Positions 1 through 64,000 of a DNA stretch of 64,000 nt are shown one piece after another. The stretch is from an uncultured Planctomycetales bacterium (lineage in GTDB: Bacteria; Omnitrophota; Gorgyraeia; Gygaellales; Profunditerraquicolaceae). The position numbers and the translations under genes are program-made. The stretch spans positions 47,321 to 111,320 of the forward strand of contig CAZOGI010000003.1 in assembly GCA_964579435.1 (NCBI GenBank). The letters run 5' to 3'. Under the pieces are notes generated by a model. That model had not been told where the DNA came from. It saw only the letters and a list, made by a program, of their open reading frames with translations, and made no database searches. Numbering within the stretch: the stretch's first letter is position 1; each line of letters begins with the position of its first letter.

Positions 1-313
1 CGCCCTCCAGCAGGAAGTCGCCGTTTTCAGGAACCAGATCAGCAGCGGCTCCAGTCTCTCAGACACCTTCGGTAAGTCAAAGCTTTTCCCGGCGATGGTG
101 ACCAATATTATTTCCATCGGGGAAGAGACCGGCTCGCTCGACAAATCCTTGATGCGTATCGCCGCCGAGTATGAAACGGAGGTTAACCGGACGCTCAAGG
201 AGCTGACGCGTCTGGTAGAGCCGCTGATCATCCTGGTGATGGGCTTGATCGTCGGGTTCATCGTTTTGTCGATGCTGCTGCCGATATTCCAGATCAATCT
301 TATCGCCCGCTAG
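1..313 (+). CDS. gspF: Type II secretion system protein F (GspF/PilC family), C-terminal fragment; 5' end lies outside the window
   Basis: Frame-2 ORF ending at 313; the C-terminal TM segment (LIILVMGLIVGFIVLSMLLPIF) and preceding region are typical of the GspF/PilC C-terminus; immediately upstream of gspG. Confidence 0.7.
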   Translation, partial: ALQQEVAVFRNQISSGSSLSDTFGKSKLFPAMVTNIISIGEETGSLDKSLMRIAAEYETEVNRTLKELTRLVEPLIILVMGLIVGFIVLSMLLPIFQINLIAR

Positions 314-328
314 AAAAGGAGAGTGTCC

Positions 329-709
329 ATGCACAAGAGAGGCTTCACCCTGATCGAGCTGATGCTGGTGGTAATCATTATCGGGGTCCTTGCGGCAATG
401 GTGATGCCGCGTCTCGTCGGCCGTTCCGAAGAGGCGCGTACCGCAGCCGCGCGCGCCGACATCGACGCCAATATCGCGCTGGCCCTGGATATGTTCGAGA
501 TGGACGTCGGTTATTATCCGGATAAGCTCTCCGACCTGAGAGAGAATCCCGGTGTCGGGGATAAGTGGAAAGGGCCGTACCTGAAGAAATCGCCGCGCGA
601 CCCCTGGGGCAGGGAATTCAAGTACGAGAAGAGCGGCAAGGATTATAAGCTCTGTTCCAACGGCCCCGACGAAGGCCGCAATGACGACGACATCTGTAAC
701 AGCGAATAA
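329..709 (+). CDS. gspG: Type II secretion major pseudopilin GspG
   Basis: Prepilin leader MHKRG|FTLIELMLVVIIIGVLAAMV with Glu+5; C-terminal GPDEGRNDDDICN resembles the GspG calcium-binding loop; GGAG RBS upstream. Confidence 0.85.
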   Translation: MHKRGFTLIELMLVVIIIGVLAAMVMPRLVGRSEEARTAAARADIDANIALALDMFEMDVGYYPDKLSDLRENPGVGDKWKGPYLKKSPRDPWGREFKYEKSGKDYKLCSNGPDEGRNDDDICNSE

Positions 710-1151
710 GCGTTCGTTCACGTTCGTGGAGCTGATCCTGGTGATCGCCATTATTTCGGTGATGACGGGATTGGCGATCCCGTTGGTGCGCTCGAGCTAT
801 TCCGCGGGCCAGCTGCAGGGTTTTGCCGGGACGCTGCGCAGCGCCGTCGGTTATGCCCGCGAGCGCGCGATCGTCGAGGCAAGGCCTCTGGCGCTGGTCT
901 TCGCCTCATCCGCCGAAGAGCTCACCCTTCGTTTTTACAACGAAACCGAGGCGATCAAGACATACCGTGTCCCCGAAGGGGTGACGGCGACGCTTCAGGA
1001 ACATTCTCCCGGCTCCTCGGACGGGATGATGGCCTTTTTTCCCGACGGCAGCATCGAGCAGGCGACGATCACGATCCAGCGCGGCAATACGACGATCGGA
1101 CTGACCAGCAAGGGAGTGTGGGGCGGTGTCAAGGTGGTTTCCGGGGAATAA
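681..1151 (+). CDS. Minor pseudopilin (GspH-like, prepilin-type N-terminal domain)
   Basis: N-terminal KRS|FTFVELILVIAIISVMTGLAIPL prepilin-like hydrophobic helix with Glu+5 (Ser, not Gly, at -1); position after gspG. Confidence 0.6.
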   Translation: MTTTSVTANKRSFTFVELILVIAIISVMTGLAIPLVRSSYSAGQLQGFAGTLRSAVGYARERAIVEARPLALVFASSAEELTLRFYNETEAIKTYRVPEGVTATLQEHSPGSSDGMMAFFPDGSIEQATITIQRGNTTIGLTSKGVWGGVKVVSGE

Positions 1152-1497
1152 GGGTTTTTCCCTCCTTGAGGTGGTCATCACGGTGGCGATCCTGGCCACC
1201 GGCATTGTCGTCGTCGTCCAGGCATTTTCGGTCCTGAACCGCTCTGCGGTTTCGGGCGAAAACCTCATCCGCGCCGCATTCCTGGCCGAGGATCTGATGA
1301 GAGGGGCGGAGTTGAAATACCGCTGTTCGCTTTCGGCGGTCCCCTCGATAGAGTCGGGGGAAACGGATTCTTTGGGCTGGGAGATCAGCCTGGCCGAAAC
1401 CGGCGAGGCGCTCTTGTGCCGCAGCGACGTGTCGGTTGCGTGGGAAGAAGGGGGACGCAGCCGGCGGTTTTCGGTCGGCGCGTATCTGCGGCGATGA
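1126..1497 (+). CDS. Minor pseudopilin (GspI-like)
   Basis: Prepilin motif NKG|FSLLEVVITVAILATGIVVV; gene order G-H-I-J-K. Confidence 0.6.
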   Translation: MSRWFPGNKGFSLLEVVITVAILATGIVVVVQAFSVLNRSAVSGENLIRAAFLAEDLMRGAELKYRCSLSAVPSIESGETDSLGWEISLAETGEALLCRSDVSVAWEEGGRSRRFSVGAYLRR

Positions 1498-2096
1498 GGC
1501 GCGTGCGCGGGTTGACGCTGGTTGAACTGCTCGTCGCCGTCGCGGTCTTTGCCCTGGTCATGACGGGGATCTTTGCCGCCTTCCGCTCCGGGATGTTCGG
1601 GTATCGCTCGCTTGAGGATCGGATGCAGTCGGTTTCTTCCGCCGCGCTCATCCTCTCGCAGCTGGAGCGCGATCTGCATAATGCCTTTGCCTACGATGAG
1701 AGCGATTCCGGCTTCTCCGGGACGGCCGATACGCTCGAATTTTTTTCGCGCCAGAAACGTCCTTCCGGGGAGACGCTGTCCTTGGATCTGGCGCGCGTCA
1801 CGTACCGATATGCGGACGAGCGGCTGCTGCGTACGTGCCGTTTAAACGCCGATGCGCTGATCGATGGGGCGGGCGAGGAAGAAGAATTCCCCTCCCCGGT
1901 TGCCGAGTTGAATTTCGCCTATCTCTACTTCGATTCCAAGGAAAAGACGATCAAAGAAAAGAGCTCCTGGGCAGGCGCCGAGGAGCAGGGTGACGGGGGA
2001 TTGCCCGCCGGCGTGAGGGTGACGCTTCTCATTCAAGGCCGGGGACGGTATCCGTTCTCTCGGTCGCTCTATCTTGCCGTTCTCGACACGCAATGA
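1494..2096 (+). CDS. Minor pseudopilin (GspJ-like)
   Basis: Start placed at in-frame MRRVRG|LTLVELLVAVAVFALVMTGIF (prepilin motif); the ORF track start at 1416 is probably too far upstream. Confidence 0.6.
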   Translation: MRRVRGLTLVELLVAVAVFALVMTGIFAAFRSGMFGYRSLEDRMQSVSSAALILSQLERDLHNAFAYDESDSGFSGTADTLEFFSRQKRPSGETLSLDLARVTYRYADERLLRTCRLNADALIDGAGEEEEFPSPVAELNFAYLYFDSKEKTIKEKSSWAGAEEQGDGGLPAGVRVTLLIQGRGRYPFSRSLYLAVLDTQ

Positions 2097-3124
2097 GAAG
2101 CCGTGCGCGCGCCCAGATTACCATCGTTGCGCTCTGGATATTGGCGCTCCTGAGCATGGTGGCGGTGAGCCTGGCGCACCGTGTTTCTCTTTCTCTGCGC
2201 GTAAGCGCGTATTACCGCGACAGCCTCGCTGCCCTGGCTGCGGCTCAGAATGCCCTCGCCGTGGGGTACCATCTGCTTGCCCAGGATGTCAATGCGTATG
2301 AAACGCTCGCCGAGCCATGGGCCGAAAACGAAGAACTGTTGCGGTCGGTTCCCAACGGCGAGGGAGCGGTAGGGTCGGTGTGCTACCGCGCGGTCGATGA
2401 GGGGACAGGGACCGTCAAAACGGTCTTTGGCATGGCGGATCTTGAGCGGCGCGCCTGCGTCAACAGGACCGATACGCTCGGAAAAGCGGTATTCCTGGAG
2501 ATCCTGCTGCAGGCCGATGTCGCCGAGTCGCAGGCGGCCGAGGTAGGCGCTCTCCTCGTGAACTGGATCGATGAAGATTCAAACGAAGAGCCTGATTTCT
2601 TCAAGAATAAACCGCTGGTCGTACCCGAAGAGCTCCTGGCGGTCCTGGAGCAGTATTTTCGGGAGAAGCGCTACGATGATTTTCGCGCCCGCGCCCGCGC
2701 GCTCTATGAGGGGATCGAACCGTATCTGACGGTGTACGGCAGCGGGAAGGTCAACGCCAATACCGTCGGGGAACGGGTCCTGCGGGCCTTCTGCCGGGCA
2801 GTGGCGTCAGCCGAAGAAAAAGCGGTCGCCGAGAGCGTTGCCCTCGCCCTGATCGAAGAGCGTGCCCGGAGGCTCGCGGATGCCCCGGACCAGGCGCCTT
2901 TCCCGAGCGCCGACAGCCTTTCTGTCCCTTCAGGCGATTCTGCCGCACTCTCCTTTCTGGCTAAGCTCAAGGCAGAAGCCGATCAGGTTTTTCTCTTTGA
3001 TGCGTCGGGTTTTTTCTGCATCGAAGCTTCCGGCACTGTCAGTTCCCGGACGCGGCGGGTGCGCGCGGTCTTTGAGCGTACCGGCAGCGGCACCCTTGCC
3101 CTGCGCGGATGGCAGCAGGACTAA
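2093..3124 (+). CDS. Minor pseudopilin GspK-like protein
   Basis: N-terminal hydrophobic helix without Glu+5 (ITIVALWILALLSMVAV), ~340 aa, position after GspJ; typical of GspK. Confidence 0.55.
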   Translation: MRSRARAQITIVALWILALLSMVAVSLAHRVSLSLRVSAYYRDSLAALAAAQNALAVGYHLLAQDVNAYETLAEPWAENEELLRSVPNGEGAVGSVCYRAVDEGTGTVKTVFGMADLERRACVNRTDTLGKAVFLEILLQADVAESQAAEVGALLVNWIDEDSNEEPDFFKNKPLVVPEELLAVLEQYFREKRYDDFRARARALYEGIEPYLTVYGSGKVNANTVGERVLRAFCRAVASAEEKAVAESVALALIEERARRLADAPDQAPFPSADSLSVPSGDSAALSFLAKLKAEADQVFLFDASGFFCIEASGTVSSRTRRVRAVFERTGSGTLALRGWQQD

Positions 3125-3178
3125 AATTGGCTTGCAAAGGAAGGCGCTTCGGCTAGTATAGTAAGAACGGTCAGGCGT

Positions 3179-4612
3179 ATGTTCAAAAAGATCAAGAAAA
3201 ACACCCAATATATCTGTTCGATAACCGAATCGGCGCTCAAGGTGTTGCGCTGCAGCGTCCAGGATTCGGGTAAGAGCGAGTTTTCCCGTGCCGCAGTAGA
3301 GGCGGTGCTTGGTGAAGCGGACGAAAAACAGGTATCCGCGCGTCTGGTCGAAATGGTCAGGCGCATGGGGTATGCGGGAGAGCCGTTGCTTATCTGTCTG
3401 CCGCGCCACAACGCCACCAGCCGCTGCCTCAAGGTTCCCGCGAATTCCCCCCCGGAGATCGAGAAGATCGTTTCCCTGCAGGCCCCGCGCCTCTTTCCCT
3501 ATCCTGCCAATGAGCTCAACAGCGGTTTTCAGATAATCCAGACCGACGCGCAGGGGTATACGGATGTGAACGTGGTCATCGCCCACCGCGCGGTCATCGA
3601 GCGTTACCTCAAGGTTTCCCAGGAGCTCAAAGCGATGCGCTTGAGCGTCACTTTAAGCTCCTTCGGGTTGTGCGCCCTCCATAACTGGTCGGCGCTTCGT
3701 TCTCCCGACCCGGTTCTGGTCATTGACGTCGACGGGCCCCAGGTCGAAGCGGTCATTGTCGCCAACCGGAAGTTCCTTTTCAGCCGCGCCTTCAGGGTGC
3801 CGTTGCCGAAGGATGAGTGGGGACGGGTGTGCCTTGAGGAGCTGCGCAAGACCCTCGATCTGTACCAGCGCGAAGTCAAGGGCGCGGAAGTCACGCGCGC
3901 GGTGGTCGTGCAGTGCGGCCCGGGAGGCAGGGAGCTCATCCCGCAGCTGAAAGAGAAACTGAAGCTTTCCGCTGAAGAGCTCTCCTTTTCCGATCGCCTC
4001 AAGCTTTCTGCCGAGGTGAAGCAGTGCCTGAACAACGCCACGGTCTCTTTTGCCGCTCTCATCGGCCTCGGCCTGGAGCGGATGAGCGAATATGTCAACT
4101 TGTTGCCTACCGAAGTAAAAGCGGTCTCCAAGAGCCAGGAGCGCTCATCCCATTGGCGGCAGTTGGGGGTCGTCTTGTCGCTGGCGTTGTGCCTGGCGCT
4201 GGCGGGACTGCTGCGTCAGGTGGCGAATAAGGAGAGCCATCTGAAAAAATTGAAAGCGGAGCTTGCCGCCATTTCCGAGCAGTCAAAGTCCCTCGAAGAG
4301 ATCGCCCGGCGCCTGGAGCTGCTCGAGAAATACGCCGACAAGGGGATTTCCGCCCTCGATGTCTTCGCCGAGTTGCATAAGGCGGTGCCCGATTCGGTCA
4401 TGCTCTCCAGCTTCGTGTTCGAGGAGAACAGCGGCTTGATCATCCGCGGGCACGCCCCGGAGCTGGATCGGGTTTTTGATTTCGTCTCGCGGCTGCAGAA
4501 GTCCGTTCTCTTCAGGGGGTTCACGGTCAAGGTGCGCTATGCAACCAAGAAGAAGACCAGGGGGCTTGAGTTCATCGATTTCGAAATCCTCTGCGAAAAG
4601 GGAGGGAGTTAA
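3179..4612 (+). CDS. GspL / PilM-PilN-like bitopic inner-membrane T2SS assembly protein
   Basis: 477 aa; cytoplasmic N-terminal domain, one central TM (WRQLGVVLSLALCLALAGLL), periplasmic coiled-coil C-terminus; sits between gspK and gspM. Confidence 0.5.
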   Translation: MFKKIKKNTQYICSITESALKVLRCSVQDSGKSEFSRAAVEAVLGEADEKQVSARLVEMVRRMGYAGEPLLICLPRHNATSRCLKVPANSPPEIEKIVSLQAPRLFPYPANELNSGFQIIQTDAQGYTDVNVVIAHRAVIERYLKVSQELKAMRLSVTLSSFGLCALHNWSALRSPDPVLVIDVDGPQVEAVIVANRKFLFSRAFRVPLPKDEWGRVCLEELRKTLDLYQREVKGAEVTRAVVVQCGPGGRELIPQLKEKLKLSAEELSFSDRLKLSAEVKQCLNNATVSFAALIGLGLERMSEYVNLLPTEVKAVSKSQERSSHWRQLGVVLSLALCLALAGLLRQVANKESHLKKLKAELAAISEQSKSLEEIARRLELLEKYADKGISALDVFAELHKAVPDSVMLSSFVFEENSGLIIRGHAPELDRVFDFVSRLQKSVLFRGFTVKVRYATKKKTRGLEFIDFEILCEKGGS

Positions 4613-4618
4613 GAGCTT

Positions 4619-5158
4619 ATGCAGCGGCTGATCTCTGCACGCGAAAAAGCCCTTCTGGCCTCCACGGGCGCGTTGGCCGTTTTGAGCGTGCTGTTTAGTT
4701 TTGTTATTCATCCGGCATTACGCCGTAACGTCAGCCTCGGCCAGGAGATCGCTGCGGCCCGCCATAAGCTGGTTAAATACAGCCGGCTCCTGGGTCAACG
4801 GGAGGATATCGAAGGCCGTTTCCGCTCGCTCTCCGCGAATTTAGAAGGTTCACTGAAACATCGCGATCCTCTGGTCGCCGCTCTTTCGGAGCTGGAGGCA
4901 TTGGCGAAAAAGGCGAACATAAAAATTATCGATATCCGGCCGGATCTGGCGGCGCGATCCTCGGGGGCGTACCGCGAGCTCTCGATCGAGATACGCGCCG
5001 AAGGGGATACCCAGGGGTATCTGGCATTCATCTACCAGTTGGAGAATTCCCTCTCCCTTTTGCGTATCAAACGCTTCCAGATAAGCGCCAAGCCGAATTC
5101 CGCGACGCTTGAAGGGCTTTTTACGATCACCCAGATTTCCGCGGGCTCAGGCCCTTGA
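4619..5158 (+). CDS. GspM / PilO-like T2SS inner-membrane protein
   Basis: 179 aa; N-terminal TM (LASTGALAVLSVLFSFVI) followed by a coiled-coil periplasmic domain; GGAGGG RBS; last gene of the gsp block. Confidence 0.45.
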   Translation: MQRLISAREKALLASTGALAVLSVLFSFVIHPALRRNVSLGQEIAAARHKLVKYSRLLGQREDIEGRFRSLSANLEGSLKHRDPLVAALSELEALAKKANIKIIDIRPDLAARSSGAYRELSIEIRAEGDTQGYLAFIYQLENSLSLLRIKRFQISAKPNSATLEGLFTITQISAGSGP

Positions 5159-5322
5159 AATCCCGCGTTCGTGTGCTATACTTAAATTGTAAACGCACCA
5201 TTTGACAATTTGACACAAGCACCCTACTGAAAAGGGCAAACCAGGAGCGATCCTGGGGCGCAAAGCTATCGGTCCGCCACGAAGCGACGGCGGACGGCCG
5301 GGCTGCCAAAGAGGGGCACTAT

Positions 5323-5348
5323 CTTGAGAGGCCCTCAAGATTTTTTTT
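5323..5348 (+). terminator. Rho-independent terminator after the gspM block (hairpin CTTGAG-AGGCC-CTCAAG plus T8)
   Basis: Perfect 6-bp stem with a 5-nt loop followed by 8 consecutive T. Confidence 0.5.
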
Positions 5349-5372
5349 GTGCTTGGCGCTCTGGCATTGCCG

Positions 5373-5399
5373 CCCCGCTGGTTTGCAGCGGGGTTTTTT
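5373..5399 (+). terminator. Second intrinsic terminator hairpin (CCCCGCTG-GTTTG-CAGCGGGG plus T6)
   Basis: 8-bp GC-rich stem and T-run, 25 nt downstream of the first terminator. Confidence 0.5.
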
Positions 5400-5444
5400 G
5401 TTTGGGGGGGCGCCTCGCAGGAGGCTGATAAACGGGTCGGTCCT

Positions 5445-5472
5445 GTCCCGCCGCCTTTAACAGCGGCGGGAC
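5445..5472 (+). promoter_or_regulatory. Perfect 10-bp inverted repeat GTCCCGCCGC-(8 nt)-GCGGCGGGAC, 17 nt upstream of the RHH gene start; candidate operator or 5'-UTR structure
   Basis: Read directly from sequence; followed by the RBS GGAGGTGGGG and ATG at 5490. Confidence 0.35.
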
Positions 5473-5489
5473 CAACGGAGGTGGGGCAT

Positions 5490-5735
5490 ATGAAGCAGGA
5501 GAGCGAGATTGCGATGAGGCACCGGGTTATCACCATGCTCAACCGCAACGAGATGGATTTCCTTGACAAGCTCGGCAAGGACGCGCTTTTCTCGACGGGA
5601 CACAAACTTTCCTACAGCGAGATCCTGCGCGCCCTTATCGACTTCGCCATGGAGATCGGCGTGTCCGGGGAACGGGTGGATTCACCCGACACCTTTAAAC
5701 GGGTTGTTGAGCAGCGCTCTAAAACAGCTGGCTAA
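5490..5735 (+). CDS. Small ribbon-helix-helix (CopG/Arc-like) putative DNA-binding protein; paralog of 42287..42559
   Basis: 81 aa from an internal ATG with RBS; predicted beta-strand RVITML then helices; motif FLDKLGKDALFSTG shared with the minus-strand gene at 42287..42559. Confidence 0.5.
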   Translation: MKQESEIAMRHRVITMLNRNEMDFLDKLGKDALFSTGHKLSYSEILRALIDFAMEIGVSGERVDSPDTFKRVVEQRSKTAG

Positions 5736-6022
5736 AAGGAGGGAGGCATGAGGCGCATGACTCATAAGTTCATACGTGGAGCCAAGAAGCACTTGAACCG
5801 CGCGAAGAGAAATCACAAAAAACATCTTTGTTTTCTCGCCGCATTGCGTCTCTTCGCGGGGATGCCGGTAGGAGGGTAGTTCCCTTATTTTGACCATATA
5901 CATTTAGTCCCACGCCACGTAGAGGCAAGAGCCCTGAGGCCATCATCAGGGCTCTTTGCTTTATAGGCCTCCGTTTGACTGGCAGTGCAAAAAGCTGTTG
6001 ACAAAATGAGCTTCTGTGCTAC

Positions 6023-6036
6023 TCTCTATATAGAGA
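6023..6036 (+). promoter_or_regulatory. 14-bp perfect palindrome TCTCTATATAGAGA abutting the MerR-like gene start; candidate autoregulatory operator overlapping a -10-like TATATA
   Basis: Seen in sequence; TTGACA at 5998-6003 lies upstream. Confidence 0.35.
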
Positions 6037-6273
6037 GTGAACATGAAAAATCATCCTAACATTTATCTAATAAAAGATTTAGCTAGGTTAAGCGGGCATT
6101 CTGTACATACGATTAAATTCTACCTTAAAATCGGGCTTATAAAGGAAGTTGACCGGAGTCCCGAGACACGGTTTCGTTATTTTGATGATTCTACCCTGGC
6201 TGAGCTTACCAGGATTCGCTCTTTCAGGAAAGAAGGGCGGTCATTGAAGGATATCAGGGATGAGCTATTATAA
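6037..6273 (+). CDS. MerR-family helix-turn-helix transcriptional regulator (short, 78 aa)
   Basis: IYLIKDLARLSGHSVHTIKFYLKIGLI matches the MerR N-terminal HTH; GTG start; gene lies in a low-GC islet. Confidence 0.6.
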   Translation: MNMKNHPNIYLIKDLARLSGHSVHTIKFYLKIGLIKEVDRSPETRFRYFDDSTLAELTRIRSFRKEGRSLKDIRDELL

Positions 6274-7093
6274 GATCTTCGGCCTGGTCAAAGAGCCCTT
6301 TTCGACCAGCCCTGATCCGCAGTTCTTTTACCACTCCCTCAGCCATAATACCGCGCTGAAGCGATTGGAGATCGCCGTACGCCTGCGCCGGGGGCTTTGT
6401 CTCATACTCGGAGATGTCGGCACCGGCAAGACGACGCTCTCGCGCACGCTCCTGCAGGCTTTCCGCAACGACAGCAGTTTCATCTTCCATATGATCCTTG
6501 ATCCGAGCTTCAAATCGGAATTCCAGTTTCTCCAGTCGCTGGTCAAGATGTTCAATATCAACCCCGAATTTAAATCTACGATCGATTTCAAGGAGGCGCT
6601 GCAGAAGTATCTTTTCCAGAAAGGGGTCGAAGAGAACAAGACGATAATTCTGCTGATCGACGAAGGCCAGAAGATCACCTCCGAGAATTTGGAGGTGCTG
6701 CGCACGCTCCTGAACTTCGAGACGAACGAGTATAAGCTCCTGCAGCTGATTATCATGGCCCAGGTGGAGCTCCTGCCGCGGATCAAACGCATCCGTAATT
6801 TCATCGACCGGGTCGCCCTCAAATACACGATCAACCCGCTGGATGAAGCCGAGACGCAGGAGATGATCAGTTTCCGCCTCCGCCAGGCAGGCTATCGGGG
6901 GGATATGAACCTTTTCAGCGACGAAGCGGTTCACGAAATCTACCAGTACACCCAGGGGTATCCCCGCAAGATCGCGATGGTCTGTCATGATGCCCTCGAG
7001 GTCGCGGTGATGAAGGAGTCGCCGTTTGTCGACGGGCCGACTATCAGGGAGTTGATCGCTTCCCGCGAAGATGAAAGAGAATCCATCGCCTGA
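6260..7093 (+). CDS. exeA: ExeA/GspA-like AAA ATPase (type II secretion accessory)
   Basis: Walker A GDVGTGKT, Walker B ILLIDEGQ; ExeA-family length and order, upstream of the secretin. Confidence 0.75.
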   Translation: MSYYKIFGLVKEPFSTSPDPQFFYHSLSHNTALKRLEIAVRLRRGLCLILGDVGTGKTTLSRTLLQAFRNDSSFIFHMILDPSFKSEFQFLQSLVKMFNINPEFKSTIDFKEALQKYLFQKGVEENKTIILLIDEGQKITSENLEVLRTLLNFETNEYKLLQLIIMAQVELLPRIKRIRNFIDRVALKYTINPLDEAETQEMISFRLRQAGYRGDMNLFSDEAVHEIYQYTQGYPRKIAMVCHDALEVAVMKESPFVDGPTIRELIASREDERESIA

Positions 7094-7679
7094 AGAAAAG
7101 CTGTTGAATCTGATCCGCGGCACGCGGCAGCGGGATGTCCCGGTTTCCGCCAAGGGGGCGCCGGATCCGGCGGCCAAAACCGACCAAAGGCACCCGGCCG
7201 TGCGCCGGAGTGTCCTGAGCGCAGACTTCTTGTTCGAGCGGTTTGTCTGGGCGGCGTTCCTGCTGTCCCTGGGATTCGCGCTCGTCTCTTTCCTCTGGCC
7301 GTTCCTCTTTCCCCCTCCGGTCAAAATGGCGCAGCCGGCCGGCCCCGCAGCAGCCGTAGCGTCGCCGTCGTTAAATTCGCAACGCAAGAACCTGGAGTGG
7401 TACCAGAACAGCGTCGGCTCCCGTCAGATATTCCTTCAGGTCAAAGGGCCGGATGAGCCGGCCCCCGAGGAGTCGTTCAATCCGGAGCTGATCAAAGATC
7501 TGACCCTGGTAGGGATTATTTCAGGCGAAAACGCCCAGGTGATCATCGAAGACCGCAAGGCGCTCAAGACATTTTCCCTGAATAGAGGCCAGGCATTCGG
7601 CGATTTCAAGGTGGAGGAGATCCTCGAGAATAAGGCGGTGCTGAGTTACCGCGGGCAGAAGTTCGAGCTTTCCCTGTAG
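7071..7679 (+). CDS. Bitopic membrane protein with a C-terminal GspC HR / PilP-like beta domain (putative secretin-interacting T2SS component)
   Basis: TM AAFLLSLGFALVSFLWPFLF; C-terminus LTLVGIISGENAQVIIEDRKALKTFSLNRGQAFGDFKVEEILENKAVL resembles HR/PilP domains; sits between exeA and gspD. Confidence 0.35.
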   Translation: MKENPSPEEKLLNLIRGTRQRDVPVSAKGAPDPAAKTDQRHPAVRRSVLSADFLFERFVWAAFLLSLGFALVSFLWPFLFPPPVKMAQPAGPAAAVASPSLNSQRKNLEWYQNSVGSRQIFLQVKGPDEPAPEESFNPELIKDLTLVGIISGENAQVIIEDRKALKTFSLNRGQAFGDFKVEEILENKAVLSYRGQKFELSL

Positions 7680-7714
7680 CCTGCGCAGGCGTTTATTAAA
7701 GCGGAGGATAGGCA

Positions 7715-9775
7715 ATGTCGAAAAAAATTTTGAGTGTTTTTCTGGCATTCATGGTTTGTGCGTCGGCTTTGCCTGCCCAGGAGGAGGCGCCGTATCCTCC
7801 CGCGCCCGAGGAACAGTATCCTTCCGAAGGGGCGATCCAGAATCCATACGAGGAACCGCCGCAGGATCTGCCTGCGCTCGTGCCGGTGCCGGCCGATCCG
7901 TATGCGGTTGCGCCGCCGTTGTCCCGGGGCGGCTCGGGGGCGGTATCGGTATCGCCCTCGGCGACCCCGGTGTCCGCCGTTACGGCGCAGAACAAGATCT
8001 CCCTGGAGATCAAAGGGATGGATGTGGTCGATGTCCTCAAGACCCTGGCTTCGCGAGCGCGCCTGAATATTGTCGTCGGCAAGAACGTGACCGGCAGGGT
8101 GACGCTTTTTTTGAAGGACGTCGAGGTCTGGGACGCCTTTGAGATCGTCCTGCTGGCCAACGATCTTGCGTACGAGCGAAAAGGGGAGATCATTAACGTT
8201 ATGACGCAGCGTGATTACGAGCTTCTCTACGGCGAGCGGTACAAGGACCGCAAGGAGGTGGAGATCGTCCAGCTGCGCCACGCCAAAGCCGCCGACCTCT
8301 CGCGGGCACTCAACCAGATGAAGACGAACGTCGGGCGCGTGGTGGTGGATGAATCCTCCAACACCATCGCGCTCATCGACATGCCGCAGAAGCTCCAGGA
8401 GATGCAGACCTTCATCGCCAGCACCGACCTGCCGATCGCCACGCGCGTCTTTTCGCTCAATTACGCTCAGGCGGAGAAACTCAGCACCAAGCTGCAGGAG
8501 GTCGTGACCAAGGGGGTCGGTTCGGTGCGCATCGACGAACGGACGAATAAGGTCGCCGTCACCGACTATCCTTCCAAGCTGGCGGAGATCGAGAAGATCA
8601 TCTCGGCATTCGACGAAAAGACCCCCCAGATCCTGATCGACGCCCAGATCGTCGAGATCAACCCGAAGGACGAATTCGCCGGCGGGGTCGACTGGGACTA
8701 CTGGCTGCGAAAAAATTTGCGTCTGGTCGGCACCCTCGCCGCGCCCGGCCTGGCCAGCGCCGCGACCATCCCGACGAAGCTCTCTTTCGGCGTCGCGGCC
8801 CGCGACGCGGCCGCATCGGTCGACGATCAGGGACAGTACAAGGCGATCATCGACATGGTGCGGGTGATCGGGGATACCAAGATCCTCTCCAGTCCCCGGA
8901 TCATGGCGCTCAACAACCAGGAGGCCAAGATCCTCGTCGGCACCAAGGACGCCTATATCACCTCGACAACCTCCCAATCGGGGACGGGCAGCACCGTGAC
9001 TTCGCAGTCGGTCAACTTCGTCGACGTCGGGATCAAGCTGTACGTGACGCCGACCGCCAACCACGAAGGGTTTATCTCGATGAAGATACGCCCGGAGATC
9101 AGCTCCGCGATACGCACCGACCTGACGTCCCAGGGCAGCGTCACCCAGGTGCCGATCGTGACGACCTCCGAGATCGAGACGACGATCATGATCAAGGACG
9201 GGGCGACGATAATCATCGCCGGGTTGAAAAAAGACAAGATCGAGGAGGAGACCAAGAAATTCCCCCTCCTCGGCGATATCCCGATCGTCGGGATGGTCTT
9301 CCGCAACGTCAAACGCGAGAAATCCAAAAGCGAGCTGATCATCTTTATAACCCCGCACATCGTCTCAGGGGAAGGGGAAGAGCCGCGGGAATATTCGAGC
9401 CTCACCAACGATCCGATCATAACCGGGATCCAGCGCGCGTCACGCGAGCAAAAGAGCTCCCTGCAAACGAGCCGCCGGGTCTGGGATGCGCGCACGATGA
9501 CGGTGTCGGATTACCAGCAGTTCATCTCCGAGCGCATCCAGCGCGCCTGCCGCGCCGCCCGCGCCGCCGCAGCGGGGAGCGGCTCGCTTGCCGTCGCCTT
9601 TACGCTGGACGCCTACGGGTACCTGAAGGACGAGCCGGTCGTCGTTTCCTCGAGCGACGAGAACCTGAACCTCTTTACCGTCGCCTGCATCAAGAAAGCG
9701 GCGCCGTTCCCGCCGTTTCCCGCTTCCCTGGGAAAGGACGAGGAGGCGTTCAGGATAAACGTTTCCTACGAATGA
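7715..9775 (+). CDS. gspD: Type II secretion system secretin GspD
   Basis: Signal peptide, N0/N1-like domains, secretin core KFPLLGDIPIVGMVFRNVKREKSKSELIIFITPHIV; RBS GGAGGA. Confidence 0.9.
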   Translation: MSKKILSVFLAFMVCASALPAQEEAPYPPAPEEQYPSEGAIQNPYEEPPQDLPALVPVPADPYAVAPPLSRGGSGAVSVSPSATPVSAVTAQNKISLEIKGMDVVDVLKTLASRARLNIVVGKNVTGRVTLFLKDVEVWDAFEIVLLANDLAYERKGEIINVMTQRDYELLYGERYKDRKEVEIVQLRHAKAADLSRALNQMKTNVGRVVVDESSNTIALIDMPQKLQEMQTFIASTDLPIATRVFSLNYAQAEKLSTKLQEVVTKGVGSVRIDERTNKVAVTDYPSKLAEIEKIISAFDEKTPQILIDAQIVEINPKDEFAGGVDWDYWLRKNLRLVGTLAAPGLASAATIPTKLSFGVAARDAAASVDDQGQYKAIIDMVRVIGDTKILSSPRIMALNNQEAKILVGTKDAYITSTTSQSGTGSTVTSQSVNFVDVGIKLYVTPTANHEGFISMKIRPEISSAIRTDLTSQGSVTQVPIVTTSEIETTIMIKDGATIIIAGLKKDKIEEETKKFPLLGDIPIVGMVFRNVKREKSKSELIIFITPHIVSGEGEEPREYSSLTNDPIITGIQRASREQKSSLQTSRRVWDARTMTVSDYQQFISERIQRACRAARAAAAGSGSLAVAFTLDAYGYLKDEPVVVSSSDENLNLFTVACIKKAAPFPPFPASLGKDEEAFRINVSYE

Positions 9776-9796
9776 GAACCGGTACCAACGCCAGTA

Positions 9797-9825
9797 TTGA
9801 CAAGGAGTTGAAATCGGGTTATCCT
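9797..9825 (+). promoter_or_regulatory. Sigma70-like promoter TTGACA-17nt-TATCCT upstream of the receiver gene
   Basis: Consensus -35 and a reasonable -10 at 17-nt spacing. Confidence 0.4.
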
Positions 9826-9847
9826 AGTACACGGAAAGGCAAAACCG

Positions 9848-10219
9848 GTGGCTAAACTCTTGATCGTCGACGACGAAGCTGACGTGCGGGAATTTGCCGC
9901 GAATTTTTTCCGTAAGAGGAAGATAGAAGTTCAGACGGCCGCAAGCGGAGAAGAGGCGCTGGAGAAGATATCCAGCCTCAAACCCCACCTGGTGCTTCTG
10001 GATATCAAGATGCAGGGGATAGACGGGATACAGACCCTGCAACGGATCCGCGAATCCGACGCCGCGCTGAAGGTCGTGATGGTGACCGGCAGGAAGCCGG
10101 ATGAGGATGATTCGTTCGAGCGGTGCCGCCTGCTGGGAGCGGTCGATTACATCCACAAGCCTCTTGAACTTGAAGAACTGGAGCGTGTTGTCCTGCGCGA
10201 GCTGTATCCTGATCAGTAA
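9848..10219 (+). CDS. Standalone CheY-like response-regulator receiver domain protein
   Basis: LIVDDE, phospho-acceptor Asp in LVLLDIKM, conserved T/K positions; 123 aa with no output domain. Confidence 0.8.
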   Translation: MAKLLIVDDEADVREFAANFFRKRKIEVQTAASGEEALEKISSLKPHLVLLDIKMQGIDGIQTLQRIRESDAALKVVMVTGRKPDEDDSFERCRLLGAVDYIHKPLELEELERVVLRELYPDQ

Positions 10220-10252
10220 CGGCTCCTGTCCGGGAAGAGAGGATTGCCTGCG

Positions 10253-10298
10253 GAGATGCGCTGCCCGCAAACGCAAAGGCAGCCGCGTCTCTTTTTTT
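10253..10298 (+). terminator. Intrinsic terminator (GC hairpin GCTGCC...GGCAGC plus T7)
   Basis: Hairpin followed by TTTTTTT, just downstream of the receiver gene stop. Confidence 0.5.
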
Positions 10299-10327
10299 GT
10301 TGATGCTCGCCCCCAATTCGTCCGCGT

Positions 10328-11491
10328 ATGGCCTTAAACTACAAAAAAGAGCTTGAGTCGGCGGCAAAGAACATGATCATGGTGCACGACCCGGATCTGC
10401 TGATCCGCATGATCGTGCGCACCATCGTGCAGAAGGTCCGGGTAACGCATGCGGGCATCCTGCTCCAGGATCCGGCCAGCTCCAGCTATATCGTCCAGGT
10501 TTCGCGGGGAGCGCGGGGGGTCAAGATCCCGGCGGGCTTCGCGCGCATGGGAAGCGCGAATGCGCTCATCCGGTTCCTCTGCGAGCCGAAATACCGCCCC
10601 CTCCTGCCGCACGGCGCCGTACTGACCGATGAGCTGCTGGCCCTCCTGAAGCGCCGCCTTGGCCCCGAGATCAAGGAGCTCCTGCGCGGGGTGCTGCGCC
10701 AGATGGATATTTTCCAGATCGTTGCCTGTATCCCGGCGTATTACCGTGACGATCTGCTGGGGGTTCTGCTGCTCGGCCACAAACGCAACGGCCGCGTCTT
10801 TTACCGGGATGAACTCGATTTTTTCGTCGCTCTGACGTCGGACGTCACGATGGCGATCCGCAACGCCCATCTCTTCGGCGAGTTGCGCAAGGAATTGCAG
10901 CGGCGCCAGCAGCTGTTCACCAGTACGATCTTCGCTCTGGCGGCGGCGATCGACGCCAAAGACCACTATACGCACGGCCACACCGGCCGCGTGCGCGACC
11001 TGAGCCTGCGCATCGCCGCAAAGCTCACCGAAAAGCAGCCGGGACTCATGGGGCAGGGGTTCCGGGAGACTTTGGAGACTGCCAGCCTTCTGCATGATAT
11101 CGGCAAGATCGGCGTGCCCGAGGCGATCCTGAACAAGCAGGGGCCGCTTTCCGATGCCGAGCGCGCCCTGATGCAGGAGCATCCCCGGATCGGTACCCGG
11201 ATCCTCGAGCGCATCGACGAGCTGAGTGAATCGATGAAAGGGGTCCTCTGTCACCACGAATGGTATGACGGCTCAGGGTATCCTCAGGGTCTCAAAGAAG
11301 CGCAGATCCCGCTGGTCGCTGCGATCATTGCCGTTGCCGATTCCTTCGACGCGATGACGACCGACCGGCCGTACCGGCGCGGCTTTTCGACGGAAGAGGC
11401 ACTGCGGGAGATCCGGGCCAAGAGCGGGACGCAATTCAGCCCGGCGGTTGCTGCCGCATGTCTGTCCCTTTTCGAAAAGGAGCAGCGATGA
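10328..11491 (+). CDS. GAF-domain HD-GYP phosphodiesterase (putative c-di-GMP hydrolase)
   Basis: N-terminal GAF-like region; HD motif LHDIGKIGVPEAIL; HHEWYDGSGYPQGL is the HD-GYP signature. Confidence 0.8.
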   Translation: MALNYKKELESAAKNMIMVHDPDLLIRMIVRTIVQKVRVTHAGILLQDPASSSYIVQVSRGARGVKIPAGFARMGSANALIRFLCEPKYRPLLPHGAVLTDELLALLKRRLGPEIKELLRGVLRQMDIFQIVACIPAYYRDDLLGVLLLGHKRNGRVFYRDELDFFVALTSDVTMAIRNAHLFGELRKELQRRQQLFTSTIFALAAAIDAKDHYTHGHTGRVRDLSLRIAAKLTEKQPGLMGQGFRETLETASLLHDIGKIGVPEAILNKQGPLSDAERALMQEHPRIGTRILERIDELSESMKGVLCHHEWYDGSGYPQGLKEAQIPLVAAIIAVADSFDAMTTDRPYRRGFSTEEALREIRAKSGTQFSPAVAAACLSLFEKEQR

Positions 11492-12618
11492 CCCAACGGG
11501 CGCGGCGTATCATCCTGATGTATATTTCGGAAGTCTCCGGTCACCATAGCGCGACCCTGGCGATCGAGAGCGCTCTTCGTTCCCTGGAGCCGGGGGTGGA
11601 GATCCTCAACCTCAATGCGTTCAATTACACCAACCCGGTCAGCGAAAAGATAGTCAATAAGCTCTATATGGGCGTTATCAAGCGCACGCCCAAGGTGTGG
11701 GATTACCTCTACGACAACCAGGCCGTCGTGCGCCGGCTGGAACGCATCAAGAAGTTCGTCCACTCAATGAATTCCCCGAAGCTCAAGAAGCTCTTTGCAC
11801 AGTTCAACCCGGATGTCGTCGCCTGCAGCCAGGCATTTCCGTGCGGTATGGTCGCCGATTACAAACGCGCCTACGGCAGCTCCCTGCCGCTGGTGGCGGT
11901 CCTGACCGATTACGTGCCGCACTCCTACTGGCTCTACGACAACGTCGACTACTACGTCGCGCCGTGCGAGGAGGTAGCCGGGCGTCTGGCGGAGAAGGGG
12001 ATTCCCCCCGGGAAGATAAAGGCGTTCGGCATTCCCTTTGACTACCGGTTCAACGTGCCGATCGACGCCGTGGCCGTCAAGGGGTCTTTGGGTTTCGATG
12101 AGCATGTCCCGGTCGTGCTGGTCATGGGGGGCGGGCAGGGGTTGGGTCCGATAGAGACGATCGTCGATTCCCTTGACCGCGCCGCGGCGCGCCTTCAGGT
12201 TATCATCGTGACCGGGAGCAATAAGTTGCTCTACCGGAAGTTGAAACGCCGCGAGGGCCGCTTCGCGAAGAAAACCGTTCTCTACGGCTACGCCTCCAAT
12301 ATAAACGAACTGATGACCGTCTCCGAGCTCATCATCACTAAGCCCGGGGGTATCACGACCGCCGAGGCGCTCTGTAAAAGGCTGCCGATGGTGATCGTGC
12401 AGCCGATACCGGGGCAGGAGGTCAATAATACGGTGTACCTGACCGAGTGCGGCGCCGCCGTGCGGGTCGATGATCCCCGCCAGGTCGGCGCCGTCGTCGC
12501 GGACCTGGTCCACCGGCGCGAAAAATACCGGTCCATGCGCGCTGCCGCCGAGCGCATCGCCAAACCGACTGCCAGCGTCGATACCGCGCGTTTCCTCCTG
12601 CGCCTTGCGCATGCTTAG
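11488..12618 (+). CDS. MGDG-synthase/GT28-family glycosyltransferase (diacylglycerol glycosyltransferase-like)
   Basis: Start at ATG 11488, overlapping the upstream stop (ATGA); the N-terminal MGDG-synthase-type half and C-terminal GT-B half with VMGGGQGLG resemble UgtP/MGDG synthases. Confidence 0.65.
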   Translation: MTQRARRIILMYISEVSGHHSATLAIESALRSLEPGVEILNLNAFNYTNPVSEKIVNKLYMGVIKRTPKVWDYLYDNQAVVRRLERIKKFVHSMNSPKLKKLFAQFNPDVVACSQAFPCGMVADYKRAYGSSLPLVAVLTDYVPHSYWLYDNVDYYVAPCEEVAGRLAEKGIPPGKIKAFGIPFDYRFNVPIDAVAVKGSLGFDEHVPVVLVMGGGQGLGPIETIVDSLDRAAARLQVIIVTGSNKLLYRKLKRREGRFAKKTVLYGYASNINELMTVSELIITKPGGITTAEALCKRLPMVIVQPIPGQEVNNTVYLTECGAAVRVDDPRQVGAVVADLVHRREKYRSMRAAAERIAKPTASVDTARFLLRLAHA

Positions 12619-13495
12619 TTATTACCTCTACCGCCTCGGACAATGGGTCGCCTGCGCGCTGCCGTTGCGCTTCGCCTACGCGGTCTCTATCTGTATCGCG
12701 GATGTGCGCGCGCTCTTCGCCGCAGAGGACCGGCGGCTGGTCGACGAGAATCTGCGGGCGATCTTTCCCGAAAAGTCGCTGCGGCAGATCCGTCGCGTGC
12801 GCAGGCGGATGTTCCGCAACTTCGCCCGGTATCTCGTCGATTTTTTCCGTTTCGGCCTTATCGATAAGGCGTTTATCGAGCGTTCGGTCCGGATCGAAGG
12901 GCGGCGGCATTTCGATGAGGCGCTGCTGCGCAAAAAAGGCGTCGTGGCCCTCACCGCGCATCTGGGCAACTGGGAGCTGGGGGGGGTGGTCACGGCGCTG
13001 TCGGGCTACCCCCTTTGGGCGGTCGCCTTGGAGCATCGGCACCCAAAGGTCAGCGCTTTTTTTTGGAAACAGCGGGAGGAGAAAGGGGTGCGGGTCATGT
13101 CCCTGGGTAAGGCGGCGCGCCAGTGCCTGCGGGTCCTCAGGGACAATCAGATCCTGGCGCTTGTCGGCGACCGTGATTTTACCGGCCGCGGCGTGACCGT
13201 GCCTTTCTTCGGCCGGCCGGCTCTCTTTCCGCCGGGTCCGGCGGCGCTCTCCCTCTCGACCGGCGCCTCGATCGTGCCCGGTTTCATGCTGCGCAACAAA
13301 GACGGCACGTTCACGCTGCACCTTGAGCCGCCGATCAACTTCGAGGCGACGGGCGATCGGGAGAAAGACATCCCGGCCCTTACCGAAAAGTGCCGCGATG
13401 TCATAGAGCGCTACATCCGTTCCTATCCCGACCAGTGGTTCATGTTCAGGAGGTTCTGGCTCGATGAAACTCTGCGCCCTGATACCGGCGCTTAA
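12611..13495 (+). CDS. LpxL/HtrB-family lysophospholipid/lipid A acyltransferase
   Basis: In-frame ATG 12611; motifs HLGNWELGG and DRDFTG are typical of lauroyl/myristoyl acyltransferases; translationally coupled to neighbours. Confidence 0.6.
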   Translation: MLSYYLYRLGQWVACALPLRFAYAVSICIADVRALFAAEDRRLVDENLRAIFPEKSLRQIRRVRRRMFRNFARYLVDFFRFGLIDKAFIERSVRIEGRRHFDEALLRKKGVVALTAHLGNWELGGVVTALSGYPLWAVALEHRHPKVSAFFWKQREEKGVRVMSLGKAARQCLRVLRDNQILALVGDRDFTGRGVTVPFFGRPALFPPGPAALSLSTGASIVPGFMLRNKDGTFTLHLEPPINFEATGDREKDIPALTEKCRDVIERYIRSYPDQWFMFRRFWLDETLRPDTGA

Positions 13496-14135
13496 CGAAG
13501 AAAAGGCCATCGGGGAAATCGTGCGCCAGATCAAGGCGCAGGGGATCGCGCCTTTTGTCGTCGACGACGGTTCGGGCGACGCGACCGCTTCCGTTGCCGA
13601 GCGCTCCGGCGCCGTCGTCTTGCGCAACAGCCGCAATATCGGCAAGGGGGGGTCCCTGGTCAAAGGGTTCGCCTTTCTCCTGAAACAGCCCTGGGACGCC
13701 GTCTTTATCCTCGACGGAGACGGTCAGCATGATCCCGCGGACATCCCCCGGTTCCTGGAGCGGCTGGGCTCCTCTTCGGTCGATATGATCGTGGGCAACC
13801 GCATGCACGACCCGCGGCACATGCCCCTTGCGCGCTACCTGACCAACGCCTTTCTCTCCTGGTTGATCTCGCTCTTCATTCAGACGCCTATTCCCGATTC
13901 CCAGTGCGGGTTCCGCCTGCTCAAGCGGGGGTTGGTTGAGCATCTGTCCCTGCGGACCCGCAATTACGAGGTCGAAACGGAGATGTTGGTGAAGGCAGCG
14001 CGCCTGGGATACACCATCGAATCGGTCCTGATCAAGACGGTGTATCGGGACGAGAAGAGTCAGGTCAATCCGGTCGCCGATACCCTGCGTTTTATCGCCT
14101 TCTTCGTGCGTGAAGTATGGATCTCGGAATCCTGA
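13464..14135 (+). CDS. Family 2 glycosyltransferase (dolichyl-phosphate mannose synthase-like)
   Basis: ALIPALNEE...VVDDGSGD...DGDGQHD are GT2 motifs. Confidence 0.7.
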   Translation: MKLCALIPALNEEKAIGEIVRQIKAQGIAPFVVDDGSGDATASVAERSGAVVLRNSRNIGKGGSLVKGFAFLLKQPWDAVFILDGDGQHDPADIPRFLERLGSSSVDMIVGNRMHDPRHMPLARYLTNAFLSWLISLFIQTPIPDSQCGFRLLKRGLVEHLSLRTRNYEVETEMLVKAARLGYTIESVLIKTVYRDEKSQVNPVADTLRFIAFFVREVWISES

Positions 14136-14776
14136 GGGAACGGATGGTTGCCGAACAGCTCATTCCGCGCGGGATACAGGATGAGCGGGTGCTGGAGGCG
14201 ATGCGGCGCATCCCGCGGCATCTTTTTGTCCCGGAGTTTTCCCGCGCCCGCGCGTATGCGGATGCGCCCGTCTCCATCGGAGAAGGCCAGACGATCTCTC
14301 AGCCGTACATGGCCGCCGTCATGACCGAAGCCCTGCGCCTCGAAGGGAACGAGAAGGTGTTGGAGATCGGCACCGGGTCAGGGTACCAGACGGCACTGCT
14401 GTGCGAGTTGTGCGCCTCGGTGTATACGCTGGAGCGCCTGGGTCCGCTTGCGGCGCGTGCCGAGGAAATTCTTGGTTCCCTCGGCTACCGTTCTGTTTCG
14501 TTCCGGGTCGCCGACGGGTCGCTGGGATGGGAAGAGGCCGCGCCTTTCGATCGGGTCATCGTTACCGCTGCCGCGTCCCGCGTGCCGTTGCCTCTGGGCG
14601 CGCAGCTGGCAGAAGGCGGGATCCTGGTCGCGCCGGTGGGGGATACGTTCAGCCAGGTGCTGAAGGTTTTTCGTAAGAGGCAAGGGCGTTTGAGCCTCGA
14701 GAGAGACGTGTGCGCCTGCGTATTTGTGCCGCTCCTGGGGCGGTTCGGCTGGGAGGAGAACAGTGGCGGTTTTTGA
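14117..14776 (+). CDS. pcm: Protein-L-isoaspartate O-methyltransferase
   Basis: PRHLFVPE, VLEIGTGSGYQTA (SAM-binding), 219 aa. Confidence 0.85.
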   Translation: MDLGILRERMVAEQLIPRGIQDERVLEAMRRIPRHLFVPEFSRARAYADAPVSIGEGQTISQPYMAAVMTEALRLEGNEKVLEIGTGSGYQTALLCELCASVYTLERLGPLAARAEEILGSLGYRSVSFRVADGSLGWEEAAPFDRVIVTAAASRVPLPLGAQLAEGGILVAPVGDTFSQVLKVFRKRQGRLSLERDVCACVFVPLLGRFGWEENSGGF

Positions 14777-15470
14777 CCGGGCACTCATCGTGCCGATAGC
14801 GGTTTCCGCGTTCGTGCATGGCCTGATGCTATGGCGTTCTCCGGGAATGGTCCTCTTCCCGAAGCAGCGCCTGAGCCGCACCAACGAGATACAGTATGTT
14901 GCGGTTTCTCCCGCAACCGCCAAGGCCTTGCCGAAACCGATACGCCTGCGCGATGACCCTTCTCGGAAGCTTCCTCCCAAGGTGACGATGCAGCCCGTCG
15001 CTCCTCCTCCTTTCGAGGGGGATCCTGCGGTCGCCTCAAGCGGCGAGCGGGCAGGGCGCCTGCGGCGCGTGCTGCCTTTCAGCGAGGCGGAATTCTCGAA
15101 ACCCGCTTTTTCGCGCACCGACATCATCTCGGTCAAGAAGAAGATCACCCTCCCGCCGGTCGATATCGAGAAGATCAAGAATCCCGAGTACATCCAGTAT
15201 TACCAGCTGGTGCGCGAAAAGATCCGGCGCGCCGCCTATCATAATTATTCCCTGACCGACCAGGGTTCGATCTTCATGTCGTTTGTCATCTCCCACAACG
15301 GCTCCATCCAGGACGTGCGTTTTATCCCCGAGCGTTCCACCGGAAACGAATACCTCAAAGGCGTGGCGCTCAAGAGTATCTACGACGCGGCTCCTTTTCC
15401 CGATTTTCCGCGCCGTCTCGATTACCAGCAGCTTTCCTTCAACGTCGTTATCTCTTTCGAAACAGAGTAG
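14764..15470 (+). CDS. TonB-like energy transducer (C-terminal TonB domain)
   Basis: N-terminal TM, Pro-rich spacer (PPKVTMQPVAPPPFEG), C-terminal TonB fold; start uncertain (GTG 14764 or ATG 14724). Confidence 0.55.
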
Positions 15471-15493
15471 TTAAGAAAAAGAAAGCCCTTTCC

Positions 15494-15522
15494 TTGACAC
15501 TGCCGGGGGCATGTGTTATACT
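15494..15522 (+). promoter_or_regulatory. Near-consensus sigma70 promoter TTGACA-17nt-TATACT upstream of cvpA
   Basis: Seen directly in sequence. Confidence 0.45.
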
Positions 15523-15558
15523 TTCGTCAAATTATAATAAAGCGGGGGGAGGTGGAGG

Positions 15559-16137
15559 GTGATCGCAGACATTTTCAGGCAGTTTAACTGGGTGGATCTT
15601 TTCCTGATCGGGGTGTGTGCGCGCGTCTGTTATATCTCCCTGAAAAGGGGATTCGTGGTTGAAGTCTTCAAGGTGTTCGGGACGCTTGCTGCCCTGTATG
15701 TCGGGCTGCACTATTATACCGGGGTATCGGATTTCCTGAAGTCGAAGCTGATGCTTAAAGTCCTGCCCCTTGAATTCAGGGATTTTCTCTGTTTTATCCT
15801 GCTTGCGGGCGCTGCCTATGCGGTATTCCTTATCCTGCGCGAATCCTTCGGCAAGCTGATTCGTACCGAGGCGGTGCAGGAATTGAACCGCTGGGGAGGC
15901 TTGGCCGCGGGCATCATCCGGGCAATCCTGCTCTGCGGTCTGCTGGCGTATTCGTTCGCGATCGCTTCGGTTTCCTATCTGCGCACCAGCCTGGCGCATT
16001 CCTACTTCGGGAAACGCATGTTTGCCGTTGCCCCTGCGGTGTACCGGGGTATGTGGAACGGTATCTTCTCCAGATTCGTGGCCGGCGAAGGATTCAACGC
16101 GACCGTCACCGAGGTACAGGAGACGTTCCTTCCGTGA
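15559..16137 (+). CDS. cvpA: CvpA-family (colicin V production) membrane protein
   Basis: Four-TM topology, N-terminal IADIFRQFNWVDLFLIGV typical of CvpA; GTG start after GGAGG. Confidence 0.7.
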   Translation: MIADIFRQFNWVDLFLIGVCARVCYISLKRGFVVEVFKVFGTLAALYVGLHYYTGVSDFLKSKLMLKVLPLEFRDFLCFILLAGAAYAVFLILRESFGKLIRTEAVQELNRWGGLAAGIIRAILLCGLLAYSFAIASVSYLRTSLAHSYFGKRMFAVAPAVYRGMWNGIFSRFVAGEGFNATVTEVQETFLP

Positions 16138-17006
16138 CCCTGCGTGAGTTTTTCCGCGCTGCCTGCGACGCGGGGAGGGAACACGATCCCCGGGGAAGGC
16201 GCTCGCCGAGGCAGTTCGAGGATTCAGCCGTCATTCAGGGGCCGGAGTCGACGCGCCTGAATCGTGTCGCCGCAGGGATCGATATCGACGTCGCCGAGTT
16301 GCTCCTCATTGATCGGCTGCGTCAGAGGGAATCCGTCGATGCGGTTGTGGCGCATCATCCTCAGGGGAAGGCGTGGGCGCAGTTTTACCGGGTGATGAGC
16401 CTGCAGGAGGATCTGCTGGTGCGCGAACGCATCTCCCGGGCGAGTGCGCGCGGGTTCGTGCGCGCGCGCATGCAGGAGGTCGGCCGCAAGGTCAGCGCGG
16501 GAAACCATATGCGCACCGCCGACGCCGCAGCCCTGTTGAAAATCCCCTTGGTCTGTCTGCATACTCCCGCTGACAATCACGTTTCCGCGTATCTGCAGGC
16601 GTTACTGCGCCGCAGGAGGCCGCAGACGCCGCAGGATATCGTGAATATTCTTCTGGAATTGCCGGAGTACCGTTTCGCCGCCGAAAACGGCACCCCGCCG
16701 CAGATCGTCTGCGGCAGTCCCCGCCGGCGGGCGGGAAAGATCATGATGGAGATGACCGGAGGCACCGAGGGGTCCAAAGAGACCCTCAAGGGCCTGGCAG
16801 CGGGGGGCGTGCGCACGCTCGTTTCCATGCATTTGAGCGAGGAGTATTTCCGCGCGGCGCGCGATGCCGACCTGAATGTCGTCGTTGCCGGGCACATCTC
16901 ATCCGATACCCTCGGGCTGAACCTTTTGTTCGACGAGATAGAACGGCGCTGCCGGGAGCGGCTCGATGTCGTCTGCTGCTCGGGTTTCCGGCGGGTGCGC
17001 CGCTGA
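16134..17006 (+). CDS. Nif3-family dinuclear metal centre protein (YqfO/YbgI-like)
   Basis: Motifs DAVVAHHP, CLHTPADNH and VVAGHISSDTLG correspond to the NIF3 metal-binding blocks; GTG start overlapping the cvpA stop. Confidence 0.6.
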   Translation: MTLREFFRAACDAGREHDPRGRRSPRQFEDSAVIQGPESTRLNRVAAGIDIDVAELLLIDRLRQRESVDAVVAHHPQGKAWAQFYRVMSLQEDLLVRERISRASARGFVRARMQEVGRKVSAGNHMRTADAAALLKIPLVCLHTPADNHVSAYLQALLRRRRPQTPQDIVNILLELPEYRFAAENGTPPQIVCGSPRRRAGKIMMEMTGGTEGSKETLKGLAAGGVRTLVSMHLSEEYFRAARDADLNVVVAGHISSDTLGLNLLFDEIERRCRERLDVVCCSGFRRVRR

Positions 17007-17025
17007 AAATCATAAAGGCTTGTCC

Positions 17026-18789
17026 ATGGCGTTCGAAGGCCGTATCCCTGAGCAGGTCCTGGAGGATATCCTCAGCCGGATAGATATCGTCGAGGTCATC
17101 TCCGCGCATTTTCCTCTTAAACGGGCGGGACGGAATTTCAAGGCGAATTGTCCGTTCCATCAGGAAAAGACCCCGTCCTTCATGGTCTCAGCCGATAAGC
17201 AGATTTACCACTGTTTCGGTTGCGGGGAATCGGGGAATGCCTTTAAGTTCCTCATGCGTTACGAGCGCCTGGAATTCCTGGAGGCGGTGGAAACCCTGGC
17301 GAAAAAAGCCGGAGTGGTCTTGCCGCAACGTTCTTCTTCCGGCCAGGCCCAGGAAGGGATCCGTTCTCAGGTCCTTGCCGCCAACGCCCTGGCGGTCGAG
17401 TATTACGAAAAGATGCTGCGTGACCCCGCCGCGGCAGAGGCGCGCCGTTACCTCCAGAAACGCGGTCTCACCGAAACGGCGGCAAAAAGATGCCGCATGG
17501 GTTTCGCCCCGTCGCGCTGGGACGGGTTGATAGAGGCATTGCGGCAGCAGAAGGTCAGCCTGGATCTGATGGAGCGCGCCGGCCTGGTTCTGCCGAAGGA
17601 GCGCGGCGGCTATTATGACCGGTTCCGCAACAGGATCATTTTCCCGATCTTCGACGTCAAAGACCGGCCGGTCGGTTTCGGGGCGCGCGCCCTGGGAGAG
17701 GAGCAGCCCAAATACCTCAATTCTCCCGAGACGCCGCTCTACACCAAAGGCAACCATCTCTACGGTTTGCATCTTTCCAAGGATGCCATCCGCCAGCAGG
17801 ACACGGCGGTTATCGTCGAGGGATATCTTGATTTTCTGACTCCTTTCTGCGCCGGCGTCGAGAATATCGCCGCGTCGCTGGGCACGGCATTGACGGCCGA
17901 ACAGGCGCGGCTGCTGAAACGCTTTGCCCGCACCGTCGTCGTCCTGTATGATGCCGACGACGCCGGGCAAATGGCTTCGGTACGCTCGCTGGACGTGCTG
18001 ATCGAGGAGGACCTGCAGGTGTCGGTGGTCTCTCTGCCCTCCGGGCATGATCCCGATTCGTTCGTCCGCGGCCATGGTGCCGCCGAGCTGAAGGCGCGTA
18101 TCGCGCGCGCGCTTTCCTTTTTCGATTTCAAACTGGCGTTCCTGCGCAAGAAATTCGACGCCCGCACCGTTGAAGGGCGCTCCGGTATTGCTTCGGAGAT
18201 GATCGGTTCGATCAACAAGTTCAAGAGTCCGATCGTCCGTTCCGAATACCTGCGTAAGCTCGCCGGGGTGTTGGACCTGCGGGAGGATGCCCTGATGCAG
18301 GAAGCGGCGCGGGGCAAGGCGGTCTCCGGCAAGGTTACGGGCCAGACCATCAAGCGTCCCGCATCGAGCCCGATGCATCCGTCCGAGAGGCTGCTGGTCA
18401 AGATGATGATCGAAGAGGCGGAGTTTATCTCCCGCATCCGCGAGGTGCTGGAACCTGCCGATTTCCTGGACGAGCGTCTGGCGCGCATGGTGGCGCTCAT
18501 CTACGAACTTTCGCAACAGGGGCAAGAGGTGCATCCCCGCCGTCTCATGCAGCAGGTGGAGGATGAGGAGACGGTGCGTTTTATCTGCGAATCGGCTTTT
18601 CCCGTCGAGGATAGTTTCGAGAAGAAACAGAAGATCGTTGACGGTTGTATCCAACAGCTGCAGAAACGGCGCCTGCAGGAACGCAGGCTTCGGCTGCACG
18701 AGCAGATCCAGCAGGCGCAGCAGTCCGGAGACGCCGAGCGGCTGCGCAGGCTCGCTGAAGAGTTCAATGCGTTGATAAAGAAAGGCTAG
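17026..18789 (+). CDS. dnaG: DNA primase DnaG
   Basis: Zinc-ribbon CPFHQEKTPSF...YHCFGCGESG, TOPRIM EGYLD...DADDAG; upstream of rpoD (conserved dnaG-rpoD order). Confidence 0.9.
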   Translation: MAFEGRIPEQVLEDILSRIDIVEVISAHFPLKRAGRNFKANCPFHQEKTPSFMVSADKQIYHCFGCGESGNAFKFLMRYERLEFLEAVETLAKKAGVVLPQRSSSGQAQEGIRSQVLAANALAVEYYEKMLRDPAAAEARRYLQKRGLTETAAKRCRMGFAPSRWDGLIEALRQQKVSLDLMERAGLVLPKERGGYYDRFRNRIIFPIFDVKDRPVGFGARALGEEQPKYLNSPETPLYTKGNHLYGLHLSKDAIRQQDTAVIVEGYLDFLTPFCAGVENIAASLGTALTAEQARLLKRFARTVVVLYDADDAGQMASVRSLDVLIEEDLQVSVVSLPSGHDPDSFVRGHGAAELKARIARALSFFDFKLAFLRKKFDARTVEGRSGIASEMIGSINKFKSPIVRSEYLRKLAGVLDLREDALMQEAARGKAVSGKVTGQTIKRPASSPMHPSERLLVKMMIEEAEFISRIREVLEPADFLDERLARMVALIYELSQQGQEVHPRRLMQQVEDEETVRFICESAFPVEDSFEKKQKIVDGCIQQLQKRRLQERRLRLHEQIQQAQQSGDAERLRRLAEEFNALIKKG

Positions 18790-18798
18790 GGGGCGGCG

Positions 18799-20328
18799 AT
18801 GGCACGAAAAGAATTGAACAAGAAAGACGTCGAGAAGATCATAGCGTTGGGCCGGCAGAAAGGCTACGTCACCTATGACGAGGTCAATGATCTCCTGCCG
18901 ATCGACGTCGCTTCATCCGAGGAGATCGACCAGATATTCGACCTCCTGGTTGACGAGGACATCCGGGTGGTAGAGACGGACAAACAGCGCCCCGTCGAAA
19001 AGGCTTCAGCCGAGGAGAAGGAAGATCTCGCCGGCGAACAGGCGAAGGCCGAAGAGCGTTTTCTGCCTCTGGACGATCCGGTGAAGATGTACCTGAAGCA
19101 AATGGGTTCGATCTCCCTGCTTTCGCGCGAGAGCGAGATAGAGCTGGCAAAGAAGATCGAAGAGGCGGAAGAGAAGTTTAAAGGCGTCGTCCTGGCGACG
19201 CGTTTCGCGCGCAACGAGGCGGTGGTTGTTCTCAATGCGATCCTGCAGGACTCGCTGAATCCCGAAGAGGTGTTCAAGGAGGATTTCAAGGCCAAGAAAA
19301 GCGGTTTTACCGGCCGCATGAAGCGCTCGATTGAGCGTTTGCGTTCTTCCCGCAGCGACGCGCGGGCCCTGGATCTGTTGCTGCAGCTGAATTTCACCAC
19401 ATCCGTCGTCGAAGATATCGTGCGCAAGATGGCTCCCCAGGTCAAGGCGCTGGATCTCCTGCAGCGCAGCGCCTCGCGCAGCGCCGTGACGCGTAAACGC
19501 CAGCTCGTGCGCACCCTCGGCGGATCCCTGAACCAGCTCAAGGACCAGTTGAAGCTGATCCGCGGCGCGCACATGAAGTTCAACCGCACGAAGAAGCGGC
19601 TCGTCGAGGCGAATCTGCGTTTGGTGGTGAGCATTGCCAAAAAGTACACCAACCGCGGACTTTCGTTCCTGGACCTCATCCAGGAGGGGAATATCGGCCT
19701 TATGCGCGCCGTCGAGAAATTCGAATACAAACGCGGCTACAAGTTTTCCACCTACGCGACCTGGTGGATCCGGCAGGCGATCACGCGTTCGATCGCAGAC
19801 CAGGCGCGCACGATCCGCATTCCGGTGCACATGACCGAGACCATCAATAAGATCATCCGCTACTCCCGTATTTTCGTGCAGGAGAACGGGCGCGAGCCGG
19901 TGCCCGAGGAGATCGCGCGCAAGATGCGCCTGCCGCAGGACAAGGTCAAATCGATCCTGAAGATCGCCCAGGAGCCGATCTCGCTTCAGATGCCGATCGG
20001 CGACGAAGGCGACACGCACTTCGGCGATTTCATCCAGGACAAGAAGGCGATCTCGCCCGCTAACGCCACCGTTCATTCGATGTTGAAAGAAGAGATGAAT
20101 GCGGCGCTGGAGACCCTGACGGAGCGGGAGCGTAAGATCCTGGTTCTGCGTTTCGGCATAAACGACGGTTGCCCCCGGACCCTCGAAGAGGTCGGCAACG
20201 TATTCCGGGTGACCCGGGAACGCGTCCGTCAGATCGAGGCAAAGGCGCTCAAGAAGCTGCGCCATCCGACCCGCTCGCGCAGGCTGCGCACGTTCCTGGA
20301 TATGTCCATAGTCCATCAGAGAGAGTAG
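18799..20328 (+). CDS. rpoD: RNA polymerase primary sigma factor RpoD (sigma-70)
   Basis: Region 2 [28 protein letters not shown] and region 4 [26 protein letters not shown]. Confidence 0.95.
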
Positions 20329-20330
20329 CC

Positions 20331-21428
20331 GTGCCGCAGGGGCGCTTGAACCGGTGGCGTTGGGTCGCCGCGCAGCTGCTCGTCGCCCTGGCGCTGCTCG
20401 CCGGGCTGGAGTTGGCGGCTCGCCTGGTGATACATCTGCGCCACGGGGTCCCGGGTAAGTCTTACGGCATTTACAACGCCGACCGGGAGCTGGGTGCGGT
20501 CCACCGTCCCAATTCGTACAATACCAATAGCGTCATAAATAATTGGGGTTTCCGCAACCCCAATGACATCTCCGCTGAAAAGCCTGCGGGGGCGCTGCGG
20601 GTATACTGTTCCGGGGGCTCAACGACATTCTGCTATAACCTGCGCACCGAGGAGGCCTGGCCCGTCCTCTTGCAGACGAAACTGCGGGAGTTGAGCGGCC
20701 ATTCGCGGGACGAGGTGCTCAATGCCGGGGAGATCTGTTTTGCGGTCTCGCAGGAATTGGTCCTGGCGCGTCGTTTCATCCTTAAGCTTAAGCCCGACGT
20801 GGTGATCCTGTACGGAACGGGAGTGAATGAAATCCTTTCCGCCGGGTTGCTCTGGCAGGAAGGCCACGATTTCGATGAGCTCCTGGCGAAGGGCAGGTGG
20901 GGCATATGCCCGCGTAACCTCGACCAGGCCCGGTTCCTGAAGCGCAACAGCACCCTGGTACGTCTCTACGATTATTATTTCAAGAAGTGGTTCCTCCAGG
21001 CACGCGCCCGGCATATTCGGGAGCAGCCGCAGGCGCCGTCCGATCCGCATCCGTGGGTAGAGGAAAATTTCCGCCGCATACTGACTGAATATATCCGGTT
21101 CCTGCGGGAGAACGGTTGTCAGGTCATTATGGTGCGGTTCCCTGATAACGGGGAGGACAGCTGGCACATGCGTTATGTGCGCCGACTGAGGGAAGAAGCG
21201 GTGTCGATCGCCCGTGACCAGGGAGCGTCGGTGTGCGACATAGCCGCCGATTTCGAGAACTTCCCCGCAGAGAGGCGCCGCGGGCTTTTCATCGAGACCG
21301 GATTGCACGTGACGCGCGAAGGCGCAAGGATAGTTGCCGAAGCGCTCCGGTCGTTCCTGCAAAAGCAACCGTCTTTTGACCGGGCTCAAACACATACATC
21401 GGGTTCACTTCATGGAGAGGGGATATGA
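20331..21428 (+). CDS. Membrane-anchored SGNH/GDSL-like hydrolase family protein
   Basis: GTG start after the rpoD stop; N-terminal TM; block I YCSGGSTTF, block V-like TGLHVTREGARIVAEAL. Confidence 0.45.
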   Translation: MPQGRLNRWRWVAAQLLVALALLAGLELAARLVIHLRHGVPGKSYGIYNADRELGAVHRPNSYNTNSVINNWGFRNPNDISAEKPAGALRVYCSGGSTTFCYNLRTEEAWPVLLQTKLRELSGHSRDEVLNAGEICFAVSQELVLARRFILKLKPDVVILYGTGVNEILSAGLLWQEGHDFDELLAKGRWGICPRNLDQARFLKRNSTLVRLYDYYFKKWFLQARARHIREQPQAPSDPHPWVEENFRRILTEYIRFLRENGCQVIMVRFPDNGEDSWHMRYVRRLREEAVSIARDQGASVCDIAADFENFPAERRRGLFIETGLHVTREGARIVAEALRSFLQKQPSFDRAQTHTSGSLHGEGI

Positions 21429-21583
21429 TACGCAGACTCGTGCTCTTCGCGCTTCTGGCCCTCGCCGCTGTCTGGTTTTACCGCACCTTTATGGCCGAAA
21501 CAATGGGAGGGTTTTTCGGCCAGCATAGCGGCAAGGTTGATTTTCTGCAGAAGAACGTAGGCGACTACGACATAAAACAGTAA
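21425..21583 (+). CDS. Small (52 aa) membrane protein, hypothetical
   Basis: ATGA overlap with the upstream gene stop; MIRRLVLFALLALAAVWFYR TM helix; not in the ORF track because it is under 60 aa. Confidence 0.3.
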   Translation: MIRRLVLFALLALAAVWFYRTFMAETMGGFFGQHSGKVDFLQKNVGDYDIKQ

Positions 21584-21751
21584 CGTGCGTTTCCGCGGGC
21601 GCCCTGCCGGATACGTTTTAAGCTTTTTAAGGCAAAAAGCTTAAAAACCTCCTTTACAATAGGTTAATAATCTGTTATATTTTAAAATTCAGGTCCCTGT
21701 TTTTTATGGGAAGGGCCCTGTGCAGGCTATTCGGATCGTTATGCAATTTAA

Positions 21752-21825
21752 GGGCCCATAGCTCAGTCGGTCAGAGCAGGTGACTCATAATCACTTGGTC
21801 GGAGGTTCGAATCCCCCTGGGCCCA
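21752..21825 (+). tRNA. tRNA with CAU anticodon (elongator Met or Ile2/lysidine type); 74 nt, no encoded CCA
   Basis: Cloverleaf: acceptor GGGCCCA/TGGGCCC, D arm GCTC..GAGC, anticodon loop CTCATAA, T loop TTCGAAT; G1-C72 paired, so not initiator-type. Confidence 0.8.
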
Positions 21826-21866
21826 TGCTCAAATAAGGGTTCGGATTGGAGAGAGGGTGGGGATTT

Positions 21867-22110
21867 GTTCGCCCCGTTTCGTCGTGATTAAGAGGGAATA
21901 AACACCTCAATGACTCACGGGACCTCACTAAATAGAAGCTGTAGATGTTCGTCCCGTTTCGTCGTGATTAAGAGGGAATAAACACCTCAATGACTCACGG
22001 GACCTCACTAAATAGAAGCTGTAGATGTTCGTCCCGTTTCGTCGTGATTAAGAGGGAATAAACACCTCAATGACTCACGGGACCTCACTAAATAAAAACT
22101 GTAGGTGTTC
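21867..22110 (+). repeat. Three nearly identical 80-bp direct tandem repeats (21867-21946, 21947-22026, 22027-22106) plus a 4-nt GTTC start of a fourth copy, filling the spacer between two tRNA genes
   Basis: Unit GTTCG[C/T]CCCGTTTCGTCGTGATTAAGAGGGAATAAACACCTCAATGACTCACGGGACCTCACTAAATAGAAGCTGTAGAT; copies 1 and 2 differ by 1 nt, copy 3 diverges only in its last ~15 nt. Confidence 0.85.
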
Positions 22111-22187
22111 GGGCATTTAGCTCAGCTGGTTAGAGCGCGTGCCTCACATGCACGAGGTCAGAGGTTCAAGTCCTCTAATGCCCACCA
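22111..22187 (+). tRNA. tRNA-Val (anticodon CAC), 77 nt with encoded CCA
   Basis: Acceptor GGGCATT/AATGCCC, anticodon stem CGTGC/GCACG, loop CTCACAT, T loop TTCAAGT, 3' ACCA followed by a T-run. Confidence 0.85.
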
Positions 22188-22222
22188 TTTTTTGACACTA
22201 CCCTACAAGGGGAGGCCGTTTC

Positions 22223-22954
22223 GTGACTGAACGCAGCCTGAAAGAACAACTGAGGCAACTCTGCGAGCTGCAGAAGATCGATAGCCGGGCATACGCCCTG
22301 CGCAACGAGAAAGACGCTCTTCCCGCCAAGATCAAGGCGATCGAAGCCGCTTTCGAAGAAAAAAAACGGCACCTCGCCGAACTGGAGAAGGCGTCTTTGG
22401 ATGTCCAGAAACAGCGTAAAGACCGGGAGTTGGAACTGGCCGCCAACGAGGAGAGCCGTAAAAAACTGCAGACCCAGCTCTACGCCCTCAAGACGAACAA
22501 GGAATACCAGACGATGCTGCAGCAGATTGCCGACACCAAGGCCGATGCCTCGGTCATCGAGGATAAGATCCTTGTTCTCTTCGATGATGCCGACCGGGTC
22601 CGTAAAGAGCTCGAGCAGGAGAAATCGCGTCTGCAGGGGGAAGAGAAGCTGATGAGCGAGGATACGGGCAAGATCCTCTCCCGCGAAAAAGAGATCTCCG
22701 GCCAGCTCGCCGAACTCGACGCGCAGCGTCAGCGGATGCTCCCGGATATAGACAAAAAACTCTTCTCCCGGTACGAGCGCATCTTGAGCAGCCGCGACGG
22801 GCTGGCGATCGTCGGGGTTCAGAACAATTCCTGCATGGGCTGCAACATGTTCGTCCCGCCCCAGGTGATCAATCTTATACGGGGATACGAGAGTCCCGTT
22901 ACCTGCGAAGTCTGCAACCGCATCCTGTTCATTGATGACGAGCCAGCCGCTTGA
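22223..22954 (+). CDS. Coiled-coil / C4 zinc-ribbon protein (COG1579-like)
   Basis: Long coiled-coil followed by CMGCN...CEVCNRIL zinc ribbon; GTG start with GGGGAGG RBS. Confidence 0.6.
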   Translation: MTERSLKEQLRQLCELQKIDSRAYALRNEKDALPAKIKAIEAAFEEKKRHLAELEKASLDVQKQRKDRELELAANEESRKKLQTQLYALKTNKEYQTMLQQIADTKADASVIEDKILVLFDDADRVRKELEQEKSRLQGEEKLMSEDTGKILSREKEISGQLAELDAQRQRMLPDIDKKLFSRYERILSSRDGLAIVGVQNNSCMGCNMFVPPQVINLIRGYESPVTCEVCNRILFIDDEPAA

Positions 22955-23435
22955 GTTTTTTATCGACGGCGCTTCCAAGGGCAATCCCGGGCACGCGGGT
23001 ATCGGGGTCGTCGTGACGCGCGGCAAGGAGACGATCCGCACCATCTCCGAATATATCGGCGAAGCGACCAATAATACCGCCGAGTACCGCGCGCTGCTGC
23101 GGGCGTTGCGCGAAGCGGTTGGCCTGCGCGCTTCGAGCGTGCGGATCTTTTCCGATAGCGAGCTTTTGTGCCGACAGGTGAACGGACAGTACCGGGTGAA
23201 AGATCCGCATCTGCGGTTGCTCTTTCAGGAAGCGACGCAGCTGCTTTCCCGTTTCGCGCTCATTTCGGTAGAGCATATCAGGCGCGAGGAGAACAGCGGC
23301 GCCGACCGGCTCGCCACGCTGGCGGTGAAAGAGCATTTGAAGACAACTCATCAGTCCGGTTTCGGCAGACAGCGAGTGGCCGCTCCGCTTACCAAAAGCG
23401 GAGAGGAAAGTCCGGGCTCCGGAGGGCAAGCGTAG
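22932..23435 (+). CDS. RNase H (type 1, RVT_3-like) family protein; the 3' ~70 nt of the ORF run into rnpB, so the true stop or functional end may be earlier
   Basis: FIDGASKGNPGHAGIGVVV...TNNTAEYRALLRAL...DSELLCRQ...NSGADRLA are RNase HI catalytic blocks (DEDD). Confidence 0.6.
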   Translation: MMTSQPLEFFIDGASKGNPGHAGIGVVVTRGKETIRTISEYIGEATNNTAEYRALLRALREAVGLRASSVRIFSDSELLCRQVNGQYRVKDPHLRLLFQEATQLLSRFALISVEHIRREENSGADRLATLAVKEHLKTTHQSGFGRQRVAAPLTKSGEESPGSGGQA

Positions 23436-23722
23436 CGGGTAACTCCCGTCCTGCGGTACCTGCCGCAGCGGATAGCTTTTGCCTCATACGCAGAAGCCAC
23501 AAACGCGTGATCGTTTCGTTTGTGAGAGCCACAGAGACGAGTCCCCGCCAACGGCGGGGGGTGAAACGCGGCAATCTCTACGCGGAGCAAGGCCAAATAG
23601 GAGACGAGGGCGCCCTCCCCGTCATTTAGTCTCGGGTTGGCTGCTTGATCCCGGCGGCAACGCCGGGGCTCAGAGGAATGGCCACGTAGGTAAAACAGGA
23701 CCCGGCTTATGCTGTCTGCCGT
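23362..23722 (+). ncRNA. rnpB: RNase P RNA (rnpB), bacterial type A
   Basis: Universal blocks GAGGAAAGTCCGGGCTCC (P4 5' strand), GGTAACTCCCG, AGCAAGGCCAAATAGG, ACAGGACCCGGCTTA (P4 3' strand); P1 pairing GGCAGACAGC / GCTGTCTGCC; T-rich tail. Confidence 0.85.
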
Positions 23723-23767
23723 TTTATTTAGACGATAAAACACCTAAGGACGTAAAGGAGGAGTCAG

Positions 23768-24523
23768 ATGTCGGGACATTCGAAATGGAAGACGAATAAA
23801 TCAAAAAAGATGGCTGCCGACGCCAAAAAGGGCGCAGCCTATACCAAGGTCATCAAGGAGATTACGGTCGCCGCGCGCGAAGGCGGCGGCAATCCGGATA
23901 CCAATCCCCGCCTGCGTACCGCCATCGCGCGGGCCAAGGAAGCGAACATGCCCAACGATAACGTCAAGATGGCCGTCAAACGGGGCACGGGAGAATTGCC
24001 GGGTATCGTGTACGAGACCGTGATGTACGAAGCCTACGGCCCGGGCGGCGTCGCCCTTCTGGTGGAGGCGCTGACGGACAACAAGAACCGTACGACCGCC
24101 GAGGTGCGCAATATCATGTCCAAAAAAGGCGGCAATATGGCCGGGGCGGGGTCGGTGGCGTGGATCTTCAACAAAAAGGGTTATATCCTGGTAGAGAAAA
24201 ATTCGGCGAATGAGGAAGAGCTCATGGGCATAGCCCTGGAGGCGGGGGCGGAGGATTTCAAGTCCGACGAAAAGAATTTCGAGATCACGACCGCTGTCCA
24301 GGAGTTCGAGAAGGTCAAACAGGCGCTTGAGGCAAAAGGGATCAAGATGGCGGATGCGGAGTTGACCATGGTTCCGTCATCGACCGTCAAGGTCACCGGA
24401 TCGGACGCAAAGCAGATCCTCGGTCTCGTCGACGGCCTCGAAGAGCACGACGACGTCCAGCAGGTCTACGCGAATTTCGACATCCCCGACGAGATCCTTG
24501 AGCAGATGGCCGACGCTTCCTGA
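23768..24523 (+). CDS. YebC/PmpR-family DNA-binding transcriptional regulatory protein
   Basis: MSGHSKWKT...N-terminus is diagnostic of the YebC family; 251 aa. Confidence 0.9.
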   Translation: MSGHSKWKTNKSKKMAADAKKGAAYTKVIKEITVAAREGGGNPDTNPRLRTAIARAKEANMPNDNVKMAVKRGTGELPGIVYETVMYEAYGPGGVALLVEALTDNKNRTTAEVRNIMSKKGGNMAGAGSVAWIFNKKGYILVEKNSANEEELMGIALEAGAEDFKSDEKNFEITTAVQEFEKVKQALEAKGIKMADAELTMVPSSTVKVTGSDAKQILGLVDGLEEHDDVQQVYANFDIPDEILEQMADAS

Positions 24524-24529
24524 TGACGC

Positions 24530-25033
24530 ATGCGCATTATCGGCATCGACCCAGCTTTGACGGTTACCGGGTACGGGCTCATCGATTGCGAGGGGTGTGC
24601 CTATCGACTCGTTGAGGCGGGGATCATCAAGACCGACGAGCGCCAAGCGACCCCTGAGCGGCTGCGACGCATTCATGAGGGCGTCGTGGGGATCCTGCGC
24701 GAATTCCGTCCGCAGGTGATGGTCCTGGAAAAGCTCTATGCGCACTATCGCCACCCGGTCACCTCATTCCTCCTCGGTCAGGCGCGCGGGGTCATCTGTC
24801 TGGCCTGTGCAGAGGAAAAGGTTTCTTTTTTCGAATACCCGGCTACCCGGGTGAAGAAGGCGCTGGTCGGCAAGGGGCTGGCCGCGAAGTACCAGGTCCA
24901 GCGCATGGTCGTCGGGCTTCTGGGGTTGCGTATGGTGCCTGCCTATGCGGATGTAACCGATGCGCTCGCGTTGGCGATCGCCCACAGCCATATGGGCGCG
25001 ACGGACGCCAGGGGCGCGGACAGGATAAAATGA
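24530..25033 (+). CDS. ruvC: Holliday junction resolvase RuvC
   Basis: MRIIGIDPALTVTGYGLID catalytic N-terminus; followed by ruvA. Confidence 0.9.
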   Translation: MRIIGIDPALTVTGYGLIDCEGCAYRLVEAGIIKTDERQATPERLRRIHEGVVGILREFRPQVMVLEKLYAHYRHPVTSFLLGQARGVICLACAEEKVSFFEYPATRVKKALVGKGLAAKYQVQRMVVGLLGLRMVPAYADVTDALALAIAHSHMGATDARGADRIK

Positions 25034-25656
25034 TTGCGCGCATTCGCGGGAGGATCCTGGAGCGGTCTTCCCAGCGGCTGGTCATTGATTCCGGGGGGAT
25101 CGCCTATGAGGTCTTCATTCCGGCGACGGTGATGCGCCACTTCCAGGTGCAGGAGCCTGCCGACGGGACGGTAGAGCTCTACACCTACCACTATTACCAT
25201 GTCGAGCCTTCCCGCAGCGTCCCGGTACTGATCGGTTTTTTGAACGAGGTCGAAAAGGATTTTTTCCTGACGTTCATCACCGTTTCCGGGATCGGGCCCC
25301 GCGCGGCCCTGCGCGCGATGGACCAGCCGATTTCCCTCATTGCCCGGGCCATTGACGAAGGGGATGTCGCGTTCCTGAAATCCCTGCCCGGGATCGGCCA
25401 GCAGCGGGCACGCGAGATCGTCGCGAAGCTGCAGAGCAAGATCGGGAAGTTCGGGTTGGTGCAGGACGGCCACCGCCGCGCTCCGGAGCCGGCGCTGAGC
25501 GATGCCGCAGAGGAGGCTTTGGCGGTGCTGCTGCAACTGGAGTATAAAAAGCCGGAAGCGGTCGAGATGATCAAGAAGGCGCTGCAGCGCAGCGGCGGGC
25601 TGCATTCTGCCGAAGAGATCCTCAACGAGGTGTACCGGCAGAAGAAGGGCGATTAG
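25030..25656 (+). CDS. ruvA: Holliday junction branch-migration protein RuvA
   Basis: MIARIRG...VIDSGGIAYEVFIP OB fold, HhH motifs LPGIG; overlaps the ruvC stop. Confidence 0.9.
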   Translation: MIARIRGRILERSSQRLVIDSGGIAYEVFIPATVMRHFQVQEPADGTVELYTYHYYHVEPSRSVPVLIGFLNEVEKDFFLTFITVSGIGPRAALRAMDQPISLIARAIDEGDVAFLKSLPGIGQQRAREIVAKLQSKIGKFGLVQDGHRRAPEPALSDAAEEALAVLLQLEYKKPEAVEMIKKALQRSGGLHSAEEILNEVYRQKKGD

Positions 25657-25676
25657 AAAGGCACGCACGAAAGACT

Positions 25677-26351
25677 ATGGAACAAGAAACCGTTCTGTCA
25701 GTCATCGAAGCGCTGTTGTTCGTCAGTGAAAGGCCTTTGAGCCTGGAACAGATCCGCACGGCACTGCCGGAGCTCTCCACCAGCGATATCCGCGCGCACC
25801 TGGAGCGCATGCGCGCCGATTTCGAAGCGCAGCAAAAAGGGGTGCGGATCATCGAGATCGCCGGGGGCTTTCAGCTCGTCACGGCGCCGCAGATGAGCGC
25901 GTTCCTTAAAAAATTTTTCAAGCAAAAACGCACCGAGCGGCTCTCGCGGCCGGCGTTGGAGACTTTGGCGATCATCGCGTATAAACAGCCGGTTACGCGT
26001 TTGGAGATCGAATCTTTGCGCAATGTCAACGTCGACGGTATCATGCTGACGCTGACCGAAAAGGGGCTCGTGCGCGTCGTCGGAGAGCGCAAGGCCCCGG
26101 GCAGGCCCAAGGTGTACGGTACCACGAAGCAGTTCCTGGAATATTTCGGGCTGAAGTCTCTCGAAGATTTGCCCAAGATCGAAGATTTCGCGCGTTTGCA
26201 GGCGGTCGAGGCGGAGGGGATCGTTCCTCTGTCTGAGGAGCCGCAGCCCGATTCCGGCGCCCCGGCTGAGGCAGCAGGGCAGGAACCGCAGAATGAGACG
26301 GCGCTCGCCGAGCCGTCCGGACAAGAGGTGCCTCATGACCCTCAGGGATAA
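25677..26351 (+). CDS. scpB: Segregation and condensation protein B (ScpB)
   Basis: Winged-helix repeats VIEALLFVS..PLSLEQI and ETLAIIAYKQPVTRLEIE; acidic C-terminal tail. Confidence 0.85.
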   Translation: MEQETVLSVIEALLFVSERPLSLEQIRTALPELSTSDIRAHLERMRADFEAQQKGVRIIEIAGGFQLVTAPQMSAFLKKFFKQKRTERLSRPALETLAIIAYKQPVTRLEIESLRNVNVDGIMLTLTEKGLVRVVGERKAPGRPKVYGTTKQFLEYFGLKSLEDLPKIEDFARLQAVEAEGIVPLSEEPQPDSGAPAEAAGQEPQNETALAEPSGQEVPHDPQG

Positions 26352-27396
26352 ACGCAGCCAGATCGACCGGATCGACGAACGCCTTCTGCTGCTTTTGAGC
26401 GAGCGTGCCCGTGCTTCTGCGCAGATAGCGCGGCTCAAGATCAAGGCGGGCCAGAGCGTGTACGCGCCGGACCGCGAACAGGAGGTCCTGCGGCGCGTCA
26501 TCGGGCGCAACCGGGGGCCGCTCTCGGCCAAAGCAGTGACGGCGATCTACCGGGAGATCATGTCGGCGAGCCTGGCTCTGCAGCAGACTTTAACCGTCGC
26601 CTATATGGGACCGGAGGCCAGCTTTTCCCACCTGGCGGCGCGCAAGCGGTTCGGTTCGCAGGTCAATTTCCTGGTCTGCGGCAGTATCAGCGACGTCTTT
26701 GCCAGCGTCGAGCGCGGAGGCGCCGAGTACGGCGTCGTGCCGATCGAGAATTCTGTCGAAGGGGCGGTGACCCACACCCTGGATATGTTCTTCGATTCCA
26801 GCCTGCAGATCTGCGCGCAGGTGATCCTTGACGTCGCGCACAACCTGCTGGCCAAATGCTCCCGCAGTGCCGTGCGCCGGATCTATTCTAACCCGCAGGT
26901 ATTCGGCCAGTGCCGCCGGTGGCTGCTGGAAAACCTGCCGGACGCCGAGTTGATCGAAGTTTCCAGCACGACCCGCGCCGCCCAGCTCGCCGCGAAGGAG
27001 CGGGGAGCGGCGGCGATCGCCTCGGTCCTGGCCGCTTCGGTCTACGGGTTGCGGATCCTGGAACGCGACATAGAAGATTCGCCCCATAACCAGACGCGGT
27101 TCTTGGTGATCGGCAAGACGATCGTTGCGCCGACGGGCCGGGACAAGACCTCGCTCCTCTTTTCGATCAAGGACAAGGTCGGGGCGCTGCATGAGATGCT
27201 GGTTCCGTTTAAGAAACAGGGGCTTAACCTGACCAAGATCGAGTCGCGCCCGTCGAAGCGGCGGGCGTGGGAATACTACTTTTTCGTCGATATATCCGGG
27301 CACCGTGACGAACCGCGCCTGCGCCGGGCTTTGGCGGCGCTGGAGCCGCGCTGCGGGTTCCTGAAGGTTTTGGGTTCGTATCCGGTCGGGGAGTGA
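26335..27396 (+). CDS. pheA: Bifunctional chorismate mutase / prephenate dehydratase (P-protein)
   Basis: N-terminal CM domain (RSQIDRIDERLLLLLSERA), PDT domain, C-terminal ACT domain; starts at in-frame ATG 26335. Confidence 0.85.
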   Translation: MTLRDKRSQIDRIDERLLLLLSERARASAQIARLKIKAGQSVYAPDREQEVLRRVIGRNRGPLSAKAVTAIYREIMSASLALQQTLTVAYMGPEASFSHLAARKRFGSQVNFLVCGSISDVFASVERGGAEYGVVPIENSVEGAVTHTLDMFFDSSLQICAQVILDVAHNLLAKCSRSAVRRIYSNPQVFGQCRRWLLENLPDAELIEVSSTTRAAQLAAKERGAAAIASVLAASVYGLRILERDIEDSPHNQTRFLVIGKTIVAPTGRDKTSLLFSIKDKVGALHEMLVPFKKQGLNLTKIESRPSKRRAWEYYFFVDISGHRDEPRLRRALAALEPRCGFLKVLGSYPVGE

Positions 27397-28523
27397 AAAA
27401 AGAGATGAAACGGTTGGTCCGCAAGAACGTGTTTTCGGTGAACGCCTACGTCGCCGGAAAGCCGATCGAAGAAACCAAGCGCGAGCTGAAGCTGCGCACG
27501 GTCATCAAGCTTGCTTCCAACGAGAATCCGCTGGGCGCTTCGCCGAAAGCCGTTGCGGCGATGCGCCGGGTCCTTTCCGGGGTCAACCGGTATCCGGACA
27601 GCAACAGCTTTTTCCTGAAGAGAAAGATCGCCCAGGTAAACGGTCTGTCGCCGGCGCAGGTTGTTTTGGGCAACGGTTCCGACGAGCTCATCGACGTCGT
27701 TATCAAGACGTTCGTCGAGGACGACGAGAATATCGTCACGTCGGAAGGGACCTTCCTTGAGTACGGGATCATCGCCCAGATCAACAACCGGCAGGTGAGA
27801 ACGGCGCCGCTCAAATATTTCAAATACGATCTCGAGGCGCTGCGCAGGCGCATCGACCGCAAGACCAAGCTCGTCTTTATCGCCAATCCCAACAATCCGA
27901 CCGGGACCTACGTCACGAAGACAGAGTTGAACGAGTTCCTGGATGATCTGCCGGATTCGGCGCTGGTGGTCCTCGATGAGGCCTACGATGCGTTCATCGA
28001 CGTGGCGGATTTCCCGGATAGCCTGGCGCTCCTGCGCCGCCGGGCGGTCGTTGTCCTGAAGACGTTTTCCAAGGCCTATGGGCTTGCGGGGGCGCGGCTG
28101 GGGTATGCCCTGGCGCATCCGGAGCTGGCCGGTTACCTGGAGCGGGTCAGGCAGCCGTTTAACGTCAACCTCCTGGCCCAGGCGGCGGGGCTGGCAGCGT
28201 TGGATGACCGCACCTTTCTCTCCCGGACGCGCCGCGCCGTCCTGGACGGCAAGCATTTCCTCTACGCGGAGTTTTCGAAACTCGGTCTGGCGTACGTGCC
28301 GTCGGTCGCGAATTTCATTCTCGTCGACGTCGGTCTCGACGGGGTCGCGGTCTTCAGGGAGATGCTGCGCTACGGCGTCATCGTGCGCGATATGAAACAG
28401 TACGCGCTGGGCAATTTCATACGGGTGACGGTCGGCACCAAACAGGAGAACCGCCGTTTGGTCAGGGTATTGCGGACCGTGCTGCGTAAGGTGCCGGTCC
28501 GGATCGAGGAGAATCGGGTATGA
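27393..28523 (+). CDS. hisC: Histidinol-phosphate aminotransferase
   Basis: LASNENPLG, PLP-lysine region KTFSKAYGLAGARLGY; class II aminotransferase. Confidence 0.85.
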   Translation: MKKEMKRLVRKNVFSVNAYVAGKPIEETKRELKLRTVIKLASNENPLGASPKAVAAMRRVLSGVNRYPDSNSFFLKRKIAQVNGLSPAQVVLGNGSDELIDVVIKTFVEDDENIVTSEGTFLEYGIIAQINNRQVRTAPLKYFKYDLEALRRRIDRKTKLVFIANPNNPTGTYVTKTELNEFLDDLPDSALVVLDEAYDAFIDVADFPDSLALLRRRAVVVLKTFSKAYGLAGARLGYALAHPELAGYLERVRQPFNVNLLAQAAGLAALDDRTFLSRTRRAVLDGKHFLYAEFSKLGLAYVPSVANFILVDVGLDGVAVFREMLRYGVIVRDMKQYALGNFIRVTVGTKQENRRLVRVLRTVLRKVPVRIEENRV

Positions 28524-29536
28524 TTATCGTTCTTCGGCCTGAAGCGACACAAGAACAGGTGGATCACATTCTGGAGAAGGTCAAGAAACTCGGCCTGACT
28601 CCCCATATTTCTCAAGGCACCCAGCGCACGATTATCGGTGTCATCGGGCCCGAGGATGTTCTGCGGGTCACGCCCCTGGATGTCTTTCCCGGCGTCGAGA
28701 CGGTCATGCCGGTGCTTGCGCCGTACAAGTTGGTTTCGCGAGAATTCAAGAAAGAGCCGTCGCTCATTACCGTGGGCAAAGGCGTGGTCATCGGCGGCGC
28801 GCAGATCGTGGTGATGGGGGGGCCCTGTGCCGTCGAGAACGAACGGGTCCTGAGGGAGATCGCGCTTGAACTCAAGAAGAGCGGCTGCTCGGTGCTGCGC
28901 GGCGGGGCGTTTAAGCCGCGAACCTCCCCGTACAGCTTCCAGGGTTTGGGCGAGGATGGATTGAAGATGCTGCAGGCGGTCGCCGGAGAACTCGGGATGG
29001 TTACCATAACCGAGGTCATGGATCCGCGCGACGTCGGATTGGTCGAGCGCTACGTCGATATGCTGCAGATCGGCGCGCGCAATATGCAGAATTTCAATCT
29101 GCTTAAGGAAGTGGGCCTGCAGCAGAAGCCGGTCCTGTTGAAGCGCGGCCTCGCCAATACCGTCAAAGAGCTCCTCATGTCCGCGGAGTACATTCTCTCC
29201 GGGGGCAATTTTAATGTTTGCCTCTGCGAACGGGGGATCCGCACCTTCGAGGAGGCGACGCGCAACACCCTGGACATCAGCGCCGTGCCGGTCGTCAAAC
29301 AACTCTCGCATCTGCCGATCGTCGTCGATCCGAGCCACGCCGCCGGCAAGTGGGGACTGGTGGCGCCGCTTTCCAAGGCAGCGGTCGCCTGCGGGGCGGA
29401 TGGTCTGATCATCGAGGTGCACACCCGTCCGGAAGAGGCTCTTTCCGACGGATCGCAGTCGCTCCTGCCCGAGAATTTCGCCTCTCTGATGCGGGACCTG
29501 CAAGCCATCGCCGCCGCGTGCGGGCGCTCCCTGTAA
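28520..29536 (+). CDS. 3-deoxy-7-phosphoheptulonate (DAHP) synthase, type I-beta with N-terminal ferredoxin-like regulatory domain
   Basis: N-terminal FL/ACT-like domain then KDO8P/DAHP-synthase TIM-barrel motifs (GPCAVE, RGGAFKPRTSPYSFQG, KRG). Confidence 0.8.
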   Translation: MIIVLRPEATQEQVDHILEKVKKLGLTPHISQGTQRTIIGVIGPEDVLRVTPLDVFPGVETVMPVLAPYKLVSREFKKEPSLITVGKGVVIGGAQIVVMGGPCAVENERVLREIALELKKSGCSVLRGGAFKPRTSPYSFQGLGEDGLKMLQAVAGELGMVTITEVMDPRDVGLVERYVDMLQIGARNMQNFNLLKEVGLQQKPVLLKRGLANTVKELLMSAEYILSGGNFNVCLCERGIRTFEEATRNTLDISAVPVVKQLSHLPIVVDPSHAAGKWGLVAPLSKAAVACGADGLIIEVHTRPEEALSDGSQSLLPENFASLMRDLQAIAAACGRSL

Positions 29537-29541
29537 GGCCC

Positions 29542-30401
29542 ATGGCCAAGAATACGGTTCTTTTCGACACCCTCGCGATCGTCGGTACCGGGCTTATCGG
29601 CGGCTCGATCGCCCTCGCTGCCCGTCGCCGGGGACTGGTCAGGCGGATAACCGGGATCTGCCGCAGCCAGAAGAGCGTTTCGTTCGCTCTTTCGCGCGGG
29701 ATCATCGATTCCGGTTCGCGCGACCTCTCCGCGGTGCGGCAGGCCGATCTGGTCGTCTTCGCGGCGCCGGTCGGCTCCCTGGCGTCCCTGGCGCGCGCCG
29801 CCCGGCAGTATATCAAGCCCGGCGCTCTGGTCACCGATGTCGGGAGCACGAAAGCGGCAGTGGTCAAGGCGTTCTCACGCCTCTATCCGGGATACGTCGG
29901 TTCTCATCCGCTTGCCGGCTCGGAGAAGAAAGGCTCGGCATTCGCCCGCCCGGATCTTTTTCGGGATTCCCTGTGTATCCTGACGCCGCACCGGGGCTGC
30001 GACCGGCAAGCGCGGGCGCGGATCCGGTCGTTCTGGAGCGGGTTGGGGGCGAGGGTGGTCGCAATGAGTGCGTCCCGCCACGACCGGTTGCTCTCGTTTT
30101 CCTGCCTCATGCCGCGGCGTTCGCGCTCATGAACACGATGCCGCAGCCGGCGCTGCGCTATGCGGCGGGAGGGCTGCGGGATACGACCCGTATCGCCGAT
30201 TCGGACGGGACGTTGTGGACGGATATTTTCCTGAGCAACCGCAGTGAGCTGGCCGCTGCGCTTGGCCGGTTCCAGGGGGAACTGGCGCGCCTGAAAGCGG
30301 CGGTTTGCGCGCAGGACCGGCGGGCTCTCCGGAGCCTGTTGAAGCGGGCGCAAACACAGCGCAGCCGCCTAACGGTGCGCGCGCGGAGCGCTTCACGATG
30401 A
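29542..30401 (+). pseudogene. tyrA: Prephenate dehydrogenase (tyrA) interrupted by a frameshift near 30085-30095 (T4 run); N-terminal part in one frame (stop at 30132), C-terminal part (LPHAAAFAL...WTDIFLSN) in another frame ending at 30401
   Basis: Rossmann GTGLIGGS and HPLAGSEKKG in the first frame; the conserved HLPH...FRD...IA.SDP.LW.DIF block continues only in the -1 frame; possibly a sequencing indel at the homopolymer. Confidence 0.6.
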
Positions 30402-31081
30402 TCATTGCCATTGACGGGCCTGCCGGAGCCGGCAAGAGCACGGTTGCGCGGCTCCTGGCCCAAGAGCTCGGATTCCTCTATATCGATACCGGAGCGATGT
30501 ACCGGGCATTGACCCTGAAGGCGCTGGATACCAACACGCCTCTCGACGATCCCGATGCATTGGTGCGTCTGGCCCGGGGGACGGATGTGCGCTTGCGCGC
30601 GCTCCCCGACGGTTCGCTGCAGGTCTTCCTTGACGGTTCGCAGGTGACTGCCGCGATACGCCAGCCGCGCGTCACCCGCTTTGTTTCCGACGTCGCCAAG
30701 GTGGGGGGCGTACGGGAAGTGTTGGTCCAGCTGCAGCGTTCTCTCGGCCGCAGCACGAATGCGGTTCTCGACGGCCGGGATATCGGGACGGTCGTCTTTC
30801 CCGACGCGGATATAAAATTTTTCATCGACGCCGATTTCAAGGAGCGGGTGCAGCGGCGGTATAAGGAGCTGGTGCAGGCCGGCGTGAGCGTTTCGCGCGC
30901 CGACGTCTCCGCGGACCTGGCTAACCGAGACACGATCGATTCCAGCCGCGCCTGCTCACCGCTGCGCAAGGCCTCCGACGCGATCACCATCGATACCACG
31001 TCCCTTTCGATCCCCGCGGTCGTCGAAGCGATGCGCCGGCACCTTAAGCTTTCCGCCGGCAAGGACGCCCCCGGCCCGTGA
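30398..31081 (+). CDS. cmk: Cytidylate kinase
   Basis: MIIAIDGPAGAGKSTVARLLA P-loop; ATGA overlap with the tyrA stop. Confidence 0.9.
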   Translation: MIIAIDGPAGAGKSTVARLLAQELGFLYIDTGAMYRALTLKALDTNTPLDDPDALVRLARGTDVRLRALPDGSLQVFLDGSQVTAAIRQPRVTRFVSDVAKVGGVREVLVQLQRSLGRSTNAVLDGRDIGTVVFPDADIKFFIDADFKERVQRRYKELVQAGVSVSRADVSADLANRDTIDSSRACSPLRKASDAITIDTTSLSIPAVVEAMRRHLKLSAGKDAPGP

Positions 31082-32886
31082 ACCCGATGGATACCTCCCG
31101 CATCCGCAATTTCAGCATCATCGCCCACATCGACCACGGAAAATCGACGCTCGCCGACCGTATCCTGGAGGTGACCGGCGCGGTCGATCGCAAGCACAAG
31201 GGTGCCCAGCTCCTGGACGACATGGAGCTGGAGAAAGAGCGCGGCATCACCATCAAGGCTTCGATGGTGCGCCTGCTCTTCAAGAGCCCCGCGCGCGCTC
31301 AGGAGTATATCTTCAATCTCATCGACACCCCCGGGCACGTCGATTTCAGCTACGAGGTCTCCAAGTCCTTGGCCGCCTGCGAAGGCGCGGTCCTGGTGGT
31401 GGACGCGGGCCAGGGGATCGAGGCGCAGACGGTGGCCAACTACTACCTTGCCAAGGATCAAGGGCTGGTGGTCATCCCGGTCATCAACAAGATCGACCTG
31501 AGCTCTGCCGATGTGCCGCGGGTCAAGGAGCAGCTCTGCAGCGTCCTGGGTTTCACCGAAGAGGAGATCATCCTGGCCTCAGCCAAGGACGGTACCGGCA
31601 TCGTCGAGATACTCGAGCGCATCATTGAATCGGTCCCGGCGCCTTCCGGGGAGCCGGCCAATGCCCTCAAGGCCCTGGTATTTGACAGCCGCTTCGACGC
31701 CTACAAGGGGGTCGTGACGTATGTGCGGGTGGTCGAGGGGTTGATCACGCCCAAGACCCCGATCAAGATGATGCATTCCGCCGCGGACTATAAGATAGAG
31801 GAGTTAGGGGTGTTCCAGGACCTGAAATATACGCGCGTGGATTCGCTCACCTGCGGGGAGGTCGGTTATTTTACGGCCAACATACGCGACCCGCGCGAGA
31901 TCGTCATCGGCGATACGATGACCGATACGGATAACCCCTGCGCCGAGGCGCTGCCCGGGTACCGGACGCTCAAGCCGCTCGTCTTTTGCGGGGTCTATCC
32001 GGTCAATCCCGGTGATTTCCCGAGCCTGCGCGACGCGATGGACAAACTGAAGCTCTCCGACGCCTCGTTCGTCTTCGAGCCGGAAAATTCACAGTCTTTC
32101 GGCACGGGATTCCGCTGCGGATTCCTGGGTTTGCTGCATATGGAGATCGTCCAGGAGCGCCTGGAGCGCGAATACGACCTGAATCTGGTCCTGACCGTCC
32201 CCAACGTCGTCTATCGCATCCAGACCACGGACGGCCGGATGCAGGAGGTCGATACGCCCGCGCGCTATCCCGCCCCCCAGGATATCGCCGAGGTCCATGA
32301 GCCGTTCGTGAAGCTGCTGATGATCATTCCGGTGGAATCCATCGAGGTCGTCTGTGATTTCACCAAGGCCCGGCGCGGCACCTTCGTTTCCAGCGAGTAC
32401 CTCAGTGAAGACCGCGTGAAGCTCATTTTTACCCTGCCGCTCTCCGAGATCATCGTCGATTTCTATGACCGGATCAAGTCGATGACCCGCGGCTACGGCT
32501 CGATCGATTATGAATTCACCGAATACGTCCCGACCAGGATCGTGCGGCTGGACGTGTTGCTCAACGGCGTGATGTGCGATGCCTTCTCCTGTCTCATCCA
32601 TAAAGAGAAGGCTTCGGCGAAGGCGCATGCGCTGGTCTCCAAGCTCCGCGAGCTCATCCCGCGCCAGCTCTTCGAGATCTCGGTGCAGGCGGCGATCGGA
32701 ACGCAGGTCATCGCCTCGGAGCGCATCCGCTCGGTCGGCAAGGCGGTTACCGCCAAATGCTACGGCGGCGATATTACCCGCAAGCGTAAGCTCTGGGACG
32801 AACAGAAGAAGGGTAAGAAACGGCTCAAACAGTTCGGTCGGGTGGAGATTCCGCAGGAAGCATTCCTGGAGGTCTTGAAGATATGA
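31078..32886 (+). CDS. lepA: Elongation factor 4 (LepA)
   Basis: IRNFSIIAHIDHGKSTLADR G domain and LepA-specific C-terminal domain; 602 aa. Confidence 0.95.
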   Translation: MNPMDTSRIRNFSIIAHIDHGKSTLADRILEVTGAVDRKHKGAQLLDDMELEKERGITIKASMVRLLFKSPARAQEYIFNLIDTPGHVDFSYEVSKSLAACEGAVLVVDAGQGIEAQTVANYYLAKDQGLVVIPVINKIDLSSADVPRVKEQLCSVLGFTEEEIILASAKDGTGIVEILERIIESVPAPSGEPANALKALVFDSRFDAYKGVVTYVRVVEGLITPKTPIKMMHSAADYKIEELGVFQDLKYTRVDSLTCGEVGYFTANIRDPREIVIGDTMTDTDNPCAEALPGYRTLKPLVFCGVYPVNPGDFPSLRDAMDKLKLSDASFVFEPENSQSFGTGFRCGFLGLLHMEIVQERLEREYDLNLVLTVPNVVYRIQTTDGRMQEVDTPARYPAPQDIAEVHEPFVKLLMIIPVESIEVVCDFTKARRGTFVSSEYLSEDRVKLIFTLPLSEIIVDFYDRIKSMTRGYGSIDYEFTEYVPTRIVRLDVLLNGVMCDAFSCLIHKEKASAKAHALVSKLRELIPRQLFEISVQAAIGTQVIASERIRSVGKAVTAKCYGGDITRKRKLWDEQKKGKKRLKQFGRVEIPQEAFLEVLKI

Positions 32887-33761
32887 CAAAGAAAACACTG
32901 CGGCAGCGGGAACAGGATTTTTGGACTCAGGCGCTTTCTTTTGCCGACGCGGTCCAGGAGGTCTATCGCACGGCTGCGCCCGATGCCGTGCCGGTGCGCC
33001 TGCGGCAGCGGGCGGAGGGTTCGATCGCGCTTTTGCATACGATCGAGCGTCGCAAGTTCCTTCCCGCGTATGAAGAGCTGCGCACCATCGTCGACGGGTT
33101 GGTGAAGCTGCGGCGCAAGTCCCCGCAGCTGGCGGAGAGGCTCGATGCGCTCCTGGTCCGCGCCGAGTCGATCCAGCACGACGTGACGCCGCTCGTCTGG
33201 CGCCGGGTGGCGCGCGAATGGTTCGATGCCATCGTGGTGGCGCTGGTCCTGGCCGCCATCGTGCGCCATTTCGGGGTACAGGCATTCAAGATCCCGACCG
33301 GTTCCATGAAAATGACGCTTATCGAGAACGATATAATCCTGGTCAACAAGTTCATCTACGGGGTCACGGTGCCGTTTACCCGCTGGTCGATCCCGGCGCT
33401 GCGCGAGCCGGCGCGGGGGGACGTGATCGTCTTTCGCTCGCCCGTTGACCCGAAGAAAGACTTTATCAAGCGCGTCGTGGGCCTGCCCGGGGAGACGGTT
33501 TCCATCCGCAGCGGCACCATTTATATCGACGGGAAGCCGCTCCTTGATCCGCAGTTCACGCAGCGTTTCTATTACAACAACGGGGACTACGCGGCCGAAG
33601 GCCAGGAGGTTATCGTTCCCGCGGACGGTTTGTTCGTGCTGGGGGACAATTCCCGCTCCTCCCAGGATAGCCGGTTCTGGGGATTCGTTCCGCGCGGCAA
33701 CGTTCTGGGTAAAGCCCTGGTCATCTACTGGCCTCCGCAGCGCTTGAGGATCATCAAGTGA
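32883..33761 (+). CDS. lepB: Signal peptidase I (LepB) with extended N-terminal region
   Basis: Catalytic Ser box IPTGSMKMTL and Lys box GDNSRSSQDSRFWGFVP; directly follows lepA. Confidence 0.8.
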   Translation: MTKKTLRQREQDFWTQALSFADAVQEVYRTAAPDAVPVRLRQRAEGSIALLHTIERRKFLPAYEELRTIVDGLVKLRRKSPQLAERLDALLVRAESIQHDVTPLVWRRVAREWFDAIVVALVLAAIVRHFGVQAFKIPTGSMKMTLIENDIILVNKFIYGVTVPFTRWSIPALREPARGDVIVFRSPVDPKKDFIKRVVGLPGETVSIRSGTIYIDGKPLLDPQFTQRFYYNNGDYAAEGQEVIVPADGLFVLGDNSRSSQDSRFWGFVPRGNVLGKALVIYWPPQRLRIIK

Positions 33762-34321
33762 ATTTCGCCAACAAGATATCGACGTTCCGTATCCTGACCG
33801 TCCCTTTTTTCATCGCCAGCCTCATTTACTATTCCGCGCAACGTCCGCACCTGCGGTGGCTGGCCCTGGGGATCTTTCTCCTGGGGGTCGTCTCCGACGC
33901 AGTCGACGGCTATATCGCGCGCAAGGCCAAACAGCAGTCCAAGGCCGGGTTGGTCCTGGATCCCCTGGGGGACAAGCTGCTCCTCATGGGGGCGTTCATT
34001 TTCCTTTCGCCCCTGAGCAAGCTGGAGCTGACCTTCCCGACGTGGGTGACGCTGACGGTCATCAGCCGCGACGCGATCATCCTGATCGGGGCGATGGTCA
34101 TCTTTATCGTGAAGCAGGATATCAATATCCACCCGACCCGGTGGGGGAAGCTCACGACCATTTTCCAGATGCTCTCGGTGATTGTCCTGCTGCTGCAGTC
34201 GCCGCTGGCGCGCCCGTTGTGGTGCATCGCCGCATTCTTTACCGTTTTTTCCGGTCTTGATTACGTGCGCAGGGGGTTTCAGATACTGTATGCTGCGGAT
34301 CATCCTCGGGATAGCCGGTAG
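33758..34321 (+). CDS. pgsA: CDP-diacylglycerol--glycerol-3-phosphate 3-phosphatidyltransferase (CDP-alcohol phosphatidyltransferase family)
   Basis: DAVDGYIARKAKQQSKAGLVLDPLGDKLL is the CDP-OH phosphotransferase signature; GTG start overlaps the lepB stop. Confidence 0.8.
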   Translation: MNFANKISTFRILTVPFFIASLIYYSAQRPHLRWLALGIFLLGVVSDAVDGYIARKAKQQSKAGLVLDPLGDKLLLMGAFIFLSPLSKLELTFPTWVTLTVISRDAIILIGAMVIFIVKQDINIHPTRWGKLTTIFQMLSVIVLLLQSPLARPLWCIAAFFTVFSGLDYVRRGFQILYAADHPRDSR

Positions 34322-34928
34322 TTACCTGATCGGTTCGATTCCGACGGGATATCTCTTCGCCCGAATCCTCAGGGGCATCGATATCCGTCAATTCGGTTCC
34401 GGCAATGTCGGCGCGACGAACGTGATGCGCTGTGTCGGTCTCGGCCCGGGACTGCTGGTGCTGGCGCTGGATGCGCTCAAGGGGTATGCCTGCGTTTCCG
34501 GGGTGGCCTCCGCGGTGTTCTCCCGGTCGGTCCCTCTTGCCGAAGAGCCGCTGCGTGTCATTCTCGGGGTGGCGGCGATAGCCGGGCACAACTGGACGCT
34601 TTTTCTGGGGTTCAAAGGAGGAAAAGGGGTCGCGACGACCCTGGGGGTTTTGATCGGCCTGGCCGTGGTTGTCCCTGGATTCGCCCGGGTCCTGGGAGCA
34701 ACACTGGGTTTCTGGTGTCTTGTTTTTGTTTCTTCCCGCATTGTTTCGCTCTCTTCCCTGGTTGCCGCAGTCGCGCTCCCCGTTTGTGCGTTTATTTTCA
34801 GGGTCTCTGTATTCCTTCAGGTGACCTGTCTGCTCCTGTGTGTATTCGTCGTTTTGCGTCATTTGCCGAATATCGCACGCCTGCGGCAGGGGACCGAGAA
34901 GCGCATCACCTTCAAGAAAAACCGTTAG
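34290..34928 (+). CDS. plsY: Glycerol-3-phosphate acyltransferase PlsY
   Basis: GSIPTGYLFAR...GSGNVGATNVMR...HNWTLFLGFKGGKGVAT are PlsY motifs; in-frame ATG 34290. Confidence 0.85.
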   Translation: MLRIILGIAGSYLIGSIPTGYLFARILRGIDIRQFGSGNVGATNVMRCVGLGPGLLVLALDALKGYACVSGVASAVFSRSVPLAEEPLRVILGVAAIAGHNWTLFLGFKGGKGVATTLGVLIGLAVVVPGFARVLGATLGFWCLVFVSSRIVSLSSLVAAVALPVCAFIFRVSVFLQVTCLLLCVFVVLRHLPNIARLRQGTEKRITFKKNR

Positions 34929-35138
34929 CCGTTCTTCTTCCCGTCGAGCCTCCGGTGTTTTCCCGCAGTGAAAACGCTTTCCCGTTCGCTCTGTTTGCGT
35001 CTTGAAATGCAAGCAGTTATGAGAAATACTTTAAGCGGAAAATGGAGCTTCACGAGAAAGGCAAATCGTTCGTCCGGGATGGCGAATGAGGCGCAAAGCC
35101 AAGGATCCCCACCAGCCACAGGAGCATCACCGGGGATA

Positions 35139-35187
35139 GCCGGGTTGCCGAAGGAATCATTTAGAAAATGGGCAACCCGGCTTTTTA
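35139..35187 (+). terminator. Intrinsic terminator (11-bp stem GCCGGGTTGCC...GGCAACCCGGC plus TTTTT) downstream of plsY
   Basis: Perfect 11-bp inverted repeat with a 21-nt loop and T-run. Confidence 0.45.
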
Positions 35188-35205
35188 TAAGGTCTCTAGA
35201 CTGAG

Positions 35206-35544
35206 ATGAAAACGCTGCTTTACAGGAAGATTACTTCTGCCGATTTGATGAAACGGCGTATCGCCTGCTGCGAGCTGTCGGACGCTCAGGGAATTCACAG
35301 CGCTATCCGCAGGCACTTCGTCTACATGGTGAAGGAAGTGGCCGAGGCGCCCGCGGAAAACCAGCTCCCGAGAGTTACGATCTTGCGCCAGCGAGATACG
35401 CGGATGCATAGAGAGCGTTTCTTGTGCAGGGTCAAGGGTGTGGTGTACGTTTCGGGAAACGAGAAAAAATTGAAAGTTTCTTTCATTCATTCTTTGGCGA
35501 TCGATCTTTCGCTTTCTGAAAAGAAAGTATTAGATGTCGCTTGA
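35206..35544 (+). CDS. Hypothetical protein (112 aa) in a lower-GC islet
   Basis: ORF with no recognisable motifs; immediately upstream of the fimbrial-like operon promoter. Confidence 0.3.
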   Translation: MKTLLYRKITSADLMKRRIACCELSDAQGIHSAIRRHFVYMVKEVAEAPAENQLPRVTILRQRDTRMHRERFLCRVKGVVYVSGNEKKLKVSFIHSLAIDLSLSEKKVLDVA

Positions 35545-35711
35545 CAAGAGAGAGGAGAAAGAGTAAACTTACTTAAGACTTTGAAAAACGATTAATGCCG
35601 GTCGCCTTGGTGTGGAGGGCATCAAGGCAAGCCACGAATATACTAGCCGGATTGACTTTAAAAGGGTCAGTCCGGCTTTGTCTTTTGAAGGACTCAGATC
35701 TGAGAAATGCT

Positions 35712-35740
35712 TTGACAGTGTTTAAGCGGCGAGATATAGT
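35712..35740 (+). promoter_or_regulatory. Sigma70-like promoter TTGACA-17nt-TATAGT driving the fimbrial-like operon
   Basis: Consensus -35 and good -10, 26 nt upstream of the RBS AAAGGAGGGGGG and ATG 35766. Confidence 0.4.
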
Positions 35741-35765
35741 ACCCCTGACAAAAAGGAGGGGGGAA

Positions 35766-37190
35766 ATGAAGGCAAAAATCAACAGGTTACGCTGCAGTGC
35801 GATTTTGATTTTGGCTTCATTGTTTCTTGCCGGGTCTTTGGTTGACGGGCTGGCTTTGGATGCTTTTACGTTCTCCTATCATCTTACGGACGGCGGTTAT
35901 ACTCTGGAGTTAACGCCGAACTATCCGTTCAAGGGGGTCGAATTCTCGGTCAACTCCGCCTCGACGCAGTTTGAGCTTCTGCAGGATATCGTGGTACCCC
36001 TGCGCAGCAGGGATAATCCTGCGCTTGCCCTTTCCTCGCCGCATTTTGTCGTACGCCGTTTGACCGGAAGCTCGGGGACCGGATCATTCTACGTGCAGTC
36101 CAACGATGTCCCGGTATCCGGCGTCCAGCGCCTCTATACCTCCGCCTCAAACGGCGGGTCGGTTTCCTTTACCCTCGTCTACGGTATCGCTTCCGTTGAA
36201 TCGATCCCCGAAGGGCACTATTACGGCAAGGTCGGCCTGACCATGCGTCCGATCAACGCGGCGCGGGATCAGGTCGTGCAGTACCTGGATATCTATGTTA
36301 CCGTTTCGCGCGAGACCGGCGCCAAGCCGGCGGTCGAGCTTAAGGTCCCGACAGGGGGCAAGACGATCGTGCTTGAGCGCAACCGCCGGGAAGCGCGCAC
36401 GGGAGAAATCGAGGCTGCGGTGAGCGGGCAGTTCGCGCGCAAGACCAGCATCCAGCAGCAGCTGCTGGAGCCGCTGCGCGCCCTTGAGAGCGCCGCGGTC
36501 ATGCCGCCGGAATCAATCATCTGCACGGCATTGGACGTCGAGCGGGGATCTGTGCCGGCTGCGCAGCCTCTGGCGCTTCGCCCCCTTGAGGCGTACGTAT
36601 CGGAGGCTGACGGCCGTGCAGATGATGCGTTCCTCCTGCAGTATGCGTTGGATGAGTCGGCGGTCTTTGCGGCAGGGACGTACCGTTCGCGGATCCAGTA
36701 TTATCTGGACGAGATGGGAAAGCGCACTAACCTGGATATCTTCGACCTGGAGGTGCGCGTCGAACGCGTCTTCGATCTTTTCGTAAAACCCCTGGATCCG
36801 ACCGGCAAGATCATGTTCCGCCAGGACCGCACGAATCCCGATGTTGCTGATGAGTCGCTGCCGCAGAAAGAAGTGCTCCTGGAAGTCAAGTCGAACATAT
36901 TCCGCCAGTATCAGGTTAACCAGAACGTCGAGTCCGATCTGACGATCGCCGGCGAAGTCCTGCCGGTCAAGCATTTGCGTGTTTCGACAGAGCCCGTGCA
37001 CACGAAAGGAGACCTGAAGATCAGCGCGCCTGTCGAGGTGACCAAGGGGACCCAGACCCTTTTCGTTTCGGACGCAAAAGGGTCCGCGGATTCCTTCAAG
37101 GTGGTGTACCAGTTGGATATTCCCCGCACCTTGAACGTCAAGTCAGGGGAATACAGCGCCCGTATTACGTACTCATTGGTCGAGTTATAA
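35766..37190 (+). CDS. Secreted three-domain protein with spore-coat-U (SCPU/Csu-pilin)-like repeats; candidate tip/adhesin subunit
   Basis: Signal peptide MKAKINRLRCSAILILASLFLAGS; three ~150-aa beta-rich segments each ending in a Tyr-alternating motif (EGHYYGKVGLTM, AGTYRSRIQYYL, SGEYSARITYSLVEL) like the SCPU C-terminal AGTYxxTVTVTV motif. Confidence 0.45.
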   Translation: MKAKINRLRCSAILILASLFLAGSLVDGLALDAFTFSYHLTDGGYTLELTPNYPFKGVEFSVNSASTQFELLQDIVVPLRSRDNPALALSSPHFVVRRLTGSSGTGSFYVQSNDVPVSGVQRLYTSASNGGSVSFTLVYGIASVESIPEGHYYGKVGLTMRPINAARDQVVQYLDIYVTVSRETGAKPAVELKVPTGGKTIVLERNRREARTGEIEAAVSGQFARKTSIQQQLLEPLRALESAAVMPPESIICTALDVERGSVPAAQPLALRPLEAYVSEADGRADDAFLLQYALDESAVFAAGTYRSRIQYYLDEMGKRTNLDIFDLEVRVERVFDLFVKPLDPTGKIMFRQDRTNPDVADESLPQKEVLLEVKSNIFRQYQVNQNVESDLTIAGEVLPVKHLRVSTEPVHTKGDLKISAPVEVTKGTQTLFVSDAKGSADSFKVVYQLDIPRTLNVKSGEYSARITYSLVEL

Positions 37191-37262
37191 AACAGAAAGG
37201 AGCAGAACATGAACACAAAGCACGGTTTCAAAAATATTACAAAGAAAGGGGGTGAATCAGCG

Positions 37263-37994
37263 ATGAAAAAGACAATCGTGTTGTTGATGGCAGTGGCGAT
37301 GTTGTTCGGAGTGCAGGCGGTTTCTTGGGCGGCGACCACGCAGAGCATCGGCGTGTCAGTGACGATTCCTGCTCCGGGGGTGAGCATTCCTTCGGGCAAG
37401 ACGATCCTGCGTTGTCCTGGAACGATGCCGACCTCCGGTGACCCGTGGACGTATCCGGGCTGTGTAAAGAATCTGACAACTATGGACTTCGGAACATTGA
37501 CCCACCTTCTCTCCGATGGCAAGGGAGCGGGATGTTTCTTTGGTCCGAATTACTTCATCGTCTACTTGTATCCTGATGTGTGGGGTGGCGTGGGATACGA
37601 GATTACACAGTCGTTCTCCTGGACGACCGCAGGGTTTCCTTCCAGCGCGCTGGTTATGACCGCCGTGTATTCACGCGAAGACCGGTATGACTTGAACGGT
37701 GATGGCGACGTGAACGATCCCGGCGAAACGCCGCAGGGAGATAAACCGGCAGCAGCGGTCCTGGGTAATGCCGGGCTTCCACAGCTTGCAGCGGGCGGGG
37801 TTCGTCAGGTGTATAAGAGCGAAAAACCCGGCTCTGCGCGCATCGTGAGAGCTCAGTACGGCTTGCCTCCGTATCCGGGAACAGATGCGACGCTTCCGGA
37901 GAACAACAGGCCGACAGGCTGGGCCCCGGTTCCTTTGACCCTCGGTCAGGGAACGTATTCGGGCACGGCTACGATTACGATCACGGCGTATTAA
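37263..37994 (+). CDS. Secreted SCPU-domain (Csu/sigma-type fimbrial) subunit-like protein
   Basis: Signal peptide MKKTIVLLMAVAMLFGVQAVSWA; N-terminal SIGVSVTIPAPGVSIPSGKTILRC...MDFGTL and C-terminal GQGTYSGTATITITAY both match SCPU-domain hallmarks. Confidence 0.5.
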   Translation: MKKTIVLLMAVAMLFGVQAVSWAATTQSIGVSVTIPAPGVSIPSGKTILRCPGTMPTSGDPWTYPGCVKNLTTMDFGTLTHLLSDGKGAGCFFGPNYFIVYLYPDVWGGVGYEITQSFSWTTAGFPSSALVMTAVYSREDRYDLNGDGDVNDPGETPQGDKPAAAVLGNAGLPQLAAGGVRQVYKSEKPGSARIVRAQYGLPPYPGTDATLPENNRPTGWAPVPLTLGQGTYSGTATITITAY

Positions 37995-38142
37995 TTGTCC
38001 GTAGCCTTTGAGCATCAAGGTGTTACTGACAATGCCGTGAAAAAAAGTTCTTTACTAATCGCAATTTTAATGCTACGCTAAGGGTAAGAGTGTAGCGAAG
38101 GAGGAGACGGGTTAACAATTCGGAGAGAAGGAGGAGCAACTT

Positions 38143-39027
38143 TTGAGAAAGACTCTTCTCGGTATTATCTTCTTCTTACTCGTGGTTGCCTCCCGTGCGG
38201 AGGGCATAGGTTTCAACCTGGATAGAGCAAAGGTAAGGCATTCTATCCCGCCCGGAGGGTCCGAGGGAGGCCAAATAACGGTTGAAAACGTTTCGACGTC
38301 CACGCTGTCCCTGCGCGTGTATGCCGAGGATTGGGCATACGGGCCGGACCAGGATGGATCGAAGAATTTCTATCCTGCGGGGACCTCCCCGTACAGCGCG
38401 GCCAACTGGATCACGTTTTCTCCTTCCGAATTCGTGCTGACTCCGTTCAGCAAAAAGAAGGTCAATTACCTGGTTAAAGTCCCTCCTGAGGCAAGCGGCG
38501 GCCATTACGCGGTACTCTTCTTCGAGGCCCTTACGGAGAAGACCGATATCCTGCTGGAAGGGGATGAGCAGCGGCAGCGCCGCGCCGGCATCGATGTTGC
38601 GGTTCGTTTGGGATCGTTGTTCTACATAGAGACAAAAGGCAAGTCAAAGCGAAGCGGCTCTCTTTCGGACTTCTCCGTAACCGGGGACGGTCCGGGAGAG
38701 CCGCTTCGTTTTTCTTTGAAAGTCCAGAATACCGGGGATCTGGATATCACCGCCGGAGGGACCTATCACCTTATGGACGGGCGCGGCGTCATCCATGCGC
38801 GGGGTGAGTTTTCCGACGTCTTTACGCTGCCCGGGGATGAGGGATTCTTGAGGTCCGAATGGAAAAAGCCGCTTCCGCCGGGATCGTATGATGTTATCAT
38901 GACCGTCAATCTCGGCAAAGCCCAGGAAGAATGGAGGAATTTCGGGAGAGGACCGGTTATGGCCAGGGAGGCAACGCTGGTCATCGGTCAGGATGGCGCG
39001 GTCAAGAGCGCCAGCCAACTCAGATAA
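38143..39027 (+). CDS. Secreted periplasmic protein with PapD-like (pilus chaperone / Ig-like) N-terminal pattern; candidate fimbrial chaperone
   Basis: Signal peptide; GQITVENVSTSTLSLRVYAED ... FVLTPFSKKKVNYLVKVP ... VAVRLGSLFYIE parallels PapD-family strand motifs (tltVtN..P.lvQ.W, f.vtPP.frL.pg..q.vRi, ik.fyRp); TTG start after GAAGGAGGAG. Confidence 0.4.
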   Translation: MRKTLLGIIFFLLVVASRAEGIGFNLDRAKVRHSIPPGGSEGGQITVENVSTSTLSLRVYAEDWAYGPDQDGSKNFYPAGTSPYSAANWITFSPSEFVLTPFSKKKVNYLVKVPPEASGGHYAVLFFEALTEKTDILLEGDEQRQRRAGIDVAVRLGSLFYIETKGKSKRSGSLSDFSVTGDGPGEPLRFSLKVQNTGDLDITAGGTYHLMDGRGVIHARGEFSDVFTLPGDEGFLRSEWKKPLPPGSYDVIMTVNLGKAQEEWRNFGRGPVMAREATLVIGQDGAVKSASQLR

Positions 39028-39033
39028 TCCCCC

Positions 39034-41898
39034 ATGAGAGCATTTGCGGCACTACATAAGAGCCTGCGTATTCTTTTGATCTTTGCCTTTGTGTCCGCAT
39101 CCATGCCGCTGCGGCACGTTCAGGCTTCCGGGGCAAAGGATTTTCTCTTTGATCTGGGAGTCAAGTTCTATCAGCAGGGACGCTACGATGAGGCGCTGAT
39201 CGAATTCAAGAAGTCCCTGATGGTGGACCCGAATTTCAAACCCGCCCTCCAGTATATTTCCCTCATTCAAAAGAAGAGTGCCGAATCGCAGGATGATTTC
39301 GTCCTGCCCGGCGGCTATCCGGCCCAGCAGGTTTCCCGGCAGTCGGCAGTGAGCGATGCTTTGGATTATCTGGAAGGCAAGCCCGTGTACGCGGCAGAGC
39401 CGCTTCCCGCGTATACGCAGCCTTTCGCCCAGATCATCGGCGCCGCTGAGGTCCCCCGTCAGCCGTCTGCGGCTCCCCAGGCTGCGCAGCCTGCGGCCTC
39501 GCCGAGAAGATCGGGAAAACCGGCGGCCAAAGAGCCGCGGTATCTCGTTCTGGACAGCTCCTACCGGCAATTGATGCAGCCGATCGAGATCGAGCAGAAC
39601 GAGCCGGTCATCATCGTCGGCAACAGCATCAGGAAATATCTCTCCACCGAATCCGAAACCCTCTCGGTCAGACAGCTCGACCAGAATCAGCTGCTCCTGA
39701 CCGGCAAAGAGGTCGGCTACGCCTACGTGCATGTCTGGGATGCGAATGACCGCTGGACGAGCGAATTCCTGATCGTTCCGGCGCGGCTGGAGGGAGTTCC
39801 TACGTACGAGGAGCTCACCGCAGAGGAGCTGGAGAAAGACCGGTATTTCCGGTTCCGGTATAACATGGACTGGTACTCGACTGAGAGCGGGTTGCGTTTC
39901 CGTTCCCTTGATCGCGATACCTATTCCTGGTCCCACGGCCTCACCATGAACGGGCCGACCCCGTACGGGGATTTTGACAGCTCCCTGTCGGTCCGCGTCG
40001 CCCCGACATCCACCGATCTGACGTACGTAACGGTGGGGCTGGAGCAGGGCCGCTGGCTCAATTTCAGGGATTTTTCCCTGCGCGCCTTCGATTTTTCACC
40101 CGGTTTCTCGAACCTGAGCTATCCCGGCGGGATGCTGCGCGGCGTTCGTTTTTCTTCCCCTGTTTTCAGGAAAAAACTCGATTATACGGTCTTCTGGGGG
40201 AGAGAGGGCGGCGGCCGCTACGGCAACCTTTCGCCGAGCCTCTCCAAGACCAAGAACTCTTTCCTGGAAGGAGCCAATGTCAATTTCGCCCCCACCCGCG
40301 GACAGGTCTACCGGTTTTCGGTGGTCCACGGACACGGCCGCGACCGTGACGCGGCCCTGAATAATTACGGTTACGACCTGATCTCGACTTGGAGCGCCGA
40401 TAACCGCGGCCTCTCCTATGAGGTCGCGCATGATTCGCAGAAATTCGCGCACCTGCTTAAGAGCCGCTACACCACCTCAAAGCTGGGGCTGAGCATGGAA
40501 TTACGCGATATAAACCGCGCCTACAACAGCGTCCTGGGCAGGGGATGGGCGCAGGGAGAGCTGGGAGCGCTTTTGGCTGCGCATTACACGCCGAGCGAAA
40601 AACTGAGCATGAACGGAAGCATCAACGTTTACCAGGACCGGTTGTATCCCGCAGAGGACCGGCCGAGCCGTCCGAACGAGGATCTGGATTGGCACGCCAC
40701 GTATCAGCTCGACCCGCTCACCTCTCTGAGCGCCGGGTATTCCTTCAACAACGATCTGGGCAGGATCTCCCAGTCGCGCAGTTCCACCGGCTCCTTGTCG
40801 TTCAATAAGACCATCAAGACCTTCCGCGATATCTATACCTACGGCGGTTATTCGCATGCCGAGAGCAAAAATTACAACGCGCACCTCTCCGATTACATCA
40901 ATGACCGTTTGAATGCGGGCGTGCGCCTAAGCCTTCTCAACGAGTTCTACTGGTTTGCCAACTGGGAGCAGAACTGGGTGAACGAGCGCTGGTACGGCTC
41001 CTGGGCGCAGCCCTGGGCCTGGGAGACCGGTGTTGACTGGTCGAACCAGATCGGATTGTCCGATTTCTACACGAATTTCCGTTTCCTTTACCGTGACGAA
41101 GAAGACACCGATTCGCGGATACGATTCCTTTCGGGTGAGGATTATATAGAGGGATATTCGGAGTTGACCTTCCGGCCCAGCGACGATACCGAGCTCTACG
41201 GCGCCTGCCGCATGCGCAATGTCTGGAAAGAATACCAGGAGGTCGTGCCGCGGCTGGAGATGAATTTCAACGCCGGCATGCGTTACGTCTGGCAGAGCGG
41301 GTTCCGTTGGGACGCGATCGGCTCCATCGAAGGGTATGTCTTCAAGGACCTCAACGCGGACGGTCTGCGGCAGCGAGACGAGGCTCCGATAGAAGGGGCC
41401 AAGGTTTTTATCGGCAAGGACAAGTCGCAGACAACCGATGTCTTCGGGCATTTCGCATTCCCGAACATAAAGGGCGCCAAAACGACGGTGGTGCTCGATA
41501 CCAGTTCTTTGCCTTCGGGTTTCGTCCCCACGGTCCTGCCGCAGCAGGAGGTGAGCATCATGCACGGCAGGGCAGTGCCGGTTTATTTCGGGATCGCTTC
41601 GCGTTCGGAGATCAGCGGGATGGTCTTTGTGGACGGCGACGGCGACGGATTCCCGACACCGGGCGAGCAGGGGGTGGGAGGAGTTTCGCTTTCTCTCGAT
41701 GACGGCGCTGCGGTGACGACCGACTCCAAGGGCCGTTATGTCTTCTCGAATTGCAACACCGGCATGCGCAGCGTCACCTTGAACGTCGAAAGCGTGCCGG
41801 TCGAATATCTGCCGCGCGTTCCCGTCTCCAAAGAGGTCGACCTCTACGAAGGGATCACGTACGTGTACAACATACCGCTGGAGCCCATCGAGCAATAG
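39034..41898 (+). CDS. Large (954 aa) outer-membrane protein: TPR-like N-terminus, secretin-N/BON-like module, predicted beta-barrel core and two C-terminal CnaB/SdrD-B (carboxypeptidase-regulatory)-like domains; candidate non-canonical usher/pore of the fimbrial-like operon
   Basis: Signal peptide; TPR-like FYQQGRYDEALIEFKKSL; PVIIVGNSIRKYLSTESETLSVRQL...LLTGKEVGYAYVHVWD (pil_N-like); aromatic-rich beta strands ending in F/W; C-terminal IEGYVFKDLNADGLRQRDE..GAKVFIG and ISGMVFVDGDGDGFPTPGEQGVGGVSLSL repeats. Confidence 0.4.
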   Translation: MRAFAALHKSLRILLIFAFVSASMPLRHVQASGAKDFLFDLGVKFYQQGRYDEALIEFKKSLMVDPNFKPALQYISLIQKKSAESQDDFVLPGGYPAQQVSRQSAVSDALDYLEGKPVYAAEPLPAYTQPFAQIIGAAEVPRQPSAAPQAAQPAASPRRSGKPAAKEPRYLVLDSSYRQLMQPIEIEQNEPVIIVGNSIRKYLSTESETLSVRQLDQNQLLLTGKEVGYAYVHVWDANDRWTSEFLIVPARLEGVPTYEELTAEELEKDRYFRFRYNMDWYSTESGLRFRSLDRDTYSWSHGLTMNGPTPYGDFDSSLSVRVAPTSTDLTYVTVGLEQGRWLNFRDFSLRAFDFSPGFSNLSYPGGMLRGVRFSSPVFRKKLDYTVFWGREGGGRYGNLSPSLSKTKNSFLEGANVNFAPTRGQVYRFSVVHGHGRDRDAALNNYGYDLISTWSADNRGLSYEVAHDSQKFAHLLKSRYTTSKLGLSMELRDINRAYNSVLGRGWAQGELGALLAAHYTPSEKLSMNGSINVYQDRLYPAEDRPSRPNEDLDWHATYQLDPLTSLSAGYSFNNDLGRISQSRSSTGSLSFNKTIKTFRDIYTYGGYSHAESKNYNAHLSDYINDRLNAGVRLSLLNEFYWFANWEQNWVNERWYGSWAQPWAWETGVDWSNQIGLSDFYTNFRFLYRDEEDTDSRIRFLSGEDYIEGYSELTFRPSDDTELYGACRMRNVWKEYQEVVPRLEMNFNAGMRYVWQSGFRWDAIGSIEGYVFKDLNADGLRQRDEAPIEGAKVFIGKDKSQTTDVFGHFAFPNIKGAKTTVVLDTSSLPSGFVPTVLPQQEVSIMHGRAVPVYFGIASRSEISGMVFVDGDGDGFPTPGEQGVGGVSLSLDDGAAVTTDSKGRYVFSNCNTGMRSVTLNVESVPVEYLPRVPVSKEVDLYEGITYVYNIPLEPIEQ

Positions 41899-41976
41899 CG
41901 GCGGGTGTCGGTTGCGAATAATACAAAAACGCTCAAATCGGTTAGGACGAAGAATGCCGGTTCGAGCGTTTTTCTT

Positions 41977-42276
41977 TTAACGGCTGTACACGGTGCGTAC
42001 GAGTGTTGCGCCTTCGGTTCGCTCCGCCAGAAGCATCGCCGGCGGTTTTTGTTTTGGTGCGCGAACTGTTGGCGCCGTTTCGACCGGTGCGCAGGGTTGC
42101 AGCGACGCCTCTGCCGGCGCGGTATCCTGACCCTGGCCTGTCAGCAGCGGGGCATTGACCCCCGGAATGGCCGGTATGGTACAGGAGGCCTGGATCGACA
42201 TGCTCTCCGCGGCAGCTGCAATCGCGCTGGAGCATATCACCAATGCAATCGTCAGAAGAATCCCTTTCCTGTTCAT
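41977..42276 (-). CDS. Small secreted protein (99 aa), hypothetical
   Basis: Strong RBS GGAGG before the internal Met; signal peptide MNRKGILLTIALVICSSAIAAAAE; 11 nt downstream of the RHH paralog on the minus strand. Confidence 0.35.
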   Translation of the reverse strand: MNRKGILLTIALVICSSAIAAAAESMSIQASCTIPAIPGVNAPLLTGQGQDTAPAEASLQPCAPVETAPTVRAPKQKPPAMLLAERTEGATLVRTVYSR

Positions 42277-42286
42277 AGCAGCCTCC

Positions 42287-42559
42287 TCAATTGTTCCCTT
42301 CCGTGGCTGGGGGGATTTTTTTCTCCGCAAGCTTCCTGAGCACATCCAAAAAACGAGATTCGAAGTCGGTTTCGCTCTTGATTCCCTCTCCGGAGAGCGG
42401 CATCTTTTTGGCCAGATGGATAAGCCAGGCGATGAGCTTGGCGCGGGAGACTTTCAGGCCGGTTGAAAAGAGCGCGTCCTTGCCGATCTTATCGAGAAAA
42501 TCGACTTCTTCCCGGTTCAAGAACGTCACGACTCTCTGGTTGCTGCCATCTCCGTTCAT
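42287..42559 (-). CDS. Small ribbon-helix-helix putative DNA-binding protein; paralog of 5490..5735
   Basis: VVTFLNREEVDFLDKIGKDALFSTGLKVSRAKLIAWL shares the FLDK[LI]GKDALFSTG block with the T2SS-cluster gene; RBS AAGGAG. Confidence 0.5.
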   Translation of the reverse strand: MNGDGSNQRVVTFLNREEVDFLDKIGKDALFSTGLKVSRAKLIAWLIHLAKKMPLSGEGIKSETDFESRFLDVLRKLAEKKIPPATEGNN

Positions 42560-42579
42560 CTCGGCTCTCCTTGAAGCTC

Positions 42580-42611
42580 AAAAAAAAAGCCCCGGCAGCA
42601 GATGCCAGGGC
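42580..42611 (-). promoter_or_regulatory. Terminator-like hairpin (9-bp stem with one G-U) followed by U9 in the leader, ~22 nt upstream of the RHH paralog start; candidate attenuator
   Basis: Minus-strand reading GCCCTGGCA-TCTGC-TGCCGGGGC then TTTTTTTTT then the GGAG RBS and ATG. Confidence 0.35.
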
Positions 42612-42628
42612 GAAGAGCAGAGGAGAGC

Positions 42629-42665
42629 AAAAAAAAAACCCTAAAAGGCTCTTTTAGGGTTTTTT
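42629..42665. terminator. Bidirectional intrinsic terminator: perfect 10-bp palindrome ACCCTAAAAG-GCT-CTTTTAGGGT flanked by A10 and T6
   Basis: Seen in sequence; probably terminates the minus-strand 1070-aa gene (stop at 42935). Confidence 0.5.
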
Positions 42666-42934
42666 CCCCTTTGGCAACCCCGCTATCCGCCATTACCGCA
42701 TTGGCGGACCGGAAGCTTTGCGCCCTAGCATTACTGCTAGTTTGCCTTTTTCAGAAGGACTGTTACCTGATTGTCAATTTAACCCCGTTAGAATTTCCCA
42801 ATCTTGCTTTCAGCCACACCATTTCTCTAACGGGGCTACTATAAATATAGCATACAATTCTAAAATGTCAAGGCTGGCAAATGATTTTTTGCGAAATTGC
42901 ACCGTTGCATTTGCACAAAATGCACCGGGCGCGC

Positions 42935-45900
42935 TTATCCGAGTTCCACGTCAATGGCGTTGATCAGGCCCTGGCGCAGCTGGAGCGCATAGGGTGCCGG
43001 GATCGTATCCGCATCAATGACCACGGGTTTTGCGCCGGCTCCGGATAAGGTGATCGTGCGAACACGCACGCCGTTTTTCCCGAAGGTGTCTTTCATCTTC
43101 GGGTTGTGGTAGGTGATCCGGGTATTCTTTAGGAAATTGAACGAGTAATCCTTTTCTTTCGGCCTGAAAAGCCAGCGTGCCAGCGAAGGTTCCAGGACGA
43201 AGGAGAGCGCGCCGCGCTCGTCGATACGGAACGGCCGCTGTCCGATATTCATGAATAGCCAGATCTGGATGAACTCGGCGGTCGATCCGGAGAGCCGCGC
43301 CGCGTACCCGTTGCCGTGCAGTGACGGGTCGCTGAAGGCGCTGGAGACCAGGAAAGAAGAATTTTCCAGTACGTTACGCCCGTAACGCTCGGGAGGCTGA
43401 AAGCAGACGAGGCAATTCCTGAATTCCTCGTAAAAAGTTTCCGGGAGCCCCTGTTTGAGCAGCTCCAGAAGGTATTTGTACTCCATATGGAGCCAGATGG
43501 ATTCGTTTTCGAGCCAGCCCGGCGGGAAGGCCCGACAGCGGCCGATGTCCAGGGGCATGGGCTCCAGCGGCGCGGTTACTTTGTACATCTTGAGCGTGCG
43601 GTCAAAGAGCGGGCTTTTTCTCGTCGCCCGGTGGATCCTGAGGGCTTCGTCGCGGGAGCTGCAGGTGCGCAGCGCGTGAACCTGGGCTTCCAGGAAGAGC
43701 GGTAGGGGGATTGATTTGAATGCGAGCGCGCGCACGAACGGCGCTTTCGTTGTCTGGTAGCGTGTTACCTCGTTCATGAAGTACGAATGGTAGAGGCTGG
43801 TGCCTTTGCACCTGGCGCGTGCGATGCCGCGTTCGAGTTTCAGGAGCGCAGAAGAGATGATGTCCAGCAGCTCGTTTTTCGAGAGGAGCATGGTCTCTCC
43901 GCTGACCCCGAGGCGCGTCTTGTGCCGGTAATCCTCTTTCAGGGTGGCCGATGCGTCCCAGTACTGATAGAGGGACTCCGTCGAATCCGGGGCCGAGGAG
44001 CTCTGGCGCAGGAGCGGATCGAGGCCTTTCAGGAATTCCCCGACCTCACGGGTGAGGGGATGCGTATCGAAAGAGGAGTTCGCGAGCGCTTCCCTCAGGA
44101 AAACGGCGAGGCGTTTCAGCTCGAAGGTTTCGTTGAGAGAAGAACCGAAAAGGCCCGGGAGGCCGTTGAGCGCGTCGTACCAGTTCGGCTTTTCCGCTTC
44201 CATCTCGATGCCGATGCCGGAAGGATCGAGGCTGGCGATCTTGTTCGCGAGAAGGCAGCAGAGCTTGTCGAAGAGGCTCGTGCGGTAGATGTTCCCGTGG
44301 CCGTACTGCGTGCGCACTGCGTGAGGCAGCTCGGCGCGCTTACGGATCAGTTCCCGTTTGGTGCCGTCGCAGGCGAGGGAATGCAGCTGTTTGATCGTTC
44401 CCGTCGGCTCGTAAAAGAGGTATTTCTCGCGGCGCGGCTTGACGGTTTCGGTGTTGTCGAAATAAGTGAAGGTTCGATCTTCGAAGAGCAGATGGTGACG
44501 GTCTTCGGGAAAGATCCCCAGGTAGCTTTCGATGATGTCGAGGTTATACGTCCAGTGGTCGGTCCAGAACCCTTCCCCGTGCTCGGCGTCGCTGCAGTTG
44601 CCCGAGTGCTTCAGGATCACATCGAGGATGCGCTCACGGTCTTTTTGGCGCGCCGGCAGGTTTTCTTCGATAAAGTGGACGATCTCCCCGGGGGTAAAGG
44701 GGCGTTTCAGGAAAGCGATGAGGCGGCAAGATCCTTCCGTGCCCAGGAGGGTATCAAGGGCCTGCGCGGTTTTCGATTCATCGCGAAGGCTAAAGAGCGC
44801 GCCTTTGACGACCAGCGGGTTGTAGCCGTCGGTTTGCAGGAGGTTGATCAGCGTTTTGACGGTTGCGTCCTTGATCAGGGGGTTGAACCAGATGTCGCTG
44901 CGGCGGTTCTGGTTGACGTCGCGGTAATTGCCGTTGCCCTGCGAAAAATAAGTCGCCTGAATGCTGAATTTGTTGTAGTCACGCTCCAGGTCGCCGTGCT
45001 TGCGCGAGTAGAGGTAAAAGATATCGCCGGAGGAGAGGACCTGGGGATAGCCGCCGCGCAGGATATTGTCCAGGTAGGTCTGCTGCGCATAGCGGTCGAA
45101 TGCCGCGCTGCTTGAGCGGGTGAAGATATCCTTCTGCAGTCCGTCGATCAGGACGGTGTTGTCGTCTCTTTTCTGACGCAGGTAGCCTTTGGTGCGGATA
45201 CGGCGGACCGCCTTGTCCAGGGCTTCCTGGGTGCGCGCATAGCCGAACACGGCGCAGAAGGTTTTTCCCTCGCCGGGGGCGAGGCTATAGGTATGCAGGC
45301 TGAAGGCGCAGGGCGTCTTGCTGTCGGTGAGCTGGCGGGCCGGTACGCTGAAGGCCTGTTTCCGGGCGAAGCAGTGCGGATACCCGAAGTCGGTCCGCTC
45401 GCCGAAAATGAGCTGCGGGTCGACGATAACCTGCGCGACGCTGCCGGCTGCGGCATCTTCCGCAAACGGGAGATAAAAGTTGCCCTCTTTGATATGGATG
45501 ATCTCCGGCCGGTCCACGGGGTCGACATCGATCTTGTAGAAGGGGACGCGGCGTTTAAGGTTCTTGACGGTCATCCAGGCTTCGACCGTCCTGCCCAGTT
45601 TCTTGAGGAAGAGGTTACTGGTGCCGAAGGGCACGACCTGCGGCAGCCCGTCGAGCATCTGGATGCTGCGGGATGAGCGTTTGAGGTTGGTGACCTTCAC
45701 CATGCGCGCAAGGCCCGCAAACGGTTCATGGGGGATCGTGAAGTAGTCGACCGTGATGCGCAGGCCCAACCGCGGGTTCGTCTCCTCGACCTGCAGCTGC
45801 GCCGGCCGGATGACCATGCGGCTCGTGCATGCGCTGTCCGGCTCGTTGCGGAAAGGTTCGTAGATCTGCCGTTGGCCGCCGATGCGCAGGAACGTGCGGA

Positions 45901-46147
45901 AGCCCAGGCTCGAGGCGAATTGCCAGGCTTTGTTCGCCGGGAAGAATTCCATGAACGAGTGGTCTTTATCGCTGGTGCCGAAGCCGCAGATCCCCTGGCC
46001 GCGGTTCACGTAAAATACCCACATCGGAATGCCGAAGGTTCCGGCTATGCCGGGAAAGAAGTTCGCGAACGGCCGGGAGGAGAGGTAGTTATCGATAACG
46101 AAGGATCCGTCATTTTCAAGGGCGTAGCGCGGTGCGGTTTGCTTCAT
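42935..46147 (-). CDS. Large (~1070 aa) glycoside hydrolase/phosphorylase-like protein; resembles the cellobiose-phosphorylase (GH94) family, catalytic residues not checked
   Basis: Long single ORF; start at the internal Met with RBS GAGGAG (alternative upstream Met at 46210); no signal peptide; blocks such as NGNYRDVNQNRRSD and DHWTYNLDIIESYLG. Confidence 0.55.
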   Translation of the reverse strand: MKQTAPRYALENDGSFVIDNYLSSRPFANFFPGIAGTFGIPMWVFYVNRGQGICGFGTSDKDHSFMEFFPANKAWQFASSLGFRTFLRIGGQRQIYEPFRNEPDSACTSRMVIRPAQLQVEETNPRLGLRITVDYFTIPHEPFAGLARMVKVTNLKRSSRSIQMLDGLPQVVPFGTSNLFLKKLGRTVEAWMTVKNLKRRVPFYKIDVDPVDRPEIIHIKEGNFYLPFAEDAAAGSVAQVIVDPQLIFGERTDFGYPHCFARKQAFSVPARQLTDSKTPCAFSLHTYSLAPGEGKTFCAVFGYARTQEALDKAVRRIRTKGYLRQKRDDNTVLIDGLQKDIFTRSSSAAFDRYAQQTYLDNILRGGYPQVLSSGDIFYLYSRKHGDLERDYNKFSIQATYFSQGNGNYRDVNQNRRSDIWFNPLIKDATVKTLINLLQTDGYNPLVVKGALFSLRDESKTAQALDTLLGTEGSCRLIAFLKRPFTPGEIVHFIEENLPARQKDRERILDVILKHSGNCSDAEHGEGFWTDHWTYNLDIIESYLGIFPEDRHHLLFEDRTFTYFDNTETVKPRREKYLFYEPTGTIKQLHSLACDGTKRELIRKRAELPHAVRTQYGHGNIYRTSLFDKLCCLLANKIASLDPSGIGIEMEAEKPNWYDALNGLPGLFGSSLNETFELKRLAVFLREALANSSFDTHPLTREVGEFLKGLDPLLRQSSSAPDSTESLYQYWDASATLKEDYRHKTRLGVSGETMLLSKNELLDIISSALLKLERGIARARCKGTSLYHSYFMNEVTRYQTTKAPFVRALAFKSIPLPLFLEAQVHALRTCSSRDEALRIHRATRKSPLFDRTLKMYKVTAPLEPMPLDIGRCRAFPPGWLENESIWLHMEYKYLLELLKQGLPETFYEEFRNCLVCFQPPERYGRNVLENSSFLVSSAFSDPSLHGNGYAARLSGSTAEFIQIWLFMNIGQRPFRIDERGALSFVLEPSLARWLFRPKEKDYSFNFLKNTRITYHNPKMKDTFGKNGVRVRTITLSGAGAKPVVIDADTIPAPYALQLRQGLINAIDVELG

Positions 46148-46383
46148 GGAAACTCCTCGCGTAAAGGCATTTTGTCCGTTGCCGGGGAATACGCCCGGCG
46201 GCGTGGTCACTATTGTAGCGTTTCTGGTGGATTTGTAAATAGCTTTCTCATGCGGCGAGACGCCTCGCCGAGCGCTTCAGATTTTGCTTGCGGTCCGCTC
46301 ATTTCTTGGGTACTATGGATGGAAGATTTCTCCCGTCCCGAAGTTGCAGCGGCAGCCGTTTTAGCGCCGCAACCCTGTTCAGG

Positions 46384-46764
46384 ATGCCGATACGGATATT
46401 GATAGTTGACGATGAACCGGATGTCGCCGAATTCCAAAGGGCCTTCCTGCAACGGCGTCATTTCACGGTATTTACCGCCCTTAAAACCGAACCGGCGATG
46501 AGCCTTATCGAAACAGAGCGGCCGGACATCGTTTTTTGCGATGTGCGGGTAGATACGGATACGTCGGGGCTGGATATCCTGCAGCGTGCCAAGCAGATCA
46601 AACCCGATATCGTTGTCTATCTCATAACCGGGCTTCTCGACGCGGATCTGGAAAAGCGCGGGATCGAGCTGGGGGCACGGGAAGTCCTCTCCAAGCCGAT
46701 CGCGATCAGCGATATCCTCAAAAAGATCGAAGAGGCGGGCGTGCCCGAGGGGAGGCAGGGATGA
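46384..46764 (+). CDS. Standalone CheY-like receiver domain protein
   Basis: MPIRILIVDDEPDVAEF...DIVFCDVRV (phospho-acceptor Asp)...T..K; divergent from the large minus-strand gene. Confidence 0.75.
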   Translation: MPIRILIVDDEPDVAEFQRAFLQRRHFTVFTALKTEPAMSLIETERPDIVFCDVRVDTDTSGLDILQRAKQIKPDIVVYLITGLLDADLEKRGIELGAREVLSKPIAISDILKKIEEAGVPEGRQG

Positions 46765-47048
46765 GTTTTTCAAAAGAGACCCTGAACCAGGTCGCCCGTC
46801 TTTCCCGCCTGTCTCTTTCGGCGGCAGAGATGGAGCGGCTCTCCGTCCAGCTGCAGGATATCATTACATTCATCGATTCCCTCGCGAGCGCCGATGTGTC
46901 CGGAGTCGAACCGGCTGACCGGGTCCTGAGCGCGCGATCCGTTCTGCGCGCCGATGAGCCGGGTGTCTGTCTTTCCCCCGATGCTGCCCTCCAGAACGCA
47001 CCGGACCGGCAGGGTGCTTTTTTCGGAGTCCCCAAGGTTATTGAATAA
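46761..47048 (+). CDS. gatC: Asp/Glu-tRNA amidotransferase subunit C
   Basis: 95 aa, MSFSKETLNQVARLSRLSLSAAEMERL, then gatA and gatB. Confidence 0.8.
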   Translation: MSFSKETLNQVARLSRLSLSAAEMERLSVQLQDIITFIDSLASADVSGVEPADRVLSARSVLRADEPGVCLSPDAALQNAPDRQGAFFGVPKVIE

Positions 47049-47069
47049 CACCGATACGGACAGGTTTCC

Positions 47070-48509
47070 ATGGATATCACCCAGGCAACGGCTCATGAGC
47101 TCCTGAAGGAGCTTCGCCAAGGCTCAGTTTCGTGCGATGCGGTATACAAGGCGTTTTCCGAGCGCGCGCAGAAGGCGGATCCGCGTATCAATGCCTTTGT
47201 GCGCCGCAGCGGGCCTCTGGAGACGGCGTCTCCCGGGACAGGCCAGGGGAGTGGGCCGTTGCGGGGTTTGCCCATCGCCCTCAAAGACAACATTTGCACC
47301 CGGGGAGTGCGGACCGAATGCTGCTCGCGGATATTGAAAGGTTTTGTTCCTCCGTACGACGCCACGGTCGTGGAGCGACTCAAAGATGCCGGCGCCACGC
47401 TCGTCTCCACCAAGTTGAACATGGACGAGTTCGCGTTCGGTTCATCGACGGAGCATTCCCTTTTCGGCCCGACGCGCAACCCCTGGGATACGTCCCGCGT
47501 GCCCGGCGGTTCATCCGGCGGCTGCGCGGCTGCGGTCTCGGCGGGTGAAGCGCTTTGGGCGCTGGGTTCCGACACCGGAGGTTCGATCAGGCAGCCGGCT
47601 GCGTTCTGCGGGATCGTGGGGATGAAACCGACCTATGGCCGGGTTTCGCGTTACGGTCTCATCGCCTTTGCTTCAAGTCTCGACCAGATCGGTCCCCTGA
47701 CCAGGGATGTCGAGGATTGCGCGCTCCTCTTGTCGGTCATCTCCGGCTTTGACCCCAAAGACTCGACCTGCGCCGATGTCGCCGTGCCGGATTATTGCTC
47801 GGCACTGGGCAGGAACCTCAAGGGTCTGCGCGTCGGCATCCCGGCCGAATATTTCGTCTCTGGAATAGATGCGCAGGTAAAGCGCCTGGTTGAGGAGGCG
47901 ATCCGTCAGATCGAAAAACTCGGGGCGGAGATCGTCTCCGTGAGCCTGCCCCATACCCGGTATGCGGTGCCGGTCTATTACATCATCGCCACGGCGGAGG
48001 CCAGCTCGAATCTGGCGCGCTACGACGGCGTGCAGTACGGTGCCCGCAGCGCCGGGCCTTCGATCATCGATATGTACACGCGTACCCGCGCCGAAGGGTT
48101 CGGGGAGGAGGCGAAGCGCCGGATCCTCCTGGGTACCTTCGCACTCTCGCACGGCTATTACGACGCCTATTATTTGCGGGCGCTGAAAGTCCGCTCCCTG
48201 ATCCAGAGGGATTTCGAGCGGGCATTCGGCGCGTGTGATTGCCTGGTCACGCCCACCGCGCCGACCGCCGCTTTCGGCATCGGCGAAAAGGCGCAGGAAC
48301 CGCTGCAGATGTACCTGTCGGATATCTTCACGATATCAGGCAATCTTGCCGGCATTCCGGCGCTCTCGGTGCCGTGCGGGTTCACTGCAGAGCGGCTTCC
48401 GGTCGGGTTGCAGGTGATGGGCAAGGCGTTCGACGAAGAAACCCTGCTGCGCGTGGCGCACGCGTACGAGCAGAGCACTCCATGGCACAAGGAGCGGCCG
48501 CCGTGTTAA
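47070..48509 (+). CDS. gatA: Glutamyl-tRNA(Gln) amidotransferase subunit A
   Basis: Amidase signature GGSSGGCAAAVSAG...GSDTGGSIRQPAAFCGIVGMKPTYG. Confidence 0.95.
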   Translation: MDITQATAHELLKELRQGSVSCDAVYKAFSERAQKADPRINAFVRRSGPLETASPGTGQGSGPLRGLPIALKDNICTRGVRTECCSRILKGFVPPYDATVVERLKDAGATLVSTKLNMDEFAFGSSTEHSLFGPTRNPWDTSRVPGGSSGGCAAAVSAGEALWALGSDTGGSIRQPAAFCGIVGMKPTYGRVSRYGLIAFASSLDQIGPLTRDVEDCALLLSVISGFDPKDSTCADVAVPDYCSALGRNLKGLRVGIPAEYFVSGIDAQVKRLVEEAIRQIEKLGAEIVSVSLPHTRYAVPVYYIIATAEASSNLARYDGVQYGARSAGPSIIDMYTRTRAEGFGEEAKRRILLGTFALSHGYYDAYYLRALKVRSLIQRDFERAFGACDCLVTPTAPTAAFGIGEKAQEPLQMYLSDIFTISGNLAGIPALSVPCGFTAERLPVGLQVMGKAFDEETLLRVAHAYEQSTPWHKERPPC

Positions 48510-49954
48510 ACCCCGGTGTCTACGAGACGGTTATCGGTCTTGAGGTGCATGTACATCTCAAAACCAGGACGAAGGCTTTCTGCGGCTGTTCGACCGGGTT
48601 CGGCGCTGAGCCCAATACGCAGGTCTGCCCGGTGTGTCTGGGTTTTCCCGGCGTGTTGCCGGTGCTCAACCGGGAGGCCCTTGCCTTTGCGGCAAAGGTC
48701 GGGTTGGCGCTGCACTGCACGGTCCAGGAGTATACCCGTTTCGACCGCAAGCATTACTATTACCCCGATCTGCCGAAAAATTACCAGATCTCCCAGTTCG
48801 ATCATCCGGTCTCCAAAGACGGCTATCTCGATATCCCGTCCGACGCGGGGACTAAGCGGATCCGTATCAAACGGGCTCACCTGGAGGAGGACGCGGGTAA
48901 GCTGCTGCACCGCGCTGATCAGAGCCTCGTCGATCTCAACCGCGCCGGGATCGCGCTTTTGGAGATCGTGACCGAACCGGATCTGCGTTCTCCCGAGGAG
49001 GCGTACGAGTATCTGACGGGGCTCAAGGCGATCATTGAATATCTTGACGTGTCGGATTGCGATATGGAAAAAGGGTCGCTGCGCTGCGATGCCAATATTT
49101 CGGTGCGGCCCCGGGGGGCGCAGGAGCTGGGGACCAAGACCGAGTTGAAGAACATGAATTCCTTTCGCGGGGTGCGCGATGCCCTCGCCTACGAATCGGC
49201 GCGGCAGATCGAGCTGCTGGAGTCGGGCGGCGTCGTGGTCCAGGAGACGCGCCTTTGGGACGTCGCCGCCGGGCGCACGGCCGCGATGCGTACGAAAGAA
49301 GAGGCAAAGGATTACCGCTATTTTCCCGAGCCTGACCTGCCTCCGTTTCGCCTGAGCGCAGATTTCGTCGAACGCGTGCGCGCGGGGCTGCCTGAGTTGC
49401 CGGAACACAAACGCCTCCGGTTTATGGCCGAGTTCGGCATCCCTCACAAGGAGGCGTCGATCCTCGTTGCCTCCCGGCGCAGCGCCGAATTCGCCGAGTG
49501 CTGTATCCGGGAGTACGCGGCCGCAGATAAAAAGCCGCTGGTCAATTGGCTCCTGGGCCCGGTTCTCGCCGAGGCCAACCAGCGGGGGGTTGATATCGCG
49601 GGCCTGGAGCTTTCTGCGGGGCGGCTCCTTGAGTTGGTCGGTTGCGTCGAGTCCGGGCAGATTTCCCATCTTACCGCCAAGGGTGTCCTCTCCGAAATGC
49701 TGCAAACCGGCCGCGGGGCAGGGGAGATCGTGCGGGAGAAGGATCTTTCCCAGGTGTCGGATGCCGCCGCCCTGCAGGAGAGCGTCGAAGCGGTTATCCG
49801 CGAGCAAGGCAAGAGCGTGCTGGATTACCGCAGCGGCAAGTCCAATGCGCTCATGTTCCTGGTCGGCCAGGTCATGCGCAAATCCTCAGGCAAGGCTAAC
49901 CCTAAGCTTGTCCAGGAGATTTTACGAAAGAGGCTTGATGCAACGGCCTCGTGA
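48482..49954 (+). CDS. gatB: Asp/Glu-tRNA amidotransferase subunit B
   Basis: YETVIGLEVHVHLKT...CGCS N-terminus and GatB/YqeY C-terminal domain; start ATG 48482 or GTG 48503 overlapping the gatA end. Confidence 0.9.
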   Translation: MAQGAAAVLNPGVYETVIGLEVHVHLKTRTKAFCGCSTGFGAEPNTQVCPVCLGFPGVLPVLNREALAFAAKVGLALHCTVQEYTRFDRKHYYYPDLPKNYQISQFDHPVSKDGYLDIPSDAGTKRIRIKRAHLEEDAGKLLHRADQSLVDLNRAGIALLEIVTEPDLRSPEEAYEYLTGLKAIIEYLDVSDCDMEKGSLRCDANISVRPRGAQELGTKTELKNMNSFRGVRDALAYESARQIELLESGGVVVQETRLWDVAAGRTAAMRTKEEAKDYRYFPEPDLPPFRLSADFVERVRAGLPELPEHKRLRFMAEFGIPHKEASILVASRRSAEFAECCIREYAAADKKPLVNWLLGPVLAEANQRGVDIAGLELSAGRLLELVGCVESGQISHLTAKGVLSEMLQTGRGAGEIVREKDLSQVSDAAALQESVEAVIREQGKSVLDYRSGKSNALMFLVGQVMRKSSGKANPKLVQEILRKRLDATAS

Positions 49955-49978
49955 GAAACGGTTTTCCTAAAGAGGAGG

Positions 49979-51286
49979 ATGGCAATGGCTGGATCGAAGG
50001 TGCGCAGGATCATCACGCGTTTGAGCGTGGCGGCGGTCGCTGCCGGAACGCTCGGCGCGGCGACCGTTCTCTGGGCCGCCGATAAGAAAAAAGAAGATCT
50101 CTTCCGGCAGGTCGAGCTATTTTCCGTCGCGCTCTCGACGATCCAGGCCGAATACGTCGAAGATGTCTCGCCGAAGGATCTTATTTACGGGGCGCTCAAG
50201 GGTATGGTCTCCTCTCTGGATCCCCACAGCCAGTTCCTCGACCCCGATACCTATAATGAGTTGAAGGTCGACACCGAAGGCAAGTTCGGGGGGGTCGGTA
50301 TCGAGATCACCGTCAAAGACGGTTTGCTGACGGTCGTGACCCCGATCGAGGATACCCCCGCGTGGAATGCGGGGGTAAAGGCGGGCGACCGTATCGTCAA
50401 GATCAACAATGAGCTGACCCGGGATGTAACCCTCACCGACGCGGTCAAGAAACTCCGGGGGACCCCCGGGGAACCGGTCGTGATCACGGTCCTTCGTGAA
50501 GGGGAGAAGAAACTGATTGATATCAAGCTGGTCCGGGACGTGATCAAGATCAAAGATATCAAAGAGGCGCGCATCCTTGAGGATGGGATCGCCTATGTCC
50601 GGCTTGTCGAGTTCCGCGAGGGTACCGCCGCTGACCTGCGCAAGACCCTGGAGCGTCTCTCCCAGGAGGGGATGAAGTCCCTGGTTTTGGATCTGCGCAA
50701 CAACCCCGGCGGGCTCCTGGATTCGGCGGTCGGGGTTGCCGAGCTTTTTGTCGAGCGCGGCAAACAGATCGTTTCCATCCAGGGGAAGCGTAAAGACCAG
50801 AATCAGGCGTTCGCGGCGCGCGCGAAAAAGACGTACGAGGCGCTTGCGATGGTGGTGCTCGTGAACGAGGGGTCGGCTTCGGGCAGCGAGATCGTCGCCG
50901 GGTGTCTGCAGGATTACCGTCGCGCGATCGTCGTCGGAACCAAGTCGTTCGGAAAGGGATCGGTCCAGACCGTCATTCCCCTCGGGGACGGCTCGGCGTT
51001 GCGTCTGACCACCAGCAAGTATTTTACCCCCTCGGGAAAGGTTATCCACAATAAAGGCGTCATGCCGGATATCATCGCCGAAGAAGGGCGTATCCAGATG
51101 GCAGAGAAAGAGGAGGAGACCGATCCTTCAGCCGAGACGGTTTTCGAAACGATAGATGCTCAGAACGCCAAGCCGAAAGAGCAGGCTGCGCACGACCAGT
51201 TCGACTACCGTTCGGACAACCAGTTGATGCGCGCCATAGACGTGCTGAAGGCGCTTTCTTTTTTTAAGGGCAACGGCGTTTCATAA
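49979..51286 (+). CDS. C-terminal processing peptidase (S41 family, PDZ-containing)
   Basis: Signal/anchor, PDZ domain GIEITVKDGLLTVVTPIEDTPAWNAGVKAGDRIVKIN, S41 catalytic region LVNEGSASGSEIVAG...GTKSFGKGSVQ. Confidence 0.85.
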   Translation: MAMAGSKVRRIITRLSVAAVAAGTLGAATVLWAADKKKEDLFRQVELFSVALSTIQAEYVEDVSPKDLIYGALKGMVSSLDPHSQFLDPDTYNELKVDTEGKFGGVGIEITVKDGLLTVVTPIEDTPAWNAGVKAGDRIVKINNELTRDVTLTDAVKKLRGTPGEPVVITVLREGEKKLIDIKLVRDVIKIKDIKEARILEDGIAYVRLVEFREGTAADLRKTLERLSQEGMKSLVLDLRNNPGGLLDSAVGVAELFVERGKQIVSIQGKRKDQNQAFAARAKKTYEALAMVVLVNEGSASGSEIVAGCLQDYRRAIVVGTKSFGKGSVQTVIPLGDGSALRLTTSKYFTPSGKVIHNKGVMPDIIAEEGRIQMAEKEEETDPSAETVFETIDAQNAKPKEQAAHDQFDYRSDNQLMRAIDVLKALSFFKGNGVS

Positions 51287-51312
51287 CCGTTTGTCCCGTC
51301 AGGCAGGGGAAC

Positions 51313-52131
51313 GTGCGGCGCGACCCGGTTCGACCATATAGAGTCACGGTTATCGTCCTGGCAGGGATCGTGGTCCTGGAGACGTTCGTGTTGCTGGCGA
51401 CGCTGGGCCGCGGCCGTGTAGCCGCTCCCGTGCGTGCGCGACCCGGCGAGCCAGGGGAACCCCTGCGCGGCACGATCGCGCTGGTGTTGGATGATTGGGG
51501 ATACGACAAAGATTCGGTCCTGCAGCTTCGTTCCTGGGCGGGGGCGGTGACGCTGGCGGTTTTGCCGGACCAGCCGTATGCCGCGCAGGTCGCCACCCAG
51601 GCCCACCGGTTTGGCTGCGAGGTGATCGTGCATCTGCCCTGCGAGCCTCACGAAGCACATGCCCTGGAGCCCAACACCGTCAAGGTGTCCATGAAACAGA
51701 GGCAGGTGGAACGGATCCTGAGGGAGGCGCTGCAGCGGGTCCCGTTCGCCGTCGGGATATCCAATCACATGGGTTCGCGGGTAACCGAGAACAGGAAGAC
51801 GATGGGATGGATTTTCGCTTTTCTGAAAGAACGGCGGCTCTTCTTCCTGGACAGTTTCGTCACCCACGCCAGCGTCTGCGAAAGGATCGCGCAGGAACAA
51901 GGCGTGGTTTTTGCCCGCCGCGACATCTTTTTGGATAACAACGAGGACCCTTGCGCGATCAGGGCACAGCTGGAGAAGCTCAAACGAAAAGCCGAAGCCA
52001 AGGGTTTTGCCGTCGGCATCGGCCATAACCGTCCCGCGACCCTGGCGGTGCTGGAGCGGGAAGTGCCTCGCCTGCGCCGGGAGGGTTTTCGTTTCGTGCG
52101 TCTGAGCGAAGGATTGAAGATCGTCCCGTAA
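51313..52131 (+). CDS. Divergent polysaccharide deacetylase family protein (YibQ-like)
   Basis: N-terminal TM, IALVLDDWGYD, HLPCEP, ISNHMGSR blocks typical of the divergent PDA/YibQ family. Confidence 0.7.
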   Translation: MRRDPVRPYRVTVIVLAGIVVLETFVLLATLGRGRVAAPVRARPGEPGEPLRGTIALVLDDWGYDKDSVLQLRSWAGAVTLAVLPDQPYAAQVATQAHRFGCEVIVHLPCEPHEAHALEPNTVKVSMKQRQVERILREALQRVPFAVGISNHMGSRVTENRKTMGWIFAFLKERRLFFLDSFVTHASVCERIAQEQGVVFARRDIFLDNNEDPCAIRAQLEKLKRKAEAKGFAVGIGHNRPATLAVLEREVPRLRREGFRFVRLSEGLKIVP

Positions 52132-52149
52132 GAACGGAGAGCCTGGTCT

Positions 52150-53154
52150 ATGTTGACCTTGGGGATAGAGACGTCTTGCGACGAAACAGCCGCGGCTGTC
52201 GTTGCCAACGGCACGAGGGTCTGTTCGAGTGTCGTTTCCTCGAGCGTCTCTTTTCATGCCAAATACGGGGGCATCGTCCCCGAGATCGCCTTCCGCAGAC
52301 AGGCGGAGACGATCGTTGCGGTCTGCGCAGAGGCGTTGGCCCAGGTCAGGCAATGCCCGGGCCGGCTCGAAGCGGTCTGCGTGACGAGCCATCCGGGCCT
52401 GGCAGGCTCGCTCCTGGTCGGCGGTCTCTTCGCGGAGGCGTTCGCTTTCGCGCGGAAATTGCCGCTGATTGCAGTCGATCACCTGCGCGGGCATATCTAC
52501 GCGCCGTTTTTAAGCGAAAAGGTCCCCTTGCCGGCTGTGGCGTTGGTCGTCTCGGGCGGCCACACGAGTCTCTACCGGGTGCGTACGCTGCTGCAGATCG
52601 AGCCGCTCGGACATACCCGGGACGACGCCTGCGGCGAGGCATTCGACAAGGTCGCCAAGCTCTTGGGTTTGGGGTATCCCGGCGGGCCGGCGATCGAACG
52701 CCAGGCACGCCGAGGTGATCCGGAGGCGTTTCGGTTTTCCTGCTCCGGGACGAGCACGCCGTTCGATTTCAGCTTCAGCGGCATCAAGACCGCGGTTTTG
52801 CATACGGTCCTGCGCCGTCTCGGTCTTGCGGTGCAGGCAGGGTTGCCCGGGCCGAATGACCTGCGGCGGTTGCCCCGGCGGACCGTGAGCGATATCTGCG
52901 CTTCGTTCCAGCATGCGCTGGTGGGCGTGCTTATGCAGAAGGCGTTCGGTGCCTGCGCGGCAAAGCGGACCCCCCGTTTGCTCGTATCCGGGGGAGTGGC
53001 GGTTAACGGGTACCTTCGCCGTTCTTTTCTGCAGGAGGCAAAGAAACAAGGCATCCGGGTTTTTTTCCCCGAACCGCGCTATTGCACCGATAATGCGGCG
53101 ATGATTGCCGGCTACGGTTTTCATCTGGCGCGCACGAAACGCGACCGCCCCTAA
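52150..53154 (+). CDS. tsaD: tRNA N6-adenosine threonylcarbamoyltransferase TsaD
   Basis: MLTLGIETSCDETAAAV...HLRGH metal-binding motif; Kae1/TsaD family. Confidence 0.9.
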   Translation: MLTLGIETSCDETAAAVVANGTRVCSSVVSSSVSFHAKYGGIVPEIAFRRQAETIVAVCAEALAQVRQCPGRLEAVCVTSHPGLAGSLLVGGLFAEAFAFARKLPLIAVDHLRGHIYAPFLSEKVPLPAVALVVSGGHTSLYRVRTLLQIEPLGHTRDDACGEAFDKVAKLLGLGYPGGPAIERQARRGDPEAFRFSCSGTSTPFDFSFSGIKTAVLHTVLRRLGLAVQAGLPGPNDLRRLPRRTVSDICASFQHALVGVLMQKAFGACAAKRTPRLLVSGGVAVNGYLRRSFLQEAKKQGIRVFFPEPRYCTDNAAMIAGYGFHLARTKRDRP

Positions 53155-53168
53155 CAAAAGGAGGGAGT

Positions 53169-53645
53169 GTGCTGACCGATCTTCAGGTGATGGAGCGTCT
53201 GCTGCTGGCGGTGCTGCTCAGCGGTTTGATCGGGGTCGAGCGTGAAGTCCACCGCCGGACCGCGGGGCTACGGACCCATATCCTGGTGTGTCTGGGGTCC
53301 TGCCTTATCATGTTGACATCGCTGTATGTTTTTGATATATATATCAAATTAGTGCCGCTTGATCCTTCCCGCATCGCCTCGGGGGTCATCACCGGGATCG
53401 GTTTTCTCGGGGCCGGATCGATCATTCGCGCCCAAGAGCGGGTTACGGGGTTGACGACCGCTGCCAGCCTGTGGGTGGTTGCGGGCATCGGGTTGGCCCT
53501 CGGGTGCGGTTTCGTGCGGGCAGCGCTTTTTACGACCGCACTGGCGCTGGGGGTGCTGTTTTTTCTGCGCCGGGTCGAAGGTAGGTTGGTTTCTCGCTGG
53601 GTAAAAGGGGGAGGCGCCCATGGCTCTCGTGAAGAGGAAGACTGA
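53169..53645 (+). CDS. MgtC/SapB-family membrane protein
   Basis: ERLLLAVLLSGLIGVEREVHRRTAGLRTHILVCLGS is the MgtC N-terminal signature; GTG start after GGAGGGAG. Confidence 0.7.
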   Translation: MLTDLQVMERLLLAVLLSGLIGVEREVHRRTAGLRTHILVCLGSCLIMLTSLYVFDIYIKLVPLDPSRIASGVITGIGFLGAGSIIRAQERVTGLTTAASLWVVAGIGLALGCGFVRAALFTTALALGVLFFLRRVEGRLVSRWVKGGGAHGSREEED

Positions 53646-54126
53646 AGAGAAGATCCTTGACGTCGATGCGGCGATGCAGGGGACGCTGACGTTCAAGGAT
53701 CCGGTTAATCTGCGCATCAACGGAAAGTTCGAAGGAAACCTCGAGACGAAGGGTAACCTGACGATCGGCCAGACCGCGCAGGTGGCGGGGGATATCTTCG
53801 GGGATAACGTGATCATCGGCGGTCGGGTCAAGGGCAAAGTCACCGCGCGCCAACTGCTGACGCTTTTGCCGACGGCAATCGTCGAAGGCGATATCTTCCC
53901 GGTCAAGCTCAACGTCGCGGACGGGGCTATCCTGGAAGGCCGCTGCAGCATGCTGCACGATTTTCTCAATTCCGAGGAGCTCTCGCGCTACCTGGAGGTA
54001 GACGCGCGTTCCATCCGGGAATGGGCCCATTCCGGGAAGATCCCTGCAGTTGCTGACGGGGACGACTGGAAATTCGAGCGCAAGGCCGTCGATGCCTGGG
54101 TTGCCTCGGGGGAGATCCGCGCTTAA
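53620..54126 (+). CDS. Bactofilin-domain protein fused to a C-terminal excisionase/MerR-type helix-turn-helix (HTH_17-like) domain
   Basis: Bactofilin beta-helix repeats (INGKFEGNLETKGNLTIGQTAQVAGDIFGDNVIIGGRVKGKV..VEGDI..ADGAILEGR) then LNSEELSRYLEVDARSIREWAHSGKIPA..WKFERKAVDAWV. Confidence 0.55.
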   Translation: MALVKRKTEEKILDVDAAMQGTLTFKDPVNLRINGKFEGNLETKGNLTIGQTAQVAGDIFGDNVIIGGRVKGKVTARQLLTLLPTAIVEGDIFPVKLNVADGAILEGRCSMLHDFLNSEELSRYLEVDARSIREWAHSGKIPAVADGDDWKFERKAVDAWVASGEIRA

Positions 54127-54182
54127 AAAGCGCCGCGTTCGTCTGAGGGCGCGTCGCCGCAGAAGCCAGGAGCATACTGTTT

Positions 54183-54491
54183 ATGACCGACGAAAAGCTG
54201 TTGACCATACGGGAAGTTTCCCTTTCGCTGAACATATCCGAACGCCAGGTAATCGAGCTGGCGGAGAGCGGGACCGTTCCCGCCTACAAGATCGGCGGAG
54301 TGTACCTGCGTTTCAAGCGCCAGGAGGTGGAGGAGTACCGCAAGAAACTCGCGCAGCACCCCCATGCGGCTGCGCGCCCCAGCCCCGTTTCCTTCGGAGA
54401 ACGTCTGCGGGACTTTTTTTATTTCAACGATTTCTATATCTTCTCGGGGATCGTCATCGTTTCCATGCTCTACATCATTTTCCGTGGCTAA
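54183..54491 (+). CDS. Excisionase/MerR-type HTH domain protein with C-terminal transmembrane anchor
   Basis: LLTIREVSLSLNISERQVIELAESGTVPAYKIGGVYLRFKRQEVEEY (HTH_17-like) then the hydrophobic tail FYFNDFYIFSGIVIVSMLYIIF. Confidence 0.5.
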   Translation: MTDEKLLTIREVSLSLNISERQVIELAESGTVPAYKIGGVYLRFKRQEVEEYRKKLAQHPHAAARPSPVSFGERLRDFFYFNDFYIFSGIVIVSMLYIIFRG

Positions 54492-55188
54492 GCGCGTCCC
54501 TGGCGACTCCGGGTTTCTCGATCTTGGGTGCGCCCGGATCGATACCGGCCGCCGTGTCCGGCGCGGCTATCCGGAGGCGGTTTTCTGCCCCGGAAAGACG
54601 AGGCAGGCGCTCAGGACGATCACCGCCTCGTTCTTCAAGAGCAGAGAGACGCTGCTGTTGACGAAGCTGGACCCTGCTGCGTACCGTTGGCTGCGCGCCT
54701 CGTTCCCTACCCTGCGCTACCACAAGGAGGCGCGGCTGGGATACCGCGTTTTCTCGCCCAGGAAGCCTCAGGGTCTCGTTGCGGTGGTTACGGGCGGGAC
54801 CGCCGATATAGCGGTGGCCGAGGAAGCGGCGACGACCCTCTCGGTCATGGGAAACCGGGTTAGGCGCCTCTACGACGTCGGGGTTGCCGGGGTGCATCGT
54901 CTCTTCTCGTCCCTGGATGTCCTGCGTCAGGCGCGGGTCATCGTCGTCGTCGCGGGGATGGAAGGAGCTCTGGCCAGCGTCGTCAGCGGGCTGGTCTCCT
55001 GCGCCGTCGTGGCGGTGCCGACCAGCTGCGGATACGGCGCCCACTTCGGGGGGATCGCCCCGCTGCTGACGATGCTCAACAGCTGTTCGCCGGGCGTGGC
55101 AGTGGTCAATATCGACAACGGATTCGGGGCGGGGTATCTGGCTTCGCTCATCAATAATCCGCGGGAACGCGTTGCAGTAAAAGACTAA
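54484..55188 (+). CDS. larB: Nickel-pincer cofactor biosynthesis protein LarB (PurE-like carboxylase/hydrolase)
   Basis: GTG 54484 overlapping the upstream stop; N-terminal LarB region (DLGCARIDTGRRVRRGYPEAVFCPGKT), PurE-like core VAVVTGGTADIAVAEEA...VIVVVAGMEGALASVV. Confidence 0.7.
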   Translation: MAKRVPGDSGFLDLGCARIDTGRRVRRGYPEAVFCPGKTRQALRTITASFFKSRETLLLTKLDPAAYRWLRASFPTLRYHKEARLGYRVFSPRKPQGLVAVVTGGTADIAVAEEAATTLSVMGNRVRRLYDVGVAGVHRLFSSLDVLRQARVIVVVAGMEGALASVVSGLVSCAVVAVPTSCGYGAHFGGIAPLLTMLNSCSPGVAVVNIDNGFGAGYLASLINNPRERVAVKD

Positions 55189-55200
55189 GGAGGGTTCATC

Positions 55201-56523
55201 GTGGCGCTTTCGGGTCTGGATATCTATAAGCTGTTGCCTAAAACGAATTGCCGCGATTGCGGTTTTCCGACCTGCCTGGCGTTCGCTATGGCCCTGGCGA
55301 AGAAGTCCGTTGCACTGCAGAAGTGTCCGCACTTGAGCGCCCAGGCTCAGGAGACGCTGGAGGCATCGAGCCAGCCGCCGATACGGCTGGTCAGCGTGGG
55401 GGACCGGTTCCGGGCGGGTAACGAAACGGTACTTTTCCGTCACGAAGAGAAATTCCATAATCCCTGCGGGATCGGTTTTGTGATCGACGATACCGATCCT
55501 GCCGCGCGCGTGCAGGAGGCGCTGGCGGCCGTATCTTCGTTTGTCTTCGAGCGCGTCGGCCAGACCTTAAGCGCAGACCTCATCGCGCTGCGGCAGCGCT
55601 CAAGCGCGGCTGCGTTCGTGCAACTGGTCGAAGCTGCGGCGAAGAAGTCGGCGCTGGGCCTGGTCTTGATGAGCAGCGACGTCGCTGCGGTGCGCGCGAG
55701 CCTGTCCGCTCTGAAAGGCAGAAAGCCGCTCCTTTTCCCCGGGGAAGACGCGGACCGCGCGGCCTTCTGTGCTCTCGCCAAAGAATTTTCGGTCCCGCTG
55801 GTGGTGTCCGCCGGGGATCTGGCGAAGCTTGAGGAACGCAGCATCGAGGCGGCAAAGGCGGGGGTGGGCGATCTGATGCTTTATCCGGGCCGCAAAGATC
55901 CCGCGCAAACGCTCTGGGACTTGACCCAGATCAGGCGGCAGGCGCTCAAGAAATCGAACCGCGCGCTCGGCTATCCGGTCATCGCCGTGGTTGAGGCGGA
56001 CGATCCTTTCGCGGAGGTCGCCGAGGCCGCCGCTTACATCGCCAAATATGCCGGCATGGTGCTTGTCAGGGGGACGCAGCCCTGGCAGGCGCTCTCGCTG
56101 CTGACGGTACGCCAGAACATCTACACCGATCCGCAGAAACCGCTGCAGATCGAGGCGAAGCTGTATCCGGTCGGCGCGGTTAGCGCGTCTTCGCCGCTTC
56201 TGATCACCACCAATTTTTCGCTCAGTTACTACACGGTGCTGGGTGAAGTCGAAGCAAGCAAGGTCCCTTCCTATATCCTCAGCGTCGATACCGAGGGGAT
56301 GTCGGTCTTGACCGCCTGGGCGGCGGAAAAGTTCAACGCCGAGACCATCACCGCTTCCCTGAAGGCGCAGAATGCCGAGGCTGCCGTCAGCCGCCGGCGG
56401 GTCGTTATCCCCGGCTATGTCGCGGTCATGAGCGGAGACCTGCAGGAGCAGTCCGGTTGGGAAGTCCTCGTCGGCCCGAAAGAGGCAGCCGGCCTGCCGG
56501 CTTTCCTGAAAAACCTTTCCTAA
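55201..56523 (+). CDS. acsC: Corrinoid iron-sulfur protein large subunit (acetyl-CoA decarbonylase/synthase gamma subunit, AcsC/CdhE)
   Basis: N-terminal 4Fe-4S cluster motif LPKTNCRDCGFPTCLAFAMALA, TIM-barrel and C-terminal B12-binding domain; 440 aa. Confidence 0.8.
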   Translation: MALSGLDIYKLLPKTNCRDCGFPTCLAFAMALAKKSVALQKCPHLSAQAQETLEASSQPPIRLVSVGDRFRAGNETVLFRHEEKFHNPCGIGFVIDDTDPAARVQEALAAVSSFVFERVGQTLSADLIALRQRSSAAAFVQLVEAAAKKSALGLVLMSSDVAAVRASLSALKGRKPLLFPGEDADRAAFCALAKEFSVPLVVSAGDLAKLEERSIEAAKAGVGDLMLYPGRKDPAQTLWDLTQIRRQALKKSNRALGYPVIAVVEADDPFAEVAEAAAYIAKYAGMVLVRGTQPWQALSLLTVRQNIYTDPQKPLQIEAKLYPVGAVSASSPLLITTNFSLSYYTVLGEVEASKVPSYILSVDTEGMSVLTAWAAEKFNAETITASLKAQNAEAAVSRRRVVIPGYVAVMSGDLQEQSGWEVLVGPKEAAGLPAFLKNLS

Positions 56524-56551
56524 GAAGAAGGCGGTGGGGCCCTGTGCCCGC

Positions 56552-58486
56552 ATGAGCACCTGTACGGTCCATTTCCTTCCCGATAACAAAAAGATATCTG
56601 TTGAGCGCGAGACGACGCTGTTGTCGGCCGCTCTCTCCGCTGGGCTCTACATTAATTCCAGTTGCGGCGGGGAAGGGGTGTGCGGCCGTTGCAAGGTTAT
56701 CGTGCGCAGCGGGCCGGTATCGGCGCACGCAACCGGCGCGCTCTCCCCGAAAGAACGTTCCGGCGGAATGGTCCTTGCCTGCGCCACGACGGTGCTCGGC
56801 GATTGCCTGATCGAGATCCCCCCCGAGTCGCGTCTTTCCCTGGATGGACTGACTCAGGAAGAGATACGCAAAAGGCTCGGTTCGGTCTTTACCGCTCCGG
56901 AAGACGTTGAGACCGCCGCGTGGCGGCCGGGAGCGCCTTTTGCGCTGGAACCGCTGGTCCAGAAACGATTCGTGCGTTTGCCCGAACCGAACCTGAACGA
57001 CAGGGTGAGCGATCTGGAGCGCCTGGAGAGGGAGCTTGCCCGTGAACTGAGCTCTCCGATCGCTTACGCGCCCCTGGCAACCCTGAAATCCCTGGGAGAG
57101 CTGCTGCGCAAGAGCGATTGGCAGGTTACCGCGGCGGTGGGGCGGGACGGGGCATTCGCGGAGTTGGTGACGGTCGAACCCGCAGACACCTCCCCGCGCA
57201 ATAAAGGAGTCTGTTTCGATATCGGCACGACGACCGTTACCGCGCAGCTGGTCGACCTGACCAAGGGGACGGTTCTGGGGACCAAGGCTACGTACAACAA
57301 ACAGGCCGCGTTCGGCAGCGATGTGATCACCCGTATCATCTATGCCAAAGACGCCGACGGGTTGCAGGTACTGCATCGCGCGGTCGTCGAGGACATGAAC
57401 GAGATGGTGCGAACGTTGGCGCACGAGCAAGGGGTGGACTTGAACGATATCACGGCCGCGGTCTGCGCCGGGAATACGACGATGACGCACCTGCTCCTGC
57501 GGGTCGATCCCACCTACATCAGGCGGGAGCCGTATGTGCCTACTTTTAACGCGGTGTCCTTGCTGCGTTCTTCGGAGATAGAGCTGCGCATCAATCCGCG
57601 CGGATTGGTTGCGTTCATCCCGGGAGTCGCCAGTTATGTCGGCGGCGATATCGTTGCCGGGATACTTTCCAGCCGACTGTACGAGCAGGAAGGGCTCTCG
57701 GCGCTTATCGATATCGGCACCAACGGGGAAATCGCCATCGGCAACCGGGAGTTCATCATCTCTGCCGCTGCTTCGGCGGGGCCGGCGTTCGAGGGCAGCG
57801 GTGTCTCCTGCGGCATGCGCGCGGGAAACGGCGCCATACAGCGTGTGGCCTTTAGCGCAAAAGCCGAACGGCCGCAGGTGGAGTGCATCGGGCAGGGGGC
57901 TCCCAGCGGCATATGCGGCTCCGGGTATATCTCGCTCATCTCGCAGATGCTGCGCAGCGGTTTTCTGGATAAGGACGGAAAGATCTGTCCGCATCCCGGC
58001 GGCAGGGTGCGGGAACGCGACGGGATAAAAGAATTCGTCGTCCTTTTCGAAGGGGAAGAGGGGGCGGTTCGGGATGTCGTGATCACCGAAGCCGACATCG
58101 AGAACCTGAAGCGCGCCAAGGCGGCCATCTATGCCGCGACCGCATCCCTGCTGAAGCATCTGGGGGTTGGCGCCGCTTCGTTGCAGCGGCTTTTCATCGC
58201 CGGGGGATTCGGGACGTTCCTCGATGTCGAAGAGGCGGTCAGGATTGGTCTTTTGCCCGATATCGAGCGCTCGCGCATTGTCTTTATCGGTAACAGCTCT
58301 CTTGCCGGCGCGCGCGAGGTTCTCCTTTCGCAGAAAGCCCTGGGGCTTTCCCGCGAGCTGGCCCGCCGGACGACGTATGTGGAGCTTTCGGTCGAGCGGG
58401 GGTATATGGACGAATACATGGCCGCGCTCTTTTTCCCGCACACGGATTTGGATCTTTTTCCCAGCTTCTACGGGGCGCGCTCATGA
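56552..58486 (+). CDS. Reductive activator of corrinoid Fe-S protein (RACo-like: plant-type 2Fe-2S ferredoxin domain plus ASKHA ATPase domain)
   Basis: N-terminal ferredoxin CGGEGVCGRCKV...LAC; central and C-terminal ASKHA-fold motifs (DIGTTTV, IDIGTNGEIA, ASYVGGDIVAG); start at internal ATG 56552 (ORF opens at 56534). Confidence 0.75.
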   Translation: MSTCTVHFLPDNKKISVERETTLLSAALSAGLYINSSCGGEGVCGRCKVIVRSGPVSAHATGALSPKERSGGMVLACATTVLGDCLIEIPPESRLSLDGLTQEEIRKRLGSVFTAPEDVETAAWRPGAPFALEPLVQKRFVRLPEPNLNDRVSDLERLERELARELSSPIAYAPLATLKSLGELLRKSDWQVTAAVGRDGAFAELVTVEPADTSPRNKGVCFDIGTTTVTAQLVDLTKGTVLGTKATYNKQAAFGSDVITRIIYAKDADGLQVLHRAVVEDMNEMVRTLAHEQGVDLNDITAAVCAGNTTMTHLLLRVDPTYIRREPYVPTFNAVSLLRSSEIELRINPRGLVAFIPGVASYVGGDIVAGILSSRLYEQEGLSALIDIGTNGEIAIGNREFIISAAASAGPAFEGSGVSCGMRAGNGAIQRVAFSAKAERPQVECIGQGAPSGICGSGYISLISQMLRSGFLDKDGKICPHPGGRVRERDGIKEFVVLFEGEEGAVRDVVITEADIENLKRAKAAIYAATASLLKHLGVGAASLQRLFIAGGFGTFLDVEEAVRIGLLPDIERSRIVFIGNSSLAGAREVLLSQKALGLSRELARRTTYVELSVERGYMDEYMAALFFPHTDLDLFPSFYGARS

Positions 58487-59229
58487 GCTTTACGATCGCG
58501 ATCGCAGGAAAGGGAGGGGTCGGCAAGACAACCGTCGCCGCGCTCCTGGTGCGGCTCCTGAGCGAGAAGAAAGCAGGCTCGGTCCTGGCCATTGACGCGG
58601 ACCCCAACAGCAATCTCGCCGAGGTCCTCGGGGTCCCCGCGGCAAAAACAGTGGGGGAGATACTCGATGAGATAAGCGCTCACCCCGAGAGCGTTCCCGC
58701 CGGCATGTCGAAAGACCGCTTTATCGAGTTTCAGGTGCAGACGGCGGTCGCGGAGGCTGGCGGTTTCGATATCCTCTCGATGGGCAGGCCGGAGGGGCCG
58801 GGGTGTTACTGTTTCGTCAACAACGTGCTGCGCAATGCGATCGGCCGCCTGACGCGCGAGTACGATTACGTGGTGATCGACAATGAGGCGGGTCTGGAAC
58901 ACCTCTCGCGTCGAACGACGCGAGCCGCAGAGCTCTTGCTGGTCGTCTCCGATGCGACGGTCGTCGGCCTGAAGGCTGCGTCGCGCATTGACGAGCTGTC
59001 CAGAGAGCTCAAGATCCAGGTCAAGAGAAGGGGGCTCATCCTTAACCGGATCGCCGACGCACAGGAGACCGGGGCGGGAGCCCCGCAGCTGAGCGTCCTG
59101 GCGCGCCTTCCGTCGGATGAGCAGGTGTACCAGCTAAGCGTTACGGGAGCGTCCATTTTTAACCTTGCGCCTTCATCAACGGCGTTGCGCGCTTTGGAAG
59201 CGGGAGGGGATGTGCTATGGCGGAGTTGA
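58483..59229 (+). CDS. cooC: CooC/AcsF-type nickel-insertion ATPase (MinD/ParA family)
   Basis: Deviant Walker A AIAGKGGVGKTT, CxC motif GPGCYCF typical of CooC; 248 aa. Confidence 0.75.
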   Translation: MSFTIAIAGKGGVGKTTVAALLVRLLSEKKAGSVLAIDADPNSNLAEVLGVPAAKTVGEILDEISAHPESVPAGMSKDRFIEFQVQTAVAEAGGFDILSMGRPEGPGCYCFVNNVLRNAIGRLTREYDYVVIDNEAGLEHLSRRTTRAAELLLVVSDATVVGLKAASRIDELSRELKIQVKRRGLILNRIADAQETGAGAPQLSVLARLPSDEQVYQLSVTGASIFNLAPSSTALRALEAGGDVLWRS

Positions 59230-60179
59230 TCCTGGACAAGCAGAGCGGTTCCATCCATTCGGTTACCATCGGAGCGACGCCGGCGCAGGGGGGCACGCGC
59301 AGCGCGACCCTTACCGTCGGCGGGCAGAAGGCGCTTCCCTACTTATTTGCCGACGGGCAGATCCCTCACTCCCCGGTTGTCGCCTTCGAGATCTGGGATT
59401 GCCCTCCCGATGACTGGCCGCAGGAAACCGTCGACGCTTACGGGGCCGCGGTCACCGATCCGGTTGCCTGGGCCCAGCAATGCGTTTCGAAGTTCAACGC
59501 GAACGTCCTTTGTCTTAACCTGCAGGGCGCGCACCCCGACCGCACCAATCATTCCGCATCCGCCTCGGCGGCCCTCGTGGCCAAGATCCTCAAGGCGGTC
59601 CCGGTGCCGCTGATCATCCTGGGTTGCGGGGACGATGCCAAGGATAATCTCGTTCTCCCGGCGGTCTGCGAAGCGGCGAAGGGGGAGCGCTGCCTCATCG
59701 GCTCCTGCGTTCAGAATAACTATAAGACGCTCGTCGCGGCGGCGGTTGCGGACAAGCAGAACGTGATCGCCGAATCGCCGATCGATATCAATATCGCCAA
59801 ACAGCTCAACATCCTTATCTCGGACATGGGTCTGCCTCTGGAGCGTATCGTTATCAATCCGACGATCGGAGCGCTGGGGTACGGTCTGGAATACGCCTAT
59901 TCGATCATGGAGCGCGCCCGGCTTGCCGCCCTGGCAGGGGATAAAACGCTGGCCTCTCCCTTCATCTGTTTCGTCGGCCTGGAGGCAGCGCGGGCAAAAG
60001 AGGTCCGGGCAAGCGCCCAGGAGTTCCCGGCCTGGGGCGATCGCCGGCAGCGTTGTGTCGCCTGGGAGCTGCTGACGGCGACCACCCTCCTGCAGGCAGG
60101 CGCGGATATCCTGGTTATGCGTCATCCCGAAGCGATTCTACGGGCTGAGGCGTTCATTCGTTCCTTGATGCAGCGGTGA
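59217..60179 (+). CDS. acsD: Corrinoid iron-sulfur protein small subunit (acetyl-CoA decarbonylase/synthase delta subunit, AcsD/CdhD)
   Basis: TIM-barrel delta-subunit fold; follows acsC-RACo-cooC and precedes acsE. Confidence 0.8.
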   Translation: MAELILDKQSGSIHSVTIGATPAQGGTRSATLTVGGQKALPYLFADGQIPHSPVVAFEIWDCPPDDWPQETVDAYGAAVTDPVAWAQQCVSKFNANVLCLNLQGAHPDRTNHSASASAALVAKILKAVPVPLIILGCGDDAKDNLVLPAVCEAAKGERCLIGSCVQNNYKTLVAAAVADKQNVIAESPIDINIAKQLNILISDMGLPLERIVINPTIGALGYGLEYAYSIMERARLAALAGDKTLASPFICFVGLEAARAKEVRASAQEFPAWGDRRQRCVAWELLTATTLLQAGADILVMRHPEAILRAEAFIRSLMQR

Positions 60180-60213
60180 GTCTCGGGGGTATCCGAACGC
60201 AAAGGAGACAACG

Positions 60214-61002
60214 GTGTTCATTATCGGAGAACTGATCAACGGGATGTACGCCGCGGTCGGCAATGCGCTGCGTGCGAAAGACCGTTCGGCCATCGAGCGG
60301 TGCGCGCGCGACCAGGTCGCGGCAGGCGCCAGCGCCCTCGATATCAACTGCGGGCCGGCGTCGAAGGATCCGGTTGCGGACATGCGCTGGCTGGTTGAAA
60401 CCGTGCAAGGGGTTACCGATGCGACTCTCTGCATCGACTCCAGCAAGCCGGCGGTTATCGAAGCGGGCTTGCAAGCGGCCAAAAACAGAGCTATTATAAA
60501 CTCGACGACCGCGGATGAAGCGAAGCTGGGGGCGCTCATACCCCTTGCCCTGCGCTACCACGCGCAGCTTATCGGCCTGACCATGAACGCGCGTGGCGTG
60601 CCGCAGACCAAAGACCAGCGGGTGGAGCTGGCCGCGACCATCGTCGCTGCCTGCGCGGATCAGGGGTTGGCGGCAGCGGACCTGTATCTGGATCCCATCG
60701 TGCTGCCCGTCAATGTCGCGCAGGCCCAGATAGGGGAGATCATCGAGGCGATACGGGAGTTCCGGATCATTGCGGAGCCGTCCCCGCGCACGATCGTGGG
60801 GTTAAGCAACATTTCCCAGGGGGCCAGCAACCGGCCGCTGATAAACCGCACCTTCGCGGTTATGGCCGCGTACAGCGGACTGGATGCGGCTATACTCGAT
60901 CCGCTGGACAAGGAACTCATCGACGCGATCATCACGGCCGAGGTCATCGTGAACCGGAATATCTACTGCGATTCCTTTCTGGAGGCCTACCGGAGACGAT
61001 AA
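60214..61002 (+). CDS. acsE: Methyltetrahydrofolate:corrinoid/iron-sulfur protein methyltransferase (AcsE; pterin-binding DHPS-like)
   Basis: MFIIGELINGM...ALDINCGPA...INSTT..GLSNISQG are pterin-binding MeTr blocks; GTG start. Confidence 0.8.
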   Translation: MFIIGELINGMYAAVGNALRAKDRSAIERCARDQVAAGASALDINCGPASKDPVADMRWLVETVQGVTDATLCIDSSKPAVIEAGLQAAKNRAIINSTTADEAKLGALIPLALRYHAQLIGLTMNARGVPQTKDQRVELAATIVAACADQGLAAADLYLDPIVLPVNVAQAQIGEIIEAIREFRIIAEPSPRTIVGLSNISQGASNRPLINRTFAVMAAYSGLDAAILDPLDKELIDAIITAEVIVNRNIYCDSFLEAYRRR

Positions 61003-61389
61003 ATGAAGCGGACGCGGGTGGTTCGGCGTATATTCGGGGTGCAGGGGTTCCGCGAGAGTTTCAAGCTCGCCCTTAAAGGCGTCGCCTATCTGTTCTTCTA
61101 TCACCGGAACATGCGCCTGATATTCATCTGCGGGTTTGCGGCTTTCCTCTTCGGCATTTGGCTGAAGCTCAAGGGCATCGAGCTGGCCGCCCTCTGCATC
61201 ACGATAACGCTGGTCTTCATGGCGGAAATCTTCAATACCGCCATCGAGCTGATGATGGATATGCTGACCGAGGAATACCACGTGAAGATCAAGCTGGTCA
61301 AGGATATCGCCGCAGCGGTGGTGATCCTGACCTGCATGAACGCCGCCGCGGTCGGCTACATTCTGTTTGCCCGCAAGTATATCCGTTAG
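61003..61389 (+). CDS. dgkA: Diacylglycerol kinase (DgkA family, prokaryotic)
   Basis: Three-TM, 128 aa, EIFNTAIELMMD and FYHRNMRL blocks typical of DgkA. Confidence 0.8.
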   Translation: MKRTRVVRRIFGVQGFRESFKLALKGVAYLFFYHRNMRLIFICGFAAFLFGIWLKLKGIELAALCITITLVFMAEIFNTAIELMMDMLTEEYHVKIKLVKDIAAAVVILTCMNAAAVGYILFARKYIR

Positions 61390-62353
61390 GGCAAGGGGAG
61401 GTGTGGTGCGCAAACGGGTTCCCGCCCTGCTCATTTTTGTCGGCGTCTTTCTGGGCACTGTTCTCCTTAAGGACCACCTGGTCAAAGCCGTGGTGGTCTA
61501 TTCGCTGTCACGGACCTTCGGCGCCGACGCATCCGTCGAAGGTTTTTCTTTCGGGGTGCTGCGTCCCGTCATCCGGATCAGGCGGCTGCTGCTTTTCAAC
61601 CCGCGGGGATTTCCGGCTGATGTGCTCCTGGATGTAGCGGGAGCGGAGATTTTTTACGACCGGACGGCGCTGCTTAAGGGAAAGTTGGTCTTTGACCAGG
61701 TGCGCCTGCAGCTGCGCGAAGTCGTTATCGCCAAGGCCGGCCATTCGAACACCAATATCGAGGCGCTTTCAATCTTTAAGGGAGAGAAATCGCTGCAGAA
61801 AATCCGTCTCCCTCTTTCGATCCGCTATCTTTCCCTCGATGTGGACCGTATCGTGTACAAGGATTTTACGAGTCGCCCGGCGGCCGGTGTCCAGGAATAC
61901 GAGCTGGGCATACGCGACAGCGTCTTCCAGAATGTCAGCTCGCCGCGGCAGCTGATGGGGCTGGTGCTGGCCGAATCTCTCGGTACCGCGGCGGCGCGCA
62001 ATTCGGGGGTTACCCGCGTTGCCGCGCTCTTCGGGGTGTCGGCGCGGCCGTCCAGGGTCCCGGTGCTCTATACGGGCAGGGACAGCGCCTTTGCGGTATT
62101 GGATCAGGAGCCCGGACAGGCGTATGATGCGGCGTGTGCGGTGTTGCGCCAGACCGGCAGGATCGACTCCGAGGACCGGCAGGCCGGGGTGGTCAAAGCG
62201 ACGGTCCGGGGGCGCACGGCTGTTTTGACCGTTCAGGCACGCGGCGAGACGCGCGCGCGCATCACGGTATCGGCACGCCTTCTCTTTTTCCCGCAGCCGG
62301 CCCTGGCGGGCAGGCTTTTAAGCGACATAACCGCGCACTCCGCCCTGCAGTAA
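61367..62353 (+). CDS. Hypothetical membrane-anchored protein (AsmA/DUF748-like character uncertain)
   Basis: N-terminal TM ALLIFVGVFLGTVLL; likely start at GTG 61405 after AAGGGGAGG; no diagnostic motifs. Confidence 0.4.
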   Translation: MPASISVRARGGVVRKRVPALLIFVGVFLGTVLLKDHLVKAVVVYSLSRTFGADASVEGFSFGVLRPVIRIRRLLLFNPRGFPADVLLDVAGAEIFYDRTALLKGKLVFDQVRLQLREVVIAKAGHSNTNIEALSIFKGEKSLQKIRLPLSIRYLSLDVDRIVYKDFTSRPAAGVQEYELGIRDSVFQNVSSPRQLMGLVLAESLGTAAARNSGVTRVAALFGVSARPSRVPVLYTGRDSAFAVLDQEPGQAYDAACAVLRQTGRIDSEDRQAGVVKATVRGRTAVLTVQARGETRARITVSARLLFFPQPALAGRLLSDITAHSALQ

Positions 62354-62409
62354 AGTGTTGCGTTTTCCGGCAATTCTGGTAGAATACATTTTCCTTGTCT
62401 TGAAATTGC

Positions 62410-62483
62410 GGCGGCGTAGCTCAGTCTGATAGAGCACTCGGCTCATACCCGATCGGTCAGTGGTTTAAATCCACTCGCCGCCA
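62410..62483 (+). tRNA. tRNA with CAU anticodon (Met or Ile2), 74 nt, no encoded CCA
   Basis: Acceptor GGCGGCG/CGCCGCC, D arm GCTC..GAGC, anticodon loop CTCATAC, T loop TTTAAAT. Confidence 0.8.
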
Positions 62484-62530
62484 TAAATGTTCGCGATGAG
62501 ACGGCACGTTCATTCAACAAAGGAGGGGGT

Positions 62531-62869
62531 ATGAAGCACCACGTAACGCTCGTAACGGTTTTGGTCATCTGCGGCATGCTGGCCGGCTTTGGCTGCGCAC
62601 AGAAAGCGGCGTCCGCGCGCGAGGCAATCGAGTCTTCGAAAACGCTCAAGACCGCGCAGGAGCAGGCTGCGATGCTGGTCAAGCAGGCGGAGCTTTTTTA
62701 CAGCTCGAAGGAATTCCAGCAGGCAATCGATATCGCGCAGTACATCCTCTCCAACCTCGATAAGGATTCTGCGCAGGCCAAGAGCCTGTTGGAGAAGGCC
62801 ACGAGCGATTTGAAGGCTGCCGCGACGAAGGCGGCGGGTGATGTAGCCGGAAAACTGTTCGGAAAGTAA
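62531..62869 (+). CDS. Putative lipoprotein (112 aa), hypothetical
   Basis: Signal peptide with lipobox LAGFGC; helical, Ala/Lys-rich mature part. Confidence 0.5.
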   Translation: MKHHVTLVTVLVICGMLAGFGCAQKAASAREAIESSKTLKTAQEQAAMLVKQAELFYSSKEFQQAIDIAQYILSNLDKDSAQAKSLLEKATSDLKAAATKAAGDVAGKLFGK

Positions 62870-62881
62870 AAGGAGGCCGGA

Positions 62882-63199
62882 ATGAAACGGATCTTCGTCG
62901 TATTGTTCTTGGGGGTGTTCGTCCTGTCGGCTCCTGTGGCGTTCGCAAAGGAAAAAGGAAAGCCCAGCAGCAAGGCGTATGAGCGCGCTTCCGAGAACGC
63001 GGCTTTTAAAGACGCCGAGAAATTGAAGAAAGAGGCGGAGCGCGAAGCGGAAAAGTCGAAGAAGAAAGCCGAGAAAGAAGCCGCGAAAGCACAGAGAGAA
63101 GCGGAAAAGGCAAAGAAGAAGGCCGAGAAAGAAGCTCAAAGAGCGAAGAATAAGGCCGCGCGCGATGCGGCAAAGCTCAAAGAAGGCGCTGCGCAGTAA
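62882..63199 (+). CDS. Secreted low-complexity protein with (A/K)EKEA-type charged repeats
   Basis: Signal peptide MKRIFVVLFLGVFVLSAPVAFA; repeats KKAEKEAAKAQREAEKAKKKAEKEAQRAKNKA. Confidence 0.45.
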   Translation: MKRIFVVLFLGVFVLSAPVAFAKEKGKPSSKAYERASENAAFKDAEKLKKEAEREAEKSKKKAEKEAAKAQREAEKAKKKAEKEAQRAKNKAARDAAKLKEGAAQ

Positions 63200-63277
63200 C
63201 GCGGTTCCCGAAACTACCGGCCTCCGAGCCGTTTTAAGACCGGTGAGTTCTTTAAGCGAGAGAGGGGGTGAAACAGC

Positions 63278-63445
63278 ATGAAGGTCGTCAAAGTGATTCT
63301 TTCGATATTTCTGCCTCCGGTTGCCGCCTTTTTGCAGGTGGGCGCGACGAAACATCTGTGGATTAACATCATCCTGACGCTTTTGATGGGTATTCCGGGT
63401 ATGATCCACGCCCTGTGGCTGGTCCTGACCGATAAGAAGCAATAG
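63278..63445 (+). CDS. Pmp3/YqaE (UPF0057) family small membrane protein, 55 aa
   Basis: MKVVKVILSIFLPPVAAFLQVG...INIILTLLMGIPGMIHALWLV matches the Pmp3 family; under 60 aa so absent from the ORF track; RBS GAGAGGGGG. Confidence 0.6.
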   Translation: MKVVKVILSIFLPPVAAFLQVGATKHLWINIILTLLMGIPGMIHALWLVLTDKKQ

Positions 63446-63466
63446 CGTTAGGGCCCGGTGTGTCAA

Positions 63467-63502
63467 ACGGCTCCGTCCTTTACGGGCGGGGCCGTTTTTT
63501 TT
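63467..63502 (+). terminator. Intrinsic terminator (12-bp stem with two G-U pairs plus T8)
   Basis: ACGGCTCCGTCC-TTTAC-GGGCGGGGCCGT then TTTTTTTT; followed by a TATAAT box at 63526-63531. Confidence 0.5.
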
Positions 63503-63537
63503 CTCCTTCCGGGGCCGGGGGATGCTATAATACACCC

Positions 63538-63852
63538 ATGAAAAAATGCCCCTTTTGCGCAGAGGAAATACTGGATGAGGCAATCAAGTGCAAACACTGC
63601 GGCGAATTCATGCGGCGAAACGCCCCGCCCTGGTACGCGCGCTCGTCGAGTTTCGTGGTCGCCTTTCTCTTCGTCGGGCCGCTTGCCCTGCCGCTTCTGT
63701 GGTTCAATCCGCGACGCAGCCTCAGGTATAAGCTTATCGGGACGTTCATCGTCGTCGCGGTAACCGCGTTACTGAGCGTCCTGATGGCCCGTTCGCTCAA
63801 GGCGATCATTTCCTATTACGGTGCCGTTTTCGGTCCCTGTCCGCTGCAGTAA
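63538..63852 (+). CDS. Zinc-ribbon domain membrane protein, hypothetical
   Basis: MKKCPFCAEEILDEAIKCKHCGEF zinc ribbon then two TM helices; start at the internal ATG after the TATAAT promoter. Confidence 0.45.
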   Translation: MKKCPFCAEEILDEAIKCKHCGEFMRRNAPPWYARSSSFVVAFLFVGPLALPLLWFNPRRSLRYKLIGTFIVVAVTALLSVLMARSLKAIISYYGAVFGPCPLQ

Positions 63853-63884
63853 CCGCTGACCGCGGCGGCCCAAGGCACTACCCT

Positions 63885-64000
63885 ATGAAAACCTCATTTT
63901 CTCTTGGTGATGCAGTCGCGCGCACGGTGCAGAAATACCGCCTGCTCCGCAGGGGGGAGTCGGTCGTCGTGGGCGTCTCCGGGGGCGGTGATTCGGTTGC
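63885..64000 (+). CDS. tilS: tRNA(Ile)-lysidine synthetase TilS, N-terminal fragment (continues beyond the window)
   Basis: PP-loop VVVGVSGGGDSV after YRLLRRGESV. Confidence 0.6.
   Translation, partial: MKTSFSLGDAVARTVQKYRLLRRGESVVVGVSGGGDSV

Follow-up and report, generated by a model that had tools for sequence, protein, structure and literature searches.

The genes at positions 54484 to 61002 of the stretch of DNA analyzed here (64 kb; hereafter the window) raise the question of why the corrinoid part of the Wood-Ljungdahl pathway stands directly behind larB and apart from any CODH/ACS gene. This region encodes, on the + strand and in order, LarB, AcsC, RACo, an AcsF/CooC-type ATPase, AcsD and AcsE, all six of them full length and with intact catalytic motifs (Table 1). 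The source is a GC-rich member of the Omnitrophota that most resembles Gygaellales. The preliminary description of this DNA had outlined the same five-gene cassette preceded by larB, and profile and structure-sequence matches bear out its coordinates and gene identities throughout. It had also placed dgkA and unrelated hypothetical genes after acsE, where we find dgkA, a weak DUF748-like ORF and a tRNA. The successive spacings from the HTH_17 gene through larB, acsC, RACo, acsF, acsD and acsE to dgkA are -8, 12, 10, -4, -13, 34 and 0 nt. The 102-amino-acid HTH_17 gene, which shares its last 8 nt with the start of larB, was absent from the preliminary description. A consensus scan yielded no convincing promoter or terminator from the bactofilin gene to dgkA, the sole strong terminator-like site being located at 63465-63497.

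Table 1. Features of the larB-acs region and its neighbors (positions in the window).
Feature	Position	Strand	Supporting match or remark
Bactofilin with C-terminal HTH_17	53620..54126	+	Pfam Bactofilin 87 bits, HTH_17 41 bits; upstream neighbor
HTH_17/excisionase-family gene, 102 aa	54183..54491	+	TIGR01764 'excise' 36.5 bits
larB	54484..55188	+	GTG start (mechanical ORF from 54364); NCBIfam NF033503 276.8 bits, cut-off 175
acsC, CoFeSP large subunit	55201..56523	+	PRK04165 512 bits, cut-off 306; Pfam FeS + CdhD
RACo (orf7/AcsV-like), ATP-dependent CoFeSP reductive activator	56534..58486	+	Fer2 + RACo_linker + Raco_middle + RACo_C_ter
acsF-type CooC-family Ni-insertion ATPase	58483..59229	+	78 bits to CooC1 3KJE; P-loop, CXC
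acsD, CoFeSP small subunit	59217..60179	+	NF003376 405 bits, cut-off 280
acsE, methyl-H4folate:CoFeSP methyltransferase (MeTr)	60214..61002	+	PRK07535 305 bits, cut-off 259
dgkA	61003..61389	+	Pfam DAGK_prokar 93 bits; begins immediately after the acsE stop
DUF748-like ORF (weak)	61367..62353	+	PF05359 25 bits, below cut-off 50; last protein gene of the co-directional block
tRNA	62410-62483		Rfam 62.8 bits

Gene-order comparison with relatives, as proposed in the preliminary description, revealed that the layout recurs across an Omnitrophota clade. The cassette lies directly behind larB in 58 to 60 of 80 species-representative relatives (hereafter larB-type loci), with 7 to 170 nt between larB and the cassette or with the two overlapping. 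The shared layout of some 60 Omnitrophota species marks it as a lineage trait rather than the oddity of a single genome. The junction sits inside a block of housekeeping synteny of approximately 40 kb, and the order yebC...plsY...gatCAB-ctpA-...-larB-acs-dgkA is common to the window, L107 (the L003 contig) and L110. A bactofilin-HTH_17 gene occupies the corresponding place in about 55 related loci (51 to 78% identity), and dgkA follows acsE in about 24. The layout also varies. In 33 to 35 loci, larB and acsC are separated by an FmdE-domain gene, and a genuine larC, for which both the LarC1 and LarC2 models score above cut-off, occupies this place in L047, L073, L075 and L078. In a neighbor-joining (NJ) tree of AcsC, three of these four larC-bearing loci together branch off first within the clade. 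In three species (L036, L038 and L042) the cassette lies inside the trp operon, where larB is not in front of it, and L068 carries the cassette without larB. In L070, a phage-integrase-like gene lies ahead of acsC.

Other Omnitrophota classes retain a classical fhs-folD-metF-cooS-acsB-acsC-RACo-acsF-acsD-acsE cluster, found in L058 (complete chromosome CP070780.1), L056, L063, L081, L082 and L095. The upstream order in these canonical clusters is fhs-fchA-folD-metF-(cooC)-cooS-fer4-NADHox-acsB; the five cassette genes come directly after it, ordered as in the window. When compared to the canonical clusters of CP070780.1 and Aquitaenarimonas noxiae (GCA_002780005.1), the cassette of the window is orthologous (48 to 60% identity) and internally collinear. 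Its surroundings differ: instead of fhs-fchA-folD-metF-cooS-fer4-NADHox-acsB upstream and panB-panE downstream, it is embedded in a gatCAB-ctpA-tsaD-mgtC-bactofilin-HTH17-larB ... dgkA block. In the AcsC tree, all larB-linked copies group together, and the acsB-linked copies form their sister clade. Taxonomy tracks this split, the larB type belonging to Gygaellales (GCA_001805765.1, B70_G16, UBA1562, GWF2_43_52) and the canonical-type L097 to Gorgyraia.

A larB-acsC junction could also stem from chimeric assembly or binning, or from the recent acquisition of an island; the cassette has been mobile over evolutionary time, and L070 has its phage-integrase-like gene. However, the junction recurs at 50 to 65% protein identity in 58 to 60 species, the genomes of which were assembled independently, GC content is flat through the cassette region (0.60 to 0.63), and the AcsC phylogeny follows taxonomy. 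Cross-genome synteny thus effectively refutes an artefact or a recent transfer.

The encoded proteins are orthodox members of their families. AcsC gives 393 bits to 2H9A (chain A) and has the N-terminal [4Fe-4S] motif, the CdhD TIM-barrel domain and the C-terminal corrinoid-binding domain; its CX2CX4CX16C motif is present in the window and in 55 of 55 larB-type orthologues. HgcA of the HgcA/HgcB mercury-methylation system is homologous to the C-terminal corrinoid-binding domain of AcsC. Unlike HgcA, the window protein is a full-length CoFeSP large subunit partnered by AcsD, and its assignment as HgcA was rejected at 60 to 66 bits, far under the HgcA cut-offs of 275 to 285. AcsD matches 4DJD_D with 355 bits. 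AcsE aligns end to end with the Moorella thermoacetica MeTr 2E7F (276 bits, residues 1 to 262), including the GLSNIS (Asn199 position), CIDS, INST and YLDP motifs, and has the pterin-binding barrel. RACo reaches 538 bits to its Carboxydothermus hydrogenoformans counterpart 3ZYY over residues 11 to 644. The 2Fe-2S cysteines and the ASKHA motifs DIGTTT, DIGTNGE and AGGFG align with those of 3ZYY, in agreement with the domain make-up given in the preliminary description; with the NCBIfam AcsV 'exception' model, RACo scores 635 bits, under the cut-off of 800.

The ATPase contains a GKGGVGKT P-loop (deviant Walker A) and a GPGCYC (CXC) motif. It shares 48 to 55% identity with the paralogue located between RACo and acsD in canonical clusters, versus 32 to 33% with the cooS-adjacent CooC, and on this sequence comparison it is orthologous to the paralogue in the acsF position. 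The gene is kept in 40 of about 52 larB-type loci, with the CXC motif conserved in 40/40 and the P-loop in 39/40, and is lost in approximately 20%. The order acsC-RACo-acsF-acsD-acsE and its motifs are shared with the classical clusters of M. thermoacetica and C. hydrogenoformans, the gene order of which is acsA-acsB-acsC-orf7(RACo)-acsF-acsD-acsE. The matches to solved CoFeSP, RACo and MeTr structures range from 276 to 538 bits, versus 78 bits to CooC1. What differs from the classical cluster is the upstream part, where larB and the HTH_17 gene replace acsA/cooS and acsB.

Neither acsB, cooS, fhs, folD nor metF was found in the 64-kb window: tblastn with MetF, FolD, CooS, the CooS-adjacent ferredoxin and NADH-oxidoreductase, and AcsB of a canonical Omnitrophota cluster gave no match there, and Pfam scans of the other large ORFs returned housekeeping genes only. 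The earlier statement that CODH/ACS is missing in cis thus holds for the whole 64 kb. It extends to relatives as well, since AcsB, CooS, MetF and FolD had no tblastn match in any larB-type locus (±10 kb), and no acsB or cooS occurs in their syntenic block of about 40 kb. Six Omnitrophota-like AcsB loci were sampled, none of them from an assembly of the larB-type set. In 6/6, acsC lies directly downstream of acsB, leaving no orphan acsB locus among them. No contig was common to the AcsB, AcsC and PgsA match lists. A location of acsB-acsC ahead of pgsA in larB-type genomes, as seen in L105 and L106, was rejected; in the window, L107 and L110, lepB precedes pgsA, and L105 and L106 belong to a distant lineage with a PgsA identity of just 41 to 45%.

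Judging from the AcsF orthology and the family-level literature, the acs cluster is probably split, this cassette being its corrinoid half and ACS having its gene at another site in the genome. The corrinoid (methyl-carrier) half would have been physically parted from the catalytic half in one Omnitrophota lineage (Velamenicoccia/Gygaellales-like). On the known biochemistry of these families, Co(I) of the AcsC/AcsD corrinoid iron-sulfur protein would be methylated from CH3-H4folate by AcsE, RACo would drive the ATP-dependent re-reduction of adventitiously oxidized Co(II), and the AcsF-type ATPase would deliver nickel to acetyl-CoA synthase. Methyl-CoFeSP could then pass the methyl group on to this distant AcsB, or receive one from AcsB if the pathway is reversed. 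We infer that AcsB, with or without CooS, resides elsewhere in the genome. The retention of acsF with its motifs in most larB-type loci implies a nickel enzyme as target. In addition, for Profunditerraquicolaceae and UBA12090, Seymour et al. 2023 (PMC10066038) report Fhs, FolD, MetF and 'AcsB-E', with CooS variable; this statement concerns whole families and may derive from module calls rather than from AcsB in each genome. Against the split reading count the lack of acsB and cooS in cis in the window, the larB-type loci and the approximately 40-kb block, the acsC linkage of all six sampled AcsB loci, and the loss of acsF in about one fifth of the loci.

The same observations suit a lineage without ACS, in which MeTr, CoFeSP and RACo carry methyl groups between methyl-H4folate and another acceptor, such as a core MetE-type methionine synthase (MesB-like) or another corrinoid-dependent methyltransferase. 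The cassette relocates intact as a unit, being found behind larB, in the trp operon and behind acsB, and CoFeSP has been proposed as the methyl donor of MesB (PMC7857596). A related known system is that of Dehalococcoides mccartyi, which has an incomplete Wood-Ljungdahl pathway (acsB, acsC and acsD without acsA, acsE and metF) that feeds a MesB methionine synthase (PMC7857596; PMC9324843). Its likeness to the locus lies in a partial acs set outside classical acetogenesis, with CoFeSP as methyl hub. However, Dehalococcoides keeps AcsB and lacks AcsE, whereas the window has AcsE, RACo and AcsF, no AcsB in cis and no MesB-like gene nearby. By Pfam labels, no Meth_synt_2 or MesB-like gene occurs among the window ORFs or next to the cassette in any larB-type locus. 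In the MesB study, MesB occurred only in organisms scored Wood-Ljungdahl-positive with acsBCD as marker (PMC7857596). The AcsB-E reported for the families concerned, as cited above, and the widespread retention of an intact acsF, the only known role of which is the nickel loading of ACS, also argue against such a shuttle, which we regard as unlikely.

The second half of the question concerns larB. The encoded protein is a genuine LarB, as the preliminary description had it: its assignment as a PurE paralog was rejected on score (276.8 bits, versus 27.5 bits to the purE model TIGR01162 with its cut-off of 149.6) and on the MLNSC motif. It gives 219 bits to Lactiplantibacillus plantarum LarB (7MJ0/8SOQ), and the MLNSC cysteine, located at residue 221 of the 7MJ0 chain, is kept in the window and in 58/58 orthologues. 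Cys221 is the catalytic cysteine of the L. plantarum enzyme, and its role was reportedly addressed by Rankin et al. 2021. At the Ser127 position, the window protein has Ala (GTAD). In L. plantarum LarB, the substitution S127A favors the carboxylated product (PMC13524815). The lar operon of that species (larA-larB-larC-larE) and the window share an orthologous LarB with Cys221. They differ in that larA, larC and larE are absent from the window and that corrinoid genes follow larB. Pfam scans of the ORFs revealed no larA, larC, larE or other nickel-pincer-using enzyme within the 64 kb.

This arrangement allows the acs cassette to be viewed as part of one nickel-related regulon or maturation unit, together with the HTH_17 gene, larB and, in relatives, larC or the FmdE-domain gene. 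The nickel-pincer pathway, or an FmdE-like protein standing in for LarC, would then serve the nickel/corrinoid enzymes or share their regulation. The recurrence of larB directly ahead of the cassette is in line with this possibility, as are the four loci with a genuine larC between larB and acsC, the occupation of the larC slot by the FmdE-domain gene, the overlap of the HTH_17 gene with the larB start, and the nature of the acsF and larC products, which are both nickel-insertion proteins. The HTH_17 protein, present in 55/80 related loci and 58.7% identical to that encoded by the 104-amino-acid HTH_17 gene of L085 (tblastn), has a hydrophobic C-terminus and is a candidate regulator of the block.

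Several observations nevertheless make such a unit quite improbable. The surrounding 40 kb (tsaD, ctpA, gatCAB, mgtC) are equally conserved and equally tightly packed, so that larB adjacency alone weighs little. Four loci (L036, L038, L042 and L068) and every canonical cluster have the cassette without larB; the cassette does not need larB, and the four loci argue against an obligatory functional link between LarB and CoFeSP. The window has no larE, larA or other user of the nickel-pincer cofactor, and a search of the 64 kb with Rfam identified no riboswitch of the cobalamin, NiCo or THF type. A literature search returned no paper joining LarB with CoFeSP. The position of larB is best explained as synteny inherited from an ancestral HTH17-larB-larC-acsC... 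arrangement. Still, larB and the cassette may be co-transcribed, perhaps sharing nickel-related transcription. That the cassette works without CODH/ACS as a free methyl shuttle and has, perhaps, a functional tie to the nickel-pincer genes that precede it appears very improbable. If it were so, the FmdE-domain protein, which takes the place of LarC in most species, would represent a new partner in the handling of nickel or of a cofactor.

The novelty of the locus is a new arrangement of a known system, the biochemistry of which is well known. Its significance lies in how pathways are called in uncultivated phyla, where such calls often rest on module completeness. Since the corrinoid half moves as a five-gene unit of its own, finding it is no proof of a working CODH/ACS; likewise, a missing acsB nearby is no proof that acsB is absent. 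Finally, the placement of larB, with larC or the FmdE-domain gene, by nickel/corrinoid machinery in about 60 species could bear on the role of nickel-pincer genes in the absence of LarA.

In the window, the corrinoid (methyl-carrier) cassette of the Wood-Ljungdahl acs cluster, acsC-RACo-acsF-acsD-acsE, lies directly behind larB. This confirms the observation made in the preliminary description, whose interval of 54484-61002 begins precisely at the GTG start of larB and ends with the stop codon of acsE. The genes are part of a single unbroken co-directional run on the plus strand, extending from ~47 kb to 62.4 kb. The HTH_17 gene and larB overlap by 8 nt, RACo and the cooC-family gene by 4 nt, and the latter and acsD by 13 nt, while gaps of 12, 10, 34, and 0 nt separate larB/acsC, acsC/RACo, acsD/acsE, and acsE/dgkA, respectively. 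Co-transcription of larB with the cassette is possible. The two HTH_17-containing genes upstream of larB, one of them fused to a bactofilin, are kept as a pair in ~55 Omnitrophota species.

Features of the window and of related loci from comparison genomes (L numbers)
Feature	Location	Strand	Remark
c-di-GMP-I riboswitch aptamer	5225-5310	+	
tRNA	21752-21825		
tRNA	22111-22184		
RNase P RNA, class A	23365-23723		
c-di-GMP-I riboswitch aptamer	35050-35152	+	
ORF, 531 aa	35595-37190		no Pfam match
c-di-GMP-I riboswitch aptamer	42669-42755	-	
ORF, 1091 aa	42935-46210	-	no Pfam match
gatA, gatB	~47 kb onward	+	start of co-directional run
ctpA	49979-51286	+	
Polysaccharide deacetylase, divergent	51313-52131	+	
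tsaD	52150-53154	+	
mgtC	53169-53645	+	
Bactofilin	53620-54126	+	C-terminal HTH_17 domain
HTH_17/excisionase-family protein	54183-54491	+	102 aa, hydrophobic tail
larB	54484-55188	+	GTG start
acsC	55201-56523	+	
RACo	56534-58486	+	
CooC-family ATPase	58483-59229	+	acsF-type
acsD	59217-60179	+	
acsE	60214-61002	+	
dgkA	61003-61389	+	
ORF	61367-62353	+	weak DUF748-like
tRNA	62410-62483	+	
FmdE-domain gene	L085 9547-9999		150 aa; PF02663; nearest structure 2GVI
Cassette between trpF and trpB	L036 9315-17082		
acsB-acsC	L105 3731-6298		
acsB-acsC	L106 12352-16236		
Methyltransferase and restriction enzyme insertion	L113 12342-14092		
Phage-integrase N-terminal SAM-like domain gene	L070 13-621		contig labelled Nitrospirota
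acsB with intein	L058 6164-9991		

Profile scores, structure alignments, and motifs show that all six proteins (LarB, AcsC, RACo, the CooC-like ATPase, AcsD, and AcsE) had been named correctly. LarB scores 276.8 bits on the NCBIfam LarB equivalog (cut-off, 175) versus only 27.5 bits on the purE model, ruling out a PurE paralogue, and aligns over 213 residues with Lactiplantibacillus plantarum LarB (7MJ0/8SOQ; 219 bits). Its MLNSC cysteine, which corresponds to residue 221 of 7MJ0, is present in the window and in 58/58 orthologues covered. Position 127 is alanine (GTAD), as in about half of the orthologues; the S127A exchange in L. plantarum LarB reportedly favours formation of the carboxylated, productive product (PMC13524815). 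On its sequence, the window larB is a genuine nickel-pincer biosynthesis gene. AcsC carries the CX2CX4CX16C cluster motif (393 bits to 2H9A), AcsD scores 355 bits to 4DJD_D, and AcsE matches Moorella MeTr end to end (residues 1-262; 276 bits) and has the motifs GLSN(I/V)S, CxDS, INST, and YxDP in place. RACo (538 bits to 3ZYY) aligns at its 2Fe-2S cysteines and at the phosphate and adenosine motifs of the ASKHA domain. The CooC-like ATPase has a P-loop and the CXC nickel motif and shares 48-55% identity with the paralogue that complete clusters carry between their RACo and acsD genes versus 32-33% with the cooS-adjacent CooC; position and similarity identify it as an acsF-type gene.

The claim that CODH/ACS catalytic genes are not encoded in cis was borne out. 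Using tblastn, MetF, FolD, CooS, the adjacent ferredoxin, the NADH-oxidoreductase, and AcsB from the complete Omnitrophota cluster L058 were queried against the window and 80 related loci, with no match anywhere in the 64-kb window or in any locus carrying the cassette behind larB (larB-type). The 64-kb window also contains no fhs, larA, larC, larE, or MetE-like gene. Pfam scans of its remaining large ORFs revealed housekeeping functions only, including pilus/T2SS, lipid A, dnaG, rpoD, ruvCA, scpB, aromatic amino-acid genes, cmk, lepA, lepB, pgsA, plsY, and gatA. One of the three c-di-GMP-I aptamers is a GGC variant, and the aptamer starting at 35050 precedes the 531-aa ORF. Two related loci (L085 and L107) have a 1077- to 1078-aa ORF where the window has the 1091-aa ORF, before gatC. 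The RNase P RNA and the two tRNAs near it are located between a GDSL-lipase-like gene and yebC.

To place this layout, one genome per GTDB species was surveyed, yielding the 80 loci onto which the window genes were mapped. The top AcsC and PgsA matches (60-76% identity) are nearly all Candidatus Omnitrophota MAGs. The order ctpA-deacetylase-tsaD-mgtC-bactofilin-HTH17-larB-acsC-RACo-acsF-acsD-acsE-dgkA recurs in the majority of the loci at 40-78% protein identity, and the pgsA surroundings in two relatives extend the common order upstream (yebC-ruvC-ruvA-scpB-pheA-...-lepA-lepB-pgsA-plsY) to ~40 kb in total. Directly upstream of acsC, larB is found in 21 loci (window included), larB-larC in 4, trpF in 3, and HTH17 without larB in 1; an FmdE-domain gene follows larB in about 33-35 (33, plus 2 truncated). 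In every other locus whose upstream sequence is long enough and whose upstream neighbour could be identified, that neighbour is acsB. An AcsC distance tree divides cleanly into acsB-linked and larB-linked clades. Taxonomy matches this split: Seymour et al. 2023 (PMC10066038) list the larB-type genomes GCA_001805765.1, B70_G16, UBA1562, and GWF2_43_52 under Velamenicoccia/Gygaellales and the canonical GCA_002780005.1 under Gorgyraia in their genome table. The window has an unusually high GC content (0.60) and is nearest to loci L036 and L057 by composition and in the AcsC tree. The layout is a lineage-wide variant organization of a well-known system with orthodox proteins.

The four larC genes between larB and acsC (L047, L073, L075, and L078) are recognised by both NCBIfam LarC models and by Pfam Ni_insertion, and the last three loci together branch off first within the larB-linked clade. 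The FmdE-domain gene occupies this same slot; the window has neither. In the simplest history, the cassette would have landed inside or beside an ancestral HTH17-larB-larC locus, and larC would afterwards have given way to the FmdE-domain gene or, as in the window, have disappeared. This recurrent substitution is the most curious detail, and not a feature of the window. As to whether the cassette depends functionally on larB, the evidence argues against it: the cassette occurs without larB in L036, L038, L042, L068, and all canonical clusters, unrelated neighbouring housekeeping genes are equally syntenic, and the 64-kb window contains no larE or larA and no cobalamin, NiCo, or THF riboswitch. 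A literature link between LarB and CoFeSP was not found. Nickel-related co-regulation, the other option raised, may perhaps occur, with the overlapping HTH_17 gene as candidate regulator.

The canonical Omnitrophota order is trmD-rplS-rnhB-fhs-fchA-folD-metF-(cooC)-cooS-fer4-NADHox-acsB, followed by acsC-RACo-acsF-acsD-acsE-panB-panE, and the window carries the same five-gene unit. In L036, L038, and L042, the cassette interrupts the tryptophan operon, with trpF on one side and trpB on the other; the L042 copy lacks acsF. Since it is found behind acsB, behind larB, and flanked by trpF/trpB, the cassette has been relocated as an intact unit on at least two occasions. In a distant lineage, L105 and L106 show another type of split, in which acsB precedes a divergent copy of acsC (46% identity to that of the window) and then pgsA-plsY, with no RACo, acsD, or acsE in cis. 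In L113, a DNA methyltransferase and a HinfI-type restriction enzyme are inserted between acsB and acsC, and a response regulator and a 1059-aa ORF separate acsC from RACo. These departures and the cassette relocations show that splitting of the acs cluster is common in and around Omnitrophota. The integrase-domain gene in L070 lies directly upstream of acsC. In several Omnitrophota, AcsB carries a LAGLIDADG homing-endonuclease intein, which results in products of 1170-1275 aa; these are L058, P0160, P0165, P0171, P0181, P0182, P0204, P0212, and P0220.

We consider it fairly probable that the cassette is the corrinoid half of a split cluster, with ACS encoded elsewhere in the genome. It is orthologous to acsB-linked cassettes, and the acsF-type gene, in the larB-type loci that have it, retains the CXC motif in 40/40 and the P-loop in 39/40. 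At the family level, Seymour et al. 2023 (PMC10066038) report Fhs, FolD, MetF, and "AcsB-E" for Profunditerraquicolaceae and UBA12090, with CooS variable. However, none of six sampled AcsB loci is detached from acsC, and acsF is lost in about one-fifth of larB-type loci, findings that are against or neutral to ACS being elsewhere. A stand-alone methyl shuttle seems unlikely; one example would be the delivery of methyl groups to a MesB-type methionine synthase, a role proposed for CoFeSP (PMC7857596). The initial interpretation is partly supported: its gene identities and the lack of CODH/ACS in cis hold. The finding chiefly counsels care in calling pathways and offers a starting point for work on lar genes in organisms that have no LarA.
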